This document shows positions 1 through 48,195 of a stretch of DNA of 48,195 bases, one piece after another; within the stretch, counting starts at the first letter, position 1, and the number at the start of each line of letters is the position of its first letter. The position numbers and the translations under genes were made by a program. The notes under the pieces are model-generated. The model worked only from the letters and a program-made list of their open reading frames with translations, did no database searches and was not told where the DNA came from. The stretch covers positions 1,232,054-1,280,248 of the forward strand of contig NW_004797386.1 of NCBI RefSeq assembly GCF_000002075.1, read 5' to 3'. The stretch is from Aplysia californica (lineage: Eukaryota).

Positions 1-55
<55 letters not shown>

Positions 56-321
56 GAAAGGGAGAGAGTGCAAGCACACAAAGAGAGGGGAAGGGGCAGA
101 ATCAGAAAGAGAAAGATGGATGCGAGAGATATAGACAGANNNNNNNNNNNNNNNNNNNNNNNNNNNNNNNNNNNNNNNNNNNNNNNNNNNNNNNNNNNNN
201 NNNNNNNNNNNNNNNNNNNNNNNNNNNNNNNNNNNNNNNNNNNNNNNNNNNNNNNNNNNNNNNNNNNNNNNNNNNNNNNNNNNNNNNNNNNNNNNNNNNN
301 NNNNNNNNNAGACAGAGACAG

Positions 322-380
<59 letters not shown>
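1..380. repeat. (AGAC)n and (GA)n microsatellites around an assembly gap
   Basis: Directly visible. Confidence 0.95.
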
Positions 381-383
<3 letters not shown>

Positions 384-713
384 ATTTAGCGAATAAAAAG
401 ATGATGTGGTAAACAGACTGAAGCAAACAAACAAACAAACAATCAAACAGACAGACAAACAAGTACGAGATATAAGGAGACAAACAAATAAACACACCGA
501 ACAACTAACAATCAATCAAACACAATCAAATACAAGTGTCTTTGTTTATACAGTTAATCTTAGGATTTCCCTCTAGCCTCTACTGTTGCGAATAAAAAAG
601 CAACACCCCCCCCCCTAAAAAATCAACAACCAAACAACAACAACAAAAACATTTATTTCGTAGTAGGCCTATAGGCTATTCCAGAACCTCAATTCATTTA
701 TTATTATAATCAG

Positions 714-2321
714 ATTGTCAGAATCCAGGTGAGTACAAAAATGTCTACCAACACAACATTTCAAGACAGTTTTACTTTTAGTAAGGTTTTACGGCGCTCG
801 CAAGTGCATATGGTCATATTATGAGCGCCAAGGGGTGGATATGTCAACAAAGAAGTCCAAACTGGGAATCAAGCTTACTCTGCTCACCTCTCTAGTCTCA
901 ACAGCACAAGGTCTGCTTCGACTATCAAGGCACCCCGGAAATAGCAGTTCACAAGAGAGTGACACATACAAAAGAAGTAAAGAAAAAACGAAGATAGTAA
1001 GGGTGAGGAAAGAAAAAAGCAGCAGTTCCCCCTATAATATGTTGTTTCGTCAGAGTATTGTATGAACATGACATTGATAAAAATAAATCAGCCCATTTAC
1101 AATTCTACTGTGCCCCTTTGGAAATGGCCTGAAGACAACTTCAGTCAGTAGCACTGCCGGGNNNNNNNNNNNNNNNNNNNNNNNNNNNNNNNNNNNNNNN
1201 NNNNNNNNNNNNNNNNNNNNNNNNNNNNNNNNNNNNNNNNNNNNNNNNNNNNNNNNNNNNNNNNNNNNNNNNNNNNNNNNNNNNNNNNNNNNNNNNNNNN
1301 NNNNNNNNNNNNNNNNNNNNNNNNNNNNGAAAAAGTCGACGTACAAAATAATAAACGTAGAGTGATTTTGAAGGTCGCCAGTCGAATGACCGGATGTGTG
1401 AGGAATGCAATAATGGCAAGGAGTTTAATAATAATAATAATAAATAATAAATGACATTTATATAGCGCTCAACCCCGAATAAAGCACACAGGCTCTGAGC
1501 GCTTTACAATACAGTACAACGTACAATAGTAACATAAAACGTTGTGTTCTGACTAAAGAAAATTATTCCAAATATTCATCTTATTAATTTAAAAACAGAA
1601 ACGACTTCAGCTGACATTTGAATGAATCAAAAGATTTGATCTCTCCACAGAATTCTACACTTAGTGTAGAATTCTGTGGATCTCTCTCAAAGTACTTGGT
1701 AAAGCATTCCAGATCTTGGGGCCATGGTATTCAAATGCCCGTTCAGTGTTCACCCATTGTTTTAAGTTTCATAGATGGTAAAATACATTTCTTTTTGTCA
1801 GCTGATGACCTTAAACTGCGAGTTGGAAAGTACAGTCTTAACAGATTTGATAAATATGATGGTGCATTATCATTCTAACATTTGTGACATATGAAGGCCA
1901 ACTTGTACACAATCCTTTTCTCAACAGGAGGCCAAGGCAAAGTTCGTAAAAGAGGTTTAGCAGAGTCTCGCTTTCTTTTCCGTAAAACTAAACATGCTGC
2001 ATTGTTTCGGACAGTTTGAAGTCTTTAAACTTTCTCCAGCGATACAGTAGTTCTAAGCTCCTTGGATAATAGACAGTGTAGATTTGGAATCGTCGACTGA
2101 AAACGCGTAATTGGTTTTGAGGCGACGAGTCGGGCGATCGGTTTGTGCCACGATAGCCGCTTTGCGCTCTCAAGCTGGCGAGCAAACCGACAACACCGAT
2201 CCGATCCGATCGTGCCAATGGACACCCGGTACAGATATTAATAGAAATATATCGCCAGTTGTCTTGTGTGTAGGATTCAAGACCTCTCAACACAGTAACC
2301 TACGATGCTGTCGGCACTTGA
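714..2321 (+). CDS. Possible last two exons (714-728 and 2274-2321) of an unidentified gene entering from the left edge
   Basis: aatcag|ATTGTCAGAATCCAG|gtgagt (15 nt) and cttgtgtgtag|GAT...ACT TGA. In phase 0 these read IVRIQ-DSRPLNTVTYDAVGT*. No homology recognised. Confidence 0.3.
1426..2010 (-). mobile_element. L2/CR1-like LINE 3' fragment
   Basis: Minus-strand translation AKPLLRTLPWPPVEKRIVYKLAF...APSYLS (LHWLPV-type motif). 3' stem GCGCTCAGAG...GAGCGCTATATAAATG plus (ATT)n tail. A near-identical 3' copy lies at 46482-46647. Confidence 0.8.
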
Positions 2322-3679
2322 AACCGTTAAAAAAGGAATGGATGTTTGTTTGTTTTATTTAGTAGACGAGTGGTGTTACGGCGCTCGTAACTGTATAAGG
2401 TCATAAGAGCGCCAAGGTGTGGATGTCGACAGAGAAGTCCTTACAGGGAATCAGACTTACTCTGGTCACCTCTCTAGCTTCAACAGCACAAAGTCTGCCT
2501 CGACTATCAAGGCACCCCGGAAATAGCGGGTCACAAGAGTATGACAAACATACAAAAGAAGTAGAGGTAAAATGAGGATAGTAAGGATTAGAAAAGAAAA
2601 AGCAGCAGTTCCCTGTTGCAGTTCAAGCACAGTTATGAGCATGACATTGACGAATCAGCCCATTTACAATTACAATTCTACTGTGCTTAAGTGAATGTGT
2701 TGTAAATGGAAAGTTTTGCGTTCAGTAACTTCGTGCTCTGGTCAACGTTTTTTCCCCCCCCCCCTTCTATTATTAGCATTATTGTCAAATCTGACACAAA
2801 GATCGGGTTTTATTAGTTTTAGTAAGAGTTTTACGGCACTCGCCACACAATAAGGTCATATAAGAGCCGAAGATTAGAAGTGTTACAAGAGAGTAACAAA
2901 CACAAAAAAGAAGGAGGATAGATAAAGACGATAGATGTGTGATAGGAAAGCAGAAGCAAACCACACCAGAGCACCCGCCAGCCACCCATACAAAGATCGT
3001 GTATACATAGTAGAGAATCTTTGAGAGACACAACAAGGAGGGCTATTTCCAAGTGTAGTGTGCACAGAAGCTGTCATTATTTGTGAGGCAGAGTGGTGAA
3101 ATCAGGCAAAATAATGAAACTGAAGAAACTGGCTTTTTCCGCAGATTTGGGAATTTTTATATTTTGACTCAACACCTTCCATGTCCATTAAAGAACACAT
3201 TTCTGCGTGGATATCCCTGAAAATGTTGATTAAACTTATAAAACGTGTAAATTTTCTGTATAGACAAGTATATTTATTCTACTTTGATAACGTATACTTG
3301 ACAAATACTGATGTGACAGAACAAAGAAAAAACTTGTTGACTAGATAGACAAATAGATTAGTTTAATGAAAAAATAATCATAATACATACATCATACATG
3401 ATATATCAGCAAATACAGACGTGCGTGTGCAGAGACTTTCACCCTCCTTACAACAAACATCCTTTTGTAGCACACTGTTGTTTTTAGTTTTAGTAAGAGT
3501 TTTACGGTATTTGCAACACAATAAGGTCATAAAAGTGCCAACGATTAGAGGTGTTACAAGAGAGTAACGAACACCGAAAAGGAGGGGAGATAAGGACAAT
3601 AGATGTTTGATAGGAAAGAAGAGGCAAACCACACCAGAGCACCTGCTGTTTATTTTGAGAATCGCACAACAAGGCGTCT

Positions 3680-4254
3680 AACACCCAGAGCACACTGCCG
3701 ATTGGATCCATCGGATTGAGTTGCGGCCAGCCAGATTTTCCTTCATGTATGGAGGGGGNNNNNNNNNNNNNNNNNNNNNNNNNNNNNNNNNNNNNNNNNN
3801 NNNNNNNNNNNNNNNNNNNNNNNNNNNNNNNNNNNNNNNNNNNNNNNNNNNNNNNNNNCGGCGGCGGCAAAAGCTACCATTTTGGCATAATAAAATACGA
3901 CCTGATTCGAATCACCATCTTGAAATTGAAAAATATAAGCATTTGATTTTGAAAGTTATTTATAATCAAATATAGTTGACATCTGTCATATGTGGTAAAA
4001 AATGGTAGCTTTTGCTCTATCCTGTCACCCATGTGTTCAAATTCTCTAAGTAAGTTTTTACCCTGTCACTCATGTGTTCAAATCGAAATTGAAAAATAAA
4101 AGCATTTGATTTTGTAAGTAAGAATCGAATTTAGCAGAATTCTGTCACATGTGGTAAAAAATGGTAGCCTTTGCTCCATCCACAAAGGAACATCTGACTG
4201 GCCCCCGACTCAATCTGCCGATGAATCCGACTGGTAGCATGAGCACCGGGCGTA
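3680..4254. mobile_element. Non-autonomous DNA element with long diverged inverted ends and internal direct repeats
   Basis: 3690-3757 is the inverted counterpart of 4175-4250. Internal repeat TCTGTCAYATGTGGTAAAAAATGGTAGC x2. Partial copy at ~5628-5713. Confidence 0.55.
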
Positions 4255-4261
4255 ATCATTT

Positions 4262-4701
4262 GTGAGGCATCGTGGTGAAATCAGGCGCTCAACAAAATAA
4301 AGAAATTAGAGACACAGGCATTTGTCTGCCAGTTTGGCAATTTTTAGCGAATTTTTGTTTTTTGGCTCAACTCCATTTATGTCAATATAAAAACATGTTT
4401 CCATGTGAATTTTACAGAAAAACGTTGCTTAAAGGCACAAAATATGTCATTTTTCTATTTTCAAGGACTCTTTAGCTATTGGATTTACCAAACTCTGGTT
4501 GCCATTCTCTCGCTAAATTCACCACTGAAACCAGGAGACCTCACCTCTTTCAATTGCAAATATCTTGATTTCTATTCAAGATAAGTTGGGTTTTTTTTTT
4601 TCACTGAAAGCAACGCAAATAAAATATAAGCTTTCAGATGATACCAATAACTCTACATGCCCAAAAACCGACGAGCGCCTGATTCGACCACGCCGCGATA
4701 C
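4262..4701. mobile_element. MITE with ATTT TSD; partial copies at ~3080-3250, ~7640-8015, ~21970-22172, ~23220-23355, ~35085-35260
   Basis: ATTT|GTGAGGCATCGTGGTGAAATCAGGCGCTC...GAGCGCCTGATTCGACCACGCCGCGATAC|ATTT. Confidence 0.75.
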
Positions 4702-6165
4702 ATTTGTCCCCAGGTGGCACTGCCAATCTCCTGCTGTGGCAAATCCCCGGAACCTGCAGGTCTTTACAGTAGTGTTTCAAAAGGAGGAAACATTTTTTTT
4801 CGTAAGAGTTTTACGACACTTGCAGCACAACAAGGTCATATAAGTGCCCAAGAATAAATGTGTTACAAGAGAGTAACATACATAAGAAAGGAGGGGAGAT
4901 AAAGACGATAAACGTTTGATAGGAAAGAAGAAGCAAACCACACCAGAGCACCCGCCAACAACTACACTCTGATGACTTGACAATAAATAATTCAAATAAA
5001 ACATATATATATTATATCAGAACAGACCAACTATCAAAAATGGCATTCACTCGTTCAAGTGCACATTCCAAAAAAACTTGACGTCAAGCACAATAAAAAT
5101 TCATCAACACAATTGACAATACAGATGATGAGAAAAGGAACACAAAGACACATTAAAAAGTGATATAAAAGTGCTGGGGGAAGGCAAGGATTACCTGTCA
5201 GTTGGAGCTAAAGACCTAACACATACAGACAAAAGTGAGACGTGTGGACAAAATGAGTTACTTCTCGCAATCCGGAAATGGAGATATCGGCCAAAAATTG
5301 ACATTAGGCTCAAATTTGTAGATTTTCCATTGATGCCATATTCTTTAAGCATGGCATGCCTTTTATTATTTCATACTTATAAATTGTAAAAGCTTCACCT
5401 CTATAAGTGTGATGTACTGATTTCATAGGGCTTGAATTCGAGATGTAACTAATTTTGTCAGCAAGCTTCACAAATATATTAGCTTCCATGGCGATAAATG
5501 TACACAATAACCCTCTCCAATCATCATAGAGAGAAATATGGCAAGTAAGAAGTAGGTTGCAGTAGTGCACAGCAAATTCAACGAAACTTGGCTGTGACCT
5601 TCAAAATGAAATCAGTTGTATTGTGCCAAAATGGTAGTTTTGCCCATCCATAAAAGACATTCTGGCAGGCCACTACTCAATCAAACGAATCCGACTGGCA
5701 GTCTGTACTGTGTATAAGCTGTTGTACCTAGGGCCAGAGGTTAGGCCAGTTACTTACTGCAGATAAACAAGTGAAGACTACAGGGGAAAAAGGACGGCAG
5801 TCTCAAACTGAAAATCGTGAGGGGAACCAATTTTGAACGCTTGTTGACTCAAAACTGTATTTCTGTTCAACTGTTGGTTGATTACTGTCGTTAGATTTCC
5901 CATCCAACAACATTTAACAATAAACAACCAGTCAAACAAATATGAAGTTAGGAGTCCACAAGCTTTTAAAATTGGCACCCTCACAAATTCCAGTTTGTGA
6001 CTACAGTCGTCTTTCCCCCTGTAGACTTCAAGCGGGTTGTGATTGAAAAAAAACCAACACCAAAGAGTTCTGATCGAGTACAATCACTCCAGCGACTCCA
6101 TGATACACGACGTGTAGGCCTATGGTGACTATCACAGTGTAAGTACAGGAGAGGGCTCGGCAATT

Positions 6166-6414
6166 CTGCCGTGCCAAGGCAGACCGACGTATCTGCAAAA
6201 ATTAATTTTTGCATCTCCATTTAGATTAAATGGACGCCTATACTCATTCTGCATCTTGTGTCTTAGACAAAAAGACGTATCTGCACTACAAATAGGATAT
6301 TTCACTATGGCAAAAACACGTAACTGAAGGGCAATGCCCATATTTCCAATGGCAACGCAACGTAACTCAAAATCATAAAAAGTGCAGACACGTCGCTCTG
6401 CCTTGGCACGGAAG
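6166..6414. mobile_element. MITE with ~33-bp TIR and AATT TSD
   Basis: AATT|CTGCCGTGCCAAGGCAGACCGACGTATCTGCA...TGCAGACACGTCGCTCTGCCTTGGCACGGAAG|AATT. Confidence 0.8.
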
Positions 6415-7415
6415 AATTAACGCCTGCTCCAACCAACTGACTGACTGACAGAACATAACAACAGGAGATTCGTGTGTGCAGAACCCTTTAGAAAAAGTAC
6501 AGTGAGCGTGGTCAAGACACAGAAAGAGGCTGTCCCCGTTGTTTTATGCACCACGCATACTTAAGCAAAATTTGATCATTTTCCGCATTATTTCTGATTG
6601 TTTTCCTTTATCATTCTTCGTTAAAATAAACAGAATCGCATAATTTCACATTTTTGGGCTCAGTTTGTATAATTTCAGAATTTTTCTTGCATAAAAAGAT
6701 GGGGACAGAAGAGGGCTGGGAGGATGTGTAACTGTCCAAACATTACAGTGTCTTTTTAAAAAAAGTTTTAGTAAGAGTTTTACGGCATTTGCAACACAAT
6801 AAGGTAATATAAATAAGGTAATATAAGAGCTGAAGATTAGAGGTGTTACAAGAGAGTAACAAACAGAAAAAAGAAGGGAGATAAAGACTATAGATGTTTG
6901 ATAGGAAAGAAGAAGCAAGCCACACCAGAGCACCCGCCAACCACCCACACAGTGCCTGTTTGCTTGAGTAAAGAGAATTACGAACATCGACACAATATAT
7001 ATGAAAAATTTAGTGCTTGGAAAATGGACAGATGGAAACAACAGAGAGAAAGAATAGAAGTAGGACCTGACAGAGGCGCCCTCCAACCACCCGCCATTAC
7101 AGTAGTGCGACAGAATGACAACTATTCATCACTTCATCTCCTTACAGTAAACAAAGGTGAGTCTTGTTTAAGTTATGGTACATAAATTGCATTACTGAAT
7201 GTGTCAGTATTTGAAACAAACAAGCAATAGGACAAAAATAAATTATAAAACAACATAAATCCCCAACATCCCCCCCTCCCCTCCAAAAATAAACACACAA
7301 AAGGAAAAAATAGCCAATCGTCCCCTGCCCACCCCCCCCCCCCCAAGGGTGAGTAGAAAGTATCATTCTATGTCGTCCCCTGCCCCCCCCTGAGGTTGAG
7401 AAATCGTAGAAAGTA

Positions 7416-10400
7416 TCAGTCGATGTCGAAGTCGCTGCCACTGTCCTCATCTTCCTGCAGGGCTCCTCGGATCTCCCCCGTGGTTTTGTCGCGGATCACG
7501 TACATCGACTCTTTGGACGGGAGGAAACTGTGCCTGGGGAGTAGAAAAAAAATACACGTAAGTATACGAGTGAATACATGTATACGGGTGGGGAAGAAAA
7601 ATATATATGCAAACAGGTGGGGAAGAAAAATACAAACGAGGTGCAGCATGGTGAAGTCAGGCACTCGTCAAAATAATGAAAGTGAAGAAACTGGCATTTT
7701 CCCGCAGGTTTGGGAATTTTAATTTTTTGGTGAAACTGTTTTAGGTCCAAAGAAAAACACATTTCCATGTGAATTTTACTGAAAAGCATTGATTAAAGGT
7801 ACAAATTATGTCCTTTTTCAGTATTCAAAGACTCTTTAGCTATAGGAGTTACCAAACTTTGGCAGCCATTTTCTCGATAATTTCACCACTGAAATCAGGC
7901 GACCTCACTTCCTTCAATCGCAAATATCTTGAATTCTATTCAAAATAAATGGATGTTCGTTTCACAAGAAGCAAGGCAAATAAATCCGCTTTCTGATGAT
8001 ACCAATAACTCCACATCTCTCCTCCTTCTCTTTTTTGCAGGCTACTCGGTAGAACCATCTCCAATCTTCGGCATTTATATGCATCCTAGTGTTGCAAGTG
8101 TTGTAACACTCCTACAAAAACATCAAACTGAACAAGAGCCGGGCTCCTTCACCAAAGCAACAGGCACTTATACAACCGTATTGTGGTGCAAGCGCCGTAA
8201 AACTCTTACTAAAACTAAAAAACAGGGATGTAATCAGGTTTTTGAAAAAAAAAGCCGGAAAAATATATGGTGCGCACGCACTGACTGAAATAAGAATACA
8301 GTGAGACAAAATTATATTTGTTTCTTTCCCTCTATTACATCAAATAATCTCTATTTAGTATATATATATTATGTATTATTTATAGCCATAATCAGACAGA
8401 CACCGGAACAATCAGTAGGATGCCTTGCGGGCTTTGGTGCTAGGGGGAACTGAGCACTTATGGACCTGTCCGGTGTGCAATGACGTTGTTGCCCAGGACA
8501 GGCAATACAGGCAATTATTTATAGTAGACTTCTGTTAAAAGCTGGGGCCCAAATGGCAAGTCGGCCGGAAAAACAGGAAAAAGCTGGAAGATTTACATCT
8601 CTAAAAAAAACGCAAAGCAACTTACTCCTGGAGAAAACTCTCGATATCGTTGGCGTAGAAATCGTCTCCAAACTCCTGGCCCAGCCTGATGAAGTTTCCG
8701 ATCAGCTCCTTGTTCTTGTAGACGAGCAATGCCGGCACTCCCTCCTCCGACTGGGGACGCAAACATCTGACGTGTGAGCTTTTTAAAATCTTTTTCTTTC
8801 GGGGATATGATCTGATTTTCATATTTTTTATATGATGTATTGTGGGCACCAGTTAGAAAAAAAACAAAGACGCAAAAAAGGAAAAAAAGGAAGGAGGAAA
8901 GAAAGAAGAAAAACAAAAGAAGGAAAGAAGGAAGAAAGCAAGAAATAAAGAAAGCATGAAAGCAATAAAGGATGAAAGAAAGAAAAGAAAGAAAGCAAGA
9001 AAGAAAGAAAAAAAGAAAGAAAGAAAAAAAGATGACAATTTCAAGGTCACAGAAAACTTATGAGAATGAAGGAGTAACGAGTATGATGTCCCTTTTCTGG
9101 GGAAGCAAGTATTTGGTTTATTATTTTATTGTTCTTTTTATTGAGGGGACTTGATTTGATTTTCATATATATCATATCGTGTATTGTGGTCACCAGTTAG
9201 AAAAAAAGAAAGAAGGAAAAAAGGAAGGATGAATGAAAGAAAGAGAGAAGAAAAAACAAAAGAAAGAAGAAAGCAAGAAAGAAAAAAAAAAGGACAATTT
9301 CATGTTCACAGAAAGCTTGTTAGAATGAAGGAGTAATGAGTACGATGTCCCTTTTCTGGGGAAGCAAGCATCCGGTTTATTATTTTATTGTTCTTTTTAC
9401 TGAGGGGACTTGATTTGATTTTTGTACTGTTTATTGTGGGCGTAGGTTAGAAAAAAAGAAATAAGGAAACAAGGGAAAAAAGGAAGCATGAAAGGAAGAA
9501 AAAAAGAAAGAAAGAAGGACAAAAGAAAGAAGAAAAACAAAAGAAGGGAAAAAAAAGCAAGAAAGAAAGAAAAAAAGAGGACAATATTCTGGTGAGAGAA
9601 AACTTATTAGAATGAAGGAGTAACGAGTCTGACGTCCATTTTCTGAAAATTGTTACAGGATAGAGATATGATTACTACAATTGGTCACTTTTAAGGACAA
9701 GTGGGCTAACCCAGATTTTGGGGGTTTCCAGAAATCTTGACCGACACCAAAAGTAGGCATTGCCCTACCTACTGGCGAAGTTTGGTTTCAATGGTGTGTT
9801 TATTTGCTTGGTTATAGAGAAAGCTCTCCTTGTATTTTAAAGAAGAGGCAAAACTTTACCTTCAATTTTCTCAAAACAGCATTTTTTCTGGATAGCACCC
9901 TTGTGCTTAAAAAAGCGACCAATTATACATGTGTCCCACTGTGTTGGGTTTTCGATTTTCTTGTTAAGATTTTGAGGTTATTGGTGGACTTTCAGAAAAA
10001 GGATATTCCACTGTGATAAGATGCAAAGCTGAGGAACTCAAAACAATCTCCTTCGAAAAAAGATGTTTCTATCAATTATATACTATGGCAAAACAAGTAA
10101 CAGCTTCATCACATTAACCAGACTGCAAAAAAACCCCAACCCAAAATGGAAGAGCCTTTCCCACAAGTAGTCGTTGTACATTTCGTTTCGAGCAATCCTC
10201 TGTAAAAGAAACCTCAAAAACAAAAACTGAAGAAGCGACTACACTTTTAACAATAGAATTCTCTTTAATTAAGTTTTTAAAAAACAAAAACAGCAGAACT
10301 AAACTGACGAGCGATTCATTAATTGTTTATTATTACAAATATAAAAAAACAAAAAACTTACAAATTTGAAACTCATCCGAGCGTCTGAAGCGGACAGGCG

Positions 10401-13400
10401 GCAGAACTTGATGGTTGGATACTCGTTGGCCAGGCAGCCCAGACACCCGTTCATCGTCTCACACGCAGGTACATGCTGACAATAGAGAAGACGAAAATAG
10501 TTACTGTTGGGTGTTGATTTTGCTATCAAAAGTATACATTTTAAAAAAAACCCACAAGTTAACAAAAAGTAAAAAAAAGTGGGTGGTTGGCGGTTGCTCT
10601 GGTGTGGTTTGCTTCTTCTTTCCTATCAAACATGTGTCGTCTTTATCTCCCCTCCTTCTTTTATGTGTTTATTACTCTCTTTTAACACCTCTAAACTTAT
10701 ATGACCTTATTGTGTTGCAAGTGCCGTAAAACTCTAACTAAAACTAAAACAAGTTAAAAAGTTATAAAGTTAGAGAATTCAGCATTGCCACTGCCACAGC
10801 TAAGTACGACGCCAACTAAGCATATAGTAAACAATACAGTCAAAATTGTCTAGGATGGCCCTCTTTTGTCGAGGAGTAAAGTTGTTTTAGTTAGTTTTAG
10901 AAGAGGTTTTACGACACTCTCAACTGCATAAGGTCATATATGAGTGCCAGAAGATTAAAGTTGTTATAAAAGAGTAACAAAAAAAAAAAAAAGAAGAAGG
11001 GTAAATAGTATGATAGATGTTTGACAGGAAAGAAGAAGCAAACCACACCCAGAGCACCCGCCAACCACCCACAAAAAATCTCTACCTAGAATTAGAAAAA
11101 TCTCTACCTAGAATTAGAAAAATCTCTACCTAGAATTAGACTATGTCATTCCTGAAAAAAAAAGGGAGCTATGATTTACCCATCAAAAATTGTTTATAAC
11201 GGACAACAGCGACGTACCTGTTCAAAGATGTGTACAATGATTGTGACACCTGGATTCTCCCCGTCCACTTCCTCCAGGAAATTGTGAGCGGTCAGGGAGA
11301 TGAGCTTGCCAAACTTTGGGCTGTCAGAAGAATTTAAAGAAAAAAGAAAGATGGACCACATATATATTGTACAGTGCAGGCTCTGATGCTGANNNNNNNN
11401 NNNNNNNNNNNNNNNNNNNNNNNNNNNNNNNNNNNNNNNNNNNNNNNNNNNNNNNNNNNNNNNNNNNNNNNNNNNNNNNNNNNNNNNNNNNNNNNNNNNN
11501 NNNNNNNNNNNNNNNNNNNNNNNNNNNNNNNNNNNNNNNNNNNNNNNNNNNNNNNNNNNNNNNNNNNNNNNNNNNNNNNNNNNNNNNNNNNNNNNNNNNN
11601 NNNNNNNNNNNNATTTAGACATATAATCTCTGTAATCTAAAAACAGAAATAACTTGAGCTGACTTTTGACACATCAGTGAACATAACATTGATCCTTGAG
11701 ATCCTTGCCAATACACCCAAAATTTTCAGGCATGTCTTGGCCTTCTAGTCCAGCAGGTAAAAATCGTTTCACTTCATGTGACATGTGAAGTTAGCGCATC
11801 TTCCCGACATTAAAATGGACAAAAATGATGTCATAAAGGGCCTTCCGACCACACTTGAAGATGAGGAGATTGAGCATGACTATGCGCCAATCTTACGACT
11901 TGAAGAGCTGAGTGTCTTCAGAGGAAGTGGCAGAACCAGCACGGTGCAGGGGATGGAAAGACGGGTTATTAACCAATAAAACACTGGAACAATCAGCAGA
12001 TGGACTCTAAGGTGGATATTGGAGCAGGGGAGCGGAGCACGTATAGCAATGCCCAGAGTGCTAGGATGTTGGTCCCAGGATCAACTAATCAAGTAAGAAA
12101 GTAATCAAGTTGACAATACACCCCAAATTTTCAGGCATGACTTGGGTCTTCTTGTCCTACAAGTAAAAATTATTTCACTTCATGTGACACGCGTAAAGTT
12201 AGCGCATCTTCCTGAGAGCAACAATTAGATCTAGAACAGAACGATTCACTTACATTTCTGCCAGAGCATGTCTCATCTCTTCTATCCTTTTCAGTCGATA
12301 TTCCTTGAGAAACTCATCTTCCAGATCTTCCAACTGCGCCAGAAATTCTGCATCTGCATCTTTCTCCTCCTCATCATTTAACTGATGAAAGAAAATTACA
12401 TTTGTAAACTAAAAAAACCCCCAAATAAACATAAATATATTTTTAAATACAAAGAAATACATACATACATAAAATGTAAAGTTGTTCCCGCATCCGATCC
12501 GGACATTGGGGATTGCCCTGTCAGTGAGACAACTTCTTGGGCCTTCGGCATATTGTGATAGGGTGGCCAGTTCCTTCCCCAACTCGAAGTCAGGTACCCA
12601 TTACTGCTGGGTGGACAGGAGGGGGCGAAAAAATATGTGTCCGAACCAAGGCTCGAGCCTTGACTTTCCGCTTCAGAGATGAGCGCACTAACCGCTTTGC
12701 CACCGCACCCTCACATACATACATAGAAGAATAAAAATTAAAAACTTGAAAATAGATTCCCTCTGTGCATGTTCCTCATCATGTGTGCTAGGTAGAGCGT
12801 ATGTTTTTATAAAAAGGGAATCAGTCCAAACAAAGGATAAAGCTACAAAGACAGTCCACGCTTGCATGCTAATTAAACACAAAAGTTGTTGTCATACATT
12901 AAAAATAACTTACATGAGATCGGCAAGTCAGAGTGAGTTTCTTTGCTAAACTCAGCTTGTCTTTCTCCTGTTCCTCTCTTTTCTCAGTCTCCAATCTCTT
13001 GAACTCTCTCCAGTCCTTCAGCACACCTTTGGGTCCAGTCTGAACATTTTTAGAAAAATAAAAAAAAGGGGGGAGGGGAGAAAATTAAAAATTAAGTGGG
13101 TGTGAAAAAAAAAGTTTGGGGCAAAAGATAAGACCCCCCCCCCTACTGACTTTATGTATTCCAATGAAGGATTTGGGCTTTGAGGTAAAATTCAAAAGCA
13201 ACTTGTGATGTCACATTTAAGAACCCCCCCCCCCCAACCTCTTAATAAAAATTGAAAACAATAACCTTCAGCCTCATTACAGATGCAGAGATGAATATGG
13301 TTATCTTCAAAAGCTTGGAGTTAAATCTGAACTGCAGCAAAACAAAACTGAAAAAAAAAAAAGATAATAATAATAATAGACTGCATTTATATATAGCGCT

Positions 13401-23200: not shown

Positions 23201-26200
23201 TTCACATGTCTCGATTTCTATCCAAGATTGATGGGTTTTTTGTTTTTTTTTACTTCGAAAGCAAGAAAAATGAACAGGCCTAAAGATTATACCAATCACT
23301 CCATACATATATGACAAAAAATTGATGAGCGCCTGATTCCACTATGTCATGACACACATGAACTACTTCTCTTGGGCAAGCTGGAATACCAAAGGCATGG
23401 AGGATCGCCCAGATTGCACCGCTCCTGAAAAATGGGAAACCACCCGGAGAAGCGAAAAGCTACCGACCCATCTCATTAACATCATGTATCAGTAAGCTTG
23501 CGGAAAGAATGATAAACAACCGCCTCTACTGGTACCTGGAAAATACTAACAGCTTAAACCTACACCAAGCAGGCTTCAGAAAAGGCAGCAACACAGAAGA
23601 TCAACTTTTTAAACTGAGTCAAAACATCCAGGATGGATTTCAGGAGAGTAAACACACCGTCGCCATCTTNNNNNNNNNNNNNNNNNNNNNNNNNNNNNNN
23701 NNNNNNNNNNNNNNNNNNNNNNNNNNNNNNNNNNNNNNNNNNNNNNNNNNNNNNNNNNNNNNNNNNNNNNNNNNNNNNNNNNNNNNNNNNNNNNNNNNNN
23801 NNNNNNNNNNNNNNNNNNNNNNNNNNNNNNNNNNNNNNNNNNNNNNNNNNNNNNNNNNNNNNNNNNNNNNNNNNNNNNNNNNNNNNNNNNNNNNNNNNNN
23901 NNNNNNNNNNNNNNNNNNNNNNNNNNNNNNNNNNNNNNNNNNNNNNNNNNNNNNNNNNNNNNNNNNNNNNNNNNNNNNNNNNNNNNNNNNNNNNNNNNNN
24001 NNNNNNNNNNNNNNNNNNNNNNNNNNNNNNNNNNNNNNNNNNNNNNNNNNNNNNNNNNNNNNNNNNNNNNNNNNNNNNNNNNNNNNNNNNNNNNNNNNNN
24101 NNNNNNNNNNNNNNNNNNNNNNNNNNNNNNNNNNNNNNNNNNNNNNNNNNNNNNNNNNNNNNNNNNNNNNNNNNNNNNNNNNNNNNNNNNNNNNNNNNNN
24201 NNNNNNNNNNNNNNNNNNNNNNNNNNNNNNNNNNNNNNNNNNNNNNNNNNNNNNNNNNNNNNNNNNNNNNNNNNNNNNNNNNNNNNNNNNNNNNCCCAAA
24301 CAGGAAATTAGTAGAAACATGGAAACCAAAGAAACGAATTCAACAAAAGTCAATCATGCATCACATCACAGAACTAATGGAGAGCCACCATCTACCACAA
24401 AACAGAAAAGAAACCGAAAGAGTCAACCAAAACATCCCTCCCCACCTTTCTTTAAAAAAGCCAATCATTACAACTTCTCTCAAAGACAAGAGCACAAAAT
24501 CTTCAGACCCAATGACGCTGGTGCTTGCATCACATCAAACAATCGATAGCTATTCAGATGACTGGATACACGTCTATACGGACGGCTCAGCATTCAAAGG
24601 CACAACCAAAGCCGGATATGGAATACTAATACAGTACCCAGATGGAAGTTCCAATGAGATCTCTGCAGCCTGTGGAGAGAAAAGCAAAGGAGGCTATTTT
24701 TACCTCTTGCATTTACCAAAAGCTTGTTCTATTTTCCGTAAGGTCGTGGGTTCGAATCCCGTCAGGGGCCCGACGTTGTGTCCTTGGGAAAGGCACTTTG
24801 CACAAATTTTCCTCACTTCACCCAGGTGGAAATGGGTACCCTGCTATAGACAGTGAACGATCTTGTCAGTTTGATAGTGTTTGAGCGCGTGAAATCCGCA
24901 GCTTGCACTGTATGCTTCCGCGGAAGCCGAGAATGTTTCTGAGTGTTCTCAGAGGGTCTGCTGGGGTAATAATGGTTGTAAAGCGCATAGAGCATGCTCT
25001 TGAGCATGGATATGCGCTATATAAATGCAATTATTATTATTATTATTAATGCAGCAACTACGATGCAGAAATGATGGCAATTGAAACAGCACTGTACCAT
25101 CTCCGCACAGTTTTTGACACTCATCCTGGAAAAGCACAGAGTGTTGTGATTTTCACTGACTCACTATCAGTCTTACAAGCCATAGAAAATGACCATCATC
25201 TAAACCAAGATTTGACCCATATACTGTTTGGATCCCATCATCTGATAACATCCTGTGGCATCAACCTAGTAATGCAGTGGGTCCCCGGACACTCAAACAT
25301 ACCTGGAAATGACAGAGCAGACACACTTGCCAAACGGGGATCTAGACAGGAACAACCCAACACTCCAACTTCATACAACACTGCAAAACAAATCTTCAAA
25401 AGCAACAACAAACAAGATTGGATGAACGGATGGGCCCTGGGAAAGACAGGCAGAGCAGTTTTCAAACATATGACCACAACAAAAAGGAATGAGAATATCA
25501 ACCGCCTTCAGAGAAAGAAACTGACCACGATTTTCCGCCTACGAACAGAAAATATACAACTCAACTTCCATCTGAACAGAATAAACCCGGAACTTCCCCC
25601 AATGTGTCCCTTGTGTGACTATGCATATGAGACTGTGGAGCATCACCTGTTCCACTGCACAGCCCTAAATGACATCAGAGCTACCCTTCTCCCTCCGAGA
25701 CCTAACATTGACAACACACTCTATGGAACATTACAGCAACTGCAGCAAACCTGCACTTATCACTACATGGCATTGGACAGAAGGGTGAGAGCCCAGCTGT
25801 TGCTGGATCGATAACAACAACAACAACAACTCTTGGGCAAGCTATTCATATTTTACAATGAATAGAGTTAAAGACTGAAGGATTTTGTTTGGAGATCGAT
25901 AGGTTTGTGGACTAGAGTTTACAAAAACATTTTTCTTGAAGTTGAAGATAAGGCTTGGTCAGTTCTGTTTGCACTTCCTTTACAGATCTGCTGTTGACTG
26001 TTTTAACCCCCCCCGTGCTTGCATTGCATTACAACAGTCTTTCACTTGTATATAATTTGTATTTACTTGGAGGAGAAAGGGGGTGGGGGAAGGACCAATG
26101 ATCCATGTTATGTACATGATAGAGTTCTGTATGTGTCATCATTTTGTGATTATGTATTTGTTCATGTAGTAAAACTCTTTCTTTTCCACGTGTACTTCTG

Positions 26201-27298
26201 ACTGTGATTTGTTTGTATCAGTCCCTTTCTCTTTTAAAGATCTGATTTGTAATGGGTTTTCACAGGTCGAGGTGGAGCTTCCATATACGGCAAGTTCTTT
26301 GAGGATGAATTCACAGAAGACTTAAAGCACACAGGTGAGATATTTTTTCTATAACTTTGCTGATAAAGTAGGCCAACTCAAACTCAAAGTAACCTTAGTT
26401 TCAGTAAGAGTTTTATGCCTTTAACTGACGACACAATTAGGTCATATAGGTGCCGTAGATGAGAGGTGTTACAAGAGAGTAACATACTAAAAAAGGAAGC
26501 AGGAGAGATAAAGGCGATACACATTTGATAGGAAAGAAAGAACAAACCACCCCAAAGCACCCGCCAACCACCCACTACTTTGAATCATCTTTGAACAATG
26601 TGGGAAAACATTGTCTTGTTGTATTGGCCCGTATTACAAGGCACACTAGATCTAGCTATACAATGTGTTAGGAATGGAGGATGGGCCTTGTGCTTCGCGT
26701 CAGATGGAGAGAAAGGAGAAAAATTCTTCACTTTTGGGGCCGTTAATTGCTTTTATTTGGTTATTGCGACCTCGAGGAAAGCGACTTTGGTCTGTTTGCA
26801 ATCTCGTTGGAGCTGACATTCATTAAAAATATATATATAGAGGAAAAAATTGGGGATTGCCTTGTTGGGGCTGACTTCTCGTTGAATGTGACACCTACTG
26901 TATTATGTTTTACACACATGATACATGTCCAGTAATTTTAAAATCGATCTTTTTATGAATATATAATGCGCATTGAGCATTTTTTAGGAAATGGAAATGC
27001 GCAGCATAAATGCTGTTTTTTATTATTATTATTTCTGTCCTTTAGACTCTTGTGTTGCTTTTCTCCTTGTTAAGGTGCTGGCATTCTGTCAATGGCAAAC
27101 AGCGGACCCTGTTCTAACGGAAGTCAGTTTTTCTTCACGTTGGCTCCCACCCAATGGCTTGACGGAAAGCACACAATTTTTGGCCGCGTGAGCGGCGGGA
27201 TATTGGTGGTGCAGAGGATCGGCATGGTGGAGACGGACGAAACTGATCGGCCTGTGGACTCCATCAAGATCATCAAGGCCTACATCACCCCCACGTGA
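20278..27298 (+). CDS. PPIL1: Peptidyl-prolyl cis-trans isomerase-like 1 (spliceosomal cyclophilin), 4 coding exons, 176 aa
   Basis: Exons 20278-20360, 22568-22722, 26266-26334, 27075-27298, GT-AG and in frame. Translation ...[79 protein letters not shown]...[39 protein letters not shown] is PPIL1-like. AATAAA at 27360-27365. Confidence 0.97.
21370..21650. repeat. Minisatellite of ~30-bp palindromic units TATTC(G)CACAGGGTGTGTGAATAC with ~79-bp higher-order period
   Basis: Directly visible repeats. Confidence 0.85.
22752..22999. mobile_element. piggyBac-type MITE (CCCT...AGGG, TTAA TSD)
   Basis: TTAA|CCCTATCTGTACG...CGTACGGATAGGG|TTAA. Second copy at 33425-33635; partial copy ~29745-29862. 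Confidence 0.8.
23383..25829 (+). mobile_element. 5'-truncated Ingi-like (I-group) LINE: RT, RNase H and CCHC, in PPIL1 intron 2
   Basis: Motifs [82 protein letters not shown]. (AAC)n tail directly after the stop. 14-bp TSD CTCTTGGGCAAGCT at 23369-23382 and 25830-25843. Confidence 0.92.
24736..25049 (+). mobile_element. Same SINE family, 5'-truncated, nested in the RNase H region of the LINE
   Basis: Similarity to 15011-15361; interrupts the LINE reading frame between 24682 and 25050. Confidence 0.9.
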
Positions 27299-28038
27299 TG
27301 CTCACACTCGCACGCTCATTCATTGTCATTGTTGCTGATCATTTTTATCATTGTGTTCCAATAAACTACAACGCATTGCAAATCTGCTTTTGATTTTTAT
27401 TGAGAATCTAACTGCTTCAATCTTTTTCAATATGGCACTGGGCTGAAGGCTTAGATGGTCACCTCCAAAAGTTTGTGTTGTTGGCATTACAAGGGGTTTG
27501 GGTGAGTCTGGTCAAAGATCGTACTTAACAAGATAGTTCACTCAGCCAAAAGAGTGTCCGCGGAAGTCCGCACATTGCTTCAGATGACGCTGCAGTCTTT
27601 GTTTTGAAGCTCTCTTTCGTTTCTCCAGAAGAAGGATAGGAAAAGCACAGTTTGTTAGTTTCACTTTTATTGTTTTTCACACGAGTAGGGTAACTCTGAT
27701 AGGAAAGTCCGTGCTTTTTCGAAGAGGGCGCCACCGGATTTTATGGACACTTTTTTAATTGGCTCAAAGAGGAATGAAATATCCTGTTATACACCATCTT
27801 TGGTCTGGTCCAGGCATTCAGAATTTGAACCCATTTCTGAAAACAGGTTGTTTTGAGGGTTCTTTATATTTAGGGCTCTCTGACCAGTGCCTCATATGTA
27901 GTGGTTATGTGCTTGGCTGCCACATGCAGGAGACCTGAGGTCGAATCCTGAACGGGGGAAGTTTTATTGCATTGACTGGCAGGGTCGAAGCCCGCCTCCT
28001 AAATGATCTAATTTGGGTTGATGAAATAAAAATAAATT

Positions 28039-28372
28039 AATAGCATTTGTATAGCGCATATATCCCCACACGAAAGCAGGCTCTATGCGCTTTACACTAT
28101 ATTATTACCCCAGCAGACCATAGAACATTCAGAAACATTCTCAGCTTCCCGGGAAGCATACAGTGCAAGCAGCGGGTCAAGCGCTCAAACACAAACAAAC
28201 TGATAAGATCTTTCACTGTCTATAGGCGGGTACCCATTTTCACCTGGGTGAAGTGGGAAAAATTCGTGTAAAGTGCCTTTCCCAAGGATACAACGTCGGG
28301 CCCGCGTCTCGAACCCCCGAACCCGCAACCTCACGATTACGAGTCAGGTAGCCTAACCCCTAGGCCACCAAT
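28039..28372 (-). mobile_element. Same SINE family
   Basis: Similarity to 15011-15361 across head, body and tail. Confidence 0.9.
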
Positions 28373-29346
28373 GATGCCGTAAAAGTACGCTCATGAATTT
28401 TTAAAAAAGTGTTCTATTTATTAAGTTTTACGGCACTTGCAACAAAAATAGGTCAAATAAGAGTTGAAGATTAGAAGGCTTACTATTACTAGAGAGTAAC
28501 AAATACACACACCAAAAAAAGGAGAGATAAGGATAGATGTTCCATAGGAAAAGGAACAGATCACAATGGTGCACCTGCCAACCACCCACAGGCGTCACCT
28601 CTCAGTCTCTGGTAACCTCAGTCAGTGCTAGACTGGACTGTAGCTCATGCTAAAAGTTTTAGTAAGGTTTTACAGTGCTCGGAACTGAATAAGTTCATAG
28701 AGCGTTGTGGGGTGGATGTCAACAGAGAAGTCCAAACGGGGAATCAGGCTTACTCTACTCTCCTCTCTAGCTTCAAGAGCTCAAAGTCTCCTTCAACTAT
28801 CAAGGCACCCCGGAAATAGCAGGTCACAAGAGTGTGACAAACATACAAAAGAAGTAGAGGAAAAATGACGATAGTAAGGATGAGGAAAGGAAAAGCAACA
28901 GTTCCCCCTATGTTGTTCCGGCACAGTGTGAGTATGACATTGATAAATCAGCCAATTTACAACATGTTCACTGTGCATAAGAACATGTCAACATCCCCCC
29001 TTTGGGAATGGCCTAAAGACGTTTCAGTCAATAGCACTGCCCTGGTGGTGGTGGTGTGTGTGTGTGTGTGTGTGAGGGGGGGGGGGGGGGGGGGGGGCTC
29101 ACGCTAAAAACATGTCCCTGACTCTGAATATGATGAATAATATACAGACACAACAGAAGATGCAACATTCTTTTGATTTGTTTATTGCGCACAAGGTACA
29201 ACAATGGTTCATGTTATTTAAGTATTCATTTCATTCACAGACACACAGGTATTTGATTCAAACTTTACTGGCAGCAAGAAGTTGTTTGACTTCCCATAAA
29301 TCCCATCAGGTCAGAAACTGCAGTCACAGCAACACACTGGATATAT

Positions 29347-29524
29347 CTGTCCCCATGGTTTTATGCACCCCGCATAATTTAGCAAAATTTGATCATTTTT
29401 GCATAATTTCTTATTATTTTCCTTTATCATTCTTTGTTGAAATTAACAGAATCGCATAATTTCACATTTTTGGGCTCAGTTTGCATAATTTCAGAATTTT
29501 TCTTGCATAAAACGACAGGGACAG
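29347..29524. mobile_element. MITE with ATAT TSD (Sola1-like); copies at 6530-6708, 47194-47365 and a 45-bp mini copy at 30980-31024
   Basis: ATAT|CTGTCCCCATGGTTTTATGCA...TGCATAAAACGACAGGGACAG|ATAT. Confidence 0.8.
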
Positions 29525-31319
29525 ATATATTGCTAGTAAGCTGATCAAACGTACTCGGCCCAGAAAGCAATTTTTTCAGGTGATAGAAAAACCCCCCCAC
29601 TTTCATTCTTTTAACAGTTGTACCGGCACCTAAACTATGTATTTTTTACTTGCTTTTTTCAATATTTAGAATTTGAATTGCAATGAAACATTTTTTGCGC
29701 ATATGCAACTGAAACCAAAGATTAATTGAGAAAATGAATTAAAAAATGATTTTTTGAGAAATTCTCTGAAAGTTTCAAAGAGATCTTTGTACTAGAAGTA
29801 TTCTAAAATGTGAAAAATACAACCCCGGGGGTACAAAATGAACCCAGGGCGTACGGATAGGGTAAAAAATATCGTGGCCCAGTACATTTGAACAGCTGGC
29901 CCACGATATGTCAATGTACCTGAACTGTGTTCTCTCCAAAATCACCGGAAGTGCTAACTGCTATGCTATTTATTCTTTCATCCAAAATAAAACAAATAAG
30001 CAGCCAAGTCTTCAACATACAGTACAGTCAATGGAATGATGAATTCAAGGGTCATATCCAATAGTCAATTAAAAAAAAGTTTTAGTCGAGGTTTTACGGC
30101 GCTCGCAACTGCATATAAGTATAAGGTCATGTGAGCGCCAGAATCCAATAGTCCATTGGAAATTTTTCATTTAAGCTGAGCTTGCACACGTGTGCTGTGT
30201 ATAGACTATCGAGTCTGCTAGGGTAATTATACAGACTGTAACGCACATAGAGCTTGCTGTTGAGCAGAGCTTATATGCGTGATACAAATGGTCGATTTTA
30301 AGCACAAGCGGGCTATCCCGAAAAATGCTGTTTTGAGAAAATCAAAGTCAGTTTTTGGATTCTTATTCAGTCTCTTAAAAAGACAAGGAGAGTTTTCTCT
30401 ATAACCAAACAAATATACACACCAATGAAACCAAACTTCTCCTATAGGTAGGGCAATGCCAACTTTTGGTGTAGGTCAAGATTTCTGGAAACCCCCGAAA
30501 TCTGGGCTTGCCCGCTTGTCCTTTTAAAAGTGACCAAATGCTATTTATTATTATGGATTGTAATAGGCCAGACAAGTTTCACTTTCATTCCACTTAGGTC
30601 TGAGCTGTGTTCAATTTTCTGTTGCTGGCATTGAAACATAGACTAGAGTAAACACCAACAGCGGATTACTACCAAAAAAAAATTTAAAAAATGATACTGC
30701 ATCTTTTAAAAAGATCGCTGACATACCTCCCCTCTCAAATGTACTTTTATTCAATTTTCCCAGTAAATAGTGTAAATCTTTTGCTACCTGCTATTTTCAC
30801 TGACAACGGTATACTATATGATGTCGATCTAGCCAATGAAAATGAAATTGTAACGTCACTGAATGAGCCTCTTTTTCACACCATAAAGTTTCAGCACACA
30901 GCACACATCATACACTGCATAATATATATGTACCGTGCCCTGTTTCACTCATTTCACCCTCCAAGAGTTATAGATATTTCTGTCCCCGTGGTTTTATGCA
31001 CCCCGCATAAAACAACGGGGACAGATATTTGGTATTGCGTTCATCATGTGTTTTGGGCTTCTACGACCCTCCATACTAGTTCAAACACACCATTTTATCA
31101 CATTCACATCACAGAATTTTTCAGACACGTGGAGGATTAACTCATCGAGCATCACAACAAATATTTTCATACACATCTCAGACAATGAACATGAAGCTCC
31201 ATTTGATAGCTTCAGATGAAGACGAAACAAAATAATGGCACATCTCCCAAATGAGGCTGTCATTCCGTCATCCTAACTGTGCATTAAGACCAAAGATCTG
31301 CATCTGTCCAACCATTTAA

Positions 31320-32056
31320 GGGGATCCACTGGTCAGATCAGTAAAAATTTTGAAAAAATATCAGTTTTCGGATTTTGGTGTATCTTAATAGATATCAATA
31401 TCAAGGACTCATCTTTAGAAGCCTAATTCCTCTATCAAACTTATAAATAGCTGGAAAATGCATTTAAGAGAGGCAGCAATGTAGGAAAATCTTCACCAAA
31501 AATTATCTCTCTTTGCAGTTTTCTCAGAATTGTTTATCTGACCAGGTAGCAACACTATATTGAGTAGATCTCAGAAAGTTACTGTCAGAATTGTTTCAAA
31601 TTTGGACACAATCTTTTATACACATTACTCTATAACTTTACAGGAGCATTTTTGCTGTTTATGGAACACATTTGGAGTTTTAGGCCTGTTTTATTTGACA
31701 AAATCTTAAAACATTGGAGACCTGAATGTGGTGCACAGCAAGGACTGTAAGGCTCACAAGTCAGTACAGAACATTCACATTTGGCTCTGTAAGGTTGTTC
31801 TACCTACCAACAGTAATCGCCATGCCAAATATTAGGCTTCTATCTTGATGAGTGTTGATGATTGACAAAATATAAAATTGGTTTTAAAAATGCTGAATCA
31901 ATCCTTTATTTTTGATGGCTCGAGATTATTATGGCAGAAATCTTGAATTTTTTGCTTGGTAACCTTTTTTTGTACTATGTCACCGCCTTTGATGCAGAAA
32001 AGCAAGCGTTAGACCAAAAACTATAGCATTTGGGTGTTGACCATAGCTACACCCCC
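31320..32056. mobile_element. Kolobok-like non-autonomous element (TTAA TSD)
   Basis: TTAA|GGGGATCCACTGGTCA...TGACCATAGCTACACCCCC|TTAA, with an imperfect TIR. Confidence 0.55.
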
Positions 32057-32072
32057 TTAACAGACGGTAGCT

Positions 32073-32301
32073 TAGACACAGGGACTACTGCGAGGAGACC
32101 GTAGAACATCTTCTCCTTCACTGCACAAACCCGGCAGTTCTTTGACACAGGCTCCTACACACACCTACAGACTTACAAAGCCTGCTCCACTCTGGCGCTG
32201 ACCAGATGACAAGGACATGTGGTTACTTCAGGGAGGCATTGCGCAGCCAAGAGCGAAATTCTCGAAGCTAAAAGGGTTTGAAAACAACAAACAACAACTA
32301 C
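32073..32301 (+). mobile_element. Ingi-like LINE 3' fragment
   Basis: Encodes CEETVEHLLLHC; AAC-rich tail; TSD AACAGACGGTAGCT at 32059-32072 and 32302-32315. Confidence 0.75.
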
Positions 32302-33254
32302 AACAGACGGTAGCTGACTAGGGTCATCGAGTCCATGGCACACCATGTGTTTGTTTGCTTTTTCACCTGGAGCAAACTGCAGACTGCAGTGACACAACTG
32401 TTCTTTTCTGTAATTTCTGGGGAATTGATGAACTAAGATCAAATTCTCTTATGTTTAGTTTTAGTAAAAGCTTTACGGCACTTGCAACGCAATAAGGTAA
32501 TATAGGTGCCGAAGATTAGAGGTGTTACAAGAGAGTAACAAACATAAAAAAGAAGGAGGGGAGATAGAGACGATAGATGAAATTCTATTATAACACATTT
32601 GGTATCTTTCACATTAAAATCTGACCAGGAGTACGAACATGATATCAGATGTAACCATTTAAAAAAAAAAAAAAATGGTTGGGAAAAATTTAGCCTGACT
32701 GAACTTTTCCCCCTACAGGGGACTTGACGGAAGAAATGTTATGGCTGCCGAAAACCCCCCACAACAAGACGGACTCGTCAACTTCCTTCAATGGTAGGGC
32801 GCAGGACTTGAGTCTGAACACTAGCAGAGATGAGATATAAGAATTAACTCTTTGAACCCCCATCGGAGCGTCCGGTGGTAATAACCCTGTTCCTCATCGG
32901 ACACTCGGAGCGTCCAGTACTAGTGACAACTGTTTCGTTTTATTTAGTGCTAGTTCTTGCTTGTTTTTCGGAACTATTCCCGAATCAAGTTTTTTAGTAA
33001 TGACTAAGCCTTTGTTTCCGCTATTTAGAAGTTGGAGGCAAGCTTTTGGGGTTATAATGAGACATAGTGCACTAGGTTTAGGTGACTGTAGAAAAAAAAC
33101 TCAGGGCTTAAACTTAAAGAGTTCAACTGGTCCATCTATCTGACAAAAGTAATCGGACGGATGTAGATCTTTGGTCTGAATGAGTAATCACCCCTCTCTC
33201 ACATTCACACTCTGCTTTCTTTGACAATATTCATCCATTCAGGCTTGCAGGAGG

Positions 33255-36200
33255 TCATTTCCAGTCTGAGGCGTATTTGAAACCTTTTGCCTCCAAGTCC
33301 GCTTTTGCCTCGGCTACTTGCTGCAGACAGAAAAAAAAAAAAAAATGTAAAAACGTCATCATGTTGTATTGTGAATGAGAAAGTCAAATTTTCAAAACTG
33401 ACATATGACAAGACTTTTGCTTAACCCTACCCGTACGCCCTGGGGTCATTTTGTACCCCTGGGGTTGTATTCTTAACATTTTAGAATACTTCTACTGCGA
33501 AGATCTTTTTGAAACTTTCAGTATTTCGCAAAAAATCATTTTGACAGACTGCTATGCAAAGCGTACGGATCGGATTAACAAGTAAATTTCCTCTTTGGAA
33601 AGTGGTAGTAAAACATGACGTACGGATGGATAGGGTTAAAAGATGATTGTTTCATAATTTTGAAGAAGCTGGTTTCAATAATGGTAAGGCATGAGTTCGA
33701 TCCCCGTGTGGGAAGGAGTTTAATCAAGTACGTGTATGTTTATCTTTTTGTTGGGATGTTGTATCCCAATCATCTCTAGTTTAGTTTTAGTAAGTGTTTT
33801 ACGGCACTTGCAACACAATAAAGTCATATAAGTGCCGAAGATTAGAGGCGTTGCAAGAGAGTAACAAACACAAAAAAGAAGGAGGGGAGATAAAGACAAT
33901 AGATATTTGATAGGAAAGAAGGAGCAAACCACACCAGAGCACCCGCCAACCGCCCACAAATCATCCCTCAATAGCCTTGATGATAAACAGGGTCGAGGCA
34001 GCCCATCCCCTACATTATCACAACTGGTATAGCAGTCAAGCACACTGACTGAAGTGTCTTTAGGCCATTCCCAAAGGGGAGACATTTCTCGTTCTAATGC
34101 ACAGTAGAACTGTAAAATGGGCAGATCTAACAATGTCAAGCTCATAACGGTGCCTGAACTACAACAGGAAACTGCTGCTTTTTCTTTCCTAATCCTTACT
34201 ATCGGCATTTTCCTCCACTTCTTTTGTATGTTTGTCACATTCTTGTGACTGGCTATTTTCGGGGTGCCTTGATAGACGAAGCAGACTTTCAGCTGTTGAA
34301 GTGAGAGAGGTGAGCAGGGTAAGTCCGATTCCCTGTAAGGACTTCTCTATTGACATCCACCCCCTTGGCGCTCATATGACATTATGTAGTTGTAAGCGCT
34401 GTAAAACCTCTACTAAAACAACAAACAACGCAGTCAGGCACTTCTCTGTCCCATGTAGGAGACCCCACTGTGATTCCCAAGGGAGGAGAAAAATCTTTTT
34501 GAGTATCTCCGTCTCTCTGCAGGGATGCACCCCTCTCAACCTGCCTTGGCCCTGACAGGCAGGGTCAGAAGCCAGCCTCCTAAGTGATCTAAATTGTGTC
34601 GAAGCGGGCGTAAAAACACCAACATTACTCCACCCCCCCTATAAATAAGCATTTTAATTATTTACAAAACCTTCAGGAAGGTGGGTGGTTGGCGGGTGCT
34701 CTGGTGTGGTTTGCTTCTTCTTTCCTATCAAAAAATCTATCGTCCTTATCTCCTCTCCTTCTTTTTTTATGTTTGTTACTCTCTTGTAACACCTCTAATC
34801 TTCTGGCACTCATATGACCTTATGCAGTTGCGAGCGCTGTAAAACCTCTACTAAAACAAAATCAAACCGTCTGGAAGTCTGTTTCAATATGCATCTAAAC
34901 TTTTTTATACGAAGGGCAAAGTCACAAGCTATTTACAACAACTGAGAAGTGGACACAACAAAGAATGAAACAATCACCTGCTTTAATTCCTCCGATGCTT
35001 CCACACAGTCGTTAAACGTCGTCACTCTGTAGCCAACAACCGCCAGCGAGAAACACTACACAGAAGACAAAAAGAAAGAAATATATGTGTCACAACACGG
35101 TGGAATTATGCGCTCGTCCATTTGTGGGCATATGGAGTTATCGGTATCATCTGAAAGATTGTTCATTTGCCTTGCTTTCGATGAAAAAAAATCTATTTAC
35201 CTAGCTTAAAAGTTGAGATATTTGCGATTGAAGGAGGTGGGGTCATCTGGTTTCAGAAGTAACCAGTTTATGAGGATGCCAAGATTCAGCTGCCAGTAAC
35301 TAGAAAGCGCTTCTCATGTCTTACCTGAATTCTTTTACATTTGCTCGTAGCCAAAGATATAACTCACTTTTACCATCACATTATCAAAGTTGGAAAAAAT
35401 AAACTGTAAGTAAGCAAACATAGGTAGTCTTTATTAAGACTTTGTTTTAGTAAGAGTTTTTGGCACTTGCAACACAATAAGGTCATATAAAAGTGCTGAA
35501 GATTACAGGTGTTACAAGAGAGTAACAAACTCAAAAAAGGAGGAGGGGAGAGAAAGATGATAGATGTTTGACAGGAAAGAAGAAGCAAACCACACCAACC
35601 ACCCGCATTAAGACTTTGATTTTGATCACGCATACTTACAGCAAAAACCATCAGTAGGTACAGCGGTAGCTGAAAACAAAAAGTATAAATAAGGAAAAAT
35701 CAAGTGAAGACTAAAACTTACACTTAAAGGTCAAAGTGCTTGAAAATATTTTTAAATAAGTAAAGTTGAAATTGTACAAGATGGCTACTCATTTTAGTAG
35801 AGATTATCTTCAGACTAAGGACACAACACACAAGACTGAGACAACATATGTACAAATGTTTTAAACTAGTACAATCACCAAAATGCCAGTGTGGAGAGGC
35901 GGACCAAACTGTTGAACACACCTTTCAGCACTGCAAGACACACAGGGCCCTGAGACAGGAAACGTGGCCAACCCCACTGACGCTACAAGAGAAGCTATAC
36001 GGGCCGCCAGATGAACTGAGCAGGATGGCCCAATTTATGACAGATACCAGACTTCAAGTGTGATGCGATCGAGAAGAAGATGAAGAAGAAGAAGATTTTA
36101 GTAGAGGTTTTACGGCGCTCGCAAAGTAGAACTGCATAAGGTCATATGAGAGCCAGAAGATTAGAGGTGTTACAAGAGAGTAACAAACATAAAAAAGAAG

Positions 36201-39200
36201 GGGAGATAAGGATGATAGATGTTTAATAGGAAAGAAGAGGCAAACCACACCAGAGCATCCACCAACCACCCACTACTACTCATTGTGAAGGAGAAAAGGA
36301 GTAGTTTTAGACAGGTGGACGTACTGGACAGTGTCATTGTAGTATAAGAAAAACGTAAGGGCTGAAGTGGAAAGTGGTCGTTGGTACAGATAATTGTCTT
36401 GGACCTGTGGCCATAAGACCAAGTTCCACTGAAAGGATGACGAATTGTGATCGACCTTGAAAAATGAGGAAAGAGTAAAGCTGAAATCACTGAGACGAGG
36501 GCCAACATTATGTTTTGAGCCTGTGCAGGACAAAAACTTGTCCAACATAAAAATAGAATCAAATATATTGGCCCTTTTGGAAATTCAAACTAACCGAGGA
36601 GGAAATATTTTCATTTCAGGCTCGAGAGTAGGCTATGCGTTTAGCCCTGAATCCTGAAAAAAACATAGCGGAAGTCTTGTATTAGCTGCTTCACATGATG
36701 AGGGATCTATTTCTTGCTAACTGACAATTGTCTAAAATATTTATGATCAAGTTATCATGATGAAATGCAATTGCAAAGAAATAATGGGTAAGGTGATTAC
36801 AATTTGTTTGTAAAAAGTCATTATTCCTCCATTGCAATTTTTTTTAAAGAAAGAGAGAACGAGTCTCTTTTAAATCAGTGGACAAGAAAGGGCTGTGCAC
36901 ACACAAAGTCATGGGTTGACCTTTGGTAATACTATTGTGTTCTTCAAGTTAAAGGGTTCCACAGCTCATAAGGTTTCCTAGTTCTTAATCGGTCGCTTCT
37001 ACTTCTAAGCACAAGTGGGCTATCCCGGAAAAAGCTGTTTTGAGAAAATCGAAGGTAAAGTTTTTGGACCCTTGTTCAGTCTCTTTAAAAGACTAGGAGA
37101 GTTTTCTCTAAAACCAAATAAATATACACACCAATGAAATCAAACTTCTCCTATAGGTAGGGCAATGCCCACTTTTCGTGTAGGTCAAGGTTTCTGGAAA
37201 CCTCCAAAATCTGGGTTAGCCCGCTTGTCCTTAAAAGCAACCAATTGACAGCATGCATTAACTTGTCCTTTTTTGTCTAAATGTTTGTCCTATTTAAGGA
37301 CTTATGATGGTATTTTTATTGACCACAATGGTACTGGCACAGAATATATCATTTGCAAAAGAAATGGCTGAAATAACTTACAACAAGGATGACCTCATTC
37401 ATTCCGTCACTCAGGTCAGCCTTGAAGTAGCCTGCGACATATGCTAGCCACACTGACATGAATGAGCCAGCTCCTAGCAACCACTGATACAGTTTAGGAA
37501 GCTGAAAAGACAAACAATCATAAGAACAATTGTATGATACATGATTTAGTTTATTAGGAAATTAAAAGTGCTTGTATATTTCATTCATTAAGGCTAAAAA
37601 ACAAAGGTAACTTGCCGTCCTGTTAGGAAATGCACATCCTTGAAAAAGAATAAATTAAAGTCACTGAAATTTAAAATTGAGCCCAAGAAGTTTTCCAACC
37701 TTTAAAATCTGATCAAAGTTCAGCTAAAGCAAAACTTGTATTGCTGGTTTCAGTAGAGTCTCCCTCTTCCTCATTATTTTTTGCAAAACCACCTCACACA
37801 AATGTACCTGTGTTCATGCATGCGTACACATACTCACACATGATATACAAAGTCAACCCGTACTAGTCACTATTCATGCATTTTAATAAATCAAAACCAT
37901 GTCATATTCATTCTGAATATCTCATAATCTGTCAAAGTCAACTGCTATTCTTTTAACAAATTAGGAAACCCAATTTTCATAACTTAAATTCACAATAACA
38001 AACAGACTGAGGATATATATATAGGAGTCGAGTAAATTCAACAACAGCCTTGCCGGCTCTGACAACATGACCAAAAAGTCCCATCTGTTGTGCAGTTGAA
38101 GGGTGCTCTGGTGTGGTTTACTCTTAAAATTGTTATTATTATCACCATCATCAATATAATGCTATCATTATTAAAATCATCATTATCATTGCCATTGATA
38201 GCATTAAGTTGTTTTTTTGTTTTGATTTTGTTCTTCACTGAATGAAATATGAATATATTATACATGTGATAAATCACAAACCCTTTCATACAATTATGGA
38301 GGAAAGGATGTCGAAAAAAACAAACATTGTAAGTTGAAACTGATGTGAAGATTGAGTCTCTACATCTTTCTTTCCCTTTCTTGCAGGGATGTGACCGTCT
38401 ATAAAGAGAAAAATGCAATAATTGAGCTTATACATCATATTTCCACACCTTAAGCCATGAGGAGATTGGTCTTATAGATGTAACTCTTGATAGAATGATA
38501 AAACGAAAAATTGAGATTGGGCATCTGATTTCCTCATGGAAAGACAAGGGTGGCGATCTGGGGGAGGTAGCTTCAACATTTATGTATATGTATGGATTGA
38601 AAGACCTTATCTAGCCTTTGTTCTGATCATATACGGTCAGCTGCAATGCAGGTTTCAAGGAGTGTCCTTGTGTGACATTTTTATTATTTTATAAAATATT
38701 GTATTTATTATTTAAACATTATTTTACTAAAATTACTTTTTGTCAGTGTTATTGTTCTTAGTATTATTATGATGATGGTGATGAAAATGATTATTTGCTG
38801 TAATCATTGTAGTAGGCAAATTCCAGGTTAAAAATCAGAGATACTGGTTGGTTAAAAGTAGAACCAAACGGGGGGGTGATAAATTCATAGACAGGTTAAA
38901 GAAGTTAAAACAGCACCTAAACTTCGATGGCTGGTGCATCTACAAATAAATTATTGATCGTCAGGTGGTCGTCCCAAGCCTGAGTAAACGCAGAGGGCAA
39001 CTTTTATTTAGCATGTAAATTGTAGTAGTCTTTAGTAGACGAATAGAAAGGAACATCGTGGTAGACAACCAAATTGGCTGATACAAAAAAATTCTCCTGC
39101 TTGCTCCATATGTATTTATAAAACAGTTAAGCACATCATGCAAAAATAAGGACAAACTATAACCACTAAAATATTTTTAAAGCAGCCAACGACAGTCCCA

Positions 39201-42110
39201 AGCCTGTGTAAACGCAGAGGGGGAAAAATAAGTATGTGGATTATTGTAGTAGACAAGTTTAAAAATATACACACAGTGGTATAGACCACCAAATGGACTT
39301 GCTCAAGAAAAATATTTTTCTTCTTGTATATATTATGTATGTGTAAAAGATCAGCTGACTGCATCGTTTCGGTCATATTTTAAAAAAAAGTAATACGTTA
39401 TCAATTGACTCATCATGCATAAATAGCATGTTTTATTGTTACGATAAAGCAAATCTAGTTCCAATAAGATCAGATCTGGATTTGATGCACACACTTCCGT
39501 TCTGATATCAGCATCATAACTGCATTTTATAAACTAAATTTAAATTATGTTTTCCATCAATTCCCAGACAGTTCTTTATTCTGTGTTCACTAGAAAAAAT
39601 AAATGCGACGGTTTTGCGAACTAAGAATGAAAAATTATACAACATTCGTGGACTGCAGTACGGTAGCTGCTTTAAAAAAATAAAAACATGACAAAATTGT
39701 AAATGAATGACTATCTATAAAGTTGAAGCTCTATCATCATTCTTTCCAGTGACACCAAATAGTTTGTTCTATGTTGATTAGAACTAGAGATATATGACGT
39801 TTAGTTTACAGATCAAGTTTAGTCACATTTAATTTGCACAAATTAATTAACATACTTGGACTCATTCTTTACCTTCTGCGCCCCCTAAAGTTTTATTTCA
39901 TCATTTCATTACTTTGATGGTTAACTTAAGGCAAAAACTATACAATATTTTTAAACTATCGCTAGTTCATACACTTTAAAAGGTTTTGCTTCAACATTTA
40001 GATAACGAGTTCAGATATTATCGTAACTATCAGTGATATATATATGCCCTTTTCAGTTAATTTGCATAAATATATATCAAGAAGTTAACATAAATATTTA
40101 ATGATCGCCTGCTCGTACACTTTATAAAGTTTCATCTCATCATTTCGATCATTTTGATGTTGGGGTTTTATTAAGAGGTTTACAGAAAATAATTAAATTA
40201 AGACCAACGATACAAATTTTTGTTATTTAAAGATAAATTTAAACCACATTTAATTTGCATTCGTGAACATATCACTTATTCACATTCATTACTTTGTACG
40301 CCTCCCAAAGTTTTATTTCAACAATCTATTATTCTGATATCCTATATCTCATCATTGGGTTTTTATTCTAATTATTGTCAGCCTAAATACATGTAGGCCT
40401 ACTGCAAATTGTCCTTTTTTCGCTTGACGAATCCAGTTCGCAAAAATTAACTATAATAGTTAAACGAATGCTTGCTCTTTACTTTATACTTTAAAAGGTT
40501 TCGTCTCATCATTTCAGTCGTTTTGATGTATGGATTTAGGGGTATAGTTCCATAAAATAAAAAATAACAGTGATTTGCCCTTTTAGGCTAATTTGCATAA
40601 ATTAACATAAATCATAACGATCGTAATAATTAGCAACTACACTTTATCAAAGTTTCATCTCAACATTGGGGTCATTTTGAAATGGAGGTTAAGAGGTTTA
40701 TTATTGTAAACTTAATAAGAATCAGAGATTAAACTTTTCTGTATACACAGATCAATTTAAATCATCTAATTTGCATAATAAATTAATATACTTGTACACA
40801 TTCATTACCTTGTACGGCTCCTCAAGTCTTATTTCTACAATCCATTATTTAATCATAATGTCTGGGTCATTGTTGTTTTTAAAAATTATTTTAGGCAAAA
40901 AAACGTCAAACATGTCCTTTTTTCTCTATGAATCTGATTAATTTGCATAAATTAACAAAATATTTTAATGAATGCTTGCTCTTATACTTAAACAGGCTTC
41001 GTCACAACATTTAGGTCGTTTTGATGTATGGGTTCAGGGGTATAGTACGATAAACAACAGCGGTATGCCTTTTTCAACTTAATCAATTTTTCGGTCACAA
41101 TTTTGACGTCATTTTTTTCTCTGTTTAAATAATCATTTTTGCGTTACAAAAGAAGCCATGGCGATTGTTAAGATTCCCGCGTTTAATTCCGATGTGCGTT
41201 TTTCATACCCTCAGGCATATTTCGCTTTGGTCCCTAACCTTAACCCTAACCCTAACCCTAACCCTAACCCTGGCCCTAACCCTAACCCTAACCTAGGGTT
41301 AGGGACCAAAGCGAAATATGCCTGAGGGTATGAAAAACGCACACATCGGAATTAAGGCCACCTCTATTCTCACCCGGAGTGAGAATAGTGCAGGCGAGTC
41401 TTGTGGCTATTCTCACCCGGTGCGCGTTCACCCTAAACCACAAAATTCTACACTGTGATAACAGAAAAATTGTAGAATTCTGTGCCGTGAACAAACGTTC
41501 CATTACAATTGTAGCCTACTAAAAGCGAACAGTTTTGTCTGTGGGCAGTGGAGAGAGAGAGAGAAAGAGAGAGAGGAGTAGCGCGAGAATTTCCGGGCAA
41601 AACAAAATGGCGACCCGCGTAGTTCGGCTCGATTTGAAAAGTTAAATAGCCGTAGCATCTTTGTAGACAACCAAATTTATTTACTTTTGTGTTTTAACAT
41701 CATTTTTTAACTTTGTTTTGGTCAATTTGATCGTCCACACCGATAGACAGTATTCAGAAAGAGACGGAGAGAGAGAGAAGAGGGGAGGAGTTGATCTTGC
41801 GAGAACTTCCGGGCGGGTGAGAATAGCCACTTTCCGGAATTAAACGCGGGAATCTTAACAATCGCCGAAGCCATAACTTTAGTTCTAATTATCATAGAAT
41901 GATAAATTTGGCACCACTGGAAAGCATTTCTCAAGCTGCATCCACCTATTGTAAAATTTTTCATCTGTGATAAATTTGAAATTTTCATGAGACATAACTA
42001 CCTACCTCATCAACTCATTTCATTGCTACTGCATCATCTAAAAAATTTTTAACATTGTGATTCAATTGTAAAAATATAAAGGAGTACATATGCCGGTCAC
42101 TTACCCCCAT
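33255..42110 (-). CDS. DPM3: Dolichol-phosphate mannosyltransferase subunit 3, 5 coding exons, 99 aa
   Basis: Exons (minus): 42110-42105 (ATGGGG|gtaagt), 37501-37382, 35669-35640, 35055-34978, 33320-33255; all phase 0, GT-AG. Protein: MGLPKLYQWLLGAGSFMSVWLAYVAGYFKADLSDGMNEVILVLPLYLLMVFACFSLAVVGYRVTTFNDCVEASEELKQQVAEAKADLEAKGFKYASDWK. It has two TM helices, the GYRVxTFxDCxxAxxEL motif and a C-terminal coiled coil. The 6-nt first exon is the least certain part. Confidence 0.93.
33425..33635. mobile_element. piggyBac-type MITE, second copy
   Basis: TTAA flanks; similarity to 22752-22999. Confidence 0.8.
34030..34425 (+). mobile_element. Family B: ~300-390-bp I/Nimb-type LINE 3' UTR or SINE (representative copy)
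   Basis: ...AGGCCATTCCCAAAGGGG...TTGACATCCACCCCTTGGCGCTCATATGAC...GTAAAAC. Other copies at 768-1160(-), 2355-2686(-), 28654-29043(-), 47367-47664(+). Isolated tails at ~30078, ~45436 and ~46773. Confidence 0.8.
34430..34625 (+). mobile_element. Third tRNA-derived SINE family with I/Nimb-type tail (second copy at ~27885-28020)
   Basis: Both copies share CATGYAGGAGACC...GGCAGGGTC-GAAGCC-GCCTCCTAARTGATCTAA. The 27885 copy keeps A/B-box-like motifs. Confidence 0.6.
34681..34860 (+). mobile_element. Family A: ~170-bp headless retro-element with I/Nimb-type 3' hairpin (representative copy)
   Basis: GTGGGTGGTTGGCGGGTGCTCTGGTGTGG...GGCACTYATATGACCTTAT...GTAAAAC(TAAAAC)n. Other copies at about 2808-2988(-), 3480-3644(-), 4802-4961(-), 6765-6946(-), 10579-10751(+), 10885-11071(-), 26396-26575(-), 28425-28589(-), 32455-32579(-), 33777-33957(-), 35443-35605(-), 36096-36273(-), 44961-45092(+), 47018-47192(+), 47665-47843(+). 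Confidence 0.85.
35800..36095 (+). mobile_element. Ingi/Nimb-like LINE 3' fragment
   Basis: IIFRLRTQHTRL...CQCGEADQTVEHTFQHC zinc knuckle followed by a (GAA)n tail. Confidence 0.8.
38902..39003 (+). ncRNA. Twister ribozyme-like motif, copy 1, degenerate, with P3 insertion
   Basis: AAGTT...GCACCT-(insert)-AGGTG-GTCGTCCCAAGCCTGAGTAAACGCAGAGGGC-AACTT. P1 is AAGTT/AACTT, P3 is CACCT/AGGTG, and the L4 and GAGGG core match copy 2. Confidence 0.55.
39172..39230 (+). ncRNA. Twister (P1-type) ribozyme-like motif, copy 2, partly degenerate
   Basis: TTTT-TAA-AGCA-GCC-AAC-G-ACAG-TCCCAAGC-CTGT-GTAAA-CGCA-GAGGG-GGAAA. It has the UAA cleavage loop, GUCCCAAGC L4, P4 ACAG/CTGT, T1 TCCC/GGGG, T2 GC/GC and the GAGGG core. 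P2 has two mismatches. Confidence 0.7.
39820..41095. repeat. AT-rich diverged tandem array, ~170-230-bp units
   Basis: AATTTGCA(T/C)A at ~39831, 40059, 40252, 40590, 40768, 40940, each followed by an AAAGTTT(C/T)AT(C/T)TCA-like motif. Confidence 0.7.
41160..41866. mobile_element. Non-autonomous DNA transposon, Merlin-like (32-bp TIR, 8-bp TSD), containing a (CCCTAA)n hairpin
   Basis: Perfect TIR GGCGATTGTTAAGATTCCCGCGTTTAATTCCG. TSD GAAGCCAT at 41152-41159 and 41867-41874. The GGNRM terminus with an 8-bp TSD fits Merlin/IS1016. Confidence 0.8.
41232..41304. repeat. Interstitial telomere-type repeat (CCCTAA)n ending in an inverted TAGGGTTAGGG
   Basis: About 10 CCCTAA-like units followed by CTAGGGTTAGGG. 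Confidence 0.9.
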
Positions 42111-42567
42111 CACAGCTAGATTAAGATTAGCTATGCACGGACCAGACTCATCACAGTCTAACTGACGCAATTATTGATGTGGCACCGCGAGCGTGACAAT
42201 GTAAACAAAAGCCGGCAGATTACCCAAACTTTTTCACGTCGAATGGGAAGCAATGTTTTTTCAACAGCTGTGAGATGAGTGGCGGAGTGGTGTCCCTTCA
42301 GGTTTTTACACGACACCTGCCGTTCATTTCGACACTCGCGACAGGCAATATTTTGCGCTTTCTAGCGTTTTTCTGTTTTGAGCAACACCACTTCCTGTCT
42401 TTTGCTATACAATCTTCATCGATGACCCCAGACGCCGCTGGGCAACTTCTCATAAACGAAACCCCACCCCTTCCTCGTCGACGAGTCAACTCCCCCTCAC
42501 AAACACATTAAATTTGCCTACCACCGGCTGTTGCGTTTTCCTGCGGTGGGATCGTGTAACTGCCGTG
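42111..42567. promoter_or_regulatory. Bidirectional promoter between DPM3 and SLC35C1
   Basis: Only 457 bp separate the divergent ATGs. CpG-rich, with TGACGCAA (ATF/CEBP-like) at 42163, CACTTCCTG (ETS) near 42390 and CCCCACCCC (Sp/KLF) near 42462. Confidence 0.7.
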
Positions 42568-45500
42568 ATGTGGAAGGATAACGAAGGCTCATCAAGGGGA
42601 CGTTACCATTCACGCAGCAACGTTGACACATCAATATCACAACGCATCAACATGGAATCGCTTGTTTCTAAGTACATCAGAATTGCCTCCGTGGTGGCAG
42701 CATATTGGTAAGTATTACTTTTCCGTAGAGGTTTGTGCTCTTTTATCAATCCCTCTACATTTGTGAGTTGTTTTGAAAGTGCACAGGATGCTGATACTTT
42801 CGTTTGCAGTTTCAATGAGCTCAACAAACTGCTGAGTGGGCCGCCCGCCTCTGAGATGAGGGACTTTTGCAGATTTTGTTGAAGACTTTACTCTAAGAAA
42901 ACTGGTCTAAGATAGCACTCCACTCAACAGAGTGTCTAAACATAAACTGCAATTGAAAAATGTTACGTGGCAGGAGAGAGAGAGAGAGANNNNNNNNNNN
43001 NNNNNNNNNNNNNNNNNNNNNNNNNNNNNNNNNNNNNNNNNNNNNNNNNNNNNNNNNNNNNNNNNNNNNNNNNNNNNNNNNNNNNNNNNGGGGGGGTGTT
43101 TACAGATTGTTAAGCCCATGCTTATAATAGAGTTAGATATCTAGATCTAGATCTCTAGATCTAGTTTCACATTCTGATGAAGTGTCAAAATTAAAACACA
43201 TCTTTACTTGAAAAGAATGGGTTCATGGAGGGCTTCCAATCATCTGCAAGAATCTACAAAAAGATGCCTAAAATACACACTGCATTGATTGTATAGAGGC
43301 CTAAAAGTAAAAGGTTACAAAAGATCTTCTCTGTGCAGCAGATGTAAGTTCACGTCTCAATGCTTACTAGATCTAGAATCTATGTTAGACTTCTGCATAG
43401 CATTTTGGCACTAATACTGACCACTCCAGACATTTTATTCTGTTCTTGAGTGGTGCAAATTCTCATCCTTTTGAACTACTCTAGGTGTTAGCAGTCTGTT
43501 CTTGGGAATGGAAAAAAAAAGTCTGCCCTATCATGTTCAGTAGTTTTAATTATAGGATACCACAGGGCTCTGTATTAGGACCATTTGTACACAACACCAC
43601 TTAGTTCCATCAGAAAAAAATCAGAATAGTTCTAAATCACTTTTGTATAGACGGCACCCAGCATGTCCTCAGAGCCAGAGAACATGCATGCATCTAATAG
43701 CTAGCTCAAAGATGACAAATGTAGACAAAGACCTAGATGGCATCCCAACAAAATGAGGTTAAACAAAGATTATTATATATATATATATAAGACTGAACAA
43801 ATAATTTTATACATCTTTGGGTCTTTGGTGACACAATTTGATGTGACTAATCATGTCATGATCTTGTTGTGGGAAATGAGAGATTGATTTTTAAAGCAAA
43901 GGCCAAAAATTATGGCCACTTTTTGGGCAACTTTTGCCGCTTTTTGTGGCAACTTTTGGACAAAAAAATGGCAACAAACGCAGAAGCTAGATATATAGTA
44001 GATATATAGTCATATCATTCATAAACATTAGGTTTTATTTGCTGGTTTGTTTTGTACATTTCAGGACCATCTCCATTTCCATGGTGTTTGTGAACAAATA
44101 TCTGCTGAGCAGTGAAAGTGTCAAGGTGAGTTGTACCTTTTTTTTATTACTGGCTGGGCCCCTTTTCGATGAAAGGGAATGAAGGGTACATTTACATCAA
44201 TGGAAAGTCTTTGGCCTACTATATTTGCACTCTACTGGAATGGAGTAATAAATCCTGCGAGATGAAAAAAACTATAATCTAAACTATCTATATAGTAATG
44301 TATAGATTGATTCTCTATTCCGCTTTTGTGGTTGAACACTCCAGAATTTCAAAGGTGGGGAAAAAGTACGCACGGCTAGTGAATGGAAACCTCACTTGTT
44401 TACAATGGCGTCTTCTTAGAAGATGGACTTTCTCAAGATTAGATCTAAACGAAACTAATGAAAAACTGAAATTTAAACTACGGTGACTTCAGGCTTTTCA
44501 ATAGAAATGTGCACCATTTTAATGATTCTGAACCACCATAAATTTTGTCAAATTCGAAAGTTAAGTGGTTCTGAAGTTTTAGGCAGCCAAAGTGACGAAC
44601 TTTCACAAATATTATATCATGTAGAGATAATGACTGCCTTTGTTTACAATTCTTGGTTTTTGTGAAACGAATAAAGAACTAAAGAATTGCTTTTCAAATA
44701 CAGTTGAAAATTTATTTGTATGAAAACAAAGCCATTTACTTCAATATTGTGTACGATACAAGGCTAGATGTTTTTTTTCTTTAAAAAAAAGATAGGAGTT
44801 ATTGTGTGTTTACCAAGTTCCCTTTCAACGCGGTGTGATCTAAGAGAGAAAGGACTTCAATTTTATTTCCAAACTAATTGCCTACCTCTGTTAGAGCTAA
44901 GCTAAGAGGATGTGGAGAGCATCTTGTTTAAATTCGTCTGTAATAATAATAATGGATTGCATTTATCTCCCCTTCTTCTTTTTTATGTTTGTTACTCTCT
45001 TGTAACACTGCTAATCTTCTGGTGCTGATATGACCTTATATATATATATATAAATGCAGTTGTGAGTGCCGTAAAACCTCTACTAAAACAAAAAAGACTT
45101 TTGTGACCAATTTGTGTTGCAAGTGCCGTAAAACTCTTATGGTACAAAAAAGACCACAACTGTCTGTTTGAAAACCCTGCGGGGTCCACATCTGGCTAAA
45201 CAAAACATTGGTTTTGAGATACCAAGCAGGCCAAGATAAAGATTGTTTTGAGCTGTTGGGTAAGCTGTTTCTCTTTCCCGTCCATGTCTTCAGTGGTATA
45301 GTTCTTCTCATTCATCGTGTTTTAGTTGTAACATTTTTTGTATGTTTTTGTCATGTCTTAGCCTTATCTCTGTTTCTCCTTAGGGAATTTGTCAACACAC
45401 AAACCCAAACCTAGACCCCCACCCTTAGATAAGCTATTTTTAGTTTTAGTTTTAGTTTTAGTAAGGTTTTACGGCGCTCGCAACTGCACAAGGTAAGCTA

Positions 45501-46414
45501 TTTTTAGGATCATAGATCATTGATAACAATGATATTAATTGTTATAGTGGAGATAATTTCTTTAGTGTTTCCTCTTGTACAGTATAGCTCTAGGGGATTT
45601 ACAATAGCTTGATGTTAACACAAAATTCATGTACTTAAACATACATGCATACATAAGCGTTGTCTTAAGATTAACACTAGCGCATAAGCTGACATTAATA
45701 CTACCACAGTCCAAATAAATAATAATATTATAATATGATGTAAATAGTAAGTACGAAATTAAGTAGCACGAAGAAATATGCTGGCTCATCATATCAGCAA
45801 TGTTTGATAATTTATTTTTGCTTTCTTTTCTTCCTCTCCAGTTGAATGCGCCAATGTTCATCACCTGGTTTCAGTGTGTGGTCACTGTTCTGCTTTGCTT
45901 CCTGCTCAGTATCGGGGGACAGCTGTTCCCACAGTTTGTTTCGTTTCCTGCTGTGAAGCTGGAAGGCAAGCTGATCAGAGCTGTGAGTCGATCCTACTTT
46001 TTGTTTGCCCCTTTTTTCCCTCCCTTTCTTGTCTTAAAGTATGAATTAGGCCTACATCTACTTTCCATTGTGGGCTTATGAATTAGAAATGTTGAGACCA
46101 TGAAAGAAGCCTACAAGCTGCAGTCTTCCACCCCCCCCCCTCCCCCCTCCCCCCTCCCCCACAAAAAACAACAACGAAAAAAAAGCACAACATTTTTTTT
46201 CCAGGAAAATGATATTCATGATTTGTATAAAATGTATGCTGTATTGAAGAACAAACTATTTTGATCATGTATGATAATGTTGCGTTGTTGTCCCCAGACC
46301 CTGCCCTTGTCCATCGTGTTTGTGTCGATGATCACGTTCAACAACTTGTGCCTGAAGTACATCGGTGTCGCCTTCTACTTCGTCGGTCGCTCGCTCACCA
46401 CCGTGTTCAATGTG
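42568..46414 (+). CDS. SLC35C1: GDP-fucose transporter 1 (5' part; gene continues beyond the window)
   Basis: Exons 42568-42707, 44065-44125, 45842-45982, 46298-46414, GT-AG and in frame. Translation ...[48 protein letters not shown]...[39 protein letters not shown] matches the SLC35C1 signature. Confidence 0.95.
43490..43770 (+). mobile_element. Decayed CR1/L2 reverse-transcriptase fragment
   Basis: [10 protein letters not shown] motif (ggataccacagggctctgtattaggacca) followed by a degenerate YADD region. Confidence 0.55.
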
Positions 46415-46481
46415 GTAAGTTCCTACTTGTGTCTGTTTCTCTATCTCAAATTTTGTGCCCATGTTTTCCGCTAACCACGAT

Positions 46482-46647
46482 AGTAATAATAATAAATGAC
46501 ATTTGTATAGCGCTCAACCCCGATTAAAGTACACAGGCTCTGAGCGCTTTACAATACCGTACAACGTACAACAGTAACATAAAACGTTGTGTTCTAACTG
46601 AAAGAAAATTACTCCAAATATTCATCTTGTTAATTTAAAAACAGAAA
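46482..46647 (-). mobile_element. L2-like LINE 3' end, same family as 1426-2010
   Basis: Direct sequence similarity to 1433-1600. Confidence 0.8.
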
Positions 46648-48195
46648 GGCAATGGTTATAAATGAGAAAATTCTCAGCATAACATTTCCAGTAATTTTTT
46701 TCCATTGTCAGGAAAAGAATAGGGAAAAAGGATTTTGATAAATTTTAAGCATGAAATATTAATTTACCCTATTTTCTGCAGTTGTTGCGAGCGCCGTAAA
46801 ACCTTATACTACTACTACTATTTTCTGCAGTTTCCCTTATTTTTTCATAGTATAATAATGCCTTGTATTTGTTTTTGATCCTACCCTGGTCTTTCTCGTT
46901 GAGCTTGGGTGGTTGGTTGGCGCACTGGTGTGGTTTGCCCGTTCTATCCTTGCAAACATCTATTGTCCCTATTTTTCGCCCTCTTTTCTTTGCATTCCAC
47001 TCCCTAGTAGTACCATGGGAGGTTGGTGGGTGCTCAGGTGTGGTTTGCTCCTTCTTTCCTATCCACCATCTATGGCCCTTATCAATCTCTCCTCTTGCTT
47101 ATCTTAGTATGCCGCTCTCTGGTAATACCTCTTATCTTTGGCACTTACATGATGACCTACTTGTGTGGTAAATGACGTACAGCTTTTACTCATCTGTCCT
47201 CGTCGTTTTATGCAAGAAAAATTCTGAAATTATGCAAACTGAGCCCAAAAATGTGAAATTATGCGATTCTGTTAATTTTAACAAAGGATGATAAAGGAAA
47301 ATAATCAGAAATTATGCAAAAAAATGATAAAATTTTGCTAAATTATGCGTGGCACATAAAACCACGAATTGTAAATGGGCTGATTTTTCAATGTCATGCT
47401 CATACTGTGCCGGAACAACATAGGGGGAACTGCTACTTTTACTTTCCTCTCGTAATTTTATCCTCTACTTCCTTTGTATGTTTGTCACTCTCTTGTGAAC
47501 TGCTATTTCCGGAGTGCCTTGATAGTGGAAGCAGACTTTGTGCTGTAGAGGCTAGAGAGGTAAGCGGAGTAAGTCTGATTCCCTGTTTGGACTTCTCTGT
47601 TGACATCCACCCCTTGGTTCTCATATGACTGTATGCAGCTGCGAGCTCCGTAAAACCTTCCTAAGTGGGTGGTTGGTGGGTGCTCTGGTGTGGTTTGCTC
47701 TTTCTTTCCTATGAAACACCTATCATCCTTATTTCTCCTCCTTTTTTTTTGTGTACGTTACTCTCTTGTTACGAGTAATCTATTCTTCCGCACTTATATG
47801 ACCTTATTGTGTTGCAAGTGCCGTAAAACTCTTACTAAAACTAAGTGTCTAGGGACCAGTATCATCATTACCGTGTAGACTAACGGGAAACAAAAGCTCA
47901 GCACCTCAACATCTGATTTATAAAGTTGGAAAATTCAAAACGCATAGAGCATGCTGTAAAGTGTGGATATGGGCTATATTTATATGCAATCATTATTATT
48001 ATGATTATTGTTATAATTTATTATTATTTTTATTATTATTATTATTATTATTATTTATTTGTACATTGCCAACTTACTTTTCCTTTGCTTGTCAGTATTT
48101 TTTTTTGCCTGCAGCTTTGTGCTTGAGGTGCTTGGAATTTGCTGAAAACTTTTGCCATTTGTTTGCTTGTTTTATGTTTTATTTTCCATTTCTGT

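What the first reader, a model, noticed from the sequence alone, without database searches (positions are those of the whole stretch)
38800..39370. Tandem twister-ribozyme array (twister 'retrozyme'-like) in DPM3 intron 1
Seen: two copies of GTCCCAAGCCTG(A/T)GTAAACGCAGAGGG lie 224 bp apart, each within a diverged ~220-bp unit, with traces of a third unit upstream. Copy 2 (39172-39230) aligns almost position by position with the compact P1-type twister as I recall it (rice: CC-UAA-CACU-GCC-AAU-GCCG-GUCCCAAGC-CCGG-AUAAA-AGUG-GAGGG). It shows a compensatory P4 (ACAG/CTGT) and intact T1/T2 pseudoknot nucleotides. The predicted cut is U39178|A39179. Copy 1 has a different P1 (AAGTT/AACTT) and an extra P3 (CACCT/AGGTG). 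Known: tandem 150-400-bp units each with a hammerhead are metazoan non-LTR retrozymes that release circular RNAs, whereas animal twisters are mostly described singly at RTE-LINE 5' ends. Inference: this is a decaying copy of a tandem, twister-based, non-coding mobile or circular RNA family. No RT ORF flanks it. It lies antisense to DPM3, so the host pre-mRNA would not be cut. P2 mismatches (AGCA/CGCA instead of TGCG/CGCA) suggest these copies are weak or dead.
Basis: partly seen in the sequence, partly recalled or inferred. Interest (0 to 1): 0.85.

Follow-up and report, generated by a model that had tools for sequence, protein, structure and literature searches.

The report
Decayed twister ribozyme pair
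Two neighbouring remnants of a known self-cutting RNA (the twister ribozyme) really are here, but one is only half a ribozyme and the other carries disabling mutations, so this is an ordinary fossil and not an active tandem or circular-RNA element.

Summary
The sequence observation holds. Two 27-nt twister cores (38971-38997, 39195-39221; 26/27 identical) lie 224 bp apart, and about 140 nt after each core is also homologous.

Copy 2 (39174-39225, + strand) is a compact type-P1 twister without P3. It scores 45.5 bits on Rfam RF03160 (E 5e-8 to 9e-9 locally), below the curated cut-off of 67.2. L1, L2, L4, P4 and both pseudoknots are intact. P2 keeps only 2 of 4 pairs.

Copy 1 is not a twister. 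Its supposed 5' half is the 3' tail of an abundant, unrelated ~155-bp repeat, and no covariance-model hit appears even at E <= 10.

The pair lies inside a 3.07-kb repeat-rich segment (38095-41159) that exists in three diverged copies. Each copy carries a different lesion. The twister parts have drifted as fast as their flanks. A 31-bp minisatellite changes the core spacing to 224, 283 or 474 bp.

The 27-mer occurs only seven times in the genome, and no other short-period twister array was found. No RT/EN ORF lies within 9 kb downstream.

Verdict: decayed relics of a real local twister family. The retrozyme-like reading is not supported. Two other reports of this scan found better twisters elsewhere in this genome, behind tandem kinase genes.

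The parts
39174..39225 (+). Copy 2: a complete but crippled compact type-P1 twister without P3. The layout is P1 UUUU/GGAA, L1 UAA, P2 AGCA/CGCA (2 of 4 pairs), GCC, P4 ACAG/CUGU, L4 UCCCAAGC, GUAAA, GAGGG.
   Evidence: Rfam RF03160 gives 45.5 bits (GA 67.2) and E 8.8e-9, covering the model 1-68. Pair counts against 11 other twisters of this genome are. The nested canonical fold is +0.7 kcal/mol, against -5.5 for the C134 paralog.
39178..39179 (+). Predicted scissile bond U|A of copy 2.
   Evidence: It follows from the position of the L1 UAA in the CM alignment. Twisters cleave at U-A in L1, leaving a 5'-AA end (PMC8501958). Cleavage itself was not tested.
38967..39003 (+). Copy 1: only the 3' part of a twister (L4, P4 3' strand, GUAAA, P2 3' strand, GAGGG). 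The 27-nt core is 38971-38997.
   Evidence: It is 26/27 identical to copy 2. No twister CM hit appears at E <= 10. The cleavage-site strand is missing.
38812..38970 (+). 3' tail of an abundant ~155-bp retroposon-like repeat that occupies the place of copy 1's 5' half.
   Evidence: 426 first-look candidates genome-wide, at 72-87% identity. More than 20 loci end at the same ...GGTCAGGT terminus and then diverge. Twenty of these loci were scanned and none has a twister hit.
38967..39173 (+). Tandem unit 1 (core 1 plus spacer 1).
   Evidence: nhmmer with the two-unit profile gives E 1.7e-52. Spacer homology has z = 8.9.
39191..39418 (+). Tandem unit 2 (core 2 plus spacer 2).
   Evidence: nhmmer gives E 6.6e-63. 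No further unit is found in 36000-43000 at E < 10.
39103..39139 (+). Single monomer of a 31-bp minisatellite lying between the two cores.
   Evidence: There are 3.1 copies in the C134 paralog and 9.0 in the C180 paralog. Core spacing is therefore 224, 283 or 474 bp.
39530..39683 (+). Possible third, heavily degraded unit. A P4-like GACAG...CUGUGU frame is kept but the loop is mutated.
   Evidence: Local alignment to unit 2 gives z = 2.4, and 29 of 1000 shuffles reach the score. This is marginal.
38095..41159 (+). 3.07-kb repeat-rich segment present in three diverged copies: this one, C134 at about 119287-122359 (-), and C180 at about 3847-7139 (-). It carries both twister remnants.
   Evidence: BLAST identity is 84-90%, and 92-96% for substitutions only. 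C134 and C180 share flanks with each other but not with the window. The segment is a mosaic of other dispersed repeats.
34972..35076 (-). The only detectable DPM3 exon (Pfam DPM3 positions 43-77), 3.7 kb away on the opposite strand.
   Evidence: PF08285 gives 32.5 bits, above its cut-off of 25. The translation shows AG acceptor and GT donor context. Exon 1 was not found.

Best explanation
The locus holds two adjacent fossils of a type-P1 twister self-cleaving ribozyme. They belong to a P3-less 'compact' subfamily that is dispersed in this genome.

Inferred history:
1. A twister-bearing stretch of about 220 bp was duplicated in tandem.
2. For a long time both ribozyme cores were kept almost identical while the spacers drifted to 56% identity.
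3. The 5' half of the upstream copy was then replaced by, or abutted to, the tail of an abundant retroposon-like repeat.
4. The whole neighbourhood (3.07 kb) was later copied to three genomic places.
5. Since then it has decayed neutrally.

In its intact form such an RNA folds into P1-P2-P4 with two pseudoknots and cuts itself at U|AA by general acid-base catalysis. That mechanism is established for the family and was not tested here.

In the window, copy 2 keeps the cleavage site and all conserved loops, but two of its four P2 pairs are broken. It is therefore probably inactive or very weak. Copy 1 has no cleavage-site strand at all. No ~224-nt RNA can be excised from this locus, so it is not a working tandem or circular-RNA element.
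For: - Copy 2 is a significant but sub-threshold twister-P1 match with every conserved loop in place.
- It is a relative of bona fide local twisters. An intact 52-nt compact copy on C13 (51.3 bits) has a 7-bp P1 and a perfect P2, and 17 further loci match it, in most of them over little more than the ribozyme.
- Twelve twisters of this genome support P1, P2, P4 and T1 by covariation: 96% of cells pair, 6 pairs change on both sides, and slid controls give 32-62%. The window copy supplies two of the unpaired P2 cells.
- The three paralogs carry different lesions. The window has U39181A, plus an A.C mismatch at 39184/39213. C134 and C180 have A39179U at the scissile adenine, which leaves a '1A' L1. 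1A variants did not cleave in vitro (PMC8501958).
- The twister parts diverge between paralogs as fast as their flanks: 94.2 vs 93.3%, 92.2 vs 92.5%, and 98.0 vs 96.5%.
- Copy 1's 5' side is an unrelated abundant repeat.
- Core identity of 26/27 against 56% in the spacers has P = 3e-6.
- The family is tiny and no other short-period pair exists.
- No RT/EN or any other Pfam domain was found in the ORFs tested: + strand ORFs of 60 aa or more from 42275 to the window's end (none that long lies between copy 2 and 42275), and two - strand ORFs within the segment.
Against: - Activity was not measured. Tertiary contacts can rescue weak helices, so residual cleavage by copy 2 cannot be excluded.
- The Rfam score is below the gathering threshold, as it is for every twister in this genome (best 65.4 bits).
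- The strong core-versus-spacer contrast shows past constraint on both cores. That also fits an ancestral functional two-ribozyme unit.
- No RNA data could be consulted.
Confidence: 0.67

Rival explanations
1. This is the relic of a twister-based, retrozyme-like non-autonomous element. In that model, tandem ~220-bp monomers each carried a twister. They were transcribed as multimers, self-cleaved to monomers, circularised by a host ligase and copied back by a LINE or PLE reverse transcriptase. The locus would be a dead dimer or trimer.
For: - The two units are homologous and in the same orientation, with a short period of 224 bp and low GC of about 33-35%. Animal hammerhead retrozymes have 150-450-bp monomers, range 'from dimers to large multimers', and have GC below 45% (PMC7229834).
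- The cores are far better conserved than the spacers.
- A marginal third unit lies downstream.
Against: - Only one independent locus exists; the three copies share the same repeat insertion and both units.
- No other twister pair closer than about 2.2 kb was found among 66 cores.
- Monomers inserted together should diverge equally in core and spacer after insertion, and they do not.
- The period varies between paralogs.
- The upstream unit lacks its cleavage site.
- No paper found in the searchable library describes such twister arrays.
Confidence: 0.12
2. These are remnants of the 5' ends of twister-led non-LTR (RTE/Perere-3-type) retrotransposons or their SINEs. There the ribozyme trims the element's RNA from upstream read-through transcripts. 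The two units would be adjacent or duplicated 5' UTRs.
For: - Twister variants sit at the 5' end of Perere-3 elements. The TSD abuts the AA of the cleavage site and supplies the P1 5' strand (PMC8501958).
- Truncated but active twisters are reported at RTE 5' ends (PMC7761336).
- The local compact form also lacks P3.
Against: - No APE/RT domain appears in the + strand ORFs of 60 aa or more that were tested in the 9 kb downstream, nor in the two - strand ORFs tested inside the segment.
- In this genome, homology between twister copies does not start at the cleavage site. It runs from about -4 to -42 upstream and stops a few nt after P1.
- The better twisters that could be checked lie downstream of protein-kinase exons, not upstream of RT genes.
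Confidence: 0.15
3. Copy 2 is still a working host-recruited ribozyme, for example one that processes an antisense or intronic transcript of this locus.
For: - All catalytic and pseudoknot nucleotides, and the UAA site, are intact in the window copy.
- The genome-wide pattern of conservation limited to the twister suggests function for some copies.
Against: - P2 has 2 of 4 pairs, and the nested fold is +0.7 kcal/mol against an alternative MFE of -11.5.
- The paralogs show neutral-rate change, including hits at critical positions.
- There is no transcript evidence.
Confidence: 0.06

Closest known systems
Type-P1 twister ribozyme (Rfam RF03160; Roth et al. 2014 family)
   Same: Copy 2 has the same order of elements and the same conserved nucleotides: UAA, GCC, GUCCCAAGC, GUAAA and GAGGG. 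The P1/P2/P4 frame and the T1/T2 complementarity are also the same.
   Different: P3 is absent. P2 is reduced to two pairs. P1 is made only of A-U and G.U pairs. The score is 45.5 bits, below the 67.2 cut-off. Copy 1 is only a 3' half.
Twister variants at the 5' end of Perere-3/RTE LINEs (Liu et al. 2021, PMC8501958; de la Pena et al. 2020, PMC7761336)
   Same: Both are animal genomic twisters in repeated DNA, and truncated compact forms exist in both. L1 variation matters in both: the paralogs' single-A L1 matches the '1A' class, which was inactive in vitro.
   Different: No APE/RT ORF lies downstream. Homology among local copies does not begin at the cleavage site. The arrangement here is a short tandem.
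Metazoan non-LTR retrozymes with type I hammerheads (Cervera and de la Pena 2020, PMC7229834)
   Same: Both have short, AT-rich, same-strand tandem units of a few hundred bp that are meant to carry one self-cleaving ribozyme each.
   Different: The ribozyme class is twister, not hammerhead. There are two units and only one complete ribozyme. The family has about 4 loci instead of thousands of copies. The spacing is unequal, and there is no circRNA evidence.
Twisters downstream of tandem protein-kinase genes in this same genome (scan notes s1-680729, s1-721667)
   Same: They belong to the same local twister lineage, sharing P1 ACAUUUU, UAA, P2 UGCA and GCC. Conservation is confined to the ribozyme.
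   Different: No kinase remnant was found in the window or in the sequence held around the two paralogs (up to about 7 kb upstream for C134 and 14 kb for C180), even at tblastn E <= 10. Those copies keep P3 and score 48-65 bits.

Membership tests
twister-P1 ribozyme (RF03160), copy 2 | Covariance-model score at or above Rfam's gathering threshold | tested here: not met
   45.5 bits against 67.2. The E-value is nevertheless 8.8e-9 to 2.6e-6. No twister of this genome reaches the threshold; the best is 65.4 bits.
twister-P1 ribozyme (RF03160), copy 2 | Conserved loop nucleotides: L1 UAA with the scissile U-A, GCC, L4 GUCCCAAGC, GUAAA, GAGGG | tested here: met
   All are present in the CM alignment and in the alignment with 11 local twisters.
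twister-P1 ribozyme (RF03160), copy 2 | Helices P1, P2 and P4 base-paired | tested here: inconclusive
   P4 has 4 of 4 pairs, with a compensatory G-C to A-U change relative to local relatives. P1 has 2 A-U and 2 G.U pairs. P2 has only 2 of 4 pairs (A.A and A.C mismatches).
twister-P1 ribozyme (RF03160), copy 2 | Pseudoknots T1 (CCC/GGG) and T2 (GC/GC) | tested here: met
   The complementary bases are present. T1 covaries (C-G to U-A) across 5 of 11 distinct local sequences.
twister-P1 ribozyme (RF03160), copy 2 | Site-specific self-cleavage | not testable with these tools
   This needs an in vitro transcription and cleavage assay.
twister-P1 ribozyme (RF03160), copy 1 | Complete motif including the cleavage-site strand (P1 5', UAA, P2 5', GCC) | tested here: not met
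   No hit to any Rfam family at E <= 10. The upstream sequence is the terminus of an unrelated abundant repeat.
metazoan non-LTR retrozyme | Tandem monomers of 150-450 bp, each with a complete self-cleaving ribozyme | tested here: not met
   There are two units, but only unit 2 has a complete motif. The spacing is 224, 283 or 474 bp among the paralogs.
metazoan non-LTR retrozyme | Multi-copy family dispersed as arrays in the genome | tested here: not met
   The 27-mer occurs 7 times genome-wide. Spacer sequences have only the paralogs plus two partial matches on C136. No other close twister pair exists.
metazoan non-LTR retrozyme | Expression as monomeric linear and circular RNA | not testable with these tools
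twister-led RTE/Perere-3-type LINE 5' end | APE/RT ORF within about 10 kb downstream on the same strand | tested here: not met
   Between copy 2 and 42275 there is no + strand ORF of 80 aa or more. The + strand ORFs of 60 aa or more from 42275 to 48195 have no Pfam hit at E <= 0.01. Two - strand ORFs inside the segment have none either.
twister-led RTE/Perere-3-type LINE 5' end | Copies share sequence from the cleavage site onwards and differ upstream (TSD at the AA) | tested here: not met
   Among local twister copies, homology includes 4-42 nt or more upstream and ends shortly after P1.

The most novel reading that the evidence does not exclude
The two (perhaps three) units could be the last trace of a twister-based counterpart of the animal hammerhead retrozymes. 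That would be a small non-coding tandem element whose monomers were excised by twisters and circularised. It would be the first sign that twisters, like hammerheads, founded such a family in animals.
Probability: 0.1. Interest if true: 0.6.

Novelty: new member of a known kind. Interest (0 to 1): 0.25.

Why it matters
By itself it matters little. It adds a decayed, sub-threshold member to a known ribozyme family in a genome that has dozens of better copies.

It is useful in three ways:
- It is a calibration case. A 27-nt perfect-looking twister core can be only half a ribozyme, fused to an unrelated repeat.
- The three paralogs are a small natural mutagenesis series: P2 broken, the scissile A lost, and a G.U in P2.
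- The contrast of 96% core identity against 56% in the spacers, together with the twister-only conservation seen at many other loci of this genome, indicates that twisters here were (and some perhaps still are) under selection in settings that are not LINE 5' ends. That is the more interesting question to follow, at other loci.

Tried and rejected
- The Rfam gathering scan of the whole window found nothing. The twister appears only with E-value thresholds.
- Copy 1 as a twister with a long P3 is rejected.
- The upstream third unit is rejected as not significant. My first downstream test was flawed by overlapping coordinates and was redone.
- An apparent homology of the unit's spacer to the C436 twister family (nhmmer E 1.7e-6) runs through a (TA)n tract and is not credible.
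- MFE folding does not recover the canonical fold for any compact copy, intact ones included, because T1 competes in nested models. MFE alone is therefore uninformative.
- The kinase-remnant search in the window and paralogs was negative.
- Pfam scans of nearby ORFs were negative.
- DPM3 exon 1 was not found.
As a result, the contexts of the 6.8-kb-spaced twisters on C127, of the 2.2-3.4-kb-spaced ones on C815, C1589 and C546, and of the possible duplicate on C146 could not be examined.
- The N run near 42960-43090 was left untouched.
Full report
**1. What is in the sequence**

The copies are 224 bp apart and 26/27 identical. No match appears in 100 dinucleotide-preserving shuffles, even with three mismatches allowed.

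The Rfam gathering scan of the whole window reports nothing. With E-value thresholds, one family stands out. Twister-P1 (RF03160) matches 39174-39225 over the full model (1-68) at 45.5 bits. The E-value is 8.8e-9 in 751 nt, 4.7e-8 in 4 kb and 2.6e-6 at genome scale. The curated cut-off is 67.2 bits, so formally this is sub-threshold.

The alignment gives these elements:
- P1 UUUU/GGAA
- L1 UAA, with the scissile bond at U39178|A39179
- P2 AGCA/CGCA, with two non-pairs
- GCC
- no P3
- P4 ACAG/CUGU
- loop UCCCAAGC, then GUAAA and GAGGG

**2. Copy 1 is half a ribozyme**

A 131-nt search around copy 1 finds no Rfam family at E <= 10. A genome search with 38780-39370 shows that 38812-38966 belongs to an abundant repeat, with 426 first-look candidates at 72-87% identity.

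In more than 20 fetched loci this repeat ends at the same ...GGTCAGGT terminus and the sequences then diverge completely. Twenty of those loci were scanned and none contains a twister.

Copy 1 is therefore only the 3' part of a twister (L4, P4 3', GUAAA, P2 3', GAGGG) joined to an unrelated repeat. It has no cleavage-site strand.

**3. The tandem duplication is real but small**

The ~140 nt following each core align significantly (z = 8.9; 0 of 500 shuffles reach the score). A two-unit nhmmer profile finds exactly two units in 36000-43000: 38967-39169 and 39191-39418.

The upstream 'third unit' is not significant (z = 0.2-0.7). A possible third, badly degraded unit lies downstream at about 39530-39683, but it is marginal (z = 2.4; 29/1000).

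The spacers are 56% identical and the core is 26/27 identical. Given the spacer rate, the probability of that core identity is 3e-6. Both cores were therefore kept, by constraint or conversion, long after the duplication.

**4. The pair sits in a three-copy segment and has decayed neutrally since**

Window 38095-41159 (3.07 kb) has two paralogs, on C134 and C180, at 84-90% BLAST identity. C134 and C180 share flanks with each other but not with the window.

The segment is a mosaic of other dispersed repeats and contains a ~520-bp internal duplication. All three copies have the same repeat/half-twister junction and both units.

A 31-bp minisatellite between the cores has 1, 3.1 and 9.0 copies in the three paralogs. 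The core spacing is therefore 224, 283 and 474 bp.

Within twister 2 the paralogs differ at functionally critical positions:
- The window has A at 39181, breaking the first P2 pair.
- The window has A at 39184 opposite C39213.
- C134 and C180 have an intact P2 (UGCG/CGCA, and UGCG/UGCA with a G.U).
- C134 and C180 carry U instead of the scissile adenine at the position of 39179, which leaves a single A in L1.

Twister variants with one A in L1 showed no cleavage in vitro (PMC8501958).

Substitution-level identity in the twister parts equals that of the flanks: 94.2 vs 93.3%, 92.2 vs 92.5%, and 98.0 vs 96.5%. Nothing indicates selection since the segment was copied.

The nested canonical fold of the window copy is +0.7 kcal/mol, against -5.5 for C134.

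**5. Family context in this genome**

RF03160 finds 62 scored hits, the best at 65.4 bits and none above threshold. They share P1 ACAUUUU, UAA, P2 UGCA (or UCAG) and GCC.

On an alignment of 12 of them (11 distinct rows), the P1/P2/P4/T1/T2 structure pairs in 96% of cells, with six pairs changed on both sides. Slid controls give 32-62% and none or one such pair. One of the double changes is the T1 switch from CCC/GGG to CUC/GAG. These are therefore genuine twisters, and copy 2 is a degraded member.

An intact 52-nt compact copy on C13 (51.3 bits) has 17 further matches in the genome. In most of them the match covers little more than the ribozyme. Between the larger subfamilies, homology is likewise limited to about -17..+60 around the cleavage site.

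The exact 27-mer family is tiny: seven occurrences, six of them in the three paralogs and one a decayed singleton on C477. A looser core pattern finds 66 sites against 0 in the reversed control. No other two sites lie closer than about 2.2 kb.

Notes from this scan (s1-680729, s1-721667) say that twisters in this genome follow tandem kinase genes. I could confirm protein-kinase exons (Pfam PF00069, E 1e-18 and 1.6e-21) about 1 kb upstream, in sense, of the twister in L021 and L001, and by tblastn in L002. I found no kinase remnant in the window or in the sequence held around the two paralogs, which reaches about 7 kb upstream for C134 and 14 kb for C180.

The same notes name the organism as Aplysia californica. 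I recall an Aplysia assembly of about the size and contig count given. I did not test the identification.

**6. Surroundings**

Between copy 2 and 42275 there is no + strand ORF of 80 aa or more. The + strand ORFs of 60 aa or more from 42275 to the window's end have no Pfam match, and neither do two - strand ORFs inside the segment.

The only detectable DPM3 exon is at 34972-35076 on the minus strand. The twisters are antisense to it, but exon 1 was not found. 'Intron 1' therefore remains unverified.

**7. Interpretation**

The best-supported reading is a pair of decayed twister relics. One is complete but crippled, and the other is a 3' half. They lie inside a low-copy duplicated segment.

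The retrozyme-like reading borrows real features. Animal hammerhead retrozymes are AT-rich tandem units of 150-450 bp, 'from dimers to large multimers' (PMC7229834). It fails on four counts: copy number, completeness of the upstream ribozyme, fixed period, and the unequal divergence of core and spacer. Co-inserted dead monomers should not show that last feature.

The LINE-5'-end reading (PMC8501958; PMC7761336) fails for two reasons. No RT/EN ORF was found, and local homology does not begin at the cleavage site.

I found no paper in the searchable library that describes short-period genomic twister arrays in animals.

**8. What could not be done**

**Verdict**

This is a real but ordinary fossil of a known ribozyme family. 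Interest is low. There is a small residual chance that it descends from a twister-based tandem element.

Noticed in passing
window 41183-41355: About 25 bp past the right end of the 3-kb segment lies a telomere-type repeat. (CCCTAA) runs for about 10 copies at 41232-41293 and then turns into its complement, forming a 173-bp imperfect palindrome (76%). Similar CCCTAA runs occur in loci L003 and L051.
   Followed up: partly
window 39103-39139; L064 2065-2159; L062 5626-5910: A 31-bp minisatellite between the two twister cores is present as 1, 3.1 and 9.0 copies in the three paralogs.
   Followed up: yes
window 40042-40556 and 40573-41054: An internal tandem duplication of about 520 bp (70% identity) lies inside the three-copy segment. 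Shorter related pieces are at 39805-39918.
   Followed up: no
L001, L002, L021 (C627, C2384, C546): Protein-kinase exons (PF00069 in L001 and L021; tblastn only in L002) lie about 1 kb upstream, on the same strand, of well-preserved twisters. This agrees with other notes of this scan on tandem kinase genes ending in twisters. Same-contig twisters recur at 2.2-30 kb spacing in one orientation (C815, C1589, C102, C546, C127).
   Followed up: partly
L001-L030; genome places listed: Across twister subfamilies and at the 17 further loci that match the compact C13 copy, sequence similarity is mostly confined to the ribozyme itself (about -17..+60, or -4..+7 beyond P1), with unrelated flanks. This pattern suggests selection on the RNA. 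A short hairpin (GACUU-CGGA-AAGUC) directly upstream is shared by several subfamilies.
   Followed up: partly
alignment A3 (12 local twisters): There is clean compensatory covariation in pseudoknot T1 (GUCCC...GAGGG against GUCUC...GAGAG) and in P2 (UGCA/UGCA against UCAG/CUGA).
   Followed up: yes
window 38812-38970; L039, L040, L055: An abundant ~155-bp repeat has a sharply defined 3' end (...GGTCAGGT, sometimes followed by CAGGT-like short repeats) and a terminal stem-loop. It looks like a SINE or LINE 3' tail. In three loci two copies lie 130-420 bp apart.
   Followed up: partly
window 38270-38776 and 36096-36273: Two further abundant dispersed repeats are present. One is ~500 bp (292 first-look candidates, about 70% identity). 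The other is ~178 bp and was seen in many fetched loci in both orientations. A related start sequence (GGTGCTCTGGTGTGG) marks the left edge of the three-copy segment at 38095.
   Followed up: no
G000:C146:542400-542928: The only extended paralog of the intact C13 compact-twister locus gives two overlapping BLAST pieces offset by about 89 bp around the twister. This means either a small insertion or a local duplication. It could not be fetched.
   Followed up: no
window 42603-42711 (+): An ORF ending ...[19 protein letters not shown] lies in a relatively GC-rich stretch (41000-43000, GC 0.40-0.45) next to an N run at about 42960-43090. It may be the first exon of a + strand gene facing DPM3. 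This was not examined, and the N run was left alone.
   Followed up: no
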